IMG/VR virus record: IMGVR_UViG_3300037420_001136
Coordinates: 27,891-91,890 of that record
DNA from: a virus
Strand: one strand, 5' to 3'
DNA: 64,000 nucleotides
This document shows positions 1 through 64,000 of this stretch, piece by piece (position 1 is the first letter of the stretch; each line of letters begins with the position of its first letter). The notes under the pieces are model-generated. The model was not told the DNA's origin, made no database searches, and worked only from the letters and a program-made list of their open reading frames with translations. The translations under genes were made by a program, and so were the position numbers.

Positions 1-1302
1 CGCGTAGACGTCGCGGGCATAGAAGTGCAGCAGCGTATTCTCGTAGCTGCGGAGGACGAGGCTCGAAAGTTCATCAGAGATAAGACCGGCATCACAGTCG
101 GTAGCTGGGACAATGCTAATGAACTCTCTCGCATCTTCGACAAGCTCGGCATCAAGTACGGTCTTACCGAGAAAACCGAGCAGCCGAGTATCACTGCTGA
201 CTGGCTGCGCTCGCTACAGCACCCCGTCTCAGACGCTATTCTTCGTGGTCGTAAGACGAACAACATCAGATCCACCTTCCTAGAAAACAATCTCTTGAAC
301 TTGCAGGAAGGTGGACGCATCTTCCCGAACTTCAATCCTCTGAAGAAGGACGACGAGTCTGGCGGCGTTCTGGGCAAGGAGCTGAAGGCTGGCGTCAAGG
401 GCGCGCTGTCGGGCCGGTTCAGTTCCTCGCAGCCGAACTTCCAGAACTTTCCCTCTCCCGAGAAAGATCCTGAGCTCGGACTGATGGTTCGCAGCATGAT
501 CTTACCCGAGGAGGGTGAGTTCTGTCACGTCATGGACTACTCCTCGCAGGAGCCTCGCCTGACGGTTCACTTCGCCGAGGTCACCGGCTGTCACAAGGCG
601 TTCGAGATGGCCGAGCGCTTTAGGCAGAATCCTTACACCGACTTACACGACGAGACGCGCAAGAACGTGGCCTCGCTTCTTCAGGAGTGGTCTGATCCCA
701 AGTATCGCAAGAAGGCGAAGATAATTAATCTCGGCGTGGCCTACGGGATGGGTGGCGGAAAGCTGGCACTCTCCCTAGGTCTTCCGTACACCGAGGCCTC
801 CTTCATGAAGGGAGATCAGGAGTTTCAATATCTCAAGGCAGGCCCCGAGGCTCAGGAGCTGATGGCTGTCTTCGACGAGGCTGCGCCGTTCATCAAGCAG
901 CTCGCGCGAAAGGCCCAGAACGCAGTCAAGCAGAAGGGTTACATCAGGACGCCCATCGGACGACGATTCCGCTTCCCGAAGGAAGACGACGGTCGCACGT
1001 ACAAATTCCTGAACAAAGCTCTCAACCGACTTATTCAGGGCAGCGCCGCGGATATGACGAAGCTCGCGCTGCGGGACATGTATCGGGAGGGTATTCTTCC
1101 GATGGGAACCGTGCACGATGAAATTGACATCAGCTCCGCCTCTGTGAAGGAAGTTCATCGCGTGCAGGAAATCATGGAGACCGCGATGGAGCTGACGATT
1201 CCCATCAAGATCGACGTCGCGTCTGGCCGGAATTGGGGTGAGGCGTCCCAGGAGAAGGCCGGTGCAGAGAACTATAAGAAGTTTCTAGAAGGAGCACTAT
1301 AA
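1..1302 (+). CDS. polA: DNA polymerase, family A (C-terminal part; runs off the window start)
   Basis: Motifs SGRFSSSQPNFQN, DYSSQEPR (motif A), KAKIINLGVAYGMG (motif B), NRLIQGSAAD, VHDEI (motif C); frame open from base 1. Confidence 0.95.
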   Translation, partial: RVDVAGIEVQQRILVAAEDEARKFIRDKTGITVGSWDNANELSRIFDKLGIKYGLTEKTEQPSITADWLRSLQHPVSDAILRGRKTNNIRSTFLENNLLNLQEGGRIFPNFNPLKKDDESGGVLGKELKAGVKGALSGRFSSSQPNFQNFPSPEKDPELGLMVRSMILPEEGEFCHVMDYSSQEPRLTVHFAEVTGCHKAFEMAERFRQNPYTDLHDETRKNVASLLQEWSDPKYRKKAKIINLGVAYGMGGGKLALSLGLPYTEASFMKGDQEFQYLKAGPEAQELMAVFDEAAPFIKQLARKAQNAVKQKGYIRTPIGRRFRFPKEDDGRTYKFLNKALNRLIQGSAADMTKLALRDMYREGILPMGTVHDEIDISSASVKEVHRVQEIMETAMELTIPIKIDVASGRNWGEASQEKAGAENYKKFLEGAL

Positions 1303-1793
1303 TGGCTGAGTCTGGTATCGTTCCCGGAGAGGGAATTCTCTCGGAAGAGTATCGCTACGAGGATCTGTCAGTCTTTCCCGTCAACATCACTCCGTTGCGC
1401 GAGGGTGTGATAATTCCGAAGAAGGGGTCTATTCAGGCGGCGGGCTACGACTTAGTCGCCGTTGAAGATGTGACGATTCATGTTGGCGAGATCACGAAGA
1501 TCCCACTCGGCTTTGCGACCGCTCTGCATCCCGACATTCACTGCCGAATCGAGTCCCGCTCCGGCATGGCTCTCAAGGGTGCCGTCGTCGTCACTGGAGT
1601 GATAGACGCAGACTATCGCGGCGAGTGGAATGTAATCATGATCAATCTCGGCAAGAGTGTGTTGAATATTGCCAAGGGAGACCGCGTGGCCCAAGCTGTG
1701 TTTAGGCCCACGGTGCGGGCGCATTTTGAGCCTACGGTAGAGCTCTCAGAAACTCGCAGGGGCGTCGGTGGCTTTGGTAGCACAGGCAGGTGA
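1302..1793 (+). CDS. dut: dUTPase (trimeric type)
   Basis: AAGYDL, SRSGMA, GVIDADYRGE, GDRVAQ, RGVGGFGSTG motifs. Confidence 0.97.
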   Translation: MAESGIVPGEGILSEEYRYEDLSVFPVNITPLREGVIIPKKGSIQAAGYDLVAVEDVTIHVGEITKIPLGFATALHPDIHCRIESRSGMALKGAVVVTGVIDADYRGEWNVIMINLGKSVLNIAKGDRVAQAVFRPTVRAHFEPTVELSETRRGVGGFGSTGR

Positions 1794-1839
1794 GGTTTGC
1801 GCCGCCTGTTAGCTTAGGAGCGCTTAGAAAGGGCTTGAT

Positions 1840-2700
1840 GTGCAGCGACCTGCTCTCGTAGTAGACGGACTCTCCGTCTTCCACTCCACCGCTGGACCAG
1901 CGGCGAGATTGACGAATGGCTATACGTACTCGTTCGTCGTCTCTCTGACCTCAGCAGTCAAGAAATTCGGCCCCAAGGGAATCTTTGTCTGCTGGGATCG
2001 CAAGTCGAAGAAGCGACTAGAGCTTCATCCTGGATACAAGGCCGACCGCCCCTCCTCTATGAACGAGGACAAGGCGAAGATGATGGAGGACGTGAAGCGT
2101 TTCCTTCGCGTCATCGGTGCTGATCAGGTGTGGGCCGAGGACCACGAGGCTGACGACGTCGGAGCCATGCTGGCGAACACACTCGGCGTAGCGATTCTGG
2201 TCAGTAATGACAAGGACTGGCTGCAACTCGTACGTGATGGAGTCTCCGTCTACACGCGATGCCAGATCGCAGGACGCAAGGCCGAGAAGAAGCTCGTCAC
2301 GACGCACAACTTCGCGGAACTCACTGGATGGAATAGTCCTGAGCACCTAGTTCAAGGTCTCTGCGCGATGGGCGACGGAGTTGACAGAATCAACGGTCTC
2401 GAGGGCGTCGGCGAGATCACCGTGAAGAAGTACCTTCTTGGTATGTCAGTCGGACCTGTTCTTCAGGAACGACTCGAGACTTTCTTCGCCGGAGACCCTC
2501 TGTACGTCAGAAACCGTAAGCTGATTGAACTTCGGGACGTTAAGGAGATTCCTAACCTACAGGCGGACTGCGGTCGGTTTGACGAGCGATCAGTAAAGAG
2601 CTTGCTCGAGGAACTAGGCTTTGCTAGTATGCTTAAGAATTTCCCCGAGTGGGTGCGACCCTATAAGGAGGCTTATGCAGACATTTCTACCCTTTCGTAG
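1840..2700 (+). CDS. 5'-3' exonuclease / flap endonuclease (PolI N-terminal-like)
   Basis: VVDG, YKADR, EADD, SNDKDWLQL, GDGVDRINGLEGVG motifs. Confidence 0.9.
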   Translation: MQRPALVVDGLSVFHSTAGPAARLTNGYTYSFVVSLTSAVKKFGPKGIFVCWDRKSKKRLELHPGYKADRPSSMNEDKAKMMEDVKRFLRVIGADQVWAEDHEADDVGAMLANTLGVAILVSNDKDWLQLVRDGVSVYTRCQIAGRKAEKKLVTTHNFAELTGWNSPEHLVQGLCAMGDGVDRINGLEGVGEITVKKYLLGMSVGPVLQERLETFFAGDPLYVRNRKLIELRDVKEIPNLQADCGRFDERSVKSLLEELGFASMLKNFPEWVRPYKEAYADISTLS

Positions 2701-3121
2701 CTTCACGGCCTCGGCGCAAGTCTTAGACTATCGTCGGCTCGGCAAGCAGCGCGTTGAGTGTAGGCAGCTCCTCAGCGCGCTTCACTACGAGATTCAGGAC
2801 GGGGTTCTCGTAGCGACCCCCGACAGTAAGGCCGGTTGGCAGAATCATCCCGCTGCGAAGATGTGGCGTGGCTACGAGATGGCTCTCGCCGAGTACCAGC
2901 TCGTCATGATCCAGGAATGGATTCAGCGGGGCTACAAGAATACGATACAGGCAATCAATCCATCACAAGTCGGCGACCACTACCCCGATCCACCTTGGCT
3001 CGGTGACGAGGCTTTTCACGCTAGCCATCGCAGCAATCTTCTCCGCAAAGACCCTAAGCACTACGGACAGTTCGGCTGGACGGAGTCTCCCGATCTCGAG
3101 TACGTGTGGCCGGTACCGTGA
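2675..3121 (+). CDS. Pyrimidine-dimer DNA glycosylase / endonuclease V-like (MSMEG_6728 family)
   Basis: MQTFLP..LDYRRLGKQRVE, HPAAKMWRGY, PPWLGDEAFHASHRSNLLRKDP; AGGAGG RBS before ATG 2675. Confidence 0.85.
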   Translation: MQTFLPFRSFTASAQVLDYRRLGKQRVECRQLLSALHYEIQDGVLVATPDSKAGWQNHPAAKMWRGYEMALAEYQLVMIQEWIQRGYKNTIQAINPSQVGDHYPDPPWLGDEAFHASHRSNLLRKDPKHYGQFGWTESPDLEYVWPVP

Positions 3122-4566
3122 ACGCTGTCGCAGAAGTATCCGCTCCCTCGGCTGTGCGCGAGCTAACGTACGAAGATCTCAATGATCAGCAGAAGGCTGC
3201 GGTCGACGACATCGTTCGTGCGGTGCAGGCCGGACGCTGCGCCGAGGTTCCCTACATTCTTCAGGGCTACGCCGGAACTGGGAAGACTACTCTTCTTCGC
3301 ATTCTTATGCAGCGCCTTAGAATCCCGCTGTCTCGCATAGCTCTCTGCGCTCCGACAAATCGCGCCGCGAAGGTTCTCGCCAACAAGACTGGTCTCTTCA
3401 CCCAGACCATTCACAAACTGATCTACATCACGGTGTCGGAAGAGATTAACTTCCAGCGCGAGCGTCTGCGAATGTGGGAGGAGGCCAAGAGCTTCAACCA
3501 ACTCAGCGAGGCTCTCATTGTTCAGTCTGGGCAAGATCTTCGTCAGGAGTACGACGAGCTCCTTGAGCGTGACGGTCTGGCCTTCGACGAGCAGGAGTTC
3601 AAGACCTTCTGCTCCGAGCGCGAGGAAACCATCCTGAAGTTCGAGGGCTTGGAGCTGCCTGCCGATCCTCTCGCCAGACAAGACGTCTTCGACAAGATCA
3701 AGGCTGAGCGCATGACTCAGCACAAGCAGAATATTCGTGATCTGATGGCCGAGGATCTGCCGGTTCGCAAGAAGGAGCCGATGGAGCTCATCGAGAAGTA
3801 CTCGCTCATCATGGTGGACGAGTCCTCTATGGTCAACGAGGCCATCGGCAAGGACATTATGTCGTTCGGCATACCCGTCATCATGGTCGGTGATCCCTTC
3901 CAGCTTCCGCCTGTGAAGGCCAAGCCGTTCTGGCACAATCTCAAGCCGCAGACCGTCTTGACTCGCATCGAGCGGCAGAAGGGCGTCGGCGCGGGAATTC
4001 CTCTGGCTGGCGAGAAGCTTCGCAAGGGAGGCCAGATTGCTCGAAACGAATCCCTCTCAATCCATCCTCGCAATACGCTCGCCGACTCTGCTTGGGTGGA
4101 GACTGACCAAATTATCTGCGGAACGCACAAGACGAGAGAACGTCTATGTCGTTTCGTGCGAAATAAGCTGGGTCACAGCACAGCCCATCCGCAAGCTGGC
4201 GAAAAGATCGTAGCGGTCTTCAACGACAAGAAGCGCGGTATTATGAACGGTGAGCTCTACACCGTTCGTCGCAGCGAACTGACCCGTTCTGGCACAGTCA
4301 CTCGAATGGACATTGAGGATCCCTATGGTCGTGTCATCAATAACGTGGACGCCTGGACTCGTGGCTTCAGTGGACGTTCGCAGACTGATTTCCTCGATGA
4401 TCAGTTCGGTAAGTTCTGGTGGGGCTACGCGATTACCTGCCATCAGTCCCAAGGCTCCGAGTGGAAGCAGATTATCGTCTGCGACGACTGGCCGGGAGAC
4501 GGTCACGACCGTTGGCTATACACAGCCATCACGCGAGCCTCTCACCACTGCGACTTAGTGAGGTAG
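3118..4566 (+). CDS. SF1B helicase (RecD/Dda-like)
   Basis: Walker A GYAGTGKT, APTNRAA, TIHKLIY, VDESSM, GDPFQLPPV, YAITCHQSQGSEW, LYTAITRA. Confidence 0.92.
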   Translation: MNAVAEVSAPSAVRELTYEDLNDQQKAAVDDIVRAVQAGRCAEVPYILQGYAGTGKTTLLRILMQRLRIPLSRIALCAPTNRAAKVLANKTGLFTQTIHKLIYITVSEEINFQRERLRMWEEAKSFNQLSEALIVQSGQDLRQEYDELLERDGLAFDEQEFKTFCSEREETILKFEGLELPADPLARQDVFDKIKAERMTQHKQNIRDLMAEDLPVRKKEPMELIEKYSLIMVDESSMVNEAIGKDIMSFGIPVIMVGDPFQLPPVKAKPFWHNLKPQTVLTRIERQKGVGAGIPLAGEKLRKGGQIARNESLSIHPRNTLADSAWVETDQIICGTHKTRERLCRFVRNKLGHSTAHPQAGEKIVAVFNDKKRGIMNGELYTVRRSELTRSGTVTRMDIEDPYGRVINNVDAWTRGFSGRSQTDFLDDQFGKFWWGYAITCHQSQGSEWKQIIVCDDWPGDGHDRWLYTAITRASHHCDLVR

Positions 4567-4567
4567 T

Positions 4568-4726
4568 ATGGACTATCGTGAACTTCTCGTAAAGTACATG
4601 GCTCACATAGGCGAACAGGAAGGAATCTACTTCCTCGGATATCTCGGCAAAGGATTCTCCGAGGAAGAGAAAGCCGAGTTGCAAAAGCTCTCTAAGGAGG
4701 CAGACGAATGGCCGCAGACGTACTGA
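4568..4726 (+). CDS. Small hypothetical protein (52 aa, MDYRELLVKY...)
   Basis: Read by hand; fills the gap after the helicase; GAGG RBS. Confidence 0.55.
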   Translation: MDYRELLVKYMAHIGEQEGIYFLGYLGKGFSEEEKAELQKLSKEADEWPQTY

Positions 4727-4965
4727 CCTTCACTGGTGAGACTAAGCTTCCCGTGCCGGTGGACAGAGTTCTGCGACAGGCGCTTGAGGAACACGAACAG
4801 AATCCCTTTGGTAGAGTAATCGTGATCGCCATCTACGAGGATGGTATGAATGAATATTATGCTGCGAGCGAGTCTGACGCTAGTACGCACGTCTGGGATA
4901 TGCAACGATTCACACGTTATCTTCACGCGAGGGCAGATGAGCGACTTATTCCCAGTAGCGACTGA
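4708..4965 (+). CDS. Hypothetical protein
   Basis: AAGGAGG RBS; operon context. Confidence 0.6.
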   Translation: MAADVLTFTGETKLPVPVDRVLRQALEEHEQNPFGRVIVIAIYEDGMNEYYAASESDASTHVWDMQRFTRYLHARADERLIPSSD

Positions 4966-5485
4966 GTATTCTCCGTACGCGGGCATCGGTAGTCGAGAGA
5001 CTCCCGAGAGTATTCAGGGGCTGATGCGCGGCATCGCTCTGTACCTGTACGAGAGGGGCTACACTCTTCGGAGCGGCGGAGCTGAGGGAGCGGATACCGC
5101 TTTCGAGCTGGGAACTCCCGTGATGTCCCTAATGGAGATCTTTCTGCCGTGGGACGGCTTCAACGGAAAGCGAATGACGATTCCCGAGAAGAACCTAGCT
5201 CTTGGCGAGGCTCGCAGTCTGGCCGAGAAATATCACCCGAATTGGGCCGCGTGTTCCGAGGGTGCGAAGAAGATGCACATTCGCAACACCTTCCAAGTCC
5301 TCGGTGCTGATTGTCACTCGACGGTGAAGTTTGTAGTCTGCTGGACGAAGGATGGGAAGTCCTCCGGCGGAACAGGTCAGGCGCTGCGCATCGCTGAGGA
5401 TAGGAAGATTCCCATCTACAATCTTCACGATCAGTCGACGCGAGGCATGTTCTACGAACTGCTGGGCTGGGAGCACAATGTTTAG
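4937..5485 (+). CDS. DprA/SLOG-family (Rossmann-like) protein
   Basis: YAGIGSRETP, LRSGGAEGAD.AFE, SGGTGQALRIA motifs. Confidence 0.8.
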   Translation: MSDLFPVATEYSPYAGIGSRETPESIQGLMRGIALYLYERGYTLRSGGAEGADTAFELGTPVMSLMEIFLPWDGFNGKRMTIPEKNLALGEARSLAEKYHPNWAACSEGAKKMHIRNTFQVLGADCHSTVKFVVCWTKDGKSSGGTGQALRIAEDRKIPIYNLHDQSTRGMFYELLGWEHNV

Positions 5486-5759
5486 AGATCAAGTGGCTTT
5501 CGTATGCGGAACGGCAGCTTCTGCGAGAGATATGCAGAAGCGACTTTACGAAACTTCTGACGACTACCGCGAAGGATCTCTATACATAGGATTCGTTCTG
5601 CAACGCTGGGAGGGTTTCAGATTTAAGATGATCGTGATCTCTTCCGAAGCTCGTCAGTTCATGGAATTCAAGATGCGAACTGATGATAAGAGGGAAGTTA
5701 TCGAGGCTCTGACTCGACGACTGGATCGAGGAGGCCAGATCATCTGGCAAGAGCTATGA
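5478..5759 (+). CDS. Hypothetical protein
   Basis: Overlapping start/stop in operon. Confidence 0.55.
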   Translation: MFRDQVAFVCGTAASARDMQKRLYETSDDYREGSLYIGFVLQRWEGFRFKMIVISSEARQFMEFKMRTDDKREVIEALTRRLDRGGQIIWQEL

Positions 5760-5953
5760 GGCGCTTCCGTCTCATAGCTCCTGGGAACCAGCTAGCCGGT
5801 TCCTTCGAGATAGACGGACCTCTAGAACACGCGACTCCTTCGTGGCGTGAGCTCGCCGAGGCGGCTGACACTGACAAGACGTTCACCTTCGAGATTAACG
5901 ACCAGCGCTGGACTGGCGTTGCTGTGAGAGAAGTCCCTGGATGCGGTTCCTGA
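5756..5953 (+). CDS. Hypothetical protein
   Basis: ATGA overlap with upstream gene. Confidence 0.55.
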   Translation: MRRFRLIAPGNQLAGSFEIDGPLEHATPSWRELAEAADTDKTFTFEINDQRWTGVAVREVPGCGS

Positions 5954-5964
5954 GCATTTTGTGC

Positions 5965-5993
5965 TTGCCGCGCGAGCAGCGCCGTGGCACCTA
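5965..5993 (+). promoter_or_regulatory. sigma70-like promoter with spacer GA, upstream of the structured RNA
   Basis: TTGCCG-cgcGA(17 bp)-CACCTA. Confidence 0.6.
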
Positions 5994-5999
5994 GGCCCT

Positions 6000-6460
6000 A
6001 GGCGGCGCTGGCAGAGCGCATCACAAGCCTCCCGATGTTTTCCTCGCGGACTTCTGACGGGAACTCGAATACTCTGCAAGAGAGCAAGGCATTGAAGTTT
6101 GAAGCGTGGACCTCGGTCACTCTCCTGTAACAGGGATTGAGCGTTTCTTACGGAGCCGCGATGGACAATGGCGAGGGTTTGGGAGCGCACTAGCTGCGCT
6201 CTGCAGAATAGTCCTCCGGAAGCTTCGGCTGAAGGAAATGCATCCTCCGCTCTCGAACCGGCCCTGGAGGGAAACTTCCGCGAAGCCTCGGCGACGCAGT
6301 AGGAAGCGGTACCTCTAGGGCCTTCTCTCTTCTTCTCTCGTCGTGTGTCTAGCCCCGCACATGACCACGATGGGAGGCCCGGGAGCTTTCCTCGTCCCGC
6401 GAGGAACTTGAGTGCAGGGATTCACTCTTGGCGCACAGTGTCGTAGCTCCCGCTTCCTCT
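6000..6460 (+). ncRNA. Candidate large structured non-coding RNA
   Basis: No credible ORF; own promoter; nested helices 6027-33/6372-78, 6041-47/6171-77, 6183-89/6195-6201, 6260-70/6312-22, 6381-87/6445-51. Confidence 0.55.
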
Positions 6461-6472
6461 CTAAAATAAAAC

Positions 6473-6501
6473 TTGTCCAGCGAGCTGTGCTGAGCTAGAG
6501 C
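6473..6501 (+). promoter_or_regulatory. sigma70-like promoter with spacer GA (exonuclease-terminase operon)
   Basis: TTGTCC-agcGA(17)-TAGAGC. Confidence 0.6.
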
Positions 6502-6540
6502 TCACTAGTCTAGACTGATCAGACTAGGAAGAGAGTACTC

Positions 6541-7098
6541 ATGCTCGCGTGTCTGTTTGACACCGAAACCACCGGCATCTACGACTATCGCGCTCCGGCT
6601 GGGGCCGATCATCAGCCGGACGTAGTCCAGCTCTGTGCTATGCTCTGCGATAAGGAGAGAATCTACAGCGCAGTCAATTTGTTCATTCACGCCGACACCG
6701 AGATTCCCGACGCCGCGTACGAAGTTCATCGCATCGATCGCGCTCTGACCGCGCGAGTTGGAGTAAGCCGTCTCCGCGCCTGTCAGCTCCTGGACAGCAT
6801 GGCCGCGAAGGCGGACGAGCTGGTTGGTCACAACATCGACTTTGACGTCAATATGATGATGACCGCCATGATGCGCGAGGGCGGAAAGGGAGCTAATCTC
6901 AAGAAGCCTCGGTTCTGCACCATGAAGTCGGCGGTGGAGCACTGCAAGCTTCCCAATCCGAAGCGTCCTGGAACCTACAAGTGGCCCTCTCTTCAGGAGG
7001 CTTACCAGATCTTGGTAGACTCCAAGGGCTTCTCCGGCGCTCACGACGCTATGGCCGATGCGAGAGCAACGTATGAGCTCTACCGCATTCTCCGTTAA
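6541..7098 (+). CDS. DEDDh 3'-5' exonuclease (DnaQ-like)
   Basis: FDTETTG, VHRI, VGHNIDFD, AHDAMAD motifs. Confidence 0.9.
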   Translation: MLACLFDTETTGIYDYRAPAGADHQPDVVQLCAMLCDKERIYSAVNLFIHADTEIPDAAYEVHRIDRALTARVGVSRLRACQLLDSMAAKADELVGHNIDFDVNMMMTAMMREGGKGANLKKPRFCTMKSAVEHCKLPNPKRPGTYKWPSLQEAYQILVDSKGFSGAHDAMADARATYELYRILR

Positions 7099-7582
7099 CG
7101 AACTTACCGAGGAGCTTGCTCTTCAGGTCGCCGAGGCCTTCGTTCTGTGTGACCGAGATCCTACGCGCATGGCGCGAAAGCTCGGCGTAGATCGCTTCGA
7201 TCTCAATATCGTCATGCATCCGATGGTGAGGAGCTACATCGTCAAGATGGAGCGGATGACTGTCGTCAGCTGCACGCTGGAAGATCACATGAAGCAGCTC
7301 GCGAAGATTCGTGACGCGGCAATGGATGACGAGAACTACAAGGTTGCTCTGGCAGCCGAGACGCAGCGAGGAAAGGCGGCGGGACACTACGACCCCAAGA
7401 AGCTGGATGATCCTGCTGACGACGGTAAGCCGATTGACGCCACCAAACTCTCCAGCGAGGAGCTGAGGCGTCGTCTCGCTAAATTCATCGGGGCAAGCAT
7501 CACCGATCCGAATGCTCTTCCTCCTCCCGAGCCTGGATCTCTCGAGGGTCAGGCGGCGTTGGACGACGACGATCAGATATGA
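7073..7582 (+). CDS. Putative terminase small subunit
   Basis: Helical protein directly upstream of and overlapping TerL; AALAAE.QRGKAAG.Y segment. Confidence 0.6.
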   Translation: MSSTAFSVNELTEELALQVAEAFVLCDRDPTRMARKLGVDRFDLNIVMHPMVRSYIVKMERMTVVSCTLEDHMKQLAKIRDAAMDDENYKVALAAETQRGKAAGHYDPKKLDDPADDGKPIDATKLSSEELRRRLAKFIGASITDPNALPPPEPGSLEGQAALDDDDQI

Positions 7583-9015
7583 GCCTAGATGAAGAAGTCC
7601 TAATCCGAGAACTGCTTCGCCGCGAGGAGGCGAAGATCCACATGGAGAACTTCGTTCCCTATGTGACTGAAGGCATTCATACTCCGGCTCCGCATCACCT
7701 CATCGTCTGCCGTGCTCTTGACGCCGCTCTTCGCGGACAGAAGAAGCGTCTCATCATCGCGATGCCTCCGGCACACGCGAAGTCCGTCTACTCTTCTCAC
7801 AACTTTCCGGCCTTCTGGCTCGGCAACAAGCCGAAGGATAAGATCATCGCCGCCTCGCACACGCAGCCGTTCGCGGCTGAGATCGGTGCGAAGGTCAGGA
7901 ATCTCATCAACAACGAGATGTATCGGCGTCTGTTCGAGATTCAGATCAGTCCGGACACCCGAGCCAAGGACAGATGGGACACCACGGCTGGAGGCGAGTA
8001 CTACACCACCGGCGTCGGCGGAACTGTCGTCGGTCGCCGCGCGAACTTGATCTTGGTGGACGACCCGTACAAGTCCAAGCTGGTAGCCTACTCCGCCACT
8101 GAGAGGAAGAAGATCTCCGAGTGGTTCTTCGTCGACGTGGTTCCGCGACTTCTTCCCGGCGGTGTCATCGTCATCATCGCTACCCGCTGGCACGAGGATG
8201 ATCTCACCGGCGAGGTTCTGAAGAAGTCGGCTGCCGGAGAGATTGAACCCTTCGAACTGATTAGCCTTCCGGCGCTGTGCGAGGATCCCACCCTGCCGTT
8301 AGAGATGGAGCTTGGTCGCAAGTACGGCGATGCTCTGTGGCCGGACATGTATCCCTCGGACAAGCTCATGGAGATCAAGGGCGGTATGTCCGCCGACGGC
8401 AATCTCGACGAGTGGAACGCTCTGTATCAGCAGCATCCGCGTCCCGCCGAGACCGGCGAGGTCAAGGCCGACTGGTTCGAGTACTACGATCGTCTTCCCA
8501 CTGACGAGCCACTCATGAACGTGGTGTCGTGGGATACTGCCGGAACTGCTAACGAGCGCTCGGACTTCACGGTGGGTCTAGCCGCCGCTATGGGTCTCAA
8601 GAGCCGCCGCTTCTGGATGCGGGGAATGTATCGCAAGCAGGCAGAGTTTCACACTCTGATGCGCGACATTCCCTACTTCAACTATCAGCATCAGGCTCAC
8701 GCAGTTCTCATCGAGAACAAGGGCACCGGAACTTCGCTGATTCAGGTTCTTCGCAACTCTGGGCAGAACATCATCCCCATCGCGCCGCAGAAGCTCGGCG
8801 ACAAGGAGATGCGTTTTGAACTCGCTATTCCAGCGATGGAGGCCAAGCGTGTTCTTCTCCCGAAGCGGGCCGACTGGGTTCCTCAGTTCCTCGAGGAGCT
8901 CCTCACATTTCCCGCTGCTGTCCACGACGATATTCCCGACGCATTCTCACAAATGATTAACCACTTCTCGGAGAGAAATGTTCGGCGCGGGGTGCGGCCT
9001 CTCGTTGGGGCGTAA
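7579..9015 (+). CDS. terL: Terminase large subunit
   Basis: MPPAHAKS Walker A variant, ILVDDPYK, TRWHEDDL, ALYQQHP, SWDTA, HDDIPDA nuclease motif. Confidence 0.93.
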   Translation: MSLDEEVLIRELLRREEAKIHMENFVPYVTEGIHTPAPHHLIVCRALDAALRGQKKRLIIAMPPAHAKSVYSSHNFPAFWLGNKPKDKIIAASHTQPFAAEIGAKVRNLINNEMYRRLFEIQISPDTRAKDRWDTTAGGEYYTTGVGGTVVGRRANLILVDDPYKSKLVAYSATERKKISEWFFVDVVPRLLPGGVIVIIATRWHEDDLTGEVLKKSAAGEIEPFELISLPALCEDPTLPLEMELGRKYGDALWPDMYPSDKLMEIKGGMSADGNLDEWNALYQQHPRPAETGEVKADWFEYYDRLPTDEPLMNVVSWDTAGTANERSDFTVGLAAAMGLKSRRFWMRGMYRKQAEFHTLMRDIPYFNYQHQAHAVLIENKGTGTSLIQVLRNSGQNIIPIAPQKLGDKEMRFELAIPAMEAKRVLLPKRADWVPQFLEELLTFPAAVHDDIPDAFSQMINHFSERNVRRGVRPLVGA

Positions 9016-9019
9016 GTGC

Positions 9020-9049
9020 TTGTCTTTAGAGGGCAAAACCGGCTAGGCT
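9020..9049 (+). promoter_or_regulatory. sigma70-like promoter with spacer GA (nrdJ)
   Basis: TTGTCT-ttaGA(18)-TAGGCT. Confidence 0.6.
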
Positions 9050-9085
9050 GGTACCCTTGGCGAGCAAACAAGAGGAATTAGACGG

Positions 9086-11044
9086 ATGCTTCAGAAGCAG
9101 CTCCCGACGCCGTATCAGAACTTCATTCACAAGTCGCGTTACGCAAGATTCTTAGACGAGTACGGCAGGCGGGAGGACTGGGATGAAACCGTCTCTCGCT
9201 ACTTCGACTACTTCGAGCAAGATCTCGCCGAGCATCACAACTACGTCGTTCCACGAACTCTTCGCTCCGAGCTGGAGGACGCGGTCTCCAATCTGCACGT
9301 GATGCCGTCCATGCGGGCGATGATGACGGCGGGGGAGGCTCTTCGCCGAGAGAATATCTCTGGCTTCAACTGCGCCTATCTCCCAATCGATCGCCCGAGA
9401 GCCTTCGCAGAAGTTTTGTACATCTTGATGTGCGGAACGGGCGTGGGCTTCAGCGTCGAGCGGCAGATCATCAAGCAGCTTCCGGAAGTGCCGAACGAGT
9501 TCTCCGACGTTCAGGACGAGATTGTAGTCGGCGACAGCAAGCGCGGTTGGGCCGAGGCCTACGAGGAGCTCATCAGACACCTGTACGGCGGCAGGGTGCC
9601 TAGGGTAAACACCAGCCTAGTCAGGAAGGCTGGGGAGCGTCTGAAGACGTTCGGAGGACGGGCCAGCGGCCCCAAGCCCCTGCTACAACTGTTTGATTTT
9701 ACCATCAAGATGTTCAAGGACGCCTCGGGACGTAAACTTAACTCCCTGGAAGTCCATGAGATCTGCACCAAGATCGGCGAGGTCGTTGTAGTCGGCGGCG
9801 TTCGTCGCAGTGCGGAGATCAGTCTTAGCAATCTCTCCGATCTTCGTATGCGCGATGCCAAGTCGGGCAACTGGAGTAACGAGAAGCCTCATCTTGCTCT
9901 CTCCAACAACTCGGTCGCCTACACCGAGAAGCCCGAGGTCGGAGCCTTCATGGAAGAGTGGCTCAGCATCTTCAAGTCCAACAGCGGCGAGCGCGGCATC
10001 TTCAATCGCTACGGCGCGATCGAGAAGATTCAGCGCTTGGGGCGTCGCGACCACAACTATGAGTTCGGCACCAATCCGTGCGGCGAGATTATTCTGCGGC
10101 CCCGTGGCCTCTGCAATCTTTCGGAGGCGGTAATTCGCGAGAACGATAGCGCCAAGGATATTCGCGAGAAGATTCGTCTCGCGGCCATCATCGGAACTTG
10201 GCAGTCTACCCAGACGCGCTACAACTTCGTAGAACCGGATTGGGCGAAGAATGCCCTGGAGGAGCGTCTCCTCGGCGTCAGCCTGACCGGCATTTACGAC
10301 AATGCTCTCATGCGCGGCGAGCAAGGTCTGGACAAGCTGGCGAACAATCTTCAGCACATGAAGCAGACGGCCATCAAAGCTAATCGCGTCGCGGCCAGCG
10401 AAATTGGGATTAATCCCAGCGTCGCTGTGACGACCATCAAGCCGAGTGGAACGGTCAGCCAGCTCGTGAACTGCCCCTCGGGGATTCACCAAGGTCATGC
10501 TGCGTACTACATTCGTCGCATCTCGCAGGATAACAAGGATCCGGTTACACGGTTCATGGGCGACGCGGGAATTCCAAACGAGCCGCACGACGCCAAGCCG
10601 CAGGATATGACAGTCTTCAGCTTCCCGATGCGTCTGGGAAGCACGACGGTCACTCGCGATCAGATCACAGCCATCGAGCATCTGGAGCTGGTCAGGACGT
10701 ACAATCTCAACTGGTCTGAGCATGCAGTCAGCTGCACCATCTCCGTCAAGGAGCACGAGTGGCCCGAGGTCGGTGGATGGGTCTACAAGAACTTCGACCT
10801 TCTCGCCGGCGTCAGCTTCCTGCCGCACTTTGAGGCGAGCAGCACCTATACTCAACTTCCGTACGAGACTATCGACAAAGCAACGTACGAGATGCTTGCA
10901 GCCGAGATTCCGGACGACATTGACTGGACTCAGCTGGAACTTTACGAGAAGGGTATCGACACCGTAGAAGGAACACGAGAATTTGCCTGCGTCGGCAACA
11001 TCTGCGAGATTGTCGAGCGCACCACTCCTATCGCAGCGGAGTAA
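9086..11044 (+). CDS. nrdJ: Class II (adenosylcobalamin-dependent) ribonucleotide reductase
   Basis: PSMRAM, FNCAY, GTGVGFSVE, VVGGVRRSA, GTNPCGEI, CNLSE, TIKPSGTVS, C-terminal CVGNIC; no small subunit nearby. Confidence 0.92.
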   Translation: MLQKQLPTPYQNFIHKSRYARFLDEYGRREDWDETVSRYFDYFEQDLAEHHNYVVPRTLRSELEDAVSNLHVMPSMRAMMTAGEALRRENISGFNCAYLPIDRPRAFAEVLYILMCGTGVGFSVERQIIKQLPEVPNEFSDVQDEIVVGDSKRGWAEAYEELIRHLYGGRVPRVNTSLVRKAGERLKTFGGRASGPKPLLQLFDFTIKMFKDASGRKLNSLEVHEICTKIGEVVVVGGVRRSAEISLSNLSDLRMRDAKSGNWSNEKPHLALSNNSVAYTEKPEVGAFMEEWLSIFKSNSGERGIFNRYGAIEKIQRLGRRDHNYEFGTNPCGEIILRPRGLCNLSEAVIRENDSAKDIREKIRLAAIIGTWQSTQTRYNFVEPDWAKNALEERLLGVSLTGIYDNALMRGEQGLDKLANNLQHMKQTAIKANRVAASEIGINPSVAVTTIKPSGTVSQLVNCPSGIHQGHAAYYIRRISQDNKDPVTRFMGDAGIPNEPHDAKPQDMTVFSFPMRLGSTTVTRDQITAIEHLELVRTYNLNWSEHAVSCTISVKEHEWPEVGGWVYKNFDLLAGVSFLPHFEASSTYTQLPYETIDKATYEMLAAEIPDDIDWTQLELYEKGIDTVEGTREFACVGNICEIVERTTPIAAE

Positions 11045-11049
11045 CGCCA

Positions 11050-11886
11050 ATGAAATGTGTTCTTCACTCAGAAAGCAACCGTGGCCTCGGCTGGCGTCCA
11101 GATCTACCCGACTTCCGAGATCATCGCTACAGCGCGTCGGCGCACGGACAGGTGGAGCTTTCACAACCTCTCCCCGTTCGACACGAGGCTCCACGATTCC
11201 GCAAGCTTGAGATCAAGAACCAACGCAATATCGGAAGCTGTACTGGTCAGGCTTGGTCTCGGGAAGCTGCTCGCGAGCGGAAGCTGACACCGCAGTCAGC
11301 ACTCGCCATCTACTACGAAGAGCGTCGCATCAACGGAGAGACCGAGATCGACGCTGGCGCCTACATTCGCGACGGAGCCAAGGTCGTGACCAGCTACGGC
11401 GTTCCGACCGAGAAGCTGTGGCCCGACGTTGACGACAACGTCTTCCGCGACCCCAGCGCCAAGGCCGACAAGGATGCCTCGCGGAAAGTCTTCGGCGAGT
11501 ATCTTCGCGTCGGCCCCAGCCAGCAGGAGATGTGCGCCGTCATCGCCAGCGGGCATGGATTCGTGATGGGTATCTCCTGCTACGACTCGATGTTCACCTC
11601 GATCACGGATCGTACCGGCATCATTTCCTATCCTCAGCCCGGAGAATCTCTCCAGGGCGGACATGCTCTTCAGTACGGCGGCTACGATCTTAAGTTCCGC
11701 GAGTCTGAGGCAGCACAACGCTTTCGCGCGATGGGCTTCCCGGACAGCGTCATCCCCGAGCAGGTGCTCATCTTCGCGAATAGCTGGGACGTCTCGTGGG
11801 GAGACGGTGGCTACGGCTATCTTGACATGCGCTTCGCCGTCGACGAGAATCTCGCTGACGACCGTTGGACGATTCGGGTAAAATAA
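11050..11886 (+). CDS. Papain-like C1 family cysteine peptidase
   Basis: GWRPDLPDFRD N-terminus; NQRNIGSCTG (Gln/Cys), GGHAL (His), NSWDVSWGDGGYG (Asn). Confidence 0.9.
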   Translation: MKCVLHSESNRGLGWRPDLPDFRDHRYSASAHGQVELSQPLPVRHEAPRFRKLEIKNQRNIGSCTGQAWSREAARERKLTPQSALAIYYEERRINGETEIDAGAYIRDGAKVVTSYGVPTEKLWPDVDDNVFRDPSAKADKDASRKVFGEYLRVGPSQQEMCAVIASGHGFVMGISCYDSMFTSITDRTGIISYPQPGESLQGGHALQYGGYDLKFRESEAAQRFRAMGFPDSVIPEQVLIFANSWDVSWGDGGYGYLDMRFAVDENLADDRWTIRVK

Positions 11887-11903
11887 CGCAATTTTGGAGC
11901 ATC

Positions 11904-11937
11904 TACAGTGGGTTAGGCCGTAGGCCAGCCCACTGTA
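11904..11937. terminator. Hairpin between convergent gene blocks
   Basis: TACAGTGGG...CCCACTGTA inverted repeat between + and - blocks. Confidence 0.5.
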
Positions 11938-11995
11938 CCGCCCGCCAGCACGCTCAGAGAGCTTCCAAAACAGCTCCTCGAGCAGCATCCCACAG

Positions 11996-12301
11996 CTACA
12001 GCAGCACGTACCGGCGCACTAGGTCAATAGACGCTGTGGCGGGTTTCAGCCGACCATCGCTTTGACGACCTACGATGAGCGTGGGTCCCCAGATTATACT
12101 CTTCGCGAAGTACCACGTCCTCAATTTCTTCTGAATCCCGTAGAGATCAACGAAGGCGTCGTGATCTGGGAGAACACTCTGGAAAGTGATGTGCCCCAGC
12201 ACCGGCTCCTTAATGAACTCCTGGATCTGTGCTAGATCAGCCCAGTCCGCCGACACTTCCGTGATCGTAGAATTATTCGGATTTATGTGAATTGCTCTCA
12301 C
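11996..12301 (-). CDS. Hypothetical protein
   Basis: GGAG RBS; downstream of promoter 12402-12430. Confidence 0.6.
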   Translation of the reverse strand: MRAIHINPNNSTITEVSADWADLAQIQEFIKEPVLGHITFQSVLPDHDAFVDLYGIQKKLRTWYFAKSIIWGPTLIVGRQSDGRLKPATASIDLVRRYVLL

Positions 12302-12401
12302 TCTAGAACTCCGTATGAGGTTCCGCCATCTCGGGGGTCTTCAACGACGGAACCTCAACTTGTGCGGCAAGCAGCAAGAGCGGGCAAGTGGCCCTAGGCC
12401 C

Positions 12402-12430
12402 TTGGTACCGCGCCGCGCCTCTTTGAGCAA
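12402..12430 (-). promoter_or_regulatory. sigma70-like promoter with spacer GA
   Basis: TTGCTC-aaaGA(17)-TACCAA on - strand. Confidence 0.6.
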
Positions 12431-12438
12431 GCATCAGT

Positions 12439-12708
12439 TTAGCCGCGAAACGTGTAGTGATGTTTGCGAGCAGTAACCTCCACGACGTTCTCCGCCGGAA
12501 TGGTTCTGAACGCCTCCTTCTCCATGTCGAAGACGGTCAAGAGATTCTTGCTCGCAGCGTCGTAGGCCGCACCCTTTCCTGTGATGCCTTTGTGAACTCC
12601 TGTTCGGCAGAGCATCTTACGCTCAGTCCCGTCCGATCTCTTGATGAACGTGACGCTAGCGATCTTTCCGCCGCCGATCAGCTCTTTTAACCTCGAGAGT
12701 TCCATCAT
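12439..12708 (-). CDS. Small SH3/WYL-like beta-barrel phage protein
   Basis: SVTFIKRSDGTERKM and VFDMEKEAFRTI pattern; GGAGG RBS. Confidence 0.65.
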   Translation of the reverse strand: MMELSRLKELIGGGKIASVTFIKRSDGTERKMLCRTGVHKGITGKGAAYDAASKNLLTVFDMEKEAFRTIPAENVVEVTARKHHYTFRG

Positions 12709-12928
12709 CCTCCCTCGTAATCTTGGCTACCACGTCTCGCTCGCCGTTACGCAGCACGAGACGATCAGTACCGTATTCCTTCTCTACCGAGAACTCTCTA
12801 CGAGAGCCGTGGTAGTAGACGCAGCGATCACGGGTGCACTCTTCTCGCAAACGGAGAGTGTCCTGCGCCGCCGCAGCAGTGGGATACCCTAGGGTAAGTC
12901 CCAGCACAAGCAGAAACTTACGTCGCAT
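12656..12928 (-). CDS. Small exported protein (signal peptide)
   Basis: MRRKFLLVLGLTLGYPTAAAA-Q signal peptide; GGAGG RBS. Confidence 0.55.
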   Translation of the reverse strand: MRRKFLLVLGLTLGYPTAAAAQDTLRLREECTRDRCVYYHGSRREFSVEKEYGTDRLVLRNGERDVVAKITREDDGTLEVKRADRRRKDR

Positions 12929-12929
12929 C

Positions 12930-13103
12930 TTATCCTCCTCCGTGATCTTGAATGAAGCACTCCACCGCTGCCCTGCGGTGTTTCTCCTTATTGGCCGCAG
13001 GATGCTGACCCTCATGGGGATAAGCTCGTAGCTGACCATCCCCCTCACGCTGATCAATCGTGTAGCGAAATCCTGCGTACTCGTATTCTGCCGGTATGAT
13101 CAT
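12930..13103 (-). CDS. Small hypothetical protein (57 aa, MIIPAEYEYAG...)
   Basis: Read by hand; ATGA overlap with the upstream gene, fills gap. Confidence 0.5.
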   Translation of the reverse strand: MIIPAEYEYAGFRYTIDQREGDGQLRAYPHEGQHPAANKEKHRRAAVECFIQDHGGG

Positions 13104-13579
13104 CGATCCATTCCCAATCCACTGAAGGAGAACACGTTGAGACCATTCTTCGGCTGCGGGACTCCGGAGACCTCGAACTGTTTGGCCTCCTCCTCACTGA
13201 GATGCCAGAGCTTGAAAGCTGGCATCTGCATGATGGCGAGAGCAACGTAACGATGATGTCCGTCTAGCATTAGATCCCACGGTTCTGCGCCGAACTTGTC
13301 AAGAACGGTGCCTCGATTAATTCGCATCATCATGCAGGGATTAAGGCAGCGCTCTGGATTTTGTAGAAGTAGATCGATGCGGTGCTGCTCGATTCCACGA
13401 TTGGCGATGAACCACTCAGCACGGTCAGAGTCTACCTGACTGTGGAACACCTGACGATTCGTCTCACGGCACCAGTCCTCCATGCGATTGACGCACCACA
13501 TGCGAACAGTATTCTTCTCGTCTGGGTTCTCCCAGGTGTAGACGACCTCTTTATCGTCTAGCGTCAGAAAAGGAATCAC
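13100..13579 (-). CDS. ParB/Srx-like fold protein
   Basis: LMLDGHHRYVAL motif. Confidence 0.55.
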   Translation of the reverse strand: MIPFLTLDDKEVVYTWENPDEKNTVRMWCVNRMEDWCRETNRQVFHSQVDSDRAEWFIANRGIEQHRIDLLLQNPERCLNPCMMMRINRGTVLDKFGAEPWDLMLDGHHRYVALAIMQMPAFKLWHLSEEEAKQFEVSGVPQPKNGLNVFSFSGLGMDR

Positions 13580-13826
13580 TTACTCTTATCCTTCTCATGT
13601 GACCTATGAAGGTCTTACGATCACACTCAATCGCACCGTTGGCAATTGCCTGAACTCGTCTTCCCTTCGCCACGTCGTAGTGTGGGAAGGATCTTGGCTG
13701 AAACCACTCTCGCCTCATGCCGATTCTGCTCGCCATGAGATGAAGTTCCTCCGGCGTATCAGCGATCATGTGACACATCTTCATGCGTCTAAATCCATTC
13801 TCTGCTTTGTCGATGTAGACAGGCAT
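13551..13826 (-). CDS. DUF4031-family protein
   Basis: MPVYID..MCHMIADTPEELHLMA.RIG..REWFQ...PHYDV..RR..AI. Confidence 0.8.
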   Translation of the reverse strand: MPVYIDKAENGFRRMKMCHMIADTPEELHLMASRIGMRREWFQPRSFPHYDVAKGRRVQAIANGAIECDRKTFIGHMRRIRVSDSFSDARR

Positions 13827-14383
13827 CAGCTAGCCTTTATAGTGCCACAATCGTCCTCGTGCTGCAAGCCGTGACTGCTCTGCTTGTACACGGGAAATCC
13901 CTTCTCCGCTGCCGCCTTATTCTCTCTGTGCACGTACCATCTCTTTCGCCAGTTGATGTGGAAGTTCGTGGGTGAAGTCCCAGAAGCCTCGGCGATCTTC
14001 TCCAGGAGTGCGTAGTTCGCCTTTCCCAGACGAAGAAGAGAGTGCGCGGTCTTGTGATGCACTCCTAGGATCTTGCTTAATTCTCGCGCGTTGTTTCCGC
14101 TTAGAAGTTTGCAGAACTCGCGGACGAGCTCGTTGTCCACCTGGAACTCGTACCACGGTCTCTTCAGGAGGAACTTCTCTATGTTTATGTCCAGATATTC
14201 CGCGATGGATAGTATCGTCTCGAAGTCTTTGAGACGCTCGCCTTTGATAAGACGATAGATAGCTTTGTGATCTATTCCCGCGCGAGTGTGAAGCTGATAG
14301 GCAGCGCCTTCAGCCTTCCCTAGTCTCGCTAGAGCAACTTCGCGAAACTTCTGGTGATTTAATCTAACGGCCTTCTTGAGCAG
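13826..14383 (-). CDS. Tandem XRE-type HTH protein, probable CTG start
   Basis: Frame open from 14395 to 13826; two HTH-like repeats (AGIDHKAIYRLIKGE...LSIAEYL; LGVHHKTAHSLLRLG...LEKIAEAS). Confidence 0.6.
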   Translation of the reverse strand: MLKKAVRLNHQKFREVALARLGKAEGAAYQLHTRAGIDHKAIYRLIKGERLKDFETILSIAEYLDINIEKFLLKRPWYEFQVDNELVREFCKLLSGNNARELSKILGVHHKTAHSLLRLGKANYALLEKIAEASGTSPTNFHINWRKRWYVHRENKAAAEKGFPVYKQSSHGLQHEDDCGTIKAS

Positions 14384-14395
14384 AGCACAGAGTAC

Positions 14396-15550
14396 CTACT
14401 GAGCCGGAGCTAGTCCCTCCAGGCAGTCGCTGAACAGATAGAGACCAACCGTCTCCGTCGAGTTGTACGGAACGCCTACGAGAAGATACGCTCCCTCAGG
14501 ATGAGGATTCGGCGAGACATCCACATCTGCCTCGCTACGATACGGCGTCCAGCCCCAAGCATTCGGCAGAAGAGTGAAAACGTCTCCCTGATTTATGACT
14601 TGCCCCTCCTGAAGCGTGCACTGCTTCATAGCTCTCGCGTACTGCGCTCCCTTCAATGGCACGACCGTCCAGCCGGATGGCGTCGGTTCGGGCGGCGGTT
14701 CCGGAACTGCATCATCGTCAGCGATGGTGATGATGCCTGAGCGGCTCACCTGAGCGTTTGTCACAGGGGTGATGGTGATGTTGAAGTTCTCTGGATCTTC
14801 ATGCTCGGCATCGTTGATGATAGTCACAGGAATGTAGAATCCCGTGGCACCGGCTGGCACCGTGATATCGCCGGAGGAAGCCACGTAATCTACTCCCGGC
14901 ACGGCTGTCCCATGCCCCGGATTGATCTCGTAGTGAACAATGGACAAGAGACCATTGTCTCCGGTCTTGGGCACGAAGTACTGGAAGCTTCCGACACTCT
15001 CCTGCACCGTCTGGTCTGGGGGACCGAACGTCGGCGGAGGAGTTGGCTCTGGCGGTTGAGCAACGTCGGAGTCTGTAATCGTACCAATCGCGCTTCCGGT
15101 GCCGATCTGTGCGTTCAACGACGCGGTAATCGTCGCCTGAAGGGTTTCGGTTCCCTCCGGCACATCGTCGTTCACGAGACTGACGACCTGATTCTTCACA
15201 GCCTCACCAGTACCGAACTGAACGCTGGAGGTGAGAGGAACGAAGTCCGAACCCGCCAGAGCCGTCTGGCCGGAGACTGTGAACTGAACGGTCGAGATGT
15301 TCGTCAGGTCACCCGTTCTGCTGAGCTGAAAGATGAGCTGCCCCTCGTTCTCGTCAGCCGTGGCGGACGAGATAGAGATTGTAGGAGCGACGGGCGTCGG
15401 CGTGGGAGTCTGCTTGACGCAATGGTTCCCTTGACGAATATACCCGCTGGGACAGTTCACCACAGGCTTCGCTGCGGCAACTACCGAGTCTGTGTCAGTC
15501 GTACAGGCAGTCGTCGCCAGAAGGATGCCGACTATAAGAGAAATTCGCAT
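14396..15550 (-). CDS. Lipoprotein with two Calx-beta domains
   Basis: Lipobox LATTAC; TA.AGSDF/TA.PGVDY and NDD..E..E Calx-beta signatures; Pro/Thr linkers. Confidence 0.8.
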   Translation of the reverse strand: MRISLIVGILLATTACTTDTDSVVAAAKPVVNCPSGYIRQGNHCVKQTPTPTPVAPTISISSATADENEGQLIFQLSRTGDLTNISTVQFTVSGQTALAGSDFVPLTSSVQFGTGEAVKNQVVSLVNDDVPEGTETLQATITASLNAQIGTGSAIGTITDSDVAQPPEPTPPPTFGPPDQTVQESVGSFQYFVPKTGDNGLLSIVHYEINPGHGTAVPGVDYVASSGDITVPAGATGFYIPVTIINDAEHEDPENFNITITPVTNAQVSRSGIITIADDDAVPEPPPEPTPSGWTVVPLKGAQYARAMKQCTLQEGQVINQGDVFTLLPNAWGWTPYRSEADVDVSPNPHPEGAYLLVGVPYNSTETVGLYLFSDCLEGLAPAQ

Positions 15551-15606
15551 GAGAGGTCTCCCGCCGAATATTCTCTGTTAGCACGGCCTAGCTCAGTTGA
15601 ACAGGG

Positions 15607-15777
15607 CTACAGCTTGCGCCAGACGTTGATGACTCTGCTGTTCGGGATGCCCTTCTTCACCAGCTGATCCTTGGCGTCCGTCATCCCAGTCGCCGTCAGG
15701 TCCATGAACATAAGCTGACCGTTATCGTCGATGTACTTCGCAGTGTAGATCTGCGTCCTGTTAATTTCCACCGGCAT
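15607..15777 (-). CDS. Small hypothetical protein (56 aa, MPVEINRTQI...)
   Basis: Read by hand; AAGGAG RBS. Confidence 0.55.
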   Translation of the reverse strand: MPVEINRTQIYTAKYIDDNGQLMFMDLTATGMTDAKDQLVKKGIPNSRVINVWRKL

Positions 15778-15789
15778 TCTTCTTCTCCT

Positions 15790-15978
15790 TTAGACGCAGC
15801 GCGCCTGTCTGTGATCTATCTGATTGGACAAGAACCAAAACTGGTTCCGATAATTCTTCGCGGCGGCGAAGCACTCCAAGCTGTCGGGAATCATCTCCCA
15901 ACTCTCCACAAGAGTGCGTCCGCAGAAGCTGATCCAGCGCCAGCGCCATCCGTTCCCGTGAGGAATGACCTCAAGCAC
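15790..15978 (-). CDS. Hypothetical protein
   Basis: Overlaps ligase stop; GAGG RBS. Confidence 0.5.
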   Translation of the reverse strand: MLEVIPHGNGWRWRWISFCGRTLVESWEMIPDSLECFAAAKNYRNQFWFLSNQIDHRQARCV

Positions 15979-17002
15979 CGAGGACCTCGCGGCGAATTGC
16001 GAGCAGCGCCTCGAGCTGATCGGCCGGGACCTCGTTGTCCTGCACGAGCCCCATGTACTTCGGCTGACGAGGCCTGATCTTGCCGCCGACCTCCTGATAC
16101 TCGTACTTCAGGAAGCCGCCTAAGAACTTAGGACGATTAGCCCAGACCTCATCCCGAAGGTCGAACGTGAGTCCGACGCCCATTCCGACGCCAAACGTCT
16201 CTGTGAAGCCCGGAGACCTAGTGATGAACTTGCCGAGTGTTCCCTTGGGGACCATGTTCTCCTTGAGCCCTGCTCGGCTGGCGTAGCCCCGCTCGTTTGT
16301 GGTGAGCTCATTCTGGTTCTCCAGCATCTCCTCGTACCCGACGATGACTCCCCATGCGTCCATGTAGGGTTTCAACGCCCAGAGCCACGACTCTCGCAGG
16401 GTGCTGCGACCATACTTGTACGGCGCATCCGGGTGACGACCCATGACGCCCTCAAGTCCGCGAGCAATGATCCCGTCGTAGTAAGTGAAGAGCTCTTCCT
16501 GATTGCGGACTAGCACATGCTCCACCGGCTGGATATCTACCGGCGCTCCCTCCAGCTTAGTCCAACCCATGCCACGAAGCTTCCAGACAGCGTCAGTTGC
16601 GTACTTCAGTCGCTCGCTGAAGGGCTTGTCCGCGTATTGATACGAGTCGAACACGTAGAAGCCGAACGGTGCCTCACGATGGTTGCAATTGAATGCTGAG
16701 GTACACGCCTGCATCGCGTTGTGGTCGAACGGATCTCCTGGGATGGCCTCGCCGTCCAGACCCTTCACGCCTATCTTGGCTGCGTCCGCGAAAAGCTCGC
16801 GCATGACCTTCTGAGTCCACGTGTTCTTCGGTGGCTTCAGCGAGCGAAGCTTGACTTCTCCGGCGTACTCAAACATTCGCCATCCGTCGTACTTGATGGA
16901 TGCCAGCGCCGGATATTTGATCAGCGCTAGGTTCTTCGGCGTATCCTCCGGTCTGCCAGAGAAGATTTTGGCCGACGCCATCGCGTCGAAGCGTCTGCTC
17001 AT
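15971..17002 (-). CDS. lig: ATP-dependent DNA ligase
   Basis: KYDGWR (motif I), LDGE, FYVFD, EGVM, YKYGRST, LKPYMDA. Confidence 0.93.
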   Translation of the reverse strand: MSRRFDAMASAKIFSGRPEDTPKNLALIKYPALASIKYDGWRMFEYAGEVKLRSLKPPKNTWTQKVMRELFADAAKIGVKGLDGEAIPGDPFDHNAMQACTSAFNCNHREAPFGFYVFDSYQYADKPFSERLKYATDAVWKLRGMGWTKLEGAPVDIQPVEHVLVRNQEELFTYYDGIIARGLEGVMGRHPDAPYKYGRSTLRESWLWALKPYMDAWGVIVGYEEMLENQNELTTNERGYASRAGLKENMVPKGTLGKFITRSPGFTETFGVGMGVGLTFDLRDEVWANRPKFLGGFLKYEYQEVGGKIRPRQPKYMGLVQDNEVPADQLEALLAIRREVLGA

Positions 17003-17427
17003 TGGGTGAGATTCCTCCTTAGCCACTCGCGAAATCTAGGGTCATCTAACCGACAGAACGTAGTCCAACCAGCGCCTCCCGTGCGAAGAGAGGTTGCGAA
17101 GTGGTAAGTGTTCCACAGGAAAGCTGTACCCTGTGCGTAGCATAAGGCAAAGCGCCTCGTACCGCCAGCCGCATAGTAATCCAGAAGAGCAGGCTTCTGC
17201 GGTCCCTTCATCGCGGTACAGAGATTCGGCAGCTTGCTGTCGCAGTGCTTCAACTCTATCGTACCCTCGGTCTTGAGAGCAGCACCTCGTGCGACGAAGT
17301 AGATGTCGGGAAAGCCAGACTCGTTGGAGGGCTCTATTCGCTCGTAGTAGAAGTCTCCGAGCGTGAGCTTACGAATACAGGCGTAGAACTCGGATTCATT
17401 CTCGGGTTGGAGGGATTCCAGTCGCAT
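16999..17427 (-). CDS. PD-(D/E)XK nuclease (VRR-NUC / Holliday-junction resolvase-like)
   Basis: ESEF...RIE...GFPDI...IELK...Q motif order. Confidence 0.7.
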   Translation of the reverse strand: MRLESLQPENESEFYACIRKLTLGDFYYERIEPSNESGFPDIYFVARGAALKTEGTIELKHCDSKLPNLCTAMKGPQKPALLDYYAAGGTRRFALCYAQGTAFLWNTYHFATSLRTGGAGWTTFCRLDDPRFREWLRRNLTQ

Positions 17428-17678
17428 TTAACATCCAACTCTAGGAGACTCATTTCTCCGGTTGCGAGATCCTTGGCGTAGACCTCATAGCCTAGATTCA
17501 TCAGAACCCGTGCACTCGGCTTCTTGAAAGAAGTTCCGATTCTGTTGAGATAAGCGAAGCTGAGACCACAGCGCTTCTGGCAGTAGTCGTCCCGTTCTGC
17601 GCTCGGCAGCATCTTCGCCTCGGCAACAATCGCCTGAGCCTTTTCTATGATTGCGTCGTTGTAGAAGGCCCCTATCAC
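17334..17678 (-). CDS. Hypothetical protein, possible HTH
   Basis: CGLSFAYLNRI...KPSARVLMNLG. Confidence 0.5.
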   Translation of the reverse strand: MIGAFYNDAIIEKAQAIVAEAKMLPSAERDDYCQKRCGLSFAYLNRIGTSFKKPSARVLMNLGYEVYAKDLATGEMSLLELDVKCDWNPSNPRMNPSSTPVFVSSRSETSTTSE

Positions 17679-18256
17679 AGAGACGGTTCCTTCGGCCGTG
17701 GCGTGCGGCGGAAAGCTAGCACGTTGCCACCCGCCTGCGCGGAGCCAGTCACGAGGCCCTCAGATGCCTCAGAGAGCTTCTCCGGCGGGGCGCTGGCTAC
17801 AGGGGTAGCCGCCGCCGCTGGCAGTGTCTGAGAGCGCTGCATACGGCCCGTGACTTTATACCACAGCCACTCGACAGAACTCCACCAGTCGTAGAATCTT
17901 CCCGGAGGAGCGAAGGTGTCGCAGAACCTCAAGACCGACGCTCGCAGACGCCTCTTCAGCCAGACGTAAGAATCTCGACGTGTGATGTCGAGGCCCGGAG
18001 CCCTGCGAACGTGAACTACTCCGTTGCTCTCCAGGAAGACGCTCGCGATGATCTCACTTCCGTCGCTGGACATCAGCCACTCGGCCATCTCAAGGGCGAG
18101 ATAAGAAGCCTCTGCTCTGTCGACAGACTCTCCGTTGGCGCTCTTGAGAGACCATCCCAGCTTTCCCGACTCGTACTTCCACATCTCGACGTGGAAGTAC
18201 TGGTCAACCTTCTCCAGCTCGGACACTAGAGTCTCGCGGCTTGGAAGTGCATCCAA
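17675..18256 (-). CDS. Hypothetical protein
   Basis: 193-aa ORF in operon downstream of endolysin. Confidence 0.6.
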   Translation of the reverse strand: MDALPSRETLVSELEKVDQYFHVEMWKYESGKLGWSLKSANGESVDRAEASYLALEMAEWLMSSDGSEIIASVFLESNGVVHVRRAPGLDITRRDSYVWLKRRLRASVLRFCDTFAPPGRFYDWWSSVEWLWYKVTGRMQRSQTLPAAAATPVASAPPEKLSEASEGLVTGSAQAGGNVLAFRRTPRPKEPSL

Positions 18257-18984
18257 TCGTAGTTACGGGCGCGGCCCAGATTCACCCAGCCCTCGTCTTC
18301 CCAGAAGTCGATGAAGGGTGCGTAGATCGAGGATGCGAACGCAGCTTCGTCGTTATCCTCATTCATCTGATTGTGCGCCGCGTCGATGTCGACCGCGATT
18401 CCCCATGCGTGCATGGAGAGAGTTGAGCTCCCCGTCGTCGCACGATAGTTGTAGCAGCCGGAGAAGATGTCCAGATTCAGCTTGCGGATCTGTGTCAGCC
18501 CGTAGTGATCGAGTGTTCGGCCAAAGATGCGCTTCAGAGAGGCCTCGACCTTCGCGTGCGCCTGAAAGGCAGTGACCTTGATCCTACGATCGTAGTCACC
18601 GTACATCATGTACGGAAGCTCGACCATCGTCTGGTTCGTGCCGGGAGCTCCGAAGATGCTGTTTCTCGCACGAACTTCCGTCTGACGAGGCCAGAAGTTC
18701 GTCACGTCGCGAAGTTGAACAGTGCTGTAGATGTAGAGAGCGTCGCTGGTCTTGGAGCCGTACAGACCGTCGATCACGAGACCAGCGTCGTTGACTTTGT
18801 TGAGAAAGAGCTGATTGAGAGCCACGAAGACTCGTGAGTTCGACCAATAGGTCGCGTTTACTCCGGCTTGCTTCAGCGCGGCTCGCGAAGCGGCGTAGCT
18901 CTTCGGACCGAAGATGCCGTCAATGTTTCCGGTGTAGAAACCTTCGGTCTTGAGGAAGGTTTGCAGAGTCTTGTTATCGATCAC
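18226..18984 (-). CDS. Modular endolysin: peptidoglycan-binding repeats + M15 Zn peptidase
   Basis: LQ..L...GFYTGNIDGIFGPKS and IDGLYGSKT PG-binding repeats; SMHAWGIAVDID and DWMHFQ catalytic motifs. Confidence 0.9.
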   Translation of the reverse strand: MIDNKTLQTFLKTEGFYTGNIDGIFGPKSYAASRAALKQAGVNATYWSNSRVFVALNQLFLNKVNDAGLVIDGLYGSKTSDALYIYSTVQLRDVTNFWPRQTEVRARNSIFGAPGTNQTMVELPYMMYGDYDRRIKVTAFQAHAKVEASLKRIFGRTLDHYGLTQIRKLNLDIFSGCYNYRATTGSSTLSMHAWGIAVDIDAAHNQMNEDNDEAAFASSIYAPFIDFWEDEGWVNLGRARNYDWMHFQAARL

Positions 18985-19008
18985 CGACTGTCTCCTGCAG
19001 AGCCCTCA

Positions 19009-19037
19009 CAGCTAGCAGGAGACAGTTCAGTTGACAA
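19009..19037 (-). promoter_or_regulatory. sigma70-like promoter with spacer GA (endolysin operon)
   Basis: TTGTCA-actGA(17)-TAGCTG. Confidence 0.55.
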
Positions 19038-19043
19038 TAGAGC

Positions 19044-19370
19044 TTAGCGCGACCACCACGGCTGATTTTGCCAGTAGACCGCGTTGGAGACGTCTACGAA
19101 CTCCAACTCGTCGTCGTTCAGGCCATCCTCACCCGCCATCGGCAGATGAATTCGCTCGCAGTTAGCGATGCTGAAGAACATCTCCTCGCTGAGCTCGACG
19201 ATGGAGAGGGGCTTCATGATCTCGCGATGCTCTGGTGCCAGATCATTCAAAACTAGAAGTCCCTCCTTCTTGGCCTCCTCCGGCGTCTTGGCCTCGATGG
19301 CCTCGGGTACAGAGATCAACTTCCGCTGGCCGAGCTCTGGATCAGCGTGGGCAAAAATCGCAGCATACAT
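19044..19370 (-). CDS. Hypothetical protein
   Basis: AAGGA RBS; 108-aa ORF. Confidence 0.6.
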   Translation of the reverse strand: MYAAIFAHADPELGQRKLISVPEAIEAKTPEEAKKEGLLVLNDLAPEHREIMKPLSIVELSEEMFFSIANCERIHLPMAGEDGLNDDELEFVDVSNAVYWQNQPWWSR

Positions 19371-19402
19371 ACTCGTACTTCCTTTGCTTGCTTTGGACTA
19401 AC

Positions 19403-19711
19403 TTACTTGTCGCGCCACACGACGACGTCGCCCTGCACGAACGCTTTGCCCTCCGACTCGTCGTCCTTCTCCATGACGGCGGCGGTGAACTCCATACGAT
19501 CTTCATCAGGCTTACGGTTTCTGCGTGCGTACTCCCGAGCCGACTTGTAGACGCGCTCGCGGAACTTGTCCGCCGTCTCGCCCTCGCGCATCTCGCTGTA
19601 GGGCACGACGAAGCTGTCGCCGACCTGCATGTCAGCAAACGGGTACTTGGAGTCGCCCGCACGCTTGGCCGGAAGATTGTCCGGCTTGGGGATCTTGGTA
19701 ATCTTAAACAC
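19403..19711 (-). CDS. Small putative DNA-binding phage protein
   Basis: KYPFADMQVGDSFVVP motif common in phage proteins; AAGGAG RBS before GTG. Confidence 0.65.
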   Translation of the reverse strand: MFKITKIPKPDNLPAKRAGDSKYPFADMQVGDSFVVPYSEMREGETADKFRERVYKSAREYARRNRKPDEDRMEFTAAVMEKDDESEGKAFVQGDVVVWRDK

Positions 19712-19757
19712 TGCCTTGCTCCTTGCTATTGTAGAAAACGCCTTGGGCGCTTTGGCC

Positions 19758-19786
19758 CTTATGGCACCTTGGCGCTCCGGACGCAA
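19758..19786 (-). promoter_or_regulatory. sigma70-like promoter with spacer GA
   Basis: TTGCGT-ccgGA(17)-CATAAG. Confidence 0.6.
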
Positions 19787-19805
19787 CTCATTTGCACCTG
19801 TGCGC

Positions 19806-19834
19806 TTGCATCTTGGCCTAACTTGCGCTAGGGT
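19806..19834 (+). promoter_or_regulatory. sigma70-like promoter without spacer GA (primase)
   Basis: TTGCAT-17-TAGGGT. Confidence 0.45.
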
Positions 19835-19876
19835 TGACAGGCTGCGATTATTAGTCTGACGAGAGCCTGGAGTTCC

Positions 19877-22348
19877 ATGGCAGAGAGCCTGTTTGCCGAT
19901 TTTCTGAAGTCCTCCCTGGACGTTAAGTCCATCAACGACTTCTTTGTCCAGAACCGCAACAAGACGCAGGAAGTACTCCAGCGACTTAGACCAGAAGGTC
20001 GAGTAGACGGTGGACGATTCAAGCTAGCCTCTGTTGAGGGTGGCGCAGGCTCCAGCTTCGACTACAATCTTCAGAACGGTCACTGGGGCGACTGGGCCGC
20101 GAACGACTCGCACCACGGGCTCGTGGGCTTCGTCTGTGCGACGATGAAGTGTTCCTCGGCACAGGCGATCCAATTCCTCATTGACGAGAAGTATCTCGAT
20201 GCCAAAGAAGTCAAGAAGGTTCTCGCTGCCTCGGAAGGCGATCCTCTCGTATTTCCAATACCGGAGGACCAGCAAGACTGGGAGTTTGTTCTACAGTCAG
20301 ATCCGCTTCGAAAAGATCGCGGCATCCTTCGCGAGCACTGGACCTTTCGTGACGTTGACGGATCCCTTCTCGGGTACAAGTATCGTGTAGACTCCCGTAA
20401 TACGAATAAGGAAGTCTACACCCTCACATATCGCGGACACTCCGGCTGGGTGAAGAAGGATTGGGCTAAGAAGATCGTACCACCATACGGACTCGAGCAG
20501 CTCGGCGACGGTACCCCGACGGTTCGTATTCTCTTCGTGGAGGGCGAGAAGGCTAAGGACAAGGCGCAGGAACTCTTCGGCGAACGCTGGAAGGTTCTCT
20601 CCTACAGCGGCGTCAAGGGCAGTCACGATCTATGGCTTCCTGACGAGGCGTTCTGGCAGGACGCAGAGGTCGTCATCTGGCCAGACAACGACACACCGGG
20701 AAGAGAAGCATCTCGTCGCATTCAACTTCTTCTCCAGGGACAGAAGTTCAAACCACGCGAGATCCGTATCGTACGAGTTGAGACGATTCCAGGATTATCT
20801 CCGGGCTGGGATCTTGGCGACTACGACGACTCTACTCCAATAGATCCGGACGTAGAGCTGGAGCGCGCCGAGGCGGTAGACTCCTTTGAGCACGTATGTC
20901 GCCAGTGGGTCTACGTCGCCAAGGAAGATAAGTTCTACAATCTCGAAGATCGCGAGATTATTCTCACACCCGCCGCCTTCGATCGTTATCTCACTCGCTA
21001 CGGCGATAAGTCCGGTTCCGCCAGCAAGAAGTTTCTCTCTGACTTGGACACTCACAAGTGCGAAGATCTGGACTTTCTCCCAGGCGTCGGCACCTTCATC
21101 AAAACTCCGGCTGGTAAGGTTCTTCTCAACGAATGGTATCCCTCGGCTGTATATTCTCGCGCGACGGAACTTGCTGGAGATCTCAGCGTCTCGGACGAAG
21201 AGATCGAAGAGAAGGCGAAGTACTTCATCGCACATCTCAACCGAGTAAGTGGGAACGAAGTCGTAGAACCTGAGAAGAATGCTGACGGACTACCAATCCT
21301 AGGTACGGAGCAACGGCTTCTCAGAGACGCTCTGGCGTTCTACTTTCACAACGTAATCTCACGTCCTATGGACAAGCAGGGTTGGTTCCCTGTTCTCGTG
21401 TCGGAGCACAACGGCACCGGCAAATCGTACTTCCGACGTGTCATGGCCGCGCTTCTTGGCGGGAAGCGCGTTCAGGAGCTAACTGTCCAGGAATACGTCT
21501 CTGACTACCAAGACTGGATGGATGGGACACTCTTCTACGAGTTGGGCGAGGTTAAGAGTCACGACTCGGCTGAGGTTTACGAGCTGCTGAAGAAGAATCA
21601 CAGCTACCTTCCATTCAACGACACCGATCTTCGCGACCGCTCTCAAGGCAATCGCCACATCAACATCAAGGGCACGAAGAAAAAGCTCCAGCGTAACTTC
21701 CTCAACGGCTTCATGACTTCCAACGACTTGTTCCCGCTGGCGCTGGCGAATAGCTCCGGTCTGGAGGGCAGCGATCGTCGCCTGTTAGCTGTGAACTGCG
21801 AGCAAATCTTAACCGAGGTGGAGGCCGATCAGCTCTTCGACGAGCTTAACGAGAATGCGGCATACATCGGCGCTTGGCTGCTGAGATTTAAGTCACCCTG
21901 CCCTTGGAATCCTGGCTGGGCACCAATCACGAAGCACAAGCGGCGCATGCTCGAGAAGGATCGCGAGCGCAGTGAAAATCGTGCCGACAAGTACGAGCTC
22001 GGCAAGTTCGATGAATTCTACCATCTCGTCAGGTGGGCCATAGAAGAGAAGATTGGGTTGTTCGCGCGACGAGTTCAGACGGCAGAGGGTATTCGCGAGT
22101 TGTGCGAGGCTAGACGGGTTAAGTTCCCGTGGGACATGGGACGATTCGAGCGCATTCTAGAGAAGGCTGGTCTCTTCAAAGGCCCCGTAATCGTGGTGGA
22201 GGGCCAGATGAAGAAGACCTACTCAGCCAATCCAGAGATGGAGGGTAAGCCGGCGACTGATTGGATCAAGGCTTCCAAGGAGCCTATCAACTCCACGAAG
22301 CCTCAGCGCGGCAAGGACAAGGATAACTCAGGCGGGGGCCACTTCTAA
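19877..22348 (+). CDS. Primase-helicase (TOPRIM + C-terminal P-loop NTPase)
   Basis: FVEGEKA, IWPDNDTPG, GWDLGD TOPRIM motifs; NGTGKS Walker A. Confidence 0.85.
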   Translation: MAESLFADFLKSSLDVKSINDFFVQNRNKTQEVLQRLRPEGRVDGGRFKLASVEGGAGSSFDYNLQNGHWGDWAANDSHHGLVGFVCATMKCSSAQAIQFLIDEKYLDAKEVKKVLAASEGDPLVFPIPEDQQDWEFVLQSDPLRKDRGILREHWTFRDVDGSLLGYKYRVDSRNTNKEVYTLTYRGHSGWVKKDWAKKIVPPYGLEQLGDGTPTVRILFVEGEKAKDKAQELFGERWKVLSYSGVKGSHDLWLPDEAFWQDAEVVIWPDNDTPGREASRRIQLLLQGQKFKPREIRIVRVETIPGLSPGWDLGDYDDSTPIDPDVELERAEAVDSFEHVCRQWVYVAKEDKFYNLEDREIILTPAAFDRYLTRYGDKSGSASKKFLSDLDTHKCEDLDFLPGVGTFIKTPAGKVLLNEWYPSAVYSRATELAGDLSVSDEEIEEKAKYFIAHLNRVSGNEVVEPEKNADGLPILGTEQRLLRDALAFYFHNVISRPMDKQGWFPVLVSEHNGTGKSYFRRVMAALLGGKRVQELTVQEYVSDYQDWMDGTLFYELGEVKSHDSAEVYELLKKNHSYLPFNDTDLRDRSQGNRHINIKGTKKKLQRNFLNGFMTSNDLFPLALANSSGLEGSDRRLLAVNCEQILTEVEADQLFDELNENAAYIGAWLLRFKSPCPWNPGWAPITKHKRRMLEKDRERSENRADKYELGKFDEFYHLVRWAIEEKIGLFARRVQTAEGIRELCEARRVKFPWDMGRFERILEKAGLFKGPVIVVEGQMKKTYSANPEMEGKPATDWIKASKEPINSTKPQRGKDKDNSGGGHF

Positions 22349-22352
22349 ATCC

Positions 22353-22799
22353 TTAGGTGGTCTGGAATCTCCCTAAGAATTCTCTAAGTGACTGCTCGAT
22401 AAAGAGTTTATTAGCGTAGGAATTATAGTAACGATTACGTCCGCTAGGATGTGGAATGATCAGCACATCCTTGTGGGCGTACCCGAAGGGCTGATAACGA
22501 AAGTTCTGTGGTAGAGCCATCGCAGCATCTCGCCCGAGGACGATGAACCTAGCTTCGTTCACACAGCGAAGCTTCTCCAAGCGCTTCTTCATACGCTCGC
22601 GAACTTCGGGTGCCGTCGTGGGAGTCGTGTGGTCGTCCACCACGTTGTAGCGTATCGTCTCGTTGAGGTACTCTTCCTGAGACATTCCCAGCATCTTCAT
22701 CAGTCTCGCCGCCGCTCCCGTCGTCGTATGTGGAAACAGTGGCCGAGCTGGATCCGTGTTCGGCCCCGGACGCTCGCCGAATATGATTATCTTAGTCAT
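22353..22799 (-). CDS. Uracil-DNA glycosylase superfamily protein
   Basis: IIIFGERPG, IVLGRDA, IPHPSGRNRYYN motifs. Confidence 0.7.
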   Translation of the reverse strand: MTKIIIFGERPGPNTDPARPLFPHTTTGAAARLMKMLGMSQEEYLNETIRYNVVDDHTTPTTAPEVRERMKKRLEKLRCVNEARFIVLGRDAAMALPQNFRYQPFGYAHKDVLIIPHPSGRNRYYNSYANKLFIEQSLREFLGRFQTT

Positions 22800-22814
22800 A
22801 GTGCACAGAAACAC

Positions 22815-23156
22815 CTACAGAGTTCCCTTGATCTTTCTGAAGCGCGGCTGTGTCACAGACGAGGCTGACGGACTCACCGCACTGTTGAACTCCGTCTCGG
22901 GGCGAAGCCAGACCTGCCGTTCGTGTGGATAGCAGTGCATGTACGCGACTAAGAACTGGCCTCGTCCATTTCTCGCCTGCTGGCCGGTCTCGGCATCCAT
23001 CGCCGGTCCAAGATAGCGATAAAGTCCGCCCTTGTAGTGCTGATGCGTGGCGTCAGGCGCTAAGACTCTTAGTCGGTCGTCGCTCATTCCAACGAGCTCT
23101 GAGTGATGCACGAAACTCCTCCTGATCTGCATTGGTAGGTTCTCTCGTTGACCCAA
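22815..23156 (-). CDS. DUF1653-like protein
   Basis: HQHYKGGLYRYL...ET...V.Y...WLRP..EF. Confidence 0.7.
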   Translation of the reverse strand: MGQRENLPMQIRRSFVHHSELVGMSDDRLRVLAPDATHQHYKGGLYRYLGPAMDAETGQQARNGRGQFLVAYMHCYPHERQVWLRPETEFNSAVSPSASSVTQPRFRKIKGTL

Positions 23157-23358
23157 GTTCCGAGGTAGCTTGAGCCATGCGTCTTCCAGGCTCGTTCACC
23201 TCGAACCCATAGTACGTGTAGTAGATCCGTGCTCCGTAGCGCGTGTGCATCTTCTGCCAGGACTTCTGCATCTCCACGTAGATTTCCGCCTTCCACTCAA
23301 CGTCGAAGACGCAGTCCGGATAGTCGTTAGACATTACGACGAAGATCTTAGCCATCAA
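23053..23358 (-). CDS. Hypothetical protein
   Basis: Operon context; GGAGG RBS. Confidence 0.5.
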   Translation of the reverse strand: MMAKIFVVMSNDYPDCVFDVEWKAEIYVEMQKSWQKMHTRYGARIYYTYYGFEVNEPGRRMAQATSELGSTREPTNADQEEFRASLRARWNERRPTKSLSA

Positions 23359-23644
23359 TCATACCCTCCGGCACCTGCTCTAAGCGATAGCTGGTTCCCG
23401 CGTAGCCCACTTGCTCTTGTGTTCCTGCCCAGATCTTCGCAGCGGCGACGACGTCCTCGTCACGACCTCCCGAGATTTTAACATCGAGAGCTTTGAAGAG
23501 TACCTCGAGGCTGGGCTTCTCCGACCACCACGCCACCAGATTATTATCCGGCTGATCGTAGTTGTTGTCTACGCTGAAGAGACACCAGATGGTCTTCTCA
23601 TCAGCTGCGATGACGCGCTCGCGCTTTCTTGACTGCCTTGCCAT
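23348..23644 (-). CDS. Hypothetical protein, likely leaderless
   Basis: ATG 6 nt after the -10 box. Confidence 0.6.
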   Translation of the reverse strand: MARQSRKRERVIAADEKTIWCLFSVDNNYDQPDNNLVAWWSEKPSLEVLFKALDVKISGGRDEDVVAAAKIWAGTQEQVGYAGTSYRLEQVPEGMIDG

Positions 23645-23650
23645 ATACCT

Positions 23651-23679
23651 AGGCTAGTGCCGCGGCATTCGCACCGCAA
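23651..23679 (-). promoter_or_regulatory. sigma70-like promoter with spacer GA
   Basis: TTGCGG-tgcGA(17)-TAGCCT. Confidence 0.65.
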
Positions 23680-23682
23680 GCA

Positions 23683-24144
23683 TCATGTGCTCTGGGCGCA
23701 CACGTCCGGATGGTAGAAGAGAGGAAACTGCGTAAGTCTTACGAGCAAGATCTCGCCCATCTTGATCTCGTGCTTGAGTCTACACGGATAGCCGCACTCC
23801 CCGCATCTCCCCTCCATGGTTCCCTCGCTCGAGTGCTTGATGGAGCCGAAGTACTTCCAGGCGCTTGGACTCATGGGATGGCCCGTGACCTGAATACCGC
23901 AGGCGGGACACTTAATCTCGTTGGCGATGGTGCGAATAGGATCAGCGAAGGCTGCGAGATATCGTTCAATCGCCTCGAACCAGTCCGGATGCTGGCGGAG
24001 CTCGTCCATACCCTTCGGCCACAAATGCTCGGGCCGACAGATGGTCATCTCGTGAGCGAGGACGACTCCGTTAAAAGTCTTGACTGGATGCTCTTCTTCC
24101 CTGGACGGGATCTCGAGGTGATCAGGTATTTTTGCTTCTGTCAT
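23683..24144 (-). CDS. Zn-ribbon-containing hypothetical protein
   Basis: CPAC...CGEC. Confidence 0.6.
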   Translation of the reverse strand: MTEAKIPDHLEIPSREEEHPVKTFNGVVLAHEMTICRPEHLWPKGMDELRQHPDWFEAIERYLAAFADPIRTIANEIKCPACGIQVTGHPMSPSAWKYFGSIKHSSEGTMEGRCGECGYPCRLKHEIKMGEILLVRLTQFPLFYHPDVCAQST

Positions 24145-24580
24145 AGTATCCCGGTGGTATCTTCTGTAGGGTTATAGGGTCTCGCCCCTGCTCACGCCAG
24201 AAGTTCTGACACGTGGCTACAAATCGCGCCATGTGAAATTCTTCCTGACGAAGCTGGCACAGGAAGTTTTGAATTATCAGACACACAATGTCGTCTGAGG
24301 AGCCGATGCCAAAGCGTCTCATATAATGACGAGGAAGAGGGAAGGATCTATCCTCGAGATACCAGCTTCTCTTGAGATGATCTCCCAAGGGACGATGGAG
24401 ACTCTTCAGCGTCGACACCCCGTAGAGCTCCTTCTTCATCACGTCCGACCAAGGTGCGTGATGAAGACACCACAGAGCATTCTCGTGAGTGAGTGGGAAG
24501 GTGTGCGAGAAGTCAACGGACATTACAACCTCCGTCGCGCCCAAGTGCTCCACACTACGCTCATGAGCAGGCATTGACAA
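24122..24580 (-). CDS. Hypothetical protein
   Basis: 152-aa ORF in operon. Confidence 0.55.
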   Translation of the reverse strand: MSMPAHERSVEHLGATEVVMSVDFSHTFPLTHENALWCLHHAPWSDVMKKELYGVSTLKSLHRPLGDHLKRSWYLEDRSFPLPRHYMRRFGIGSSDDIVCLIIQNFLCQLRQEEFHMARFVATCQNFWREQGRDPITLQKIPPGYYDRSKNT

Positions 24581-24581
24581 G

Positions 24582-24866
24582 CTACTCCGACTTCTGAAAC
24601 AGCCTGCCGGTGCCGAACTGACGGGCTACCTGCACGGCCGACTTTATGCTTCTAATGAAGCGAGGCGTCGTCATTCTCTTTGTGGTCTTCTCGGCCACAG
24701 CGTTGAGATGATTCAGGGACGCAATGATGACGATCATCTGGTCACGAATGGGGAGATCTTTGGTAGCCTCGACCTGCATCTGCTGGAAGGCTATCATGAG
24801 ACGATTCGTGACGGGCTGAAGCCTCTCTAAATCCTTAGTATCACAGTCTAAAAAGAGATCAGCCAT
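24582..24866 (-). CDS. Hypothetical protein
   Basis: ORF adjoining next gene. Confidence 0.5.
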   Translation of the reverse strand: MADLFLDCDTKDLERLQPVTNRLMIAFQQMQVEATKDLPIRDQMIVIIASLNHLNAVAEKTTKRMTTPRFIRSIKSAVQVARQFGTGRLFQKSE

Positions 24867-25048
24867 GCTAGCGAGCTTGTTTGGAGCAGCTGTCGAGCTG
24901 CCGCCCGTAGGGTAGGCCAAGGGCGGGCAGTTTGGAGGGTTTCCGAAGCCCCGTAGATGCGTCTCTAAGCGCGTCGCCTAGGGCGCGGGTACCTAGGGCA
25001 GCGGCCAGCGTTGCGTAAGGGTCTACGAGCATTCTACGCGCCTCGCTT

Positions 25049-25345
25049 TTAGGCATCGATGATCTGCTGGATCCAAGGACAGTGCGGTCCATGGACGCGC
25101 AGCACTTCCTCGTTTGGACGATTCTTGAGATCTTCATACCACGACTCAGCCTCCTCGGTGAAGATCTCCTCGTGTTCGTCGGTCTCCATCAGATGGCCGG
25201 CGAAGTTGCACACCGAGCTTCGCGGGCTGGCGTACCGATCATCTTGGAATGGAGGCTCCGAGATGTGAGCGGGAACCGCGTGTCCCATATTGCTGATAGC
25301 GAACGCGGCCGACAGACGACAAAGCTTCCCGTGGGGCAGATCCAC
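25049..25345 (-). CDS. Hypothetical protein
   Basis: AGGAG RBS. Confidence 0.5.
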   Translation of the reverse strand: MDLPHGKLCRLSAAFAISNMGHAVPAHISEPPFQDDRYASPRSSVCNFAGHLMETDEHEEIFTEEAESWYEDLKNRPNEEVLRVHGPHCPWIQQIIDA

Positions 25346-25358
25346 CTGACTTCTCCTA

Positions 25359-25853
25359 CTAGACTAATGACAGACGTAAACGCTCGTACTCTTCGAGCTG
25401 GTCGTCTTGCAGCCCCATCCCGCTCTCTGTACGAATGGACTCCAGCCACTCTAGGCGACGCTGGTTGGCTACGTTCTGCGGACTGGTCTTCTCGTCGTCT
25501 CCTGTGAGGATCCAGTCCTCAAAGAAGTCGTTTAGGAACAACGAGGCCAGACCGAGGTCTGAGTTGCGATTCTCTATCGCCTTCATCTCGTGATACTCGC
25601 CGTTGCAGAAGCTATATAGCTCGCTGTCAAGATAGGCGTCTGGCCTCACGTGTGCGGGCAGTGGCTCCGACTCTGGCGCTCGTTCCGTCGCGCTGAGAGT
25701 ACCGATGGCGGCGTTGATCTTTTCCAGATGTGCGCTCCAGCGATCAGGAACTTCTCGCACAGGCTGAGGAATAGCCATCACGCCTCGAGTCTCCTCGTCG
25801 ACGCAGTTCATAGCCTTGATTATATGCGGGTGAGTCTCAGCGTTGATTATCAT
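25359..25853 (-). CDS. Hypothetical protein
   Basis: 164-aa ORF; ATGA overlap. Confidence 0.6.
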   Translation of the reverse strand: MIINAETHPHIIKAMNCVDEETRGVMAIPQPVREVPDRWSAHLEKINAAIGTLSATERAPESEPLPAHVRPDAYLDSELYSFCNGEYHEMKAIENRNSDLGLASLFLNDFFEDWILTGDDEKTSPQNVANQRRLEWLESIRTESGMGLQDDQLEEYERLRLSLV

Positions 25854-26083
25854 GCCACCTTATCCTTCGGGGAACTAAGTAGTCTCTCCATCTGCGTCTG
25901 GAGATCGCACCACCCGTGGAACGCGATGATAGCTCCATCGGGCCACCGTTCGCACTCTGCGAGAATTATGTACTTCTTGTCCTCGGACCTCCGGATATAG
26001 CTTCCCTCGTCTCGCGCCATCTCGCGACACTTACCTCGAGCCCTATCCTCCTCAGGGGTTCTCTGTCCCCGCCTCGTCCTCAT
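25850..26083 (-). CDS. Hypothetical protein
   Basis: Operon context. Confidence 0.45.
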   Translation of the reverse strand: MRTRRGQRTPEEDRARGKCREMARDEGSYIRRSEDKKYIILAECERWPDGAIIAFHGWCDLQTQMERLLSSPKDKVA

Positions 26084-26356
26084 CGTCTTCTTCTTCAGCC
26101 TGCTCGGCTAGGCGAATTCTGTCCAACTCGCTCATAGCCTTAGCAGAAGGTTCAGTCATCTTATCTCGCTGGAACCTCTCGCTCTCAGCAAGTCTCTTCG
26201 CCTCCTCGGCAGCGTCGCGATGCGTACGGAGAGGCGTGTTGCGAAGATCCCCAGCCAACCGAACGCCAGTATCCAGGCGATCAGCTCTGCGATTAGCCAC
26301 TCCGGAGGAATCCCTAGGCGCTCTTTTAGGGAGGGGTCGAGCATCCTCGGGATCCT

Positions 26357-26662
26357 TCACGACTCGCTCTCTTCCGGAGGACCCATCCCACGAAACCATC
26401 TGCTCTTCTCCGGAGTCTCGCGAAATGTACTCTCCTCGCGATATCCTGGTCGCTGATCTTCCTGCTCGCTGTAGTCGACGACCTCCATGGAGGCGATCAG
26501 ATCGACTGGAAACACGAGCTCCTTGGACTCGGCCCCTGTTGGAATTAGATCGTGCGGAAGCTCGAGACGAACGAACGATCCTTCAGCCGACCACAGCTCG
26601 ACCTCTGTCTTCAGAGGCTCCCGCGACTCGTCTCGCCAGACGATGGTAATCTTCGTAGGCAT
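26357..26662 (-). CDS. Hypothetical protein
   Basis: TGATG coupling with upstream gene. Confidence 0.55.
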   Translation of the reverse strand: MPTKITIVWRDESREPLKTEVELWSAEGSFVRLELPHDLIPTGAESKELVFPVDLIASMEVVDYSEQEDQRPGYREESTFRETPEKSRWFRGMGPPEESES

Positions 26663-27156
26663 CAGTGCCCTCGCGCCAGAAAGGCCAGAAGATCTTCCGG
26701 ACTGTCGAAGCTGAGAACGTCGCCCAGACCCGGAATGTGGGTGCGATGAACTCCTCCGCGAATCTCGTCACGATTCCGATCTGCTGCGGCCTTGTTCAGC
26801 CTCTCAATTAGGAACGGCTCCTTCGTCTGGGAGCAGCTCGTCACGAACGTCTTCGTAGGCTCGTGCGCTCCGGCCAGACAAACAGTCAGTCCCTTCAGGA
26901 CGCCTTGGATGACGGGGTCGCTGTCGTAGGAGCCGCTCAGCACAGCGTGGATCTGCATCCTGTCGGTGGGATGCTCGGGCTGGCCTTGCTCGTAGGCCGT
27001 CTGCATTATCTGCTGATGAATGTTGCCTGCCAGCACTCGAACGAAGTTCATCACTTCTTCGTTCGTCACCAGCTCCTGCATCGCTTGACGATTCGCCTTG
27101 GCCTGAGGGCTGTCTCCATGAGAGAGGCAGTTAGGATTTCCGCAACTGTGCGACAT
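26662..27156 (-). CDS. Hypothetical protein
   Basis: AAGGAG RBS; first gene after promoter. Confidence 0.65.
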   Translation of the reverse strand: MSHSCGNPNCLSHGDSPQAKANRQAMQELVTNEEVMNFVRVLAGNIHQQIMQTAYEQGQPEHPTDRMQIHAVLSGSYDSDPVIQGVLKGLTVCLAGAHEPTKTFVTSCSQTKEPFLIERLNKAAADRNRDEIRGGVHRTHIPGLGDVLSFDSPEDLLAFLARGH

Positions 27157-27185
27157 GGGAAGACTCTCCTTTACCTACAGCCTAC

Positions 27186-27214
27186 AGCATAAGGGCGCGT
27201 TGCTCCAGCCGCAA
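27186..27214 (-). promoter_or_regulatory. sigma70-like promoter with spacer GA
   Basis: TTGCGG-ctgGA(17)-TATGCT. Confidence 0.7.
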
Positions 27215-27231
27215 GGCTGGACTTGTCAAGG

Positions 27232-27804
27232 CTAGCTGGGACGAGCGTCGCTGCTGCGGCCTAGCTTCTGGAAAAGGGGAATTCGGCCTCCCTTAAGCGC
27301 TGGGCCATCCATCTCACCGCATCCACGTCCCGGAACATTCTCGTTCTCAGATCGGAAGCCGACAAAGTCCTTCCAATGACGCCAGCCGCTCCGACAGTGG
27401 AAGCCCCAGTGACGCCACACCGGTCCGGTGAAGAACAGGGTAATAACTGGTTCATCTTGCCGGACAACGAGGCGATGTGCTGCCGAAGGGCCGCGAACTC
27501 GTAGATGTCCCTCTGTGAGTGGTGCCGTCTGCTCAACTCCGCCAGCCGCGATTGTAACTTCCTGATACGCTCCTCGTACGAGCAGCGACATATTGATCCA
27601 TGGATGGTCATGGAGAGCCTCGTCCCTGTCACTCTTGATGATCTTGTGGAGATAAAGGTTGAACCACTTGTTTCGCGGGATCACCCACCATCTAATGAGG
27701 TACGGATCCTCGCGGCCACCGATGAAGAAGTCGGCCTCACGACTACTCATGACGTGATCACACCAACGCTGGATACGAGATAGCATGAAGCGAGGAATTC
27801 TCAT
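27232..27804 (-). CDS. Cupin-fold phage protein
   Basis: YL.RW...NLYLH.I..SD.D.ALHDHPW...G.Y.E...HRL...TLFFTGP..R.WGF. Confidence 0.75.
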   Translation of the reverse strand: MRIPRFMLSRIQRWCDHVMSSREADFFIGGREDPYLIRWWVIPRNKWFNLYLHKIIKSDRDEALHDHPWINMSLLVRGAYQEVTIAAGGVEQTAPLTEGHLRVRGPSAAHRLVVRQDEPVITLFFTGPVWRHWGFHCRSGWRHWKDFVGFRSENENVPGRGCGEMDGPALKGGRIPLFQKLGRSSDARPS

Positions 27805-27953
27805 TGCTATTTTCCCTTATTGAAGTCCTGCTCAGAGCGACGAACAAGCTCGCGCTCGATCATCTCTGCCGTCGCGTGCGCTCCCAACTCAATTGCTCTG
27901 TGCATCTGCTCACGGAGTTCCTCCGTCGAGCGTTCCGTTATTCCAAAGCGCAC

Positions 27954-28256
27954 TCATACCCCCACTCGTATCGTTCTAGTGTCGCCTCCGCACCGAGGAC
28001 ATTTTGCTTCCATTTCTTGCTGCGGCGTCTGTACCTCGTCGCTGTACTGAGCGTTCCACCCGCAGAACTTCTCTCTGAGCTGGGTGACGTGACGGCACTT
28101 GCGACGGAACATGAAGCCGTCGCACTCGCAGCTATCCATCGTCTCGTCGTTCGTTACGACGACGTGATAAGTTCTGTCACCCTTGGAGCTCGGTACGTCC
28201 TCGCTCAAACCGTCGAGGGCGCAGATCTGCACATACTCTATCGTGAGATCAGGCAC
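27954..28256 (-). CDS. SWIM-type zinc finger protein
   Basis: CECDGFMFRRKCRH plus CPRCGG. Confidence 0.7.
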   Translation of the reverse strand: MPDLTIEYVQICALDGLSEDVPSSKGDRTYHVVVTNDETMDSCECDGFMFRRKCRHVTQLREKFCGWNAQYSDEVQTPQQEMEAKCPRCGGDTRTIRVGV

Positions 28257-28518
28257 CGATCGCGTCCAGGTCGTTTCGAGTGACTTGAGAGCCGTTCACA
28301 CACTTCGCGGCGTCGATGCGGACGGTCAAGTCGTCGATCGCCTGCTGAATACCTTTCTTCCCCGCCGGATACTTCTTACCCGTGATGTTACCCGCCGTTC
28401 GGCGACAGTTGGTCGAGGTATAGGCTCGATTCAGCTTAAAACCCTTCTGCAGAGCTTTGAGGCCGCTCCGGACTGCCAGAGCCTGATAGAGCCGAGGCCC
28501 GTCTAGTACTTCACTCAT
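28249..28518 (-). CDS. Hypothetical protein
   Basis: AAGGAGG RBS after promoter. Confidence 0.65.
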   Translation of the reverse strand: MSEVLDGPRLYQALAVRSGLKALQKGFKLNRAYTSTNCRRTAGNITGKKYPAGKKGIQQAIDDLTVRIDAAKCVNGSQVTRNDLDAIGA

Positions 28519-28542
28519 GGGGTTATCCTCCTTTGCACCGCC

Positions 28543-28571
28543 AGTATGGCGCGGGGTTGCTCCTAACGCAA
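28543..28571 (-). promoter_or_regulatory. sigma70-like promoter with spacer GA
   Basis: TTGCGT-tagGA(17)-CATACT. Confidence 0.7.
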
Positions 28572-28811
28572 CGGGCGTTTAGTCTGCCGACCACCTACGT
28601 TGTCGCCAAGATCCTCGTCACGGATTGTGTAGCGGCTGTTGGAGATGCTGTCGAGAATAGTCTCCACAGCATCGTCCCTCGCCTGCTTTGAGTTGTATGC
28701 CTCGGCAGAGTCGCCCATGACGTTTCCGTTGATGTGGCGAAATCTCCAGTACCAGCGACGAGGGCCGATTCCACCGACGCGACGACTGTACTTCTCAATC
28801 TTCAGAGGCAT
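28563..28811 (-). CDS. DUF1508 (YegP-like) protein
   Basis: WYWRFRHINGNVMGDSAEAYNSKQA. Confidence 0.7.
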   Translation of the reverse strand: MPLKIEKYSRRVGGIGPRRWYWRFRHINGNVMGDSAEAYNSKQARDDAVETILDSISNSRYTIRDEDLGDNVGGRQTKRPLR

Positions 28812-29070
28812 ACAACTCTCCCTGCTTTCCTGACTTGACGAGATTTAAGATCTTGAGACCTGCGTGCTGTGTGCAGAGCCTCTGATCTCCCACTATCCAG
28901 CGAGCATGTCGCATACAGGTTCGCGGGTCGAGACCATTCTGACGACTGCGAGTCTCGCGATAACCAGCCCAATAAATCTCCTTCAGCTCGACCTGCGGAA
29001 GCTCGCACTGAATCTTCTCGTACGGAGGTCCGTCCAACTCTATGACGGTTGGAAGGCGAAGATCACCCAC
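28795..29070 (-). CDS. Hypothetical protein (Cys/His cluster)
   Basis: C...C...LCTQH. Confidence 0.5.
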   Translation of the reverse strand: MGDLRLPTVIELDGPPYEKIQCELPQVELKEIYWAGYRETRSRQNGLDPRTCMRHARWIVGDQRLCTQHAGLKILNLVKSGKQGELYASED

Positions 29071-29390
29071 GGATGAGCTTCCCGAGACCGAAGAAGACGA
29101 TCATCAGGAACCATCCGAAGAAGAGTAGTACGACGATTCCCAGGAACCAGTGGACTGTGAACCAAGCGAGGAGTATCTCCAGACGTCCCGGAGGGCAGGT
29201 GTAGAGATCGCTGACGTAATCGTTCATGCCTTGTGACTTTCACAGATAATGACCTTACCCGAAGATGCTTTGATCTTGGCTGGCACGAATTCGGTGCCGT
29301 CGGCACGGCGTATGAAGACGTCGGGTTCTCGCCGACCTATCATCGCCAGGATCGTAGCATCCTTAAGCTCGTTCATGAAGCGAAGCATTC

Positions 29391-29624
29391 TCACTCGTCG
29401 ATGCTCCCATCCGCTCCGCGGAACGAGCGCACTGCGTCTCGGGCATTCATCCGCGCAATTCTCGCCGGCTCGCCCTTCTCGCGCTCGCTACGATAGATTG
29501 AGTTGTACACCATCGCCTCGGCGACAGCCTCCATCATGAGTGTCCAACCTTCAGTGATCTCGAAGCTCTGCTCACCCAGAAAGCCTCGCACCTTGACGGG
29601 TCGCTTCTTCTTTTCGCTCGCCAC
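29391..29624 (-). CDS. Hypothetical protein
   Basis: AGGAGG RBS after promoter. Confidence 0.6.
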   Translation of the reverse strand: MASEKKKRPVKVRGFLGEQSFEITEGWTLMMEAVAEAMVYNSIYRSEREKGEPARIARMNARDAVRSFRGADGSIDE

Positions 29625-29652
29625 GGGGATATCCTCCTGCTGCTACCCTGCC

Positions 29653-29681
29653 AGTATGGCGGCAGTTTCCTCGCACAGCAA
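29653..29681 (-). promoter_or_regulatory. sigma70-like promoter with spacer GA
   Basis: TTGCTG-tgcGA(17)-CATACT. Confidence 0.7.
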
Positions 29682-29828
29682 GCCGCGACTTATCTAAGCG
29701 AGGCTGTGATGCCGAAGATCAGAACCAGTAATAAGATCAGTGGCGTTGGTATAATGAGGCGCACTAGAATCTCCGTAGACCAGCGGATAAACCTTCCTCG
29801 TCTATCTCCCCTCGGAGGCCAAGTAGAA

Positions 29829-30089
29829 TCAGGACGAGGTATCAGCCTTCGCAGCATAGACTGTGACGACAGGGTGGCGAGTTCCGTAGACTCCAAGATA
29901 GATCGAGCCTCCGTTGTTGAGGCACTCCAGGTCCTCAGGATCTGGCTTCCACTTCGAGAGCATCATGGGAAGATCGTCAACTCCCGTGCAGACGTGGACG
30001 CTAAGAGCTCCGCACTCTCCCTTCTCGTGATCCCAGTCGCGAGGAGCACCAATACTGAGGGTTTCTTCTTCAATCGTTACGGGCTTCAC
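29829..30089 (-). CDS. Phage hypothetical protein
   Basis: GAPRDWD...C.AL.V...S.WKP..EDL..LN.GG.I.L.V.G..HPVV pattern; AGGAGG RBS. Confidence 0.7.
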   Translation of the reverse strand: MKPVTIEEETLSIGAPRDWDHEKGECGALSVHVCTGVDDLPMMLSKWKPDPEDLECLNNGGSIYLGVYGTRHPVVTVYAAKADTSS

Positions 30090-30342
30090 TTAGCACCTCC
30101 TGAATCTCAAAGTCTCTCTTCGTCTTCCATATGTAGATCGCCCAATAGAGTCCCATGATCGAGAGACTAGCTCGTCCCAGACGAGAGTTCCAGGCCCACT
30201 CCCAACGAAGCTCGATGAAGCTGAACATCAGGCTTATGAGGAGAGTGCATCCGAGCATAAGTATGAGCCATACAATACTCGCAGCCGCGCCAGTTGTGAA
30301 GCCCTCCCAGAAGCCCTCGGTGAAGTCTGTCTTCCTACTCAT
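30070..30342 (-). CDS. Small membrane protein (2 TM)
   Basis: Two hydrophobic segments. Confidence 0.5.
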   Translation of the reverse strand: MSRKTDFTEGFWEGFTTGAAASIVWLILMLGCTLLISLMFSFIELRWEWAWNSRLGRASLSIMGLYWAIYIWKTKRDFEIQEVLSEARND

Positions 30343-30631
30343 CACGAGTCCTCTTCTCAGTCGAGCCCAGACGAACGAAGCGGTCAGTTTGACGGAACTG
30401 CATCTGCACCTTCCGGTCTGCGTAAGCCTCACCGAGAAAGTCCGTGCGACGAGTGATGGTAGGGTTCGACTTATTCACGTCAAGAAGCATCAGGGGAGGA
30501 ATGGCGTTCTTAGGATCGAGGCTGGCGTGACTAAGACAAGTAGTGTAACCTAGATCCGCTCGGCGTGGGTTAATCTCGTCACCACATCCTCTTACTCGGC
30601 AGATGGGCCACGGCTCTAGCTCTGTCTTCAT
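30335..30631 (-). CDS. Hypothetical protein (Zn-finger-like)
   Basis: CRVRGC...RRADLGYTTCLSH. Confidence 0.55.
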   Translation of the reverse strand: MKTELEPWPICRVRGCGDEINPRRADLGYTTCLSHASLDPKNAIPPLMLLDVNKSNPTITRRTDFLGEAYADRKVQMQFRQTDRFVRLGSTEKRTRDE

Positions 30632-30816
30632 GCCGCCGTGCTCAAGAGTCGCAGGAGTATCGCCTCAGCTATGACCGTCTGCCAGTTCTGCAAACCAGAG
30701 GATCCCAGACTGTGGGGATCTAGTTGTCGCATGAAGCATAGCGAGCAGGCAGCTTGATAAGCGGGTCCTCCCACCGGGACGGCATAGACCGCGTTCACAA
30801 TCTCTATTGGCAGCAT
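30628..30816 (-). CDS. Hypothetical protein
   Basis: GAGG RBS; ATGA overlap. Confidence 0.5.
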   Translation of the reverse strand: MLPIEIVNAVYAVPVGGPAYQAACSLCFMRQLDPHSLGSSGLQNWQTVIAEAILLRLLSTAA

Positions 30817-30825
30817 CTCGTCGCC

Positions 30826-31254
30826 TCAGTTCGAAGCATACTCAGCCCTATCCTGCTCGTGGAGTGCCAGCACCCTCCGCACAGCTTCGCTCTGATCTCG
30901 CGTGTCGAGAGAGCGGAACGTTGCGAAGTAACCCTCACGGTGTCGCAGCTCGTCCCATCTTCCCTCGGTGTCGCGATAGACTATCGGCATATCTCCGTGC
31001 GTGTTGAACACCAAGTCCACCACGAACTCGGCGTCGTTAGTCACCGACTTGGTCGGCCATCTCTCGTCGTACAGATCATACACGCACACGACGCTAAGCT
31101 CCTCCCCAGAGCTCTCGTGAAACGTAGTGAATTTCTGGAAGAAGCAGTTCGCGTGACCAGTGCGCTGTGCCCATCGAATCTGCTCGCGGAGACGATCTGC
31201 CTCGATCGTCCACCCTGCGGCGTCCACCGCCGCAACCGCTGAGAGATCATCCAT
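30826..31254 (-). CDS. Hypothetical protein
   Basis: SVTNDAEFVV...IVYRDTEGRWD; AGGAGG RBS. Confidence 0.65.
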   Translation of the reverse strand: MDDLSAVAAVDAAGWTIEADRLREQIRWAQRTGHANCFFQKFTTFHESSGEELSVVCVYDLYDERWPTKSVTNDAEFVVDLVFNTHGDMPIVYRDTEGRWDELRHREGYFATFRSLDTRDQSEAVRRVLALHEQDRAEYASN

Positions 31255-31286
31255 GGGGCGAGCCTCCTAGCTTCTGCTAACGTGCC

Positions 31287-31315
31287 ATTATGCGGCGGCA
31301 CAGCTCTTAGCGCAA
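31287..31315 (-). promoter_or_regulatory. sigma70-like promoter with spacer GA
   Basis: TTGCGC-taaGA(17)-CATAAT. Confidence 0.75.
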
Positions 31316-31630
31316 GCGCCGAAGGCTCTCAGCGAGCTGTACGATTTGCTCGCGCTGACTCTTCATGAGCTCGGCGGCGTAAGGATTCTGCCTCACCAGG
31401 ACAACTTGTCGCTTGGTACCACGCTCCGTTGTCGTGACGCCCTTTCTCAGCTGCTCCTCCAGCGTCATCATGTGGCGCGAGGCCGCAGCTAAATTCCCGT
31501 GACGAAGTGCGTTCAGACGAAGCTTCTTCGTTCTCAGTTTGGTCCCGTGCGGAAGCGACTTTCTCACGGCTTCGCGAAATGCCTTGGCGGTGAGACGAGA
31601 CTTCTCGGTGGTGTTGCGACGATTGGACAT
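31307..31630 (-). CDS. Basic hypothetical protein
   Basis: AGGAG RBS; R/K rich. Confidence 0.55.
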   Translation of the reverse strand: MSNRRNTTEKSRLTAKAFREAVRKSLPHGTKLRTKKLRLNALRHGNLAAASRHMMTLEEQLRKGVTTTERGTKRQVVLVRQNPYAAELMKSQREQIVQLAESLRRLR

Positions 31631-31641
31631 TCTTGCTCCTA

Positions 31642-31671
31642 GAAAAGAGGGGCCGACATGCACGGCCCCTC
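31642..31671 (-). terminator. Intrinsic terminator
   Basis: GAGGGGCCG-loop-CGGCCCCTC-TTTT on - strand. Confidence 0.7.
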
Positions 31672-31878
31672 ACCTTCAACTGTTGGGCTTCTCGAAACCT
31701 AGCTACGGCCAAGTCATAGTCGGGTCTCCGAGCAGTTGCGTGCGCCGGCGATCAGGCGCCGCGGCCGATGGCGATCGGGATGGAAGTGCTCAAAGAAATA
31801 TCACGAGTAGGCTCGTGATAGATCACGTGCTGTACCTCATTTTCTTCTCCTTCGCTGGTTGATGCTACCAACACAAGC

Positions 31879-31907
31879 AGTATGGGGCGGTGCAGCTCGT
31901 CAGACAA
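31879..31907 (-). promoter_or_regulatory. sigma70-like promoter with spacer GA
   Basis: TTGTCT-gacGA(17)-CATACT. Confidence 0.7.
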
Positions 31908-32964
31908 GCTCAGATTGTTCAGACGACAAGTCCACTACGTTCTGCGTTGACATATTCGTGACTCGAATATTCTCGGTTCCCAGAGTCTCCGCTACGGCGC
32001 GGGCTACGTCCATCAGCTCGTTCTCCGTAACCTCCGGTCGTCCGACGGAGATCTGCAACGTCACGCTCGTCTGCACCGAGACTGTGTGATTCTTGATGTA
32101 CTCGCGCGCCGTGGGATTGCTTGACGAAGAGGCTATTCTCCGATACGTAGAAGAGGGTGCGCTGTACGAGTAACCGAAGTTCAGCCCAGAACCCTCCCAG
32201 CGATGGGTTCTACTTACACGATCTACGAAGACCTCGTCCTCGGAGCCTACGATCTGGTCAGCGATGATCTGCTCCACCTGGAAGGCGTACTTCGCGGTGC
32301 GGTCCTCCGTGAGATCGATCGTGCGAAGAATGTTGTAGGTGTACTCGGACTCCTGCTTTAGATCCATGATGCGAACGCCGCGATAATAGACGTGATTGCT
32401 GGGGCGATCGATGACTTGAACAGACTCATCCTCTCGCACCGTCTTGCCATCCACGAGAAAGTGACGATCCATGTCGAGATACTCGTCCACGAACTTATCG
32501 CCGAATACGTAGATGTAGGTCGTCCCAGGATCATGCGCGCTGTAGTGATCTACGTCGACGTCAATCAGAGAAGTCACGCCTTTCTCGTCTCGTGTGTTCG
32601 TCTCCAGCTCCCGGAATGCCTGCCAGAGCTCCCAGTTCTTGCCAAGCTCGGTCGTAAACGGAAGCTTGGTGTAGCTGATGCGAGATAACAGACTGTTCTG
32701 CTTCTTCATGCGTACGAAGGCGAACTCCCTACCACGGAAGTCCTGCTTGGCAACGTAGAACTCGTAACGCTGAGCGTCGCGCCAGAGAACGACCTTGCAT
32801 CCGTTCCGAAGAAGGACGGCGATCGCATACTTCAGACCGGTGCCGAAGTAGCCGAAGGGAGACGTGCTGTTGGGCTTGGCGTTAACGCCGAAGGTGGTGA
32901 ATGACTCCAGCGGTATGAGATCTGGAGTACGGAAGGCTACGCAACGGGTCATAAAAACCTCCAC
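31900..32964 (-). CDS. GHKL/HATPase-like domain phage protein
   Basis: TFGVNAK..PFGYFGTGLKYAIAVLLR and WELWQAFREL..N..DE. Confidence 0.65.
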   Translation of the reverse strand: MEVFMTRCVAFRTPDLIPLESFTTFGVNAKPNSTSPFGYFGTGLKYAIAVLLRNGCKVVLWRDAQRYEFYVAKQDFRGREFAFVRMKKQNSLLSRISYTKLPFTTELGKNWELWQAFRELETNTRDEKGVTSLIDVDVDHYSAHDPGTTYIYVFGDKFVDEYLDMDRHFLVDGKTVREDESVQVIDRPSNHVYYRGVRIMDLKQESEYTYNILRTIDLTEDRTAKYAFQVEQIIADQIVGSEDEVFVDRVSRTHRWEGSGLNFGYSYSAPSSTYRRIASSSSNPTAREYIKNHTVSVQTSVTLQISVGRPEVTENELMDVARAVAETLGTENIRVTNMSTQNVVDLSSEQSELV

Positions 32965-33233
32965 TTCGTCAGATCTACTGCGCCAGAAATTTCGGCCTCG
33001 ACGTCTCGCGTGTCGAGACTGAAGTTTAGATCACCGATAGTCAGCGAGATGTGAGCCATCAAGTTCTTGTACGCGGGGCGATGAGAAATACTCACTAGAA
33101 GATCCATCGCTGTGTCTAGCGACTTAGTGCGAAAGTCGTACTTAGAACTTTCCTCGTCTTCGAAGTAGATGAATCCCTGGATGCGATAGAGTTCTAGGCT
33201 ATCCTCAGTAGCGTTCTCGTCAGCTGACATCAT
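32949..33233 (-). CDS. Hypothetical protein
   Basis: Operon context. Confidence 0.45.
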   Translation of the reverse strand: MMSADENATEDSLELYRIQGFIYFEDEESSKYDFRTKSLDTAMDLLVSISHRPAYKNLMAHISLTIGDLNFSLDTRDVEAEISGAVDLTKWRFL

Positions 33234-33411
33234 TTGGGTCTGCCCTATCCTCTTTACGAATTTCGCCTTGGGTCTTGGGGAATTTGCCGTGCCACTTTCC
33301 TGTGTCGCACTCCGAGCAGAGGACAGGCTTCCCCTTCGCCTTGTTGTACCAATAGGCTCCAAGCGCGGTGTTCTCGATGCAGCCGCATTGCGAGCAATGA
33401 AATAGAGGCAT
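33220..33411 (-). CDS. Small Zn-finger phage protein
   Basis: CSQCGCIENTA...LCSECDTGKWHGKF. Confidence 0.7.
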   Translation of the reverse strand: MPLFHCSQCGCIENTALGAYWYNKAKGKPVLCSECDTGKWHGKFPKTQGEIRKEDRADPNDVS

Positions 33412-33686
33412 CAGTCATTATTCTTTCTTCGCCAGACGTAGTTGTCCCAGTGGACGTACTTGCCGTCGATCCACGTGTACCAATTTCGCACCCACGACGC
33501 GACGTTGTCGGGACCCACTGTGTCGTAGGTGTACTTGAAAGAGCTTAGTGGCTCGGCAGGTCTCTGAAGACACTCCACGCATATCGCGTGCGAGATAGCT
33601 CCAAAGACGCTGGCGCAGACGGCGACGTCTCGGTTACGACTACAGACGTCGCAGGTGCCGGGACGGAAGAGACCTGAGACGCTCAT
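33411..33686 (-). CDS. Cys-rich hypothetical protein
   Basis: CDVC...C.S..GAIS.A.C.ECL. Confidence 0.6.
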   Translation of the reverse strand: MSVSGLFRPGTCDVCSRNRDVAVCASVFGAISHAICVECLQRPAEPLSSFKYTYDTVGPDNVASWVRNWYTWIDGKYVHWDNYVWRRKNND

Positions 33687-34003
33687 GCGGGCACTAGCTC
33701 CTTCGTCTTGGGGCGATGCTGGTGCATCATCTGACTCCAGGCATCCTCGTCACCATCTATCTCGCGAAACTGACAGGAGCAATGATACCATCGCTTGGGA
33801 TGCTCGTACTCCCAAACACGGATCCCGCAGCCGGTGAATCCTTCTGGAAGATCTATGTGATCAGTCTCACGCACCGTGTAGGCGCGTCCTTTCACGAGCT
33901 CGGTGACGTCGTCCCAACTATTCGGGTAGTTCTGCCTAACGCACTCACAGAACGGGCAGGTGCCGCCGACGAATACGACCTTTGCTCCCGGTTTGAACAT
34001 CAT
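33683..34003 (-). CDS. Hypothetical protein
   Basis: GAGG RBS; overlap coupling. Confidence 0.55.
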   Translation of the reverse strand: MMFKPGAKVVFVGGTCPFCECVRQNYPNSWDDVTELVKGRAYTVRETDHIDLPEGFTGCGIRVWEYEHPKRWYHCSCQFREIDGDEDAWSQMMHQHRPKTKELVPA

Positions 34004-34085
34004 CCACCTCTACCGAGGAACCACCAGACGAAGGCCAGCCAGAAGAGCAGCAGGCCGAGCGACATCAGCGAGTACGACAGGCATC

Positions 34086-34526
34086 TCATCTGTGATACCA
34101 GCGCTTCTGCTTCGGAGAGCCGTAGCCAGACGACACAGCCTCATACGACGAGTAAGAATCACTCAGCGGCTGAGGCTCTCGACGCGAGGTCTTCTCCTCC
34201 GGCACCATTCTCGGCGGCCTCGAGTCTTCCAAGCCATCCAGATAGCCGTTGAGACGATTCACTGCCGCCTCAGACTTGTGCAGGAGATCACGCGTCTCGT
34301 TATGAGACTCGATCTCAACTACCCACTTCTTCTCGTACTCGTCGCGCTGACTTCTCGCCTGCTTCAGCTGATCGCTGAGGTACGTGAGGTCAGACTGCAT
34401 CTTCGCCATCTTATCTCGATGGGACTGCTTCTCGTCGGCAAGTTCTAACCTCAGCTTGGTCAGCTTCTCCAGCTCCTCGACCGTTGCTCTCGTACGACGC
34501 TTCGTAGTCTTAGCTGCCCTCGCCAC
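34086..34526 (-). CDS. Coiled-coil hypothetical protein
   Basis: Heptad-rich 146-aa ORF. Confidence 0.6.
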   Translation of the reverse strand: MARAAKTTKRRTRATVEELEKLTKLRLELADEKQSHRDKMAKMQSDLTYLSDQLKQARSQRDEYEKKWVVEIESHNETRDLLHKSEAAVNRLNGYLDGLEDSRPPRMVPEEKTSRREPQPLSDSYSSYEAVSSGYGSPKQKRWYHR

Positions 34527-34704
34527 TCTCCAACTCCTTCATCACGTTTCTCAGCGCCAAGGCTCTGTCCTGAGCCACGGCGCAGTCCGGGTCCAGGAAC
34601 TCGTACTTCCTCGCGTTGTAGAGCTTGTACTTCCCCGAGGCCAGCCCCTCGTAGAGCTGAGCGGCCTTCAGGAGAGTCTCTAGCCGGTAGGCGGTGGACG
34701 ACAT
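34510..34704 (-). CDS. Hypothetical protein
   Basis: Operon context. Confidence 0.45.
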   Translation of the reverse strand: MSSTAYRLETLLKAAQLYEGLASGKYKLYNARKYEFLDPDCAVAQDRALALRNVMKELESGEGS

Positions 34705-34706
34705 CT

Positions 34707-34904
34707 TCACCATCGCGAGCTCGGTATAACCTGAACCTCGGCCACTAGGTCGAGGGGTATCGCAATCTCCTTGTACCACTCGTCCGTCACGACGACGACG
34801 CTGCTTTCGTATCTGACCTTCTTCTCGTACGAGCCTCCCGGACGCGGGGTATCCTTGAACTCTCGCTGAGTTCCGTCGCGCATCTTGATGCAGATGTATG
34901 CCAT
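34707..34904 (-). CDS. Hypothetical protein
   Basis: TGATG coupling. Confidence 0.55.
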   Translation of the reverse strand: MAYICIKMRDGTQREFKDTPRPGGSYEKKVRYESSVVVVTDEWYKEIAIPLDLVAEVQVIPSSRW

Positions 34905-35743
34905 CAGCCGCCGACTCCCGCTAAGTGAGACCACGCCGGATGCTGGTTGGCGCGTCGCCAGAACATATGTTCGTCGCCACGCATCAGGGAGAGATGAGCT
35001 ATGATGTCGTCGGTCGGGCACATCGCGCCTGCCCACGAGCCGTGATAGTATGCAATCGGGTGCATACAGAGAGCGGCTAGGATCTTCACGGACGATTCCT
35101 GGTCCGAGCCGGGACGATTCGCGGAGAGTGCCAGAGTTGGTCTCAGCCGCCGGAAGACGTACTGCACGTGAGATCGCTGCGACTTTTCCATGAACATACC
35201 GGTGAGAAGATACTGCTTGAACTGTCGATGCCGCAACATTCCGCCGAGCGTCTTCAGCGCAGCCTGCTCCTGATCTACTCCCCAGACGTCGGAGGCGAAC
35301 AAGGTCGCCAGAACCTCGTCCATGTGATTACCCTTCTGATAGACGAGTGACCTTGTGCGACCCGTCTCGGGATTCTCCACTACGAGAACGTTGGCCGACT
35401 TCTTGCCGCAGTAGAACTGGTTCCTGATCTTCCAGTCGCCGTACTTCTTCATCACCTCGGTCGGTGGACGATCTGGCTGTATCTCCTCGTCCACCTTCCG
35501 GTAGGCGTTGTGGAAGGAGAAGCTCTCGTCGACCACCAGAGAGATGCCCTCCAGCGGTATCGGCATTCCGGAGTACTCTCCTCGCTGGAAGCCCAGCTTT
35601 GTAAGCTGAACCCTCAGCGTGTGAAACGGGTCTAGATCGCGGCAGAGAGTTCTGCCGTCGGCCTCATCCGCCCGCTGTTCTGGGGACTGCGACGGCCTTG
35701 GCTCGTCCGGCCGGGACTCTTCGGGTAGATCCTCGTCGAGCAC
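34904..35743 (-). CDS. Hypothetical protein (start uncertain)
   Basis: Long ORF; YLLTGMF.E.S.RS...Y.FRRLRPT, LCMHPIAYY..SWAGAMCPTDD. Confidence 0.65.
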   Translation of the reverse strand: MLDEDLPEESRPDEPRPSQSPEQRADEADGRTLCRDLDPFHTLRVQLTKLGFQRGEYSGMPIPLEGISLVVDESFSFHNAYRKVDEEIQPDRPPTEVMKKYGDWKIRNQFYCGKKSANVLVVENPETGRTRSLVYQKGNHMDEVLATLFASDVWGVDQEQAALKTLGGMLRHRQFKQYLLTGMFMEKSQRSHVQYVFRRLRPTLALSANRPGSDQESSVKILAALCMHPIAYYHGSWAGAMCPTDDIIAHLSLMRGDEHMFWRRANQHPAWSHLAGVGG

Positions 35744-36107
35744 TCTTACCTCCCTTCGTCTTCTTGGGTGCGTTGCTCTCGGCAGGAGCTTTGACCCTTG
35801 TTCTGCCGGTGTGCGTCTCCGGTGCCATCAGATCCTCGGGCAGGCCGGCGACGATGTACTCGGTGGTCTCCTCGTCGAAGTCGAGAGCGCGACGATAGAG
35901 CGGCCCCTTGTCGTCTTTGCCGACCTCCACGAGCACCGCGTAGCCTCGCCTAATCATGTCCTTGACGAGTGCCGCCGCCGTGGCGCGATCCTCCGGTGGC
36001 CCCTCGGGGTCGAAGCTGATCTTCGTGTCACCCGTGCCTACGTTCAGGAGAGAAAGCTCTCCGATCTGCTCGTGCTCAGCCACGCGCTCTCTCCTTATGT
36101 CGCTCAA
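35664..36107 (-). CDS. Hypothetical protein ending in Gly-Gly
   Basis: LLNVGTGDTKISFD...DMIRRGYA; C-terminus AVPRTAGG. Confidence 0.65.
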   Translation of the reverse strand: MSDIRRERVAEHEQIGELSLLNVGTGDTKISFDPEGPPEDRATAAALVKDMIRRGYAVLVEVGKDDKGPLYRRALDFDEETTEYIVAGLPEDLMAPETHTGRTRVKAPAESNAPKKTKGGKSARRGSTRRVPAGRAKAVAVPRTAGG

Positions 36108-36229
36108 AGATGTCTATGAGATCTCCGCAGAGGTTCTTCTCGCCTCCCGTTGGAAGTGTGCTGTAGTGCTTCTCAAGCGCAGTCTGTATGAGAGCGTACG
36201 AGCGACGAGTGAGTCCGTCGAGTGAGCCA

Positions 36230-36481
36230 TCAGCCATAGATGATTGTGTCCCTCTCATAGCGGCGCTGCTTCAGACGAAGTCGTGGGCCGGTGTGCGGAA
36301 GACCGCTCCAGTCCATCCAGGGCGACATTCCGCGAGGGAGATGTGGCATCTCCGCGTTGATCATGTCGATGGCGACCTTAACGTTCTCGATCGCCTCCTG
36401 CTCGCGAAGCTCGCGGAGTTCCTCGGGCGTGGGCGGCTCTGGCTCAGGAGCTGAGGGTCGGCGACGAAGGAAGTTGAACAT
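36230..36481 (-). CDS. Hypothetical protein
   Basis: AAGGAG RBS after promoter. Confidence 0.6.
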   Translation of the reverse strand: MFNFLRRRPSAPEPEPPTPEELRELREQEAIENVKVAIDMINAEMPHLPRGMSPWMDWSGLPHTGPRLRLKQRRYERDTIIYG

Positions 36482-36510
36482 GGGACGATTCTCCTTACTG
36501 GCTTAGGTAC

Positions 36511-36539
36511 AAGGTGCCACAGGGGCGCTCCAGCCGCAA
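36511..36539 (-). promoter_or_regulatory. sigma70-like promoter with spacer GA
   Basis: TTGCGG-ctgGA(17)-CACCTT. Confidence 0.6.
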
Positions 36540-36567
36540 CAACAGACCACCCTCGAGGCCCGTCAGA

Positions 36568-36954
36568 CTACTCCGCAGGGTTGGCGGGTGCCGTGGGTGC
36601 GGCGGCGTCCTCAGGTAGCGTAGGAGCCTGCCAAGCGCCTCTGTGCCACCAGTGGTTGGGACTCGGCGCTGGCGGCACGTCCTCGCGAATGTAGCCGCTC
36701 CCCGTCGCGGGATCGAACTCGTACGCGATTCCGTAGTGAGGAGCGATTGACATAAGGTCGTTGTCCCAGTGCGTCAGGAGCGGTAGCGTCGCTCCCACGA
36801 GCTCGTCTCCACCCGATAGGCGGGCATAGGTCTGCTCCATGCTCTCCTGCTCGCGGGCCTCCGGCGACATCTCTTCGCGTACCTGCCATCCCTGAAAGAT
36901 GGAGAGAAGAAGCTCGCGTATAAGATGTCGCATGTTTTGATTCTCAGAACTCAT
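36568..36954 (-). CDS. Hypothetical protein
   Basis: GGAG RBS. Confidence 0.55.
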   Translation of the reverse strand: MSSENQNMRHLIRELLLSIFQGWQVREEMSPEAREQESMEQTYARLSGGDELVGATLPLLTHWDNDLMSIAPHYGIAYEFDPATGSGYIREDVPPAPSPNHWWHRGAWQAPTLPEDAAAPTAPANPAE

Positions 36955-37675
36955 GTCTCCCACTCTCCTTTCGATAGTCCGGCGAAAACTCGGAGACTAG
37001 AGACTCCTCGCGCATCTTCATCTCGGGCTCCAAGATGTCGCACAGGTTCTCTAAATCCTCCTGCTCCTCCAATATCTCAGCCACGGCGCGCAAGAGACGA
37101 ATAGGGTCGTATCTCTGAGCTAGCTCTAACAGCCTGTCCATCGGTGGCACTCTGTGTCTCTCCTCGAGATCGTCTTCTTCCTGCTTCTTCATGACGTGTT
37201 CGTAGAGCCTACGCTGCTCCTGAGAAAGAAGAGCCTCTGCGTAGTCGAAGCGAGAAACTGCTCGCAGAAACGCGTCTCGTACGGCGCGCTCGTCACGACC
37301 CAGAGCTCGCGAATTCTTACCTCGAAGCTGCTTCTCAAACTCCTCGCCCTCCCTCGTGGCATAGCGAGACTTGGGGTTGCTCGGAATCCAATAGTTCTGG
37401 AATATGTGATCACTCATCAGCGCTTGTACAGATTCTAAGTATAGTCGGAACTCGTCGCGAGGGCAGATGATCTGGTCACCAAACTTGAGAAAACCGCCCT
37501 CCTCGACGAGAGAGTCTGCGAAAGACTTGAAGTACTTCTTCCCTGCATACGAGGTAAGAGGAATACTAGTCACCTCCTCGCGATCCTGCTGCTCCTGACG
37601 AGTGCGACTCTGGCGCGCGGCCTGCTGTTGCTCGTACTGGCGGCGTTGAAAACGCTTCTCGGCCTTACTCGGCAT
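36944..37675 (-). CDS. Hypothetical protein
   Basis: 243-aa ORF; GAGG RBS. Confidence 0.6.
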   Translation of the reverse strand: MPSKAEKRFQRRQYEQQQAARQSRTRQEQQDREEVTSIPLTSYAGKKYFKSFADSLVEEGGFLKFGDQIICPRDEFRLYLESVQALMSDHIFQNYWIPSNPKSRYATREGEEFEKQLRGKNSRALGRDERAVRDAFLRAVSRFDYAEALLSQEQRRLYEHVMKKQEEDDLEERHRVPPMDRLLELAQRYDPIRLLRAVAEILEEQEDLENLCDILEPEMKMREESLVSEFSPDYRKESGRHEF

Positions 37676-37880
37676 AAGGGCCTCTCATCGCCCGCTCGGC
37701 GGCCTCGTCTGCTCGCTTTGCTGTGCTGCTCAGCTCCTGGAGTATCTCCACGACGTCCGTCAGAAAGGTCTTGAGATTACGTGTCGTCACGAGTACTCCC
37801 GGCTGGTCGCTGAGAAGCAGTGCCCGCCGCTCCAGCGAGCGGATCTTGGCGATCGTGCTGTGCTTTCTACCTCTTGACAT
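37665..37880 (-). CDS. Hypothetical protein
   Basis: Overlap coupling. Confidence 0.5.
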   Translation of the reverse strand: MSRGRKHSTIAKIRSLERRALLLSDQPGVLVTTRNLKTFLTDVVEILQELSSTAKRADEAAERAMRGPYAE

Positions 37881-38559
37881 CGGTCTGCTCTAGTCTACGA
37901 ACCTCCGCGATGGCCTCCAACATGACTTCCTCGGGTAGCTCGTGGTATCCGTCGACAGAGTCGAGTAGATCGCACAGAAGCTGGTGATCCGTGTAGGAGC
38001 GAAGGACGTCGTGGCCATTCTCGCGAGCATTGCGAATTTCCCCTCGCAACTCCGCCACCAGATCGCGATTGTTCTCGACCTCCCACAGTCGCAGAGGCGA
38101 GGGCTTGAAGTCTGGAGGGAGCTGCATCTCCTCGGTGAGTTCGAGGGTCGCCGGCTGACCTCGGCCGCGGAAGTCGCTCGGTGCGCGCTCACTCTGCTCC
38201 ATGAGCCAGAGCACTAGGTCGGCGTGATCTGGCCACACGAGATCGCTCTCTGGATGGGTCTCCTGCCAGCGCTTCGTCGCGCGTCTGTCCGCACTCCAAC
38301 GGAGATCAAACACCTGCTGAAGCTCTCCGGCTCGATCCTCTAGAGCCTCTAGGCGGTCGGCGACGTCTAAGAGACGATTCGCAACCTCTTCGTTACCTGC
38401 GGATCTCTGATACGCGGCCTCTTGACGAAGAAACTTCACGTCACTCTTGTCTGGCTCGGCGACGTACTCGGAGTCGTCTGGGGCGTTGGTCAGCGGCACG
38501 GCGTCATCCTCTATCACTAGGTGTCGGGTCGAGCGAAGATTCTTCTCTACAGGCCACAC
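37867..38559 (-). CDS. Hypothetical protein
   Basis: FDLRW.AD.RA..RWQ....VWPDHADL..WL segment. Confidence 0.6.
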   Translation of the reverse strand: MWPVEKNLRSTRHLVIEDDAVPLTNAPDDSEYVAEPDKSDVKFLRQEAAYQRSAGNEEVANRLLDVADRLEALEDRAGELQQVFDLRWSADRRATKRWQETHPESDLVWPDHADLVLWLMEQSERAPSDFRGRGQPATLELTEEMQLPPDFKPSPLRLWEVENNRDLVAELRGEIRNARENGHDVLRSYTDHQLLCDLLDSVDGYHELPEEVMLEAIAEVRRLEQTDVKR

Positions 38560-38896
38560 GAGAGTTCTCCTCCCTCCTTAGAATTCTCTGCATAGCCGAG
38601 ACGGGGACGAAGCCCATCTCAATCAGGTCGCACAACGAGGCGAGATAATACTTCATCTCGTCCACGGTGAATCCCCGATAGCCTCCGAAGATGTGAGACA
38701 CTCCGCGATGCGTCGCGCGAAGGTAGTAGCGCATGACGAAGGACGTGGGATGCTGGACGGAGTACACTCGCCTCTCACGGAGCACCTCGAATCTCGTACC
38801 GGTGAGATCCGAGAGCTTGCTCGCCAGAGCATCGACCAAGGAGGGTTGGTAGGGTCGATATCGCGGCGAGCGGGAGATGGGTCTGACCTCTGGCAT
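38504..38896 (-). CDS. Hypothetical protein
   Basis: TGATG coupling. Confidence 0.55.
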   Translation of the reverse strand: MPEVRPISRSPRYRPYQPSLVDALASKLSDLTGTRFEVLRERRVYSVQHPTSFVMRYYLRATHRGVSHIFGGYRGFTVDEMKYYLASLCDLIEMGFVPVSAMQRILRREENSRVACREESSLDPTPSDRG

Positions 38897-39138
38897 CAGT
38901 TGTTCTCTATTCCCTTACGGCGCGCTTCCTCGATCGCGGGCCAGTCCTCCGGTGCCCTGACCTCGCGAATACTCTCGCGCGGCCAGACGCGACCGTAGGT
39001 GTCGAGACCACAGCGCAGACATAGACTTGCGTCGTCCATTCCACCGAGACCGTAGATAACCTCGCCGTGCAGACCGTGAGGCCAGCCGGGACGACACTGG
39101 TGAGGTTTGAGGCCAGCGAGTAGGGACAGTATTCCCAT
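38896..39138 (-). CDS. Hypothetical protein
   Basis: TGATG coupling; GGAGG RBS. Confidence 0.5.
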   Translation of the reverse strand: MGILSLLAGLKPHQCRPGWPHGLHGEVIYGLGGMDDASLCLRCGLDTYGRVWPRESIREVRAPEDWPAIEEARRKGIENN

Positions 39139-39347
39139 CAGAGATACCTCCGTCCGGCGAGGTACGCGGCGGCGGCGTTCGTCAGCGCGTAGCAGAGGAG
39201 GAAGACGTTCGCACCGAGCAGACTCTCGTCCTGCGTGCAGTGGGAGATGTAGTCTCCCGTAACGAGCGTACCTACGCAGAGTATCAAGACTCCGACGTTC
39301 AGCACGAAGGCTAGGCCGACTACGAGCTTCTCGAGACTACGCATCAC
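39138..39347 (-). CDS. Small membrane protein (2 TM)
   Basis: Two hydrophobic segments. Confidence 0.55.
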   Translation of the reverse strand: MMRSLEKLVVGLAFVLNVGVLILCVGTLVTGDYISHCTQDESLLGANVFLLCYALTNAAAAYLAGRRYL

Positions 39348-39793
39348 TCCCCGAACTCCTCCTCGCCGCCGAACATGGTGACGGTGTTGATGCGGACGTC
39401 ATACTCCGAGGGCTGCTCGGTAACTGCGTCTGACTCGGCCGTGATGATGCTCAAGTAGCGTCGTCCAGCGGCGAGCAGAGCCTCGTTCGGTAGCTGAACC
39501 TTGTGGTCGCCGAAGAGAACGTCAACGCCTCCACTTGAGCCAGCAGAGCCGATCTTCACCGCGACGAAGACCGTCTGTCCCTGCGTGGAGGGATCGAACG
39601 GCGGGACGTCCTGACGAGACTCTTCTCGCTCCTCGACTCGGCGAGGCACGGCGTCGTCGTAGCCCAGCAGCCAGTCTTCCTTCTGACGACCCTTCAGCCA
39701 CCAGCAGTTGCGGCGCTCTCCACGAAGAGCAGCGTCCTGCCCCTGAAGGTAGCAGGTCTTGTGCTCGACGCTCTCCGGGACTAGGTTGCTCAT
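39344..39793 (-). CDS. Hypothetical protein with RMF-like N-terminus
   Basis: YLQGQDAALRG..R.C.W......DWLLGY. Confidence 0.5.
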   Translation of the reverse strand: MSNLVPESVEHKTCYLQGQDAALRGERRNCWWLKGRQKEDWLLGYDDAVPRRVEEREESRQDVPPFDPSTQGQTVFVAVKIGSAGSSGGVDVLFGDHKVQLPNEALLAAGRRYLSIITAESDAVTEQPSEYDVRINTVTMFGGEEEFGE

Positions 39794-39984
39794 GGGTGCA
39801 CCGGAACGAGGTTGAGGACACCGTCGAGGATGTCCCACTTCACCTGAACGCAGCCCTCGCGAGGCTCGTCCCACAGGGTGAGCTTGGTTCCGTCGACGAT
39901 ATTCATGTAGACGACTCCGTAGAGCTCGTCAAATTCTTCGACTGACTGCTCGTCCGGCTCGGCTTGACTCTGAGGATGTGGCAT
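39790..39984 (-). CDS. Hypothetical protein
   Basis: AAGGAGG RBS after promoter. Confidence 0.6.
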   Translation of the reverse strand: MPHPQSQAEPDEQSVEEFDELYGVVYMNIVDGTKLTLWDEPREGCVQVKWDILDGVLNLVPVHP

Positions 39985-40016
39985 GGGGTGGACCTCCTTT
40001 GCGTTGCTTACGGTGT

Positions 40017-40045
40017 ATTGTACGCGGGCGCTACTCCGCGGGCAA
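40017..40045 (-). promoter_or_regulatory. sigma70-like promoter with spacer GA
   Basis: TTGCCC-gcgGA(17)-TACAAT. Confidence 0.75.
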
Positions 40046-40075
40046 GCGCGGACAGGTCCTGTAGAGGGTGCGTTG

Positions 40076-40447
40076 TTACGCCGAGGACGCTGCTTCACTG
40101 ACCCTAAGTGATCTCGTCTCGTCGCGAAGGGTCTGGGCTATGTGGCGATTCAGTCGCGCCTGCACGGCGGTACGAAGACGTCGACGCTGTCGCCAACTCA
40201 GATTCGAGACGGGAACGCTCTTCTCCACGACTGTAGACTTCTTCATGTCGGGCCAGATGGGCTCGCGATAGCATGAGTATATCTGGCCTCGGTACAGATC
40301 AAAGATGAAGTTGTAAATCCTCAGATACTCCTTGTCGATTCTCGCCGGCATTAAGTCATCCTGGAGCACAGAGATCATCAGATCCACCAACGCGTCGTTC
40401 GCTCTATAGACGGCGCGCCCTGCTCGATAGTGTCCCAGCAGGCTCAT
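40076..40447 (-). CDS. Hypothetical protein
   Basis: ATGA overlap. Confidence 0.5.
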   Translation of the reverse strand: MSLLGHYRAGRAVYRANDALVDLMISVLQDDLMPARIDKEYLRIYNFIFDLYRGQIYSCYREPIWPDMKKSTVVEKSVPVSNLSWRQRRRLRTAVQARLNRHIAQTLRDETRSLRVSEAASSA

Positions 40448-40722
40448 CCGCCCATCTCCAGTCCCTTCTCCGTCTGCATGTACTCTCGTCGCTCCTGGAG
40501 CCAGAGGTCAAGAATCTCCTCGAGAGCCGACAGCGACACCCCGAGAGAGTTGACGTAGGAGACGAAGAAGTAGACGAGGTCGTCCACCTCCACCGGCAGA
40601 TCCTCCTCGTGCCCGAGGCGCTGCATGATCTGTCGCCGGCAGACGTCCTCTGGCGACTCTGTGACGTTCGGTAGTGCTTGGTCAGCCACCGTAGTTCTCC
40701 CCGAAGAATGCAGCGTTGGCAC
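40444..40722 (-). CDS. Hypothetical protein
   Basis: Operon context. Confidence 0.5.
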   Translation of the reverse strand: MPTLHSSGRTTVADQALPNVTESPEDVCRRQIMQRLGHEEDLPVEVDDLVYFFVSYVNSLGVSLSALEEILDLWLQERREYMQTEKGLEMGG

Positions 40723-40957
40723 GACGCACCTGCTCGTCGGTTCTATCCTCCTCGAACATGATCTGCGTCTGCACTCCCGGAGCGAACAACTCCGGATGAC
40801 GTCGCGTGAGAATCGCTACGGCGTCGGCGGGACTGGGAGCTCCGCGCTCCCATCGCGGCGCGTCCGAGACTCCCGCCACCAAGAACATCCACTCTCGGTT
40901 GGAGCTCGCGATCCACTCTCGGCGGAAGCGAACGACTCGTATCTTGTAGCGCGGCAT
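40682..40957 (-). CDS. Hypothetical protein
   Basis: TGATG coupling; AGGAG RBS. Confidence 0.55.
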   Translation of the reverse strand: MPRYKIRVVRFRREWIASSNREWMFLVAGVSDAPRWERGAPSPADAVAILTRRHPELFAPGVQTQIMFEEDRTDEQVRRANAAFFGENYGG

Positions 40958-41229
40958 CAGTTCTTGATCTCCTCCCGGACGGCCTCGAGTATCTCGTCGC
41001 GCGTCGGCTGGTAGTCCTCCTCGCCGATGCTGTCCGCGACGCGGGTGCAGGTCTTGCAGAGATGTAGGTCGTGCTGGACGCTGGACTGGAGATCGTCCCT
41101 AAGGGCCTCCTCCGCCGCGTCGTGCAGAGACGCTCCGCTGAGCTCGAGAGCTGGATCCAAGAACATCTGCGGTATGCTCGTGCCGCAGCCGTCGCACTCG
41201 AACTGAGCGATGATGTAGCGTAAGGTCAT
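40957..41229 (-). CDS. Zn-finger hypothetical protein
   Basis: CDGC...HLCKTC; AGGAG RBS. Confidence 0.6.
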   Translation of the reverse strand: MTLRYIIAQFECDGCGTSIPQMFLDPALELSGASLHDAAEEALRDDLQSSVQHDLHLCKTCTRVADSIGEEDYQPTRDEILEAVREEIKN

Positions 41230-41368
41230 ACTCGATCTGCTCCTGAGGTTGTCGAAGTCCCGGATCGCGAGTAATCGCCGTTGCTCAAGTGATCGCGCGC
41301 GATCAAAAATCGACCGAGACTTGACTGATTGCTCGTGAGACTCCGAGCTAGAGGCGCGGAGACTGAGG

Positions 41369-41569
41369 TCACTCGAGATTCTCCGCCGCCTCGCGGACGA
41401 GGCTGATCAGGTACTCGTGGAGATTCCGAGGTCTCGGCTGAAGCAGAGCTACGGAGTACTCGTACACCGCCTCGGGACTGTGTCCAGAGATCGTGATGTG
41501 GAGCGAGCCGTCCGACTCTCGGAAGAGGTTCATCGTCGCCAGATGGGTGCCGATGCTAGAGGTTCTCAC
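41369..41569 (-). CDS. Hypothetical protein
   Basis: GTGA overlap. Confidence 0.45.
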   Translation of the reverse strand: MRTSSIGTHLATMNLFRESDGSLHITISGHSPEAVYEYSVALLQPRPRNLHEYLISLVREAAENLE

Positions 41570-41760
41570 GACTCGAACTCTATGACGATTCGACGAGTTC
41601 GACTGATCGTGGTGCCGCCGAATCCAGCCACGGAGATCTCCTCGTCCTGGAAGAGCTGGCGAATGAACTCGTGGATGATGTCCTGGTTCAGGTCACCCGA
41701 GAGAGTACGATCCGGCGTCTCGAGGTCGGACGAGGAGTACGTCTTGATGCTGGCCTTCAT
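41566..41760 (-). CDS. Hypothetical protein
   Basis: ATGA overlap. Confidence 0.5.
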   Translation of the reverse strand: MKASIKTYSSSDLETPDRTLSGDLNQDIIHEFIRQLFQDEEISVAGFGGTTISRTRRIVIEFES

Positions 41761-42161
41761 GGTCTCTGATCCAGTCCGTCGAGCAGCTGGCCGAGGATGC
41801 CCTGCTCGAGAGCCGCGTCTCGTATGTCGTCGAGTAGGTCGCGCCAGGACTTCCACTGGAGGATGGTGCTCGCCCAGCGGCTGAAGAGCTTGGCGTCCTC
41901 GGGCGGCTCCTCGACGAAGTTGAAGACGTAGCCGTCGTGAGCTCTCAGGAGCTCCTCCAACTCGAGATGCAGAGTGCACGGCGGCGGAGAGTCGCGGCTG
42001 GCTGGGTCTACGTCGTAGACTCTCCACTCGGGCGTACCGACGGAGGGCTCGTAGGCGTGACCTCGGTAGTTGGTGGGGTCGGTGACGACTCCCTTGACGA
42101 CCCAGATCTCGGGTCGTTGGGCAAGGCGCTCGCCGGTGGAGATTTGGTTGGCGGCTGACAT
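41757..42161 (-). CDS. Hypothetical protein
   Basis: AGGAG RBS. Confidence 0.6.
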   Translation of the reverse strand: MSAANQISTGERLAQRPEIWVVKGVVTDPTNYRGHAYEPSVGTPEWRVYDVDPASRDSPPPCTLHLELEELLRAHDGYVFNFVEEPPEDAKLFSRWASTILQWKSWRDLLDDIRDAALEQGILGQLLDGLDQRP

Positions 42162-42180
42162 GGGACGATTGTCTCCTGTT

Positions 42181-42495
42181 CTACGACGCTGTTCCGCAGC
42201 GGATGGTGTGGAGTGGAAATGGCGCGCCGCACACGATGCAGTGGGCGAGAGGGCCTCCGTTCCCAGGATGCATGTCGCGCACCAGGATTTCCTCGAACAC
42301 CCAGCCGCAGACGACGCGATTCCCGTATCCCGGTGGGAGAGGTTTGAGAGGGCCGACGTGATGGTACTCTCGGTTGTCGTACCGGAGGTAGTGGTTGAAG
42401 AGAGAAGCCGGGGCGATCACCTCGATCGGCTCCTCGGCCTCCGTTGAGTGGAAGCGGAAGAGGGCCTGAGGTGGAGTGTGGTGGGACGATTCCAT
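42181..42495 (-). CDS. Hypothetical protein
   Basis: AGGAGG RBS after promoter. Confidence 0.55.
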   Translation of the reverse strand: MESSHHTPPQALFRFHSTEAEEPIEVIAPASLFNHYLRYDNREYHHVGPLKPLPPGYGNRVVCGWVFEEILVRDMHPGNGGPLAHCIVCGAPFPLHTIRCGTAS

Positions 42496-42528
42496 CGGGG
42501 ATAAACCTCCTGTCCAAGCTAGGCTTAC

Positions 42529-42557
42529 AGTATAAGGCGGGGTTGGTCGCGTGCCAA
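42529..42557 (-). promoter_or_regulatory. sigma70-like promoter with spacer GA
   Basis: TTGGCA-cgcGA(17)-TATACT. Confidence 0.75.
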
Positions 42558-42599
42558 GCGGGGATTAGTCCAGCGAAGGGCGAGAAGTGATGGTGATCC

Positions 42600-43020
42600 A
42601 GTCGTAGGCAATAGCTTGGGAGTTTTGGTGAGACTAGATCAGTGGTTAGCCTAGGAGATAAGCGGTCGTGCTACTCCCAAGGTATGCTTCTGCATATTCC
42701 TTGTCTGTGCGCTAAATGCTTGTAATTGTTATGTTTTGAGTGTCTCTCGATAGTACTCTATTACTTACTTTAGGAGAATATATATAGAGGTAGTAGAGGG
42801 TACTGTAGATATACATATAGTGCTATCGCACATCAATATGGGTATCACATCAACGTATTGTAATCGGTAGTGGGCTGGCTGGCAGCGGTCGACGCATACT
42901 CCTAAGGTAAACTTGCGATCCTGGGCTGAGGCTAAGCCTTTGGTTCTGCGGTGGATTTAAGCTTAGGAGAAATAGCTTAGGAGCTGCGCTGGAATTTTAG
43001 GTGGTGCGGATAAAATACTG
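42600..43020. other. Candidate replication origin (AT-rich core + iteron-like repeats)
   Basis: Non-coding; AT-rich 42700-42860; seven YYTRGGAG copies in both orientations. Confidence 0.45.
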
Positions 43021-43021
43021 C

Positions 43022-43050
43022 TTGTCACTAGAGCAACCGGCTGCTATATC
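43022..43050 (+). promoter_or_regulatory. sigma70-like promoter with spacer GA
   Basis: TTGTCA-ctaGA(17)-TATATC (alphaproteobacterial GCTATATC -10). Confidence 0.7.
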
Positions 43051-43140
43051 TGAGAATGCCTCCAAGGCCCTCAGCCTGGAATCGCAGCAAGGAAAAGGCC
43101 CCGTTGTGTCTCCCGGGAGACGCGGCGGGGCTGATTCCGT

Positions 43141-43827
43141 TTAGGGAGCTCCGTCTTCCGGTGGACCATAGAGTTCCACGAGGGAGGTACGCATCCAAGG
43201 ACGATTTTCCAGGATCTCATTCCGCGTATCAGGGCTCCCGTAGCGATAGAGCTCGTTCCAATCCGGAGCCTCGTGCTCGTGACGATCCACTACATCGCCA
43301 TCCTTGGTGACCTTGAAGTCTTGGTCGTACTTCTGTAGCTTACTCAGTGGGACGGGGTTCGAGCTGAAGTTTAGATCAGAACGGCGACCGAGATCGCATT
43401 TTTCGATCCGACTATTGAGCTTTTTCAGACTGAGACTTGACGGTTCGTCCACCCAGCTTCCTGACCGGAGCAGTTGGATTACCTTCCCTCTGATCTCCAG
43501 TTGGAAGAACTTTCGACTCTCCTCCGTCTCCCCGTGAACTTCGTTATAAATCGCCTCTCGAAGCATCATTCTCAGGACCGGCATGTAGTCTGGGGACACG
43601 AGACAGGACTCGAGGGCTCCCAGAATGTCCATTCTGTCGGCTGGGACGTAGATCTGCGGAAGACTTCTACTCCGATAACTGTCGCGCCCACGCGGCGGCA
43701 TGTTGATCAACACATCGTCGGGATACGCTCGTCCAGCGCTCAAGATCTCCTCGCGAGTCTCTCCGAGGACCGAGATGTACTCTCTACCTCGCTTTCGAAC
43801 CGGAATAGGGGAGTGAAAATAGGCCAT
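43141..43827 (-). CDS. Hypothetical protein
   Basis: 228-aa ORF; GAGGG RBS. Confidence 0.6.
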   Translation of the reverse strand: MAYFHSPIPVRKRGREYISVLGETREEILSAGRAYPDDVLINMPPRGRDSYRSRSLPQIYVPADRMDILGALESCLVSPDYMPVLRMMLREAIYNEVHGETEESRKFFQLEIRGKVIQLLRSGSWVDEPSSLSLKKLNSRIEKCDLGRRSDLNFSSNPVPLSKLQKYDQDFKVTKDGDVVDRHEHEAPDWNELYRYGSPDTRNEILENRPWMRTSLVELYGPPEDGAP

Positions 43828-43957
43828 CTAGACCCTCTCGATCTTAATCTGGACGGAAACTTCGTACTCTCCGCCCTCGAAGCGGGTCGTCGTACGTCTT
43901 CCGATGGTACGTTGCTCGCCGGGAGTCAGCCCGCTCTCCAGCGACCGCTCTACGACC

Positions 43958-44416
43958 TCAGCTACCTTCTGGGCCACCTCGGTCGCGGCGTCTCTTCGCC
44001 CTCTCTTCCTCTCTGGCGAGTCTAGCGGCACGGTATTCCTCCCCTTTGGCGATTGGCGATATGTTACCGCCCAAAATCTCGCCGGACAACTTCTGCTTGG
44101 TCCGTCCTCTTGGGTAGATCTGACCAACGACCTTCCCAGTTTCTGGGTGGTGTATCATAATCGCGCTGTGATCCAGCTTTCGCCAGAATACGAACCAATC
44201 CCAGTTGATCTCGGTGTCCGTCTCGCGAAGAAGATCAATCAACCACTCGTCGTCGCTGTCGTACCAGAGCCCAAAGTCGGCCCTGAACTCTCGCCTGACG
44301 ACTTTTCCGGGGATTATCGCGTGTCCAGACACGACGAAGACTATTTCTCGCCTGACGGATCGGAATCGATCACCGTCCCAGCAGCTCTCCTCGGCGAACG
44401 ATAGGACTTGGGACAT
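43958..44416 (-). CDS. Hypothetical protein
   Basis: 152-aa ORF. Confidence 0.55.
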   Translation of the reverse strand: MSQVLSFAEESCWDGDRFRSVRREIVFVVSGHAIIPGKVVRREFRADFGLWYDSDDEWLIDLLRETDTEINWDWFVFWRKLDHSAIMIHHPETGKVVGQIYPRGRTKQKLSGEILGGNISPIAKGEEYRAARLAREEERAKRRRDRGGPEGS

Positions 44417-44417
44417 C

Positions 44418-44546
44418 CTATCCGAGGAAGATGTAGAGGAGGAAGAAGATCGCGAGGACGATGACCCACCACGCTGGCCTATTGTCCCTTAGATTGCCGT
44501 CCTTGAGCATGTTGATCCCAAGACGGACGTCTGTAAGTCGTGACAT
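44418..44546 (-). CDS. Small single-TM protein
   Basis: WWVIVLAIFFLLYIFLG; follows promoter. Confidence 0.5.
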   Translation of the reverse strand: MSRLTDVRLGINMLKDGNLRDNRPAWWVIVLAIFFLLYIFLG

Positions 44547-44576
44547 AACCGAGTGCCCTACCTTGCTAACACAGCT

Positions 44577-44606
44577 ATAATGCGCCGCCACCCCTCCAGG
44601 TTGCAA
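44577..44606 (-). promoter_or_regulatory. sigma70-like promoter with GA 12 nt before -10
   Basis: TTGCAA-cctgGA(18)-CATTAT. Confidence 0.55.
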
Positions 44607-44732
44607 GTGCAGACTGGTCTCTGGAGAAAAGACTGCTCTCCGGAGTGCGGAGAGCTTCACACCCTATAGTTACGCGCGTAGGCTCTCAAGACGAGGTCCG
44701 CAAAATACTGCTCCGCGCGGATCAGGTAGGGG

Positions 44733-44761
44733 TTTACCTTTGAGAGACGCTTTGGCATATA
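44733..44761 (+). promoter_or_regulatory. sigma70-like promoter with spacer GA
   Basis: TTTACC-tttGA(17)-CATATA. Confidence 0.55.
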
Positions 44762-44825
44762 GGGGTTGCTGGCAAGGGGCCAGTCCGCCACGGCAAGGGC
44801 GGTCATCAAGCAGGAGTACTCAGCA

Positions 44826-45482
44826 ATGAGCAAAAATCGTAACAAGGGCGGAGCTCGCCCGCAGAACGACGGCAGCGGCGGCGCGCTCACCGTCAGCGAC
44901 AGCACTGGCTCGGCCGAGGGCAAGGCGCCCGAGGGTGGCGAGTCCGGCGCTGCCGAGGCGGCTGCACCCGACCCGTTCGCCGACGTGCCGGTCACCAAGA
45001 TCGGCGACGACGTGGAGTTCAGCGACTTCTCGGACACGCCCACGGCGGATCCGCGCAAGTATGCCAACGTCCACGCGGCTGCGGTCGGCGATCGCCTTCC
45101 GACGGTCAAGGGCTGGAAGCACGAGCGTGCCATGCTCGTTCCGGGTACCAACCGGAAGGAGTTCAAGCAGGGCTCGGTGTACGGCACCATCCAGCAGATC
45201 GTCAACGCTGCTGGCCGCACCGGAATCCCGGCGTACGTCGTGGCTACCAAACTGCGTCGGCTCCAGGTCGGCAACAAGCGGTCGCACTACTGCGGCACCG
45301 GCGAGGTCGCCCAGCTCCCGCCCATCGGTTGGGCCGAGGGCTGGCTGAACACGGCGATTACCAAGAACATCGCCGGCGTCCACCCGACCAAGCAGGCTCC
45401 GGCCCTCCGCGAGGAGGTCACCGAGGGCGAGGCCAACGTCAACAAGGCCGAGTCGCAGGGCAAGCTCGCAGCCAACGGCTGA
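44826..45482 (+). CDS. Hypothetical protein, stand-alone transcription unit; possible paralog of island protein 51955-52473
   Basis: AGGAG RBS, own promoter and terminator, strongly GC3-biased codons; IGWAEGWLN motif. Confidence 0.75.
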   Translation: MSKNRNKGGARPQNDGSGGALTVSDSTGSAEGKAPEGGESGAAEAAAPDPFADVPVTKIGDDVEFSDFSDTPTADPRKYANVHAAAVGDRLPTVKGWKHERAMLVPGTNRKEFKQGSVYGTIQQIVNAAGRTGIPAYVVATKLRRLQVGNKRSHYCGTGEVAQLPPIGWAEGWLNTAITKNIAGVHPTKQAPALREEVTEGEANVNKAESQGKLAANG

Positions 45483-45502
45483 CGCTCCCCGCGACAAAGG
45501 GT

Positions 45503-45542
45503 CCCCGCCGAGGCTTGCTTGCCCTCGGCGGGGATTTCTTTT
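45503..45542 (+). terminator. Intrinsic terminator
   Basis: CCCCGCCGAGG...CCTCGGCGGGG followed by ATTTCTTTT. Confidence 0.75.
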
Positions 45543-45776
45543 GCCTCGGCGTCGTGATCACGCTGAGATCCCATCTTGAGACGCGAGAGAAGAGAGAGAA
45601 GAGCGGTGAGTACGCCCCGCTGCGGCTGGCCTAGGGCGGCTGCTCCAAAGCCCCTCGAGGACCCCACAAACCGCTCCTACAGCACGTCTACGGGTGCGGG
45701 CGCTACACGGGTACCCGTGTGGGCGAGATGCGCTGTAGGATGCCTCTCAGAAAGCTCCAGTGGCTAACTCAAACTG

Positions 45777-45805
45777 TTGCGCGTGGAGCAGGGCGCGGCT
45801 AACCT
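45777..45805 (+). promoter_or_regulatory. sigma70-like promoter with spacer GA
   Basis: TTGCGC-gtgGA(17)-TAACCT. Confidence 0.7.
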
Positions 45806-45834
45806 ACGTAGGTAGGCAAAGGAGGATCTCCACA

Positions 45835-46101
45835 ATGCAGGCCGCATTACTCAGCAGCGTCTTCCAAGGCGCTATTCCGCACTTCCCAGCGAGCACGGGG
45901 TTCGGGATTATTAACTTCGTGCAGTCGTGCCGTCATCCGCGCGACGCCGTCGTGCTGTGCTATCGGAACGAGTCCGGCGTAGACGAGTTCGTCGTGTGGA
46001 CCGCCAACATGATCGAGGGCGGTTGCCACGTCGGCTCGTACTGCTCGACGTTCGATCAGGCGTGGACGGAGTTCCAACGTCGCGTGGGGAGTCTGAGCTG
46101 A
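45835..46101 (+). CDS. Hypothetical protein
   Basis: AAGGAGG RBS. Confidence 0.65.
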   Translation: MQAALLSSVFQGAIPHFPASTGFGIINFVQSCRHPRDAVVLCYRNESGVDEFVVWTANMIEGGCHVGSYCSTFDQAWTEFQRRVGSLS

Positions 46102-46286
46102 TGCCTCTCACCCGCGAGCAAGTCATCGTCACGCGCTTCTGCGTCGAGGCCGAGATCAAGCGCGTGGAGAAATTCGTCGAGGAGCACGGCGGATTAGAAG
46201 ATCCTCTGAACAATCCGTTTAAGTTCTGGCTGGAAGTCGCGCGCGATGCTCAGCAAGAGCTCATTAATCAGCAAGAAGGGAAGTAA
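46101..46286 (+). CDS. Hypothetical protein
   Basis: TGATG coupling. Confidence 0.55.
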   Translation: MPLTREQVIVTRFCVEAEIKRVEKFVEEHGGLEDPLNNPFKFWLEVARDAQQELINQQEGK

Positions 46287-46288
46287 TC

Positions 46289-46564
46289 ATGGGTTCAATG
46301 CGTTTCATGTCCACGATGGACGGTCGCCCGCCGAAGCTCTTCAGCTTCGACTCGTCTCCTGGTCACGCGATTGCGGTCGCGCTCGGCGATCTGGACGAGA
46401 AGTCCTACCAGAGCGAGCTCAAGGAAGTCCTTCCCGACGGCGAGGAGGTCTATGAGATCCGTATGCGTCGCGCGCAGACCGACGTCAATCCCGGCCCCCA
46501 TCCGCTCTGCAAGGTGGGAGTAATCCACTACAAGCAGCCGTCGTACATGAGCAATCTGCGCTAG
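46289..46564 (+). CDS. Hypothetical protein
   Basis: Operon context. Confidence 0.55.
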   Translation: MGSMRFMSTMDGRPPKLFSFDSSPGHAIAVALGDLDEKSYQSELKEVLPDGEEVYEIRMRRAQTDVNPGPHPLCKVGVIHYKQPSYMSNLR

Positions 46565-46590
46565 GCGCTGGAGGAAGGCCGCGCTATTCT
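46562..46590 (+). promoter_or_regulatory. sigma70-like promoter with spacer GA
   Basis: TAGGCG-ctgGA(17)-TATTCT. Confidence 0.55.
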
Positions 46591-46616
46591 GAAGGGGTAA
46601 GGCAAAGGAGGCGGTT

Positions 46617-46841
46617 ATGTTTCTGCAGTCCTTCCGACCCCCTCGCGGGGTCAGTCGGCAGCCCGTTCCAAATCAGAGGGCGCGCTGGGCGTTCCTGTGC
46701 GGCATCGGACCGCTGGAGAATCCGTATCCAGTCGGCTCGGCCGAGGCTATTGCCTGGACGGCCAACTGGTTCCAGGAGAAGCAAGACATGGACGAGATGA
46801 TCATCGCTCTGTGTCACGAGAGAGGGAGGTTAGGCAAATGA
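46617..46841 (+). CDS. Hypothetical protein
   Basis: AAGGAGG RBS. Confidence 0.6.
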   Translation: MFLQSFRPPRGVSRQPVPNQRARWAFLCGIGPLENPYPVGSAEAIAWTANWFQEKQDMDEMIIALCHERGRLGK

Positions 46842-47566
46842 GCGAGAAGAGCAAGGCGGATTTGGAGCGCGTCAAGCGCGTAATCCAGGCTCTGCAAGCC
46901 AAGACGCAGGACAACGGCTGCACGGAGGAGGAGGCGCTCGCCGCCGCCGAGAAGCTCGGTCAGCTGCTGGAGGAGCACAACCTCAACATCGACGAGGTCG
47001 GCGTCCGTGACGAGACGGCTGAGTGTCGCAAGAACGAGGTCTTCGCGGCTGACGACTTCGCCGGTACGCTGGTGGTCGGCATCAAGCACTTCTGCGGCAT
47101 CATCGCTTACCGCGAGCACGGCTCGGGTCACGCGGGCAAGTACGTGTTCTTCGGCACGGCGCACGACGTGGAGATCGCTCTGTATCTCTACGAGATTTGC
47201 GCCGAGGCGATGGACAACGACTGGCAGTCCTTCATGGACAGGCACGGCTACTCCATGAAGAAGCGTATGTCGTTCCGCGCTGGCTTCGCGCATCGCGTGT
47301 ACGATCGCCTGATGCAGATGAAGCGCGAGCGCGACGAGCGTAGTCGCAAGGCGACCGGAACGGCGCTAATGGTCCTCAAGGATCAGCTCGTAACCGAGGC
47401 GTTCCAGCGTCAGCTCGGCATCAAGCTGGTGAAGTCTCGCGAAAGTCGCAATATGGCGGCAGATCCCAACGCGTACCGCGAGGGTATGGCGGCCGGAGCT
47501 CGCGTCAATCTTAACAATCCGCTCGGTAATCCGGCCGGGAACAATCAGGCTTTGGCGGGCGACTGA
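46838..47566 (+). CDS. DUF2786-domain protein
   Basis: RVIQALQAKT.DNGCTEEEALAAAEK..QLL..HNL N-terminus; SF..GFA.R...RL; AYREG.AAG..V.L. Confidence 0.8.
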   Translation: MSEKSKADLERVKRVIQALQAKTQDNGCTEEEALAAAEKLGQLLEEHNLNIDEVGVRDETAECRKNEVFAADDFAGTLVVGIKHFCGIIAYREHGSGHAGKYVFFGTAHDVEIALYLYEICAEAMDNDWQSFMDRHGYSMKKRMSFRAGFAHRVYDRLMQMKRERDERSRKATGTALMVLKDQLVTEAFQRQLGIKLVKSRESRNMAADPNAYREGMAAGARVNLNNPLGNPAGNNQALAGD

Positions 47567-47580
47567 TGCGCGGGTACAGT
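47552..47580 (+). promoter_or_regulatory. sigma70-like promoter with spacer GA
   Basis: TTGGCG-ggcGA(17)-TACAGT. Confidence 0.65.
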
Positions 47581-47607
47581 GGGGCATTGGCAGCAGGAGA
47601 ATAGTCA

Positions 47608-47958
47608 ATGCCCCGCTCAGTTCTCACGCCCGAAATGATCGCCCATGCAGACTCAGTCTACGCTAAGGCGGGCTTTGTTCCTCGCCGCAAGGGTCAGCGC
47701 TACCCTGCGCTCGCGTGGGGCCTCTGCGACTTCTACGATCAACAGGGTCGGGCGCACAAGACAGTCGCCAATCCAGTCATCTCTCTGGTGGAGTATCTCG
47801 GCACCTTTCAGGGCTGGGATCATTACGGCAGCATCACCACCTACCGCGCCTTCGCGGTTCGTCTCAAGGATGGGTCGGTGGTCGCTGGGTACAGCCGTGA
47901 CGAAGACTCCTACGTGCTGTGTCAGCATCAGGGCTACCTCCGCAACCGCCCGAGTTAA
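47608..47958 (+). CDS. Hypothetical protein
   Basis: AGGAG RBS. Confidence 0.6.
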   Translation: MPRSVLTPEMIAHADSVYAKAGFVPRRKGQRYPALAWGLCDFYDQQGRAHKTVANPVISLVEYLGTFQGWDHYGSITTYRAFAVRLKDGSVVAGYSRDEDSYVLCQHQGYLRNRPS

Positions 47959-47983
47959 AAGGCGGTAATCATGACCACCTAGG

Positions 47984-48012
47984 TTGTAGCTTGACCCAAT
48001 CTGGTGTATAAG
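47984..48012 (+). promoter_or_regulatory. sigma70-like promoter with spacer GA
   Basis: TTGTAG-cttGA(17)-TATAAG. Confidence 0.6.
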
Positions 48013-48051
48013 TTGTCTGTTGGGTACAGGGGCAACTGAAGGAGCACCCAC

Positions 48052-48270
48052 ATGACGCAGTTCAGTAGAGACGGTCTAGTAGTCGCACGACACCCCGGAT
48101 CGAGGCTCTTCCTCGCAGGAGGAGTAAGGTCTCATCCGGCCTTCGAGGGTCCGTCCGAGCGGACCATCTTCTTCAAGAGCGAGACGGCTGAGGCAGAGCT
48201 CAAGGCGATGCACATCCCGCCGAGCTCCGTGGAACTAGTCGGCGCCAAGCTCTCGCTCGCGATCGGCTGA
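48052..48270 (+). CDS. Hypothetical protein
   Basis: AAGGAG RBS. Confidence 0.6.
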   Translation: MTQFSRDGLVVARHPGSRLFLAGGVRSHPAFEGPSERTIFFKSETAEAELKAMHIPPSSVELVGAKLSLAIG

Positions 48271-48377
48271 GGCCCGTCTGGACTAGTCTCGGGGGCATAG
48301 CTAGTCCAGGCCCGGAGGCGGCGGTGACGGACCCACCTCCCTCGTCTCACCGCCGCCTCGCAGGGATCAGTCCACCG

Positions 48378-48406
48378 TGGTGCCACGACTAAAGCGACTG
48401 TATGCT
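48378..48406 (+). promoter_or_regulatory. sigma70-like promoter with spacer GA (weak -35)
   Basis: TGGTGC-cacGA(17)-TATGCT then GTAAGGGTAGGC. Confidence 0.55.
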
Positions 48407-48435
48407 GTAAGGGTAGGCAGCAACAGGAGTCGCAC

Positions 48436-48807
48436 GTGGCACAGCAGTTCAAACAACGCTCCGATCTTCTTCTCGCCGTCCAGGACGTCTTGGATCCCGA
48501 CGGCACTACGCAGGCGCCTGAGTTCACAGCCATCGCTTACGCCGTCAACTCCCTCAAGATGGACGTTGCGTACACCATGTTCGACGATCAGGTTGACGTG
48601 ATGCCCGCCTGCTTTGAGATGCTACCCGAGGAGGTATGCTCCTCGTGGTCGGGCTCGGCCGAGAAGTCGCTCGGTTACGGCGGCTGCGCGATTCTGCGGA
48701 CCCAGCATGGCAACGGTCTTCGCGTGTGGCTAGGTGGCTCGCATCTCGCCTCCGCCACGGGCTTCGTCATTCTGCCGTCCGCTTGCGTAGAGGTACTCGG
48801 TCTGTAG
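48436..48807 (+). CDS. Hypothetical protein
   Basis: AGGAG RBS. Confidence 0.6.
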   Translation: MAQQFKQRSDLLLAVQDVLDPDGTTQAPEFTAIAYAVNSLKMDVAYTMFDDQVDVMPACFEMLPEEVCSSWSGSAEKSLGYGGCAILRTQHGNGLRVWLGGSHLASATGFVILPSACVEVLGL

Positions 48808-48821
48808 CGATCAGTCCGTAC

Positions 48822-48850
48822 TTGCGCTTTGAGCAAAGGCGTGGCAGAGT
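48822..48850 (+). promoter_or_regulatory. sigma70-like promoter with spacer GA
   Basis: TTGCGC-tttGA(17)-CAGAGT. Confidence 0.55.
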
Positions 48851-48883
48851 TCTTGTGTTGGTTGCATCAAGGAGGAACGCCCC

Positions 48884-49165
48884 ATGCCAAGTCAATTTCC
48901 GCAGATGTTCGGTGCGCCGCAACCCTCGTTCGAGCTCGTCGGGCAGGACGGCAGCATCGAGGTCTCGCGCACGTCGATGTTCACGCGGCAGCGGAACACG
49001 ATGCGTCTACCGATAACTCGCGAGCAGTTCGGTCGCTGGCAGGCCGGAGCGTTGATCCAGGACGCGTTCCCGCATCTCACGCCCGACCAGCGCGAGTTCA
49101 TTCAAACGGGCGCGACGCCCGAGGAGTGGGCGAAGGTGTTCCCGCCCGAGGAGGAAGACGAATGA
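48884..49165 (+). CDS. Conserved-type phage hypothetical protein
   Basis: W..GALIQDAFPHLTPDQREFI.TG.TPEEW...F pattern; AAGGAGG RBS. Confidence 0.75.
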   Translation: MPSQFPQMFGAPQPSFELVGQDGSIEVSRTSMFTRQRNTMRLPITREQFGRWQAGALIQDAFPHLTPDQREFIQTGATPEEWAKVFPPEEEDE

Positions 49166-49485
49166 TTACGCTTCTCGCACTCGCCGTAGCGGCGGCAGCG
49201 TCTCCCACGACGACGCTTCTCTGCCAGACGTCCGGCTTTCAGGACGTCACGCTCTCGCTCAACGAGCAGCGAGGAGAGGCCTCCTGGGAGGTTCCCTCTC
49301 GCGGGACGTCGGGAGTCTCGCCGGCTGTCTTCGCTCCCTCCACCGTCGTGATCGAGGGAGCCGCGACGAGAGTGGTGGATCGTAGCACGCTGGACTATAC
49401 CGTCGGTGCGATGCAATACGGTCAGTTCATTCCGTTCTCTCGCGGCCACTGCACGGTCGTCTCCGCTCCGGAGCGTAAGTTCTAG
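49162..49485 (+). CDS. Small exported protein
   Basis: MITLLALAVAAAA signal peptide; paired Cys. Confidence 0.6.
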   Translation: MITLLALAVAAAASPTTTLLCQTSGFQDVTLSLNEQRGEASWEVPSRGTSGVSPAVFAPSTVVIEGAATRVVDRSTLDYTVGAMQYGQFIPFSRGHCTVVSAPERKF

Positions 49486-49497
49486 AGCAGTCCACGC

Positions 49498-49526
49498 TTG
49501 GCGCGCGACGGAAGCCACCGCATACT
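49498..49526 (+). promoter_or_regulatory. sigma70-like promoter with spacer GA
   Basis: TTGGCG-cgcGA(17)-CATACT then GCAAGGGTAGGC. Confidence 0.7.
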
Positions 49527-49765
49527 GCAAGGGTAGGCGGCAGTAGGAGTTAGGGCCGTGTTTCTCTGTACCATCGGGTGTGTCTGACAGGTCGCCCGCC
49601 CAAAAGTCAGCCGAGGGATGGCGGTGCGCGTCCATCTCCCGCAGCGGGCGCTATGTCCGCTCAGGCATTCCGCGAGTCAATCGCTGCTGCCGTCCGGACG
49701 CGGCTCAACGTCCGGCTTCGCAAGCCGTGGTTCTCACCACGGTTTCCGTTGAGAAAGGGGAAGAT

Positions 49766-49999
49766 ATGATTGGCGAGGCAATACGGGCGGAACTCCGCCG
49801 CCCGCTGGAGGGAGACCGTCGCTTCGTCCACACCACGCAGGTCGCGTCGTGGGACAGGGCGGGGTACTTCGTCGTCCGGCATCATCCGGAGCACATCGCA
49901 GCCGTTCTGGCCGAGAAGGCTCGCATCCGCGTCCAGGAGGACGTCGCGGCGTACCGTCGTCTGCTGACGCTGGAGCGCAACATGCGGTTGTTCGGCTGA
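49766..49999 (+). CDS. Hypothetical protein
   Basis: AAGGGG RBS. Confidence 0.5.
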   Translation: MIGEAIRAELRRPLEGDRRFVHTTQVASWDRAGYFVVRHHPEHIAAVLAEKARIRVQEDVAAYRRLLTLERNMRLFG

Positions 50000-50094
50000 T
50001 GTGCAGGGCAGCGAAGATCTTACTCTGCGTCGCGTGGGTCTTGGCGTGCTGCCTCCTGGTGCTCGTCGTCGGCCCAGGATAGAGGCGTCCGCGC

Positions 50095-50123
50095 TTGCGC
50101 GCCGAGAAGCCCGAGCGTATCCT
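50095..50123 (+). promoter_or_regulatory. sigma70-like promoter with spacer GA
   Basis: TTGCGC-gccGA(17)-TATCCT then GCAAGGGTAGC. Confidence 0.7.
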
Positions 50124-50151
50124 GCAAGGGTAGCAAGCAAAGGAGCTCACA

Positions 50152-50496
50152 ATGCACCTAGTTGATCGCCCCGCCATCGGCGAGGTCAACGGTCTGCCCT
50201 ACGGCACGGGCGTGGCGTACCACGATCAGTGGCGCGACGCTCGCACGGTGGACTGGGCCGAGCCTCACCTCAGGGTAGTCCGGTTCCGGCTGCTCAGCGA
50301 TCCGGGCCTTCCGTTCTGGGACGTCTCGTACTGTCTGGGCGTCCTGGCTCACACGGACGAGCACGTTCGCGTGGAGTTGCCGTTCAGTCAGCTTCCCAAG
50401 CGCGGCTGGAAGCGAGCCGTTGTCGAGCACGCGATTCGCGACGGAGTCCACGCTGCTCGGCTCGGCATGTTCGACAACGCGAGCACTCTCTGCTAG
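50152..50496 (+). CDS. Hypothetical protein
   Basis: RLLSDPG.PFWDVSYC.G...V.LPF.QL; AAGGAG RBS. Confidence 0.7.
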   Translation: MHLVDRPAIGEVNGLPYGTGVAYHDQWRDARTVDWAEPHLRVVRFRLLSDPGLPFWDVSYCLGVLAHTDEHVRVELPFSQLPKRGWKRAVVEHAIRDGVHAARLGMFDNASTLC

Positions 50497-50506
50497 GAGA
50501 AGTCCA

Positions 50507-50752
50507 ATGCTAGAACCTCAGTGGCAGCACGACTGTAGCGGCTGCATCTTCCTCGGCCAAGTCGGGAGCAAGGACGTCTGGCAGTGCGACGGGATCGACT
50601 TGATCCTCCGTCACGGGTCGTCGCCGGAGGAGAACGCATCTCTGCCGGTGGACATCGTTCGCCTGCATCGCCGTCACATTCCGGAGTGGAACATGGCACT
50701 TCAGCTCTTCGACGCCTACATGCTCGGTCGCGAGCGGGCGCTGGTTCGGTAG
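50507..50752 (+). CDS. Hypothetical protein
   Basis: P.W.HDC..C.FLG....DVW.C; AGGAG RBS. Confidence 0.65.
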   Translation: MLEPQWQHDCSGCIFLGQVGSKDVWQCDGIDLILRHGSSPEENASLPVDIVRLHRRHIPEWNMALQLFDAYMLGRERALVR

Positions 50753-50762
50753 GGAGGTAGGA

Positions 50763-50981
50763 ATGACTCAGGGTATATTCCACGTGACGCTCCGCGGCGA
50801 GGACGGATCCATCTTCACTCGCGAGTTCAGCGGATCGCCGGAGTACATTCTGGAGAAAGCTCGAGAGCTCTGGCCAGAGGCCGAGGTTCTGGATTGGTTC
50901 GACCCCGTGGAGAGGGAGGAGGAGATCTATCGTCGCGTCTGTCGGCGTATGGACGACGAGGACGTTTACCACGACGACTAG
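50763..50981 (+). CDS. Hypothetical protein
   Basis: GGAGG RBS. Confidence 0.6.
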   Translation: MTQGIFHVTLRGEDGSIFTREFSGSPEYILEKARELWPEAEVLDWFDPVEREEEIYRRVCRRMDDEDVYHDD

Positions 50982-50994
50982 GATCAGTCTGCGC

Positions 50995-51023
50995 TAGGTG
51001 CGCGAGCAGGATCGAGGCATACT
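50995..51023 (+). promoter_or_regulatory. sigma70-like promoter with spacer GA (weak -35)
   Basis: TAGGTG-cgcGA(17)-CATACT then GCAAGGGTAGGC. Confidence 0.6.
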
Positions 51024-51053
51024 GCAAGGGTAGGCAGTAAAAGGACTTGGGCC

Positions 51054-51371
51054 ATGTCGGCACCTCAAGAGCTCATTGATTTACTCCGCGCCAGCAACGT
51101 GCCGGTCTTCGTAAAGACCGACAACTACGTGCCCGCGCACATCGGCCTCGTCCCAGGGTCGCGCACAATCGGGGACGATTGGGACGAAGAGCGTATGCGC
51201 GACTATCTGTACGGCGAGGCGTCCCTCAACAATCGCGGCGGCTACGCTCAGCGCGGCTACGTCATGATCTTCTTGGGCGACGCCAAGTATCACTCATGGG
51301 TGCGCGCCTATCGCGTCACGTTCACAGGCGACGTCGCCACTGGCTCTTATCTCTGGGAAAGGATTGACTAA
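51054..51371 (+). CDS. Hypothetical protein
   Basis: AAGGA RBS. Confidence 0.6.
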   Translation: MSAPQELIDLLRASNVPVFVKTDNYVPAHIGLVPGSRTIGDDWDEERMRDYLYGEASLNNRGGYAQRGYVMIFLGDAKYHSWVRAYRVTFTGDVATGSYLWERID

Positions 51372-51649
51372 TGCGTACGATCACTCACAGCAACGGTCTC
51401 ATGTTCTTCGTCGGCATCGTCGCGCTCGCCAGCGGATTTCTGCTCGGCTCGCGCGTCGCGCCTCAGCCGCTCAACAGCGAGCTCGCCGACGCTCAGGTCG
51501 TCGCACAGAACCGCGACGTGCGCTGGATTGCCTACGGCTGCGAGGGCAACTCCACGATCATCGCCCGCGACATGCCGGACGTCATGCAGTGCCGCGAGGC
51601 TCGCCGGCTGAGCGAGGTTCAGTCGTTCGGCGTTCCTCCGCGGTACTGA
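51371..51649 (+). CDS. Small membrane-anchored protein
   Basis: N-terminal TM; TAATG coupling. Confidence 0.55.
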   Translation: MRTITHSNGLMFFVGIVALASGFLLGSRVAPQPLNSELADAQVVAQNRDVRWIAYGCEGNSTIIARDMPDVMQCREARRLSEVQSFGVPPRY

Positions 51650-51800
51650 GTCGCTCGTCGTTTGACGGGACGGATCTGATATACGATCAGCTCCGTCCTC
51701 ATCTCGTCTCTCTGCGTCGTGATCACGTCCGGAGGTAGAGGGCGATCTGGACGAAGATCTAGGCGCTTCTCTGCACTCCTCTCGGCGTCCTTTTGCTGCG

Positions 51801-51838
51801 GCGCCAAACACTCGGTTCACCGCGCCAAACACTCGGTT
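51801..51838 (+). repeat. Tandem 17-bp direct repeat at the left edge of the island
   Basis: GCGCCAAACACTCGGTT at 51801 and 51822 (21-bp period). Confidence 0.85.
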
Positions 51839-51872
51839 TGCCGCAAATCTGGTCCGCGCCGCCGCGCCAAGG

Positions 51873-51901
51873 TTGCCATGCTGCCAAGGTGCGCGCATAT
51901 A
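51873..51901 (+). promoter_or_regulatory. sigma70-like island promoter (no GA)
   Basis: TTGCCA-17-CATATA. Confidence 0.65.
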
Positions 51902-51954
51902 CAGGCCAGCCGTTGCCATTGGGGCAGCGGCCAGCAAGCAAAGGTACAAACAAC

Positions 51955-52473
51955 ATGGCAAACCGTAACAACAGCAAAACCGCCGCCACTGCCAACGCCA
52001 AGGTAGCGCCCGCCTTGCGCGCCGCTGCCATTGTGGCGCGGCACGGCATGGCAGGGCAGGCGCGCGCCATTGCCGCTACTGGCGCAGCCGCCGCTAGCGC
52101 CAAGCGTTACAGCGCGCGCCTTGGCAGCCTTAACCCCGCATTTGCGGCCGCCACCTTTACGCTAACGCCACTTGGCAAACAGGCAGTGGCGGCCAACGGT
52201 TGTATTGGCAGCAAGGGCCAGCCAACAGTTATGGGCTTGTTTGCCGTAGCGTTGGCTAACGCCACAGCGGCCAACAATGGCGCGCCCGCCACAGGGCAGC
52301 AAGTTTGCTTGGCAATGCTTGGCAACCCGCAGCTTATGCAAGCTGCCTTGGCAACTAAGGCAGCAGGCACGCACCTAATACCCGCCAACACAACGGCAAT
52401 GGGCTGGGCGCAGGGCTATGTTAACGGCTTGTGCCGTAGCGCGCACGGCCTAGCCAAAAAGGCACTAGCCTAA
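51955..52473 (+). CDS. Island protein 1: 172 aa, Ala-rich, basic, no Asp/Glu
   Basis: GA-free SD AAAGGT 9 nt before ATG; TAA stop; MGWAQGYVN motif. Confidence 0.75.
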   Translation: MANRNNSKTAATANAKVAPALRAAAIVARHGMAGQARAIAATGAAAASAKRYSARLGSLNPAFAAATFTLTPLGKQAVAANGCIGSKGQPTVMGLFAVALANATAANNGAPATGQQVCLAMLGNPQLMQAALATKAAGTHLIPANTTAMGWAQGYVNGLCRSAHGLAKKALA

Positions 52474-52535
52474 CGCCTAGGGGCGCGGCTAACCGCCGCG
52501 CCCCAACCCGCCACACAAGCAAAAGGTAACGCAAC

Positions 52536-52769
52536 ATGTACACGCCAACACAAGCCAAGCCAGCCGCCGCGCCAACCCGCGCAAGCTACATGCGCGCCGC
52601 CCTGTACCATTACGCGCCCGCGCCCTATGCGCCGCGCCGTTACGGCAAGGTGCGCAGTATGGCCGCAATGCTGGCAAGCTATAGCCCCAAGGTACGCCAA
52701 GCTTACATGGCGCGGCAGTGGGCGCGCATTGCCAACGGCCAAGCGCCTAATTGGCCGCGCAAAAGCTAG
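52536..52769 (+). CDS. Island protein 2: 77 aa, Ala/Arg/Tyr-rich, no Asp/Glu
   Basis: Leader AAGCAAAAGGTAACGCAAC resembles that of protein 1; TAG stop; terminator follows. Confidence 0.7.
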   Translation: MYTPTQAKPAAAPTRASYMRAALYHYAPAPYAPRRYGKVRSMAAMLASYSPKVRQAYMARQWARIANGQAPNWPRKS

Positions 52770-52802
52770 GCCGGTTTTAAGCGCCACACAGGGCCGCAAC
52801 CC

Positions 52803-52836
52803 GCGCCCGCTACCTAGGTAGCGGGCGCTTTGCTTT
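52803..52836 (+). terminator. Intrinsic terminator closing the island operon
   Basis: GCGCCCGCTAC-CTAG-GTAGCGGGCGC-TTTGCTTT. Confidence 0.8.
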
Positions 52837-52986
52837 GCGCCTGTACGTGCACGCTAGGTGGCATAGCGGCCAAGGCGCTATGGTACCTAGGCCCCATATA
52901 CCCCACGCCCACCACGCGGGCCTCAGTCACTGTAGGCGCAGAATTCTCTCGAAAATTCGAAGAATTCTCACTCCTCTCATCGTCAC

Positions 52987-53016
52987 TTGTCAACCGACCT
53001 CCCTCCATGCTACATC
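52987..53016 (+). promoter_or_regulatory. sigma70-like promoter with spacer GA (portal)
   Basis: TTGTCA-accGA(18)-TACATC. Confidence 0.55.
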
Positions 53017-53047
53017 GGCCCCTAACCCTTAGACTGGGACATTCAGC

Positions 53048-54691
53048 TTGGCCGATCCCACCACAAACGCCTACGCTCGTGCTCAGCGAATCGGCACTCC
53101 TCGCTCGCACCTCGCCACGACTCTCGCCATCCCGGGAGCCATGGACCTCGCCCCCGATCTCTCCTACTCAAACAAGTTCGACATGTGGGCGACTCTCCGC
53201 GACTGCTACGACGGAGAATCCACGATCAAGAACGCCGGACAGCAGTATCTCCCGAAGCTGGCCGCGCACAAGGACGGTGACTACGACGTCTACAAGTCGC
53301 GAGCCTACTTCTACAACGCCGTTCGCCGCACCCATCGCGGACTCATGGGAAGTCTTTTCCGGAAGCCAGTCGAGTTCACCCTACCGGCATCTCTCAAGTC
53401 GCGACTCAATCTAAATCGCATCAGCATCGACGCCAAGTCGGCCGCCGACTTCTGCAGGATCCTCGGTCACGAGGTACTCCTCACAGGACGATTCGGCATT
53501 CTGGCCGACTTCAAGGACTCCAACTGGCAGTCGCCGTATCTCGCGGGCTACATCGGCGAGAATATCTTCTCGTGGCGCACGAGGGTCTGGAAGGATCGCG
53601 AGGTAGTCGATCGCGTAGTCCTCCTGGAGCAGGAGCCGATTCTCAGCGACTACGGCTTCACCACTCAGCTGCTCGTTCGCATTCTTCGCCTGGATCCCAA
53701 CTCCGAGGGTACGGATCTCGTCTACAGTCAGACCGAGATTCGTCCCGTGATCAATCCCACGGCGTCGGAGTCCGGTGTTCAGCCGACGGTGACTCAGATT
53801 CCCATCAAGGTGCGCGCCGGTCGCACTCTCAACTACATTCCCTTCGTGTTCGTCAACGCGACCAACACCCGACCAGACGTGGGGCCTGCGCCTCTCGAGG
53901 ACATCGCGACGATCAACATCTCGCACTACCAGAGCACGGCGCATCTGGAGCACGGACGATTCTACGCGGGTATGCCGACCTACGTCACGTCGGGCAGCGC
54001 CTCGGCGCAGATGCCCGGACTTCCCGAGGGGGTCGCGAACCCCTCACCGCTCACGGTCGGCCCCAGCTACGTCTGGGAGCTGGAGGAGAACGCGAAGGCG
54101 TGGCTGCTGGAGTTCAACGGTCACGGGCTGACGTTTCTGGAGAACGCTGTCGACTCGAAGCAGCTCCAGATGCAGTCGCTCGGTGGTCGCCTCATCTCCT
54201 CGACCCGCAGAGCCGCTGCCCTGAGTGACGAGGCATGGCAGCTTCTCGAGACGGGGGATGAGGCGACCCTGATGGACGTGGCGTGCACGGCCGACGAGGC
54301 GATGAGCACTGCGATCGCCTACATGGGCGACATCATGGGGCAGATTCCAGACATGAGCGATCACGGCGTGGTCGTGGAGTTCAACAAGGAGTTTGTTCGC
54401 TCGGAGCTCACGGCTCGCGAGCTTCGTGCTCTTCAGGCTCTTCGCGAGCGCGGTCACATTCCCGAGGACGTGATGTACTACGCGCTGCGGGAGGTCGGGG
54501 TCATCCCGATCGAGTACACGCTGGAGGACTTCAAGGCGCTGATGGCTCGGAAGGATCAGCAGTACGAGCCGCCGCTGCCGCCCGCCTCGGGAGGCCTCGA
54601 CACAGGACCGGCCGGAGGCCCCACTCCGGGAGTTCGGCCTCAGACTAAGCCTAATCCTGCAAACAATCCCTCTGGAGGAAGTCCGGACTAA
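53048..54691 (+). CDS. Portal protein (DUF4055 type)
   Basis: W...RDCYDGE..IK.AG..YLP.....Y..Y..RA.FYN...RT..GL.G..FRKP; IPFVF; PL.DIA.INISHYQ..A.LEHG. Confidence 0.88.
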   Translation: MADPTTNAYARAQRIGTPRSHLATTLAIPGAMDLAPDLSYSNKFDMWATLRDCYDGESTIKNAGQQYLPKLAAHKDGDYDVYKSRAYFYNAVRRTHRGLMGSLFRKPVEFTLPASLKSRLNLNRISIDAKSAADFCRILGHEVLLTGRFGILADFKDSNWQSPYLAGYIGENIFSWRTRVWKDREVVDRVVLLEQEPILSDYGFTTQLLVRILRLDPNSEGTDLVYSQTEIRPVINPTASESGVQPTVTQIPIKVRAGRTLNYIPFVFVNATNTRPDVGPAPLEDIATINISHYQSTAHLEHGRFYAGMPTYVTSGSASAQMPGLPEGVANPSPLTVGPSYVWELEENAKAWLLEFNGHGLTFLENAVDSKQLQMQSLGGRLISSTRRAAALSDEAWQLLETGDEATLMDVACTADEAMSTAIAYMGDIMGQIPDMSDHGVVVEFNKEFVRSELTARELRALQALRERGHIPEDVMYYALREVGVIPIEYTLEDFKALMARKDQQYEPPLPPASGGLDTGPAGGPTPGVRPQTKPNPANNPSGGSPD

Positions 54692-55191
54692 TGTCTATGC
54701 AGCGATATCTGCTCGACGTCCCTCCGGGATTCGAGAACCAGCCCATCCTGTTTATGCTCACGATGTTCTCGCTTCTCATGGTCACCCTGCTCTCTCTGGA
54801 GTGGCTGTGGCGCATCTCGTGGGGATGGTTCGAGAATCCTTACCCGACGCGTCATCCCATCACTGTTCTGCGCATCATCCTGTTCTGCATCGCCATCAGC
54901 ATTCTGATGCGCGTCGGGCCGCTGGTTGCTCGGTTCGCGCTCTGGAAGTCTCTCGACTTCGAGGGACGAATGATCCTCTATCAGTGGAGTCACGGCCTGG
55001 ACGTCGTCTCCTTCTTCCCGTGGAGCTTCGCTTGGCTCGTCGGCTACCTGACGATGCCCATGCTCCACTATCAGCTGGACAAGAAGCCGCTGCCGATGCA
55101 TCTGTGGCCGACCGCCTCTCAGCTGAAGCGCCCGCTCAAGATTGGTGTAGCTGCGTTCCTGATCGCGATGGCGATCACCTTCTACGGGTGA
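54691..55191 (+). CDS. Multi-pass membrane protein (about 4 TM)
   Basis: Four hydrophobic segments; TAATG coupling to portal. Confidence 0.65.
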   Translation: MSMQRYLLDVPPGFENQPILFMLTMFSLLMVTLLSLEWLWRISWGWFENPYPTRHPITVLRIILFCIAISILMRVGPLVARFALWKSLDFEGRMILYQWSHGLDVVSFFPWSFAWLVGYLTMPMLHYQLDKKPLPMHLWPTASQLKRPLKIGVAAFLIAMAITFYG

Positions 55192-55194
55192 GCC

Positions 55195-55743
55195 GTGCTG
55201 CTCGCCCGCTATACTCACATAGACTATCATCTTGTGGCGCTTTCGTCAGGGGTAGTGGGCGTGACCAGCGGGATTCCAGACGGGATGGTCTCACTGGGAG
55301 TAGGGCTTTTGGGCGTGGCTCTTGCTCGGTGGGTCTTCGTAAACAAGCAGTATCGTGAGACGAATCGTCAGCCGAGGCTAGGCGAGACGCTTCCTCTCAC
55401 TCTAGTGGCGATGCTGGTCGCAGGAGTACTGATTTGGGATCGAAAGTTCAGCGTATCTACAAGCGCGTTCGTGGGGCTTGGCGTCGGTTGGACGGCCGTC
55501 CTTCTTCTCGACATTCTCGGAGACTTTGTGCTCACGAAGATGAAGATCATGTTCAGTGCGGGGCCGGCGAGTCCGAACTTCCCGAAGAAGGGTGATCTCT
55601 CGGGACACGACGGAAGAGTAATCTCCAACGACGTTAATCTCCCGGAGGATATGATTCAGAAGCTCGCGCAGCTCGACGAGGAGGATCCGGTGTATCTTCC
55701 TCCCAACGTGCCGAGAGGAGGCGATCGTGGGTCAGGTGAGTAA
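55195..55743 (+). CDS. Membrane protein (about 3 TM), holin-like
   Basis: Three hydrophobic segments with charged C-tail. Confidence 0.5.
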   Translation: MLLARYTHIDYHLVALSSGVVGVTSGIPDGMVSLGVGLLGVALARWVFVNKQYRETNRQPRLGETLPLTLVAMLVAGVLIWDRKFSVSTSAFVGLGVGWTAVLLLDILGDFVLTKMKIMFSAGPASPNFPKKGDLSGHDGRVISNDVNLPEDMIQKLAQLDEEDPVYLPPNVPRGGDRGSGE

Positions 55744-56152
55744 GTATCTTCGCAGAGGAGACTACGGTCCGGGTGGAGTGAGCTACTACTTCTGGTGTCC
55801 GGGCTGCGAGGAGCTGCACTGCTTCGTGACGCAGCGCTCTCTCGACTTTCGTCCTCAGGGTCCCTGCTGGGACTTCGACGGCAACGTGGACTGTCCCACG
55901 TTCAACCCGTCGCTCATCATGTGGACTGGGCACTACGCAGATCAGCGCCACGGGATTCAGAAGGAGTCCTGCTGGTGCACCTACAACGAGAAGCTGATCG
56001 CGGAGGGTAAGGAGCCCTCCGGCTTCAAGTGCGGAATCTGTCATCTGTTTCTGCACGGCGGTATGCTTCAGTTTCTCGGCGACAGCACTCACGCGCTAGC
56101 TGGGAAGACGGTGTCTCTTCCAGAGTTGCCTCCCGAGCATCAGGACGAGTAA
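55727..56152 (+). CDS. DUF6527-like Cys/His protein
   Basis: FWCPGC..LH, W.FDGN.D.PTF.PS, CH.F...G..QFL.DSTHALAG.TV.LP. Confidence 0.75.
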   Translation: MGQVSKYLRRGDYGPGGVSYYFWCPGCEELHCFVTQRSLDFRPQGPCWDFDGNVDCPTFNPSLIMWTGHYADQRHGIQKESCWCTYNEKLIAEGKEPSGFKCGICHLFLHGGMLQFLGDSTHALAGKTVSLPELPPEHQDE

Positions 56153-56159
56153 AAAGGGC

Positions 56160-56188
56160 TTGTCAGGGCCTGCGTCACCTGCTATATG
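56160..56188 (+). promoter_or_regulatory. sigma70-like promoter without spacer GA (scaffold)
   Basis: TTGTCA-17-TATATG. Confidence 0.65.
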
Positions 56189-56251
56189 ACGATTCGCTGC
56201 CGACGGGGTCGGTGGTCTTGGTCGGCGGGGTCGACCTAGCAGGAGACTAAA

Positions 56252-57049
56252 ATGCCCGAGTTGATCTACGACAAGGCCGAGGATGTTCCGGCCGCTCTCA
56301 AAGACATCGCTAAGGAAAAGGACGGCAAGTTCATCGCGAACGTCGTCGCCAAGGCGGAGCTGGACGACTTCCGCCAGCGGAACATCAACGTCTCGCAGGA
56401 GCGAGACAATCTCCAGAGCACCATCGGCCGACTGACGACGGATCTAGCTCTCGACCCGCAGAACCTGGACGGGTTCGTAGACGAGGTCAAGGAGCTTCGC
56501 GATGTGAAGCAGCAGGTGGACGACGGCAAGCTCGTCAAGGACACCTCGCTCGCTCAGGCGGTGGAGTCCAAGACCGCCGAGATGCGTCGCTCGTACGAGG
56601 AGCGCATTCGCGGACTGGAGCATTCCAACAAGACGCTCACCTCGGACAACGAGAAGCTGAAGAGCGACGTCAACCGCTCCATCATCGATCGCGAGGTTAT
56701 GAAGGCCATCGGCGACCCCAAGTCTGGCGCGCGGCCGGAGGCGACGCAGCACATTCTCCGCGAGGCCTACGAGGTCTACAAGGTGGAGGACGGGAAGCTC
56801 GTTCCGAAAGACGCCAGCGGCAACGTGATCTACGGTACGGACGGTGCCTCCCCGATGAGTCCGAAGGAGTGGCTCGTCAAGCAGCAGGAAGCGACGCCCT
56901 TCTTCTTCAAGGAAGCGCAGGGCGGCGGAGGCGGAGGCGGCGGCGGAAACGGCGCAGGACCTCTCTCGCCCGCAGCCATCGCCGAGATGTCGCCGGAAGA
57001 AAAGATGAACTATGGCCGCGAGCACGGCCTGGACGGCCGTTCCCGATAG
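56252..57049 (+). CDS. Capsid scaffolding protein
   Basis: Coiled-coil, position before MCP, FFF...GGGG C-terminal linker. Confidence 0.7.
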   Translation: MPELIYDKAEDVPAALKDIAKEKDGKFIANVVAKAELDDFRQRNINVSQERDNLQSTIGRLTTDLALDPQNLDGFVDEVKELRDVKQQVDDGKLVKDTSLAQAVESKTAEMRRSYEERIRGLEHSNKTLTSDNEKLKSDVNRSIIDREVMKAIGDPKSGARPEATQHILREAYEVYKVEDGKLVPKDASGNVIYGTDGASPMSPKEWLVKQQEATPFFFKEAQGGGGGGGGGNGAGPLSPAAIAEMSPEEKMNYGREHGLDGRSR

Positions 57050-57108
57050 AAGGAGGTAGGGGTCGCCTAATCCTCGTCGGGCGACCCTCCTCATAGAAGG
57101 CGAGAGTC

Positions 57109-57330
57109 GTGTCTAGTGAAGGCTACGTCATCTCAAACCCTAAAGGGAATAATCGGGATCTCGAGATTCACTTCCGGGGAAGAAACGGCTCTCAAAAGAA
57201 GTTCAAGACTCTACGGCCTGGAGAGGCGTGCCGCTGTGACAAGCGACTCGTCACTATAATGGAAAAGGCACGCCCTCCACGGCTTCAGCTCCTCAAGAAC
57301 GGTCAGCTCGTCAAAGATCGGAAGAGGTAA
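57109..57330 (+). CDS. Small basic hypothetical protein
   Basis: 73-aa ORF between scaffold and MCP. Confidence 0.4.
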   Translation: MSSEGYVISNPKGNNRDLEIHFRGRNGSQKKFKTLRPGEACRCDKRLVTIMEKARPPRLQLLKNGQLVKDRKR

Positions 57331-57519
57331 GTGTCCGAGAGGGTGCGCCCCGCTCTCTGCACCCTGTTTCTCGTAGTGCTGGTCATTGGCTTCTGTAGCC
57401 ACTCTCAGAACACGGCGCACCGCCAGCTAACCCGCACAAGCCAAGGCACCCACGCACGCGCTCGATGAGGCATCTGAGGCCTCCCAGGTTGGTCGCAAAA
57501 GTTTTTTGCCAACGGGGGC

Positions 57520-57548
57520 TTGCCAAACCCTCAGATCTGCGGTATAGA
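57520..57548 (+). promoter_or_regulatory. sigma70-like promoter without GA at spacer 4-5 (major capsid)
   Basis: TTGCCA-17-TATAGA. Confidence 0.6.
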
Positions 57549-57616
57549 GCTGTGAGTAGAGCTTCACGGAGCTCTGCCTCCGCGGCCGAGCCGCAGCACA
57601 GACGAGGAATTTGACC

Positions 57617-58567
57617 ATGCCCATGACTCTCGTGGAGGCCGCGAAGCTCGAGACCCGCAATCTCGTGCGCGCTGGCGTCATCGAACAGTTTGCTCGCACT
57701 TCGGAAATTCTCCGCGTCCTTCCGTTCCAGAATATCCAGGGTAACGCTCTCGCCTACAACCGCGAGGAGCAGCTTCCTGGTGTCGCCTTCCGCGCGGTGA
57801 ACGAGGGATATCCGGAGAGCGTCGGCGTCATCAATCCGGCGACCGAGACCCTGTACATCGCCGGCGGCGATCTGGACGTCGATCGCTTCATCATCCAGAC
57901 GATGGGTGCGGGAGTTCGCTCCACCCACGAGAACATGAAGATCAAGGCGCTCGCTCAGGCATGGACGACCAAGTTCATCAAGGGCGACACCACGCTTCAG
58001 CCACGCGAGTTCGACGGCCTTCAGGTTCGCCTGACGGGCTACAATCTGCTCTCGGCGGGTACGGACGGTCCCACGGGAACGAACGCTGCGGGCGGCGATG
58101 CTCTCTCGCTCGACGTGCTCGATCAGGCGATCGACAAGGTGCCGAACGCCAACGCGATTCTTATGTCGCGCGCGCTGCGTCGCAAGTTCAAGGCGGCGCG
58201 GAACAACGTCAACATCTCGGGCCAGATCGGCCTGGAGAAGGATGACTTCGGTCGTCCCGTCCAGACCTACGCCGGTCTTCCCATTCTCACCACCTACGGC
58301 GATGCTGTCACGCCCGACCCGCTCGGCTTCAACGAAGTCAGTCCGGGCGGCGGCGCGAACACGAGCACGTCGGTCTATGTTCTGAACTTCGGCATCGACG
58401 GTGTCGCAGGCATTCAGAACGGCGGCATGGACGTGCGAGATCTCGGCGAGCTTCAGTCGCTCCCGGTCTATCGCACTCGCGTCGAGTGGTACTCGGGATT
58501 CGGTATCTTCAACGGCTCGGCCGCGGTCCGAATCCAGGGCATCAAGAACGCCGCTCTGGTCGCCTAA
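57617..58567 (+). CDS. Major capsid protein
   Basis: TLVEAAKL, LPF.NI.GNA..YNRE..LP.VAFR.VNE.Y, GGDLDVDRF, FDGL..RL, YRTRVEWY.G; highly biased codons. Confidence 0.88.
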   Translation: MPMTLVEAAKLETRNLVRAGVIEQFARTSEILRVLPFQNIQGNALAYNREEQLPGVAFRAVNEGYPESVGVINPATETLYIAGGDLDVDRFIIQTMGAGVRSTHENMKIKALAQAWTTKFIKGDTTLQPREFDGLQVRLTGYNLLSAGTDGPTGTNAAGGDALSLDVLDQAIDKVPNANAILMSRALRRKFKAARNNVNISGQIGLEKDDFGRPVQTYAGLPILTTYGDAVTPDPLGFNEVSPGGGANTSTSVYVLNFGIDGVAGIQNGGMDVRDLGELQSLPVYRTRVEWYSGFGIFNGSAAVRIQGIKNAALVA

Positions 58568-58591
58568 CGAGAGCGGAAAGGAGATTCTGCA

Positions 58592-59041
58592 ATGGGAACT
58601 CAGCGTAACGTCATGAACGCCACGATGGATGCGTCTCTTCAGCTGAAGGACGCGGGCGTTCTCACGGCCTCGGGTGCCGGTCAGGTGGGCGGCGTCAATC
58701 GCGTCGTCAATCTCGGTACGGGTGTCGTCAGCGGCGCGTTCGTCGTGGACATCTCGGCTCTGGACGTCACCAGCGCGGACGAGACCTACGACATTCGCCT
58801 CCAGGTGTCCTCGGACGCCACGTTCGCGACGGACGTGACGATCGCGGCTCGCGTGGTCGGTGGGGCGTCGGCAGCCACGGCTGGTCAGGACGTCCAGGGA
58901 GTCGGTCGCCGCACCGTGCCGTTCAACAACATCGGCGAGGATGGGGCTCCGAAGCCCTATGCTCGGGCGTATCTGGCGGCGGGCGGCACCACGCCCTCCA
59001 TCAACTTCGCCGCGATGATCACGCAGAATCCGCTTCCGTAA
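58592..59041 (+). CDS. Capsid decoration / minor capsid protein
   Basis: Follows MCP with AAGGAG RBS; beta-rich 149 aa. Confidence 0.6.
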   Translation: MGTQRNVMNATMDASLQLKDAGVLTASGAGQVGGVNRVVNLGTGVVSGAFVVDISALDVTSADETYDIRLQVSSDATFATDVTIAARVVGGASAATAGQDVQGVGRRTVPFNNIGEDGAPKPYARAYLAAGGTTPSINFAAMITQNPLP

Positions 59042-59069
59042 TCGGGGCGGCGGAAAGGAGTGAATTGAC

Positions 59070-59537
59070 ATGACGGTACGTGAAGGAATGCTCCCCTCTG
59101 CGATGGTCCCGGGATTGGTGACCGTTGAGGACAAGAAGGGTCGTCGCCAGAACCTCTATCCGGTGGACGCGAAGGAACTTCTCAACGCGCAGGGCGACGA
59201 GTACAAGCTCGTCGAAAACGGTGCCATCGAGGCGGCTCGTCTCGCGGCAACGCCTCTTCGCTCCGGCATGGCGGCGAACATTCCCGACGATCACATCGTC
59301 GCGGAAGTCTCCGGCATCGCTGGCCGCGTCGTCGTCGGCGAGAATGCCAAGGACGCGGAGAAGATCCGTCAGTCGGGCGAGAACGACGGCGAGCCTGTGA
59401 AGGCCAAGGGTCCGACCTCCGCCTCGGAGCAGGACGCCGAGAAGGCCAAGCAGTCGGCCGCTCAGGGCGACGGCAAGAAGGCCGAAGGTCAGGGCGACGG
59501 CAAGGCAGGTCAGTCGGGCGCTTCCGGCCAGAAGTAA
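59070..59537 (+). CDS. Hypothetical (virion-associated?) protein
   Basis: AAGGAG RBS; low-complexity C-tail. Confidence 0.6.
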   Translation: MTVREGMLPSAMVPGLVTVEDKKGRRQNLYPVDAKELLNAQGDEYKLVENGAIEAARLAATPLRSGMAANIPDDHIVAEVSGIAGRVVVGENAKDAEKIRQSGENDGEPVKAKGPTSASEQDAEKAKQSAAQGDGKKAEGQGDGKAGQSGASGQK

Positions 59538-59560
59538 TCAGTTCCGCCAGCCAGCGGACT

Positions 59561-59600
59561 GAGCGCCCGTCGCAGTCGTCGCGCTGCGGCGGGCGCTTTC
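59561..59600 (+). terminator. Hairpin terminator after capsid operon
   Basis: GAGCGCCCGTCGCAG...CTGCGGCGGGCGCTTT. Confidence 0.6.
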
Positions 59601-59621
59601 ATTAGAAGGGGTGTTCTAGAA

Positions 59622-59945
59622 GTGCCGACAATCCCAGCTCCGGTGGACTCAGATGGGAACATCACGCTACCGCGAGCTGGGGCGGTCGTGATTCCCGTGC
59701 GGATGCAGCAGGCTGACGGGACTCCCATCGACGCCTCTGCTCTCACTCTTCGCTTCGTCGCCGGCACTCGTCTCAACAAGCTTCTGACGGACGACGCGTC
59801 GTTCGCAGGTGGAAAGGTTCTCACAATCGAGGAGGCTGAGGCGGCTGAGTTTTCTTCGCACTGGATCAACTTCTCGGTGCTAGACGAGACGAACGACCCA
59901 GCCGTTGAGATCTGGCCTGGAAAGATTCGGCGAGGTGATCAATGA
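59622..59945 (+). CDS. Structural protein (BppU N-terminal-like adaptor)
   Basis: About 107 aa; ITLPRAG...Q.DGTPID.S...G.I pattern. Confidence 0.5.
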   Translation: MPTIPAPVDSDGNITLPRAGAVVIPVRMQQADGTPIDASALTLRFVAGTRLNKLLTDDASFAGGKVLTIEEAEAAEFSSHWINFSVLDETNDPAVEIWPGKIRRGDQ

Positions 59946-60295
59946 CCGACGCGGTCATCCTACGCCAGCAGTCAGTCGTCACCTTGGTTCAAGGCGATCC
60001 TACGCCCGTCGTTACTCAGGTGCAGGCTCCGACTGTTCTGATTCAGCGCGACGGTGTTCCCGGAATTCAAGGTCCTCAGGGACCGGAGGGCAACGGGATT
60101 CAGACGACCTTCGTCTACAATCAGGCCTCGGCTGACACAATTTGGAACATCTCCCACAATCTCGGTAGATTCCCGTCCACCACGATTGTGGATAATCTCG
60201 GCAGGGAGCTTCTCGCAGAGGTCACGTATCTCGACGCGAACCTCCTCAGCGTGGCGTTCGATGTTCCCGTCTCCGGAACGGCGTATTTGAATTGA
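59942..60295 (+). CDS. Structural protein with short collagen repeat
   Basis: GVPGIQGPQGPEG; W.I.HNLG.FPS.T.VD..G...V.Y.D.N...V.F....SG.AYLN. Confidence 0.7.
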   Translation: MTDAVILRQQSVVTLVQGDPTPVVTQVQAPTVLIQRDGVPGIQGPQGPEGNGIQTTFVYNQASADTIWNISHNLGRFPSTTIVDNLGRELLAEVTYLDANLLSVAFDVPVSGTAYLN

Positions 60296-60308
60296 GGAGT
60301 ACCAGACC

Positions 60309-61403
60309 ATGAAGATGGTTGTCAATCTCGACCTCAACAAGCTCCAGATCCAGAATCCGGTTCTGCATCCTCTCGCTTCTGCTCCCGGGACTCCGGTCAC
60401 GGGTCAGATGTACTACGACACGGCTCTCGGAGCTCCCCGCTGGTACGACGGCACGGCCTTCACCAACAAGGCCACGGACTCAGCTCTGCTCGGCGGAAGT
60501 TCTCTCGCGAATGTTCTCAATCGCGCGAATCACACCGGAACACAGCTCGCCGCTACGATCAGTGACTTCGGCACAGCTGTTCAGGCCACGCGTCTGGATC
60601 AGCTGACGGCTCCTACAGCCGCCGTTAATCTCAACGGTCAGAAGATCACCAATCTAGCGACTCCGACGAATCCGGGCGACGCGGCGACGATGGGGTACGT
60701 CGACAGCTCAGTTCAGTCAGCTGCGGCTGGGATCGACGGCAAGCCATCAGTTCGTGCCGCCTCTACGGCGAACGTCACGATCTCCGCACCAGGAACAGCT
60801 ATCGACGGCGTCACTCTGGCTAACGGTGATCGTGTTCTTCTGAAGAACCAGACTACGGCGTCGCAGAATGGCGTCTACGTCTTCAATGGCTCTGGCTCTC
60901 CTCTGACTCGCGCCGCCGACGCTGACCAGAACAATGAGCTGACTCCAGGCGCCTTCTGGTTCGTCGAGGAAGGCACGACTAACAGCAAGACTCAGTGGCG
61001 TATCGAGAACACGGGCACGATCACCGTCGGTACGACCGCCATCACCATCAATCAGTTCGGTGCCGCCGCTGGATACACTCAGGGCAACGGCATCACCATC
61101 AGCGGCAACAGCATCGCAGTCAACGCTGCCGCTGGTGGCGGAATCTCGGTGGCCGCTGGCGGCGTGTCGGTTGACACTGCCGTAGTCGTCCGTAAGTACG
61201 CGTCGGACATCGGCGACGGTACGAGCACGACTATTACCGTGACTCACAATCTCGGCACTCAAGACGTGACGGTATCCGTGCGAGAGAAGGCCACGAACGC
61301 GATGGTCACAGCGGACGTCGTCGCCAACGGTGTCAATACGGTACAAGTCACGTTTGCCTCAGCTCCGGCTGCGAATAGCTATCGCGTAGTCGTTCACGCA
61401 TAA
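60309..61403 (+). CDS. Fibre-like structural protein
   Basis: RANHTGTQLA.TISDF, KITNLATPT...DAAT..YVD, IDGVTL..GDRVLLKNQT.ASQNGVY, THNLGT.DV.V. Confidence 0.75.
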   Translation: MKMVVNLDLNKLQIQNPVLHPLASAPGTPVTGQMYYDTALGAPRWYDGTAFTNKATDSALLGGSSLANVLNRANHTGTQLAATISDFGTAVQATRLDQLTAPTAAVNLNGQKITNLATPTNPGDAATMGYVDSSVQSAAAGIDGKPSVRAASTANVTISAPGTAIDGVTLANGDRVLLKNQTTASQNGVYVFNGSGSPLTRAADADQNNELTPGAFWFVEEGTTNSKTQWRIENTGTITVGTTAITINQFGAAAGYTQGNGITISGNSIAVNAAAGGGISVAAGGVSVDTAVVVRKYASDIGDGTSTTITVTHNLGTQDVTVSVREKATNAMVTADVVANGVNTVQVTFASAPAANSYRVVVHA

Positions 61404-61412
61404 GGAGTCGTT

Positions 61413-62123
61413 GTGAAGGTCCTCGGGCCTCTAGTTCTCCCACACAGAACGGCTCCAGGCTCTCCCGCGGATGGAGAGCTGTGGACGACTACGACGGGTC
61501 TCTTCGTAAGAATAAATGGAGCTACCGTAGGTCCTCTCAGCACCGGAGGAGGAGGCTCGGCAACTCCGGGCTGGACCACGACGGCTACTGGAACAGGTAC
61601 TTCGCAGGATGTCACTCTTCCCGAGTCTGGTCTAACTGTCAACGACGTCTTCGTCTTCGTGAGGGGTGTGTTTCAGCGTCCCACGACCGACTACACCATC
61701 GTTGGAGCGACTCTAACTCTCACGAGCTACGCTAGTGGCGACTCCATCACGATAATCAAGCCCGCCACTAATCCCTCCATTCTAGGATGGGACGGTGGTA
61801 TCGACGGGTTGATGGCTGACGCCGAGACTATCAATCTAGGCTTCGCTCCGAAGGCCATCAATCTCACCACTGCTAATTGTCAGGTGTGGGCACTCACGGG
61901 GGCCACGGCGTCGACAGTTCTGACTCTGTGGAAGAAGACCTCGGTCGGCGCTACCCCTGTGCAAATTCTCACCGCCACCTTCGCCGCAGGAGGTTCTGGA
62001 GGAGCTCAGGCGGCGACTATTAGCATGACGAACGCAGCGATAGAGAGCGGAGCTATGGTCTACTGGACCGGCCCTGCGACTGCCGACGCGACGCTTGCTA
62101 ATATAGCCTATATGATCAGGTAG
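61413..62123 (+). CDS. Structural/fibre-associated protein
   Basis: V.V.GVFQRP..DYTI.G.TLT module; Thr/Gly-rich. Confidence 0.6.
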   Translation: MKVLGPLVLPHRTAPGSPADGELWTTTTGLFVRINGATVGPLSTGGGGSATPGWTTTATGTGTSQDVTLPESGLTVNDVFVFVRGVFQRPTTDYTIVGATLTLTSYASGDSITIIKPATNPSILGWDGGIDGLMADAETINLGFAPKAINLTTANCQVWALTGATASTVLTLWKKTSVGATPVQILTATFAAGGSGGAQAATISMTNAAIESGAMVYWTGPATADATLANIAYMIR

Positions 62124-62128
62124 CCGCG

Positions 62129-63541
62129 ATGTTTACCTTCGCGGCAGCACAGCGTTTTTCAAATGCCTACGGTTCTTCCGTAGTGAGTCGTAGCTTCAGC
62201 TTCGCCTCAGGCTATAGAATTATTTGCATCTGGTTCGCCGATAATTCCACGCGGACAATCTCCAGTGTGGTTTGCAACGGTAACTCGTGCGTCAGGATAG
62301 ATACTGGTTCTACTTCGGACGCTGTTCAAATATGGGCTGATACTTCTGGTTCTCGCACCGCAGCGAGTGAGACAGTAACTGTAACCTTCAATCTTACTGT
62401 AGATCTAGTCATGCTGGGCGGGGTTACGGCTAACTCTTCTCTAGACATTAGTCCCATCTTCACTACTCGACTGAGTGGATCAATAGCAGACCCGAAGGTC
62501 TACCCATCTCCGATCAATGTACCGGACGCCGGTGCTGCTCTGAGCTTTAACGTATTCTCCGCGAGTGGGGGAATAACCCCGAAGAACGGCACAGAGATCG
62601 GAGAGCTAGTTGACGTCAGTAGCTATGAGTGGGTAGAATTCGGACAGGGAATCTACAATGTAACGTGGAACTCTGGATCTCAGAGTACTACGGACGGCGT
62701 TACGATTGTCTTTGAACCGATTACACCCTCCAGCACGGTCACTGAGACAGCCATCTATAATTTCAACGGAGCTACTCCCGGGGCAGCTACGATCTCCGGA
62801 AGTCACATCACTGCGGATGTAATTTCTCTCGGCTCTACAATCATAGCAACGGTGGGTGACAGCAGCGTCGGCTATCCAACACCTGAGTTGAGAGCTATTC
62901 CCGCTGTGGCGACGACTGCCGCAGCAGCGGTGACTAGCAACGACTATTTTCAATTCACTATTCACGGCGGTGCGGGTCTATTCCTCAAGCGCATCCAGCT
63001 CAGGGCAGCGCGCGGTGGATCTTCAACGCCTCGCGGGTTCATTATTCGTTCTAGCATTGACGGGTTCGCTAGTGATCTCATACCCGATAATCCTGTACCC
63101 ACGATCAGAACGACTTACACGGAGTATGACTTCTCTACCAACTTAGACCTTACCTCGCCTGTTACAATTCGCTTCTACATCTACGGTCCGATCGCCGGAG
63201 GCTCGTCCATTGAGTTTGACGACTTCATCTTCTCTGTACCAGTCGCGGGAAGTGATACGACTGCTCCCGTCATCACAAATCGCACTACCGTCAACCTGAA
63301 GCCCAAGACACCTTTATCGCTCACCCTAACCTCCGACGATCCTGCGGCGGTTTGGACTAAGACGGGCGGAGCAGATCAGGCGCTCTTCACTCTAAGCGGA
63401 AATACTCTAACTCTTCCAGCGCAGAATGCGAGAGTGACTCGGCAAGTTCAGATCACTGCCACCGATGCTGCGAGTAACTCAAGCAACGCGACCATCACGG
63501 TAAAGACGACTGATTTTAAGCGGAGATCGAGGGCCTACTGA
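62129..63541 (+). CDS. Putative receptor-binding/fibre protein with C-terminal cadherin-like domain
   Basis: Ser/Thr-rich beta protein; DTTAPVIT...GGADQALFTLSG..L...V.ITATDAA.N; lower GC than neighbours. Confidence 0.6.
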   Translation: MFTFAAAQRFSNAYGSSVVSRSFSFASGYRIICIWFADNSTRTISSVVCNGNSCVRIDTGSTSDAVQIWADTSGSRTAASETVTVTFNLTVDLVMLGGVTANSSLDISPIFTTRLSGSIADPKVYPSPINVPDAGAALSFNVFSASGGITPKNGTEIGELVDVSSYEWVEFGQGIYNVTWNSGSQSTTDGVTIVFEPITPSSTVTETAIYNFNGATPGAATISGSHITADVISLGSTIIATVGDSSVGYPTPELRAIPAVATTAAAAVTSNDYFQFTIHGGAGLFLKRIQLRAARGGSSTPRGFIIRSSIDGFASDLIPDNPVPTIRTTYTEYDFSTNLDLTSPVTIRFYIYGPIAGGSSIEFDDFIFSVPVAGSDTTAPVITNRTTVNLKPKTPLSLTLTSDDPAAVWTKTGGADQALFTLSGNTLTLPAQNARVTRQVQITATDAASNSSNATITVKTTDFKRRSRAY

Positions 63542-64000
63542 TGAACCAGCTATCAATTCAGCAGATCTTCTCGGCTACGGGTGTGATCTATGGTCGCAGC
63601 TCTGCCGGAACGGGTCAGGGAGAGGAGCTCACTCCTGCCGCCGCGAGAACGCTCCTAGGAGTCTCGTCAGGAAGCATCACGTTCGTCCTCGACGGAGGCG
63701 GAGCAGTCATTGCGGCTGGACAAACTCTCGATCTTCCCGACTTTCCCTATGCAGCGAACATCACAGGCTGGACCATCACAGGCGATGTATCCGGCTCGGC
63801 CGTAGTTACGATCTCTAAGGCTACCTACGCCAACTATCCGACCTTCACGGCAATCTCGGGAACGGAGAAACCGACGCTCTCGTCAGCCCAGAAGAATCAA
63901 GATCTAGCCATCTCAACCTGGACCACCGCTCTAGCTCAGGGAGATGTTCTGAGGGCTAGTGTGGACAGCGCTTCCACCGTGAAGCGTCTGACGGTCACTA
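63541..64000 (+). CDS. Structural protein (partial, runs off window end)
   Basis: TGATG coupling; GRSSAGTGQGEELT, ITFVLDGGGAVI, I.GWTI..D.SGS.V. Confidence 0.6.
   Translation, partial: MNQLSIQQIFSATGVIYGRSSAGTGQGEELTPAAARTLLGVSSGSITFVLDGGGAVIAAGQTLDLPDFPYAANITGWTITGDVSGSAVVTISKATYANYPTFTAISGTEKPTLSSAQKNQDLAISTWTTALAQGDVLRASVDSASTVKRLTVT

Follow-up and report, generated by a model that had tools for sequence, protein, structure and literature searches.

A 1.07-kb transcription unit without GA or TC dinucleotides in an uncultured soil phage that encodes thymidine-modification genes

The genome of an uncultured phage from soil, which carries thymine-modification genes, contains a two-gene transcription unit of approximately 1.07 kb from which the dinucleotides GA and TC are absent on both strands. 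This island is probably explained by a thymidine modification that the phage places at T in TC: A cassette free of TC would thereby stay ordinary, usable DNA. The window, i.e. the whole stretch of 64,000 nucleotides that was analysed, is part of a circular assembly with a 127-bp overlap; the phage probably infects an alphaproteobacterium of the soil. The features of the cassette and of its neighborhood are, in window coordinates:

51801..51838, plus strand: GCGCCAAACACTCGGTT, present twice at a period of 21 bp, in the island's upstream GA/TC-sparse transition zone
51855..52922, both strands: GA/TC-free island, 1068 bp with 0 GA and 0 TC
51873..51901, plus strand: predicted promoter TTGCCA-17-CATATA (TTGCCA 51873-78, CATATA 51896-901)
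51955..52473, plus strand: ORF1, 172 aa, no Asp/Glu
52480..52504, plus strand: GC-rich intercistronic hairpin GGGGCGCGG...CCGCGCCCC, read from the sequence
52536..52769, plus strand: ORF2, 77 aa, no Asp/Glu
52803..52838, plus strand: intrinsic terminator, an 11-bp stem (hairpin 52803-52828) followed by TTTGCTTTGC, free of GA and TC
52880..52927, plus strand: conserved non-coding 3' element consisting of ATGGTACC, approximately 9 nt, (T/G)(A/G)TACC, and GCCTCAGT
52986..53015, plus strand: phage-type promoter CTTG-TCAACC-GACC-N10-CTACAT of the portal/structural operon, in GA/TC-dense DNA
53048..54691, plus strand: portal protein gene (phrog_145, E 6e-90; DUF4055)

From the TC at 51853-54 to the TC at 52923-24, a direct count on the plus strand finds neither GA nor TC, as the initial annotation had claimed for 51855-52923. 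The composition of the island predicts 67 GA and 53 TC—approximately 120 sites, in line with the well over 100 that had been anticipated—and each of the remaining dinucleotides occurs inside it. In the whole 91,890-bp genome, this gap of 1070 bp compares with a runner-up of 54 bp. None of the other dinucleotide pairs shows a gap that stands out, the longest being 338 bp (TA). Elsewhere in the genome, TC is enriched (O/E 1.36), and approximately 39% of T outside the island stand in TC context. The flanks had been described as abrupt and GA/TC-dense, which holds for the portal side, where the GA/TC density of the adjoining 60 bp is at the 99th percentile (94th–99th percentile for this flank in G000-G002), but not for the left side, where the edge is soft: GA/TC sites are sparse in the preceding 60 bp, numbering 5. 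The GCGCCAAACACTCGGTT repeats are poorly kept in relatives, as judged by alignment. The portal gene is the first gene of normal composition past the island.

The absence of sites covers the promoter, the spacers, the terminator, and approximately 95 bp past the terminator, on both strands equally. A check of the sequence agrees with the promoter and AAAGGT sites annotated initially and with a terminator free of GA, T tract included. The promoter has the layout of the other phage promoters, CTTG-N6-GAGC-N10-(-10), with TGCC in place of the GA box; approximately 16 phage promoters are predicted, every one with a conserved GA box at a constant place in the spacer. The related loci L003, L006, and L007 retain GTTGCCA and CATAT-like elements; a strict sigma-70 scan did not have the predicted island promoter among its hits. 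The sequence AAAGGT stands 9 nt 5' of the ATG of both ORF1 and ORF2. The terminator stem and T tract are conserved in 7 loci, with changes that keep the pairing. The coding sequences follow the same rule, again as first annotated: both proteins are without Asp and Glu; Ser is encoded by AGC/AGT only, Phe by TTT, and Ile by ATT/ATA; and the stop codons are TAA and TAG. In addition, CGA, AGA, GGA, CTC, and GTC do not occur in ORF1 and ORF2.

Selection acts on the synonymous sites of the cassette as well as on the amino-acid content of its proteins. Back-translation of the proteins as given, i.e. already free of Asp and Glu, with the codon usage of the genome yields 43.5 ± 4.6 sites for ORF1 (2000 runs, minimum 27) and 17.0 ± 3.1 sites for ORF2 (minimum 8), compared with 0 observed in either. 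A homologous island of 1.0 to 1.45 kb is present in all 11 related loci (L003-L013), and eight distinct islands with a sum of 9,149 bp contain 3 sites, each at a silent NNT|CNN junction; cassettes of this kind occur in at least seven further phage genomes. The island is kept site-free in relatives with 56 to 62% protein identity. Locus searches with P0114 and P0116 against viral contigs and with A1 and P0113 against GTDB genomes gave no match. The site-free signals and spacers, the simulation, and the conservation in relatives bear out the very strong DNA-level selection that had been proposed, and they support the view that this selection covers the entire transcription unit.

The ORF1 protein is basic and rich in Ala, Gly, and Thr. 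Its homologues (n = 78) are 47 to 78% identical, and 77 of them contain zero Asp/Glu. A profile search of 1.84 billion proteins gave 16 representatives, 0 of them annotated; some of the farther relatives are also D/E-free, and the most remote ones contain D/E. AlphaFold2 predicts ORF1 with a pLDDT of 91.5 and a pTM of 0.85. Neither ORF1 nor ORF2 matches Pfam or PHROG; with ORF1 as query, no Foldseek match in PDB or BFVD came under E 0.9, the ESM Atlas gave no usable match, and tblastn against 50,697 phage records (cultured phages) gave none. ORF1 has a confident predicted fold and no known relative in the Pfam, PHROG, Foldseek, and Atlas searches. In VIA-align, every top row is a winged-helix domain (MCM, Cdc6/ORC, SAMD1, KAT6A); these weak matches, with Z 3.9 to 4.4 over residues 87-172, hint at a winged-helix-like C-terminal half. 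A role of ORF1 as small terminase was ruled out, with TerL 44 kb distant. The ORF2 protein is basic as well, rich in Tyr, Pro, and Arg, and features a HYAPAPYAPRRYG motif; its 24 homologues (56–83% identity) all have zero Asp/Glu. The AlphaFold2 model of ORF2 has a pLDDT of 62.7 and is confident in the C-terminal helix only. A twin of normal composition, i.e. a paralogue of ORF1 or ORF2, was not found in G000, G001, and G002.

The modification genes of the phage belong to a thymidine pathway. A thymidylate-synthase (TS) homologue (L002:4993-6057; PF00303, E 3.5e-21; phrog_5131, E 5e-92) shares 36% identity over 346 aa with gp58, the TS homologue of phage M6, and appears by sequence to be dUMP-hydroxymethylase-like. 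The TS homologue, an HD hydrolase, and a PF18723 protein (L002:2315-3208; E 4e-43, full length; 33% identical to M6 gp55) form one cluster adjoining the DNA polymerase gene. G001 and G002 encode the PF18723 protein as well; this family is HMUDK_hel, and its GenBank homologues bear the name aGPT-Pplase clade 1. In addition, the cluster encodes a TAGT-family GT-A glycosyltransferase (L002:3938-4753; PF20691, 48.2 bits at a cut-off of 27.5; phrog_842, E 3.7e-39), the substrate of which may be hmU in DNA. The order of these modification genes is the same in G001 and G002, and thymidine-modification genes occur in each near-complete relative. For a P-loop 5-hmdU DNA kinase, tblastn with M6 gp54 gave only a trivial Walker-A match in a Dda-like helicase, and checking every ORF for Walker-A motifs brought up no small kinase, a search that a very remote kinase could escape. 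Searches for aGPT-Pplase2 and PLP/rSAM tailoring enzymes by tblastn with M6 gp51, gp52, and gp53 reached a best E of 0.013. TGT/DpdA (PF01702) has no match in the genome, whereas 14 of 14 control genomes matched, and N6/N4, Dam-type, and C5 DNA methyltransferases were not found in the genome. Thymidine modification is, hence, the sole recognisable DNA-marking system, and for the same reason the marked base is likelier T in 5'-TC-3' than G in GA.

The context of the mark can be approached through palindrome avoidance. In G000-G003, 6-bp palindromes with GA/TC have O/E values of 0.87, 0.97, 1.01, and 1.02, compared with 0.68, 0.64, 0.61, and 0.61 for those without GA/TC (Mann–Whitney p 0.026 to 0.0001), all four genomes being of one clade and G002 and G003 near-identical. 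For M6, a phage with 5-hmdU DNA synthesis and a TG-specific kinase, the test as positive control picks CA/TG (0.79 versus 0.36), in agreement with the published specificity of that kinase; lambda as negative control shows no difference (0.71 versus 0.63, p 0.48). This is indirect support for GA/TC as the context of a protective DNA mark outside the island, a context that the island fits as well. The mark in GA/TC context that the initial annotation proposed is indirectly supported by these statistics; the 7-deazaguanine precedent that it named is not supported by the gene content. Palindromes without GA/TC, such as the AvrII site CCTAGG and the KpnI site GGTACC, are packed into the island at 23 per kb compared with 6 per kb elsewhere, which leaves it open to ordinary restriction.

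The favored mechanism would proceed as follows. A phage-encoded, post-replicative thymidine modification—probably a glycosylated 5-hmdU derivative—would be installed at the T of TC. The cassette, lacking TC on both strands, would remain without the mark, while approximately 39% of T elsewhere would be modified. An unmodified host RNA polymerase could then transcribe the cassette off the incoming genome, the cassette would be unseen by anything that senses the modified base, and the two small basic proteins would be produced first, or at all times; herein would lie the purpose of the island and the reason why the cassette must escape the mark. Published work makes such an effect plausible: Phosphorylation of hmU in the template lowers transcription by E. 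coli RNA polymerase to 10% of the level of hmU-DNA, and bulky groups in the major groove inhibit transcription (PMC6457204). However, early and replication genes are TC-rich yet must be read from incoming DNA, so that the mark is no absolute block to RNA polymerase. The cassette lies beside the portal gene and in no obvious early region; the relatives of TerL include phiCbK-like phages with terminal repeats, so fixed genome ends are possible.

A more specific version of this mechanism is possible, if unlikely: TC hypermodification would be a self-imposed lock, and the cassette proteins would license host RNA polymerase at the approximately 16 GA-box promoters. The TC-free cassette would then be the only unit readable from virion DNA, the GA box would amount to a modified T on the opposite strand, and the restricted amino-acid alphabet would be the footprint of this arrangement.

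Thymidine hypermodification is dinucleotide-specific in known phages, with TG/TC in M6, ViI, and phiW-14 (PMC6449724) and TG in phage 15599 (PMC13458397). The present phage shares with M6, ViI, phiW-14, SP10, and SH-Ab 15599 the cluster of TS-like, HD hydrolase, and PF18723 genes (PMC5889632, PMC8989533, PMC6449724, PMC13458397). The mark of those 5-hmdU phages stands at T before one particular base, as it would here, and the 39% of T in TC is similar to the 30 to 50% replacement published for them. Two differences are apparent: the P-loop kinase and aGPT-Pplase2 of the 5-hmdU phages were not found and the TAGT/GT-A glycosyltransferase occurs instead; and the context here would be TC only. M6, although it has a context-specific mark, carries no dinucleotide-free island—which may be because all three start codons contain TG and, hence, bar a strictly TG-free ORF. 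A description of modification-free genome islands was not found in the open-access literature.

The pre-early (FST) region of T5 contains no EcoRI sites, and the leading early region of T7 carries ocr; the products of both regions are presumably required ahead of exposure or use of the remaining genome. Like these regions, the island is small and self-contained, has expression signals of host type, and lacks the sites that matter. It differs in that the avoided step has only 2 bp and is probably the context of the phage's own modification instead of the 6-bp site of a host enzyme, and in costing two amino acids. With restriction-site avoidance in phages, it shares the removal of short words through synonymous choices, but the avoidance here is local, absolute, and at the level of the dinucleotide, overrides protein composition, and concerns a step that is enriched elsewhere. 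In T4, MotA/AsiA sigma appropriation and Alc couple transcription to the modification state of the DNA. These small early proteins retune host RNA polymerase in a phage with modified DNA and are a possible model for a DNA-binding ORF1 and a small ORF2, for which neither sequence nor fold similarity was found.

If the favored reading is true, sequence alone can reveal the context of a hypermodification in two independent ways, from a site-free island and from unavoided palindromes, whereas thymidine hypermodification contexts have so far come mostly from restriction digests; contexts could then be predicted for thousands of uncultured phages. Hypermodification would also be costly enough for two proteins to forgo two amino acids, a D/E-free state held across a family diverged to approximately 50% identity, which would point to an unstudied conflict of DNA marking with gene expression or defence sensing. 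ORF1 and ORF2 would be candidate pioneer or anti-defence proteins with new functions, ORF1 being in addition a natural protein that, as predicted, folds confidently without acidic residues. The cassette design may serve the engineering of genes that are to be kept unmodified in modified-DNA phages.

Among the alternatives, escape from host nucleases of the type IV/END type, which recognise hypermodified bases and would attack the incoming genome, is the strongest, although on balance it is thought unlikely. It shares the premise of a modified TC and takes the mark-free cassette to encode inhibitors that act early or benefit co-infecting kin. END nucleases respond to a range of hypermodifications and act at an early stage; small phage proteins, which are needed for plaquing, block them (PMC12191111). 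Site-free margins past promoter and terminator on both strands would suit a dsDNA sensor that cuts near the modified base. Moreover, ORF1 and ORF2 (60% and 77% identity between G000 and G001) diverge faster than the core genes MCP, PolA, and TerL (86–91%), as is typical of host-interaction genes. However, cuts elsewhere would still kill the phage, so that stepwise DNA entry or cooperation among kin is needed, and neither protein resembles a known one in the searches given above.

An improbable alternative takes the cassette and the 3' element as kept unmodified to give access to sequence-specific DNA-binding proteins: host factors or ORF1, which, if winged-helix, could be a late-gene regulator. 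The conservation of the 3' element exceeds that of the coding sequence: ATGGTACC and GCCTCAGT are invariant in alignments, the middle box is TATACC in this phage, and the island ends within GCCTCAGT. From the element to the portal promoter downstream, the distance is approximately 90 bp, and its GGTACC/CCTAGG motifs are also present at several other phage promoters; it is possibly a two-half-site protein-binding site. A convincing RNA structure was found for the terminator alone and not for the 3' element, and an Rfam search of 51400-53300 gave nothing close to any threshold. The top VIA-align rows of ORF1 are DNA-binding domains and would fit such a role, but they are weak (Z 4.4), and a binding site occupies tens of base pairs compared with the 1.07 kb and two recoded ORFs of the island.

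Still less probable is that the avoided step is read by a TC/GA-specific enzyme, e.g. a phage or host nuclease or deaminase with unmodified TC as its target, and not by a modification pathway. The cassette would then have to be immune even before modification, e.g. as nascent DNA or as a bootstrap gene. The symmetry of both strands fits a reader at the DNA level, and TC-preferring DNA enzymes exist: T4 endonuclease IV acts at dT-dC, and a DddA-type dsDNA deaminase prefers TC. However, an enzyme of this kind was not found in the genome, and it is left unexplained why only one unit needs immunity when all other genes are TC-rich.

A dPreQ0-type 7-deazaguanine at GA, the chemistry initially proposed, is highly improbable: Its precedent is CAjan, with preQ0 at GA and GGC motifs (PMC7544227), but the genome has thymidine-pathway genes in place of a TGT/DpdA homologue. 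An assembly chimera, a synthetic insert, or chance has next to no probability and is refuted by the relatives, since diverged islands occupy the same genomic place in contigs of IMG/VR and of soil metagenomes that are independent and come from several projects; the stretch is contained in 11 sequencing runs (soil/rhizosphere, all DNA), and none of the strain variants within the island in run X7 introduces a GA or a TC.

The window covers bases 27891-91890 of a phage genome that assembles as a circle of 91,890 bp with a 127-bp end overlap. The + strand has no GA and no TC from the TC at 51853-54 up to the next TC, at 52923-24, and hence neither strand carries either step. This gap spans 1070 bp; the second-longest GA/TC gap of the whole genome measures 54 bp, the chance value at 16.7 sites per 100 bp, and in a count over the full genome, as suggested in the initial annotation, GA/TC is the sole dinucleotide pair with an outlier gap. 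The composition of the island predicts 67 GA and 53 TC, in line with the earlier estimate of well over 100 sites in 51855-52923, and the remaining 14 dinucleotides all occur. The island and its downstream flank are organized as follows.

51855-52922, both strands: GA/TC-free island with promoter, two ORFs, and terminator
51955-52473, + strand: ORF1, 172 aa
52536-52769, + strand: ORF2, 77 aa
52803-52838, + strand: intrinsic terminator, GA/TC-free
52880-52927, non-coding: 3' element, consisting of invariant ATGGTACC, about 9 nt, (T/G)(A/G)TACC (TATACC in the window), and invariant GCCTCAGT, within which the first TC after the island falls
52940-52985, between island and portal promoter: GA/TC-dense, three GAATTC/AAATTC repeats (GAATTCTCTCGAAAATTCGAAGAATTCTC) with an AAAATTC core kept in relatives

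The sequence features described in the initial annotation are all found: the promoter TTGCCA-17-CATATA; AAAGGT in place of a GGAG-type Shine-Dalgarno site ahead of both ATGs; two proteins without Asp and Glu; Ser encoded by AGC/AGT, Phe by TTT, and Ile by ATT/ATA only; TAA and TAG as stops; and a terminator free of GA. The abrupt boundaries described there hold for the portal side, where the flank is GA/TC-dense (94th-99th percentile in three genomes), but not for the promoter side, where the preceding 60 bp contain 5 sites and form a soft edge. Site-free margins extend on both strands 18 bp ahead of the -35 box and about 95 bp past the terminator. When the acid-free proteins are taken as given and back-translated with the genome's own codon usage (2000 runs), 43.5 ± 4.6 sites are obtained for ORF1 (minimum 27) and 17.0 ± 3.1 for ORF2 (minimum 8), with none observed in either. 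The GA/TC-free state is confirmed and highly non-random.

Among 78 metagenomic homologues of ORF1 (47-78% identity), 77 lack Asp and Glu, the exception carrying a single Glu; all 24 homologues of ORF2 (56-83% identity) lack both residues. A GA/TC-free island of 1.0-1.45 kb surrounds the ORF1 homologue in all related loci retrieved (three from IMG/VR and eight soil-metagenome contigs), with a longest gap of about 50 bp outside the islands of the same loci. Eight distinct islands, 9,149 bp in sum, contain three GA/TC sites, every one at a silent NNT|CNN codon junction. The order of promoter, ORF1, ORF2, terminator, and conserved 3' element is common to all islands, a different acid-free ORF of 80 aa taking the place of ORF2 in the most distant pair of loci. 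The portal gene lies directly downstream in closer relatives; in one relative, G002, an additional ORF (L004:5271-5858; 195 aa, normal composition), absent from the window's genome, is located between the two. An assembly chimera or chance is ruled out by the diverged islands in relatives and by strain variants from an independent run, which add no GA/TC inside the island. Conservation shows that the island is selected. The selection at the DNA level proposed initially is borne out: selection against TC/GA across the whole transcription unit is established.

A thymidine-modification cluster is located 25 kb upstream of the island. It comprises a homologue of thymidylate synthase (36% identity with gp58 of M6, a phage with 5-hmdU DNA synthesis), an HD hydrolase, a PF18723 protein of full length (L002:2315-3208; genome 22315-23208), and a TAGT-family GT-A glycosyltransferase, and the four genes recur in the same order in both relatives with sufficient sequence (G001 and G002). 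The PF18723 helical-domain protein was considered as a 5-hmdU DNA kinase and rejected, as it matches M6 gp55—with GenBank homologues named aGPT-Pplase clade 1—and not the P-loop kinase gp54. Neither a P-loop 5-hmdU kinase nor aGPT-Pplase2, PLP, or rSAM tailoring enzymes were found in the genome, and the gene set is therefore related but not identical to the characterized pathway. The chemistry is near that of thymidine-hypermodification systems; however, because kinase and transferase, two of their defining features, are missing, it is not classed as a member. The genome also yields no match to TGT/DpdA, so that the 7-deazaguanine precedent offered initially falls. DNA methyltransferases of the N6/N4, Dam, and C5 types are likewise absent. 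Conversion of 5-hmdU depends on sequence context (PMC8989533), restriction sites resistant in M6, ViI, and phiW-14 have TG or TC in common (PMC6449724), and phage SH-Ab 15599 carries its mark at TG (PMC13458397). Marking T before one particular base is thus the known style of this chemistry. In this genome, C follows 39% of T, inside the published 30-50% replacement range.

If a TC mark protects, restriction sites containing TC/GA need no avoidance, while sites without them do. Palindromes were accordingly compared in two classes.

Avoidance of 6-bp palindromes as observed/expected ratio (maximal-order Markov model; 16 palindromes with GA/TC, 48 without; Mann-Whitney p)
G000 (genome of the window): with 0.87, without 0.68, p 0.026
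G001 (relative): with 0.97, without 0.64, p 0.0001
G002 (relative, near-identical to G003): with 1.01, without 0.61, p 0.001
G003 (relative, near-identical to G002): with 1.02, without 0.61, p 0.001
lambda (negative control): with 0.71, without 0.63, p 0.48

The 20 most avoided palindromes of G000 all lack GA/TC, and lambda features no class difference for GA/TC or the three other steps tested. M6 served as the positive control: here CA/TG palindromes are the unavoided ones (0.79 versus 0.36), in agreement with the TG activity reported for its kinase (PMC6449724), and GA/TC palindromes are strongly avoided (0.23). This provides a second line of evidence, separate from the island though indirect, for GA/TC as the protected step in the clade; of the modification at GA (or TC) supposed initially, the context is thereby favored, but not the 7-deazaguanine chemistry. 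A TC-context thymidine mark is a likely cause of the TC/GA-free unit.

As the whole unit and its margins are site-free on both strands, the protected object is probably the transcription unit as DNA, and not its mRNA or just a binding site. The best current reading is that the unit stays readable and untargeted. Marked DNA could be a poorer template, with the cassette always readable, also on the incoming genome: when hmU in the template is phosphorylated, E. coli RNA polymerase delivers 10% of the output obtained on hmU-DNA, and bulky groups in the major groove block transcription (PMC6457204). A simple transcription block conflicts with the TC-rich state of all other genes, which have to be transcribed from incoming DNA as well. 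An unmarked cassette would equally be no target for host nucleases that recognize hypermodified bases at an early stage of infection and that phages answer with small inhibitors (PMC12191111); the cassette could encode such inhibitors, and the rate of evolution of ORF1 and ORF2 exceeds that of core genes. The unmarked zone may also let sequence-specific proteins bind, consistent with the 3' element, which precedes the portal promoter by about 90 bp and is more conserved than the ORFs (window, L003, L004, L007, L009, L011, and L013; alignments A4 and A7). This element looks like a two-half-site protein-binding site, and no RNA structure is supported for it. A classical anti-restriction role is disfavored by GA/TC-less palindromes being four times denser in the island than in the rest of the genome. 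TerL is encoded 44 kb from the island; its relatives belong to alphaproteobacterial siphophages, terminal-repeat phages among them, so that a fixed leading genome end is possible.

The first-step-transfer region of T5 and the early region of T7 lack the sites that count before their products have acted. The logic of the island is similar, but it avoids a dinucleotide, probably the phage's own mark, at the price of two amino acids. No published description of such islands was found in open-access text.

ORF1 is predicted with a confident fold from 78 sequences (pLDDT 91.5, pTM 0.85), without a Foldseek match in PDB or BFVD; for residues 87-172, VIA-align gives winged-helix domains only, at scores too low to assign the protein to that fold (Z ≤4.4). 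ORF2 is small and basic, with a mostly low-confidence predicted structure. The genome contains no paralogue of normal composition for either ORF. When 1.84 billion proteins were searched with a profile, the ORF1 family gained more distant acid-free members; the four most distant of all (P0111, P0112, P0113, and P0116) carry 5-16 Asp/Glu residues. The fold thus predates the recoding, and these four would reveal the role of the protein in phages without it.

About 16 other phage promoters follow CTTG-N6-GA(G/A)(C/G)-N10-(-10), for example at window 12431, 15604, 19038, 23680, and 27215. The island promoter is built in the same way, with the GA box swapped for TGCC. Through the conserved GA box, a TC stands on the opposite strand at one fixed point of the spacer; were TC the marked context, a modified T would be present there in all phage promoters but that of the island. 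GGTACC and CCTAGG cluster at -10/+1 of a promoter subset and in one intergenic spacer, at the following sites.

genome 33880 (window 5990)
genome 36940 (window 9050)
genome 40283 (window 12393)
genome 51538 (window 23648)
genome 52867-52882 (window 24977-24992)

Most GA/TC-less palindromes are avoided, whereas CCTAGG is over-represented (21 sites, O/E 1.54), and the two motifs may mark either a second class of promoters or a family of operators.
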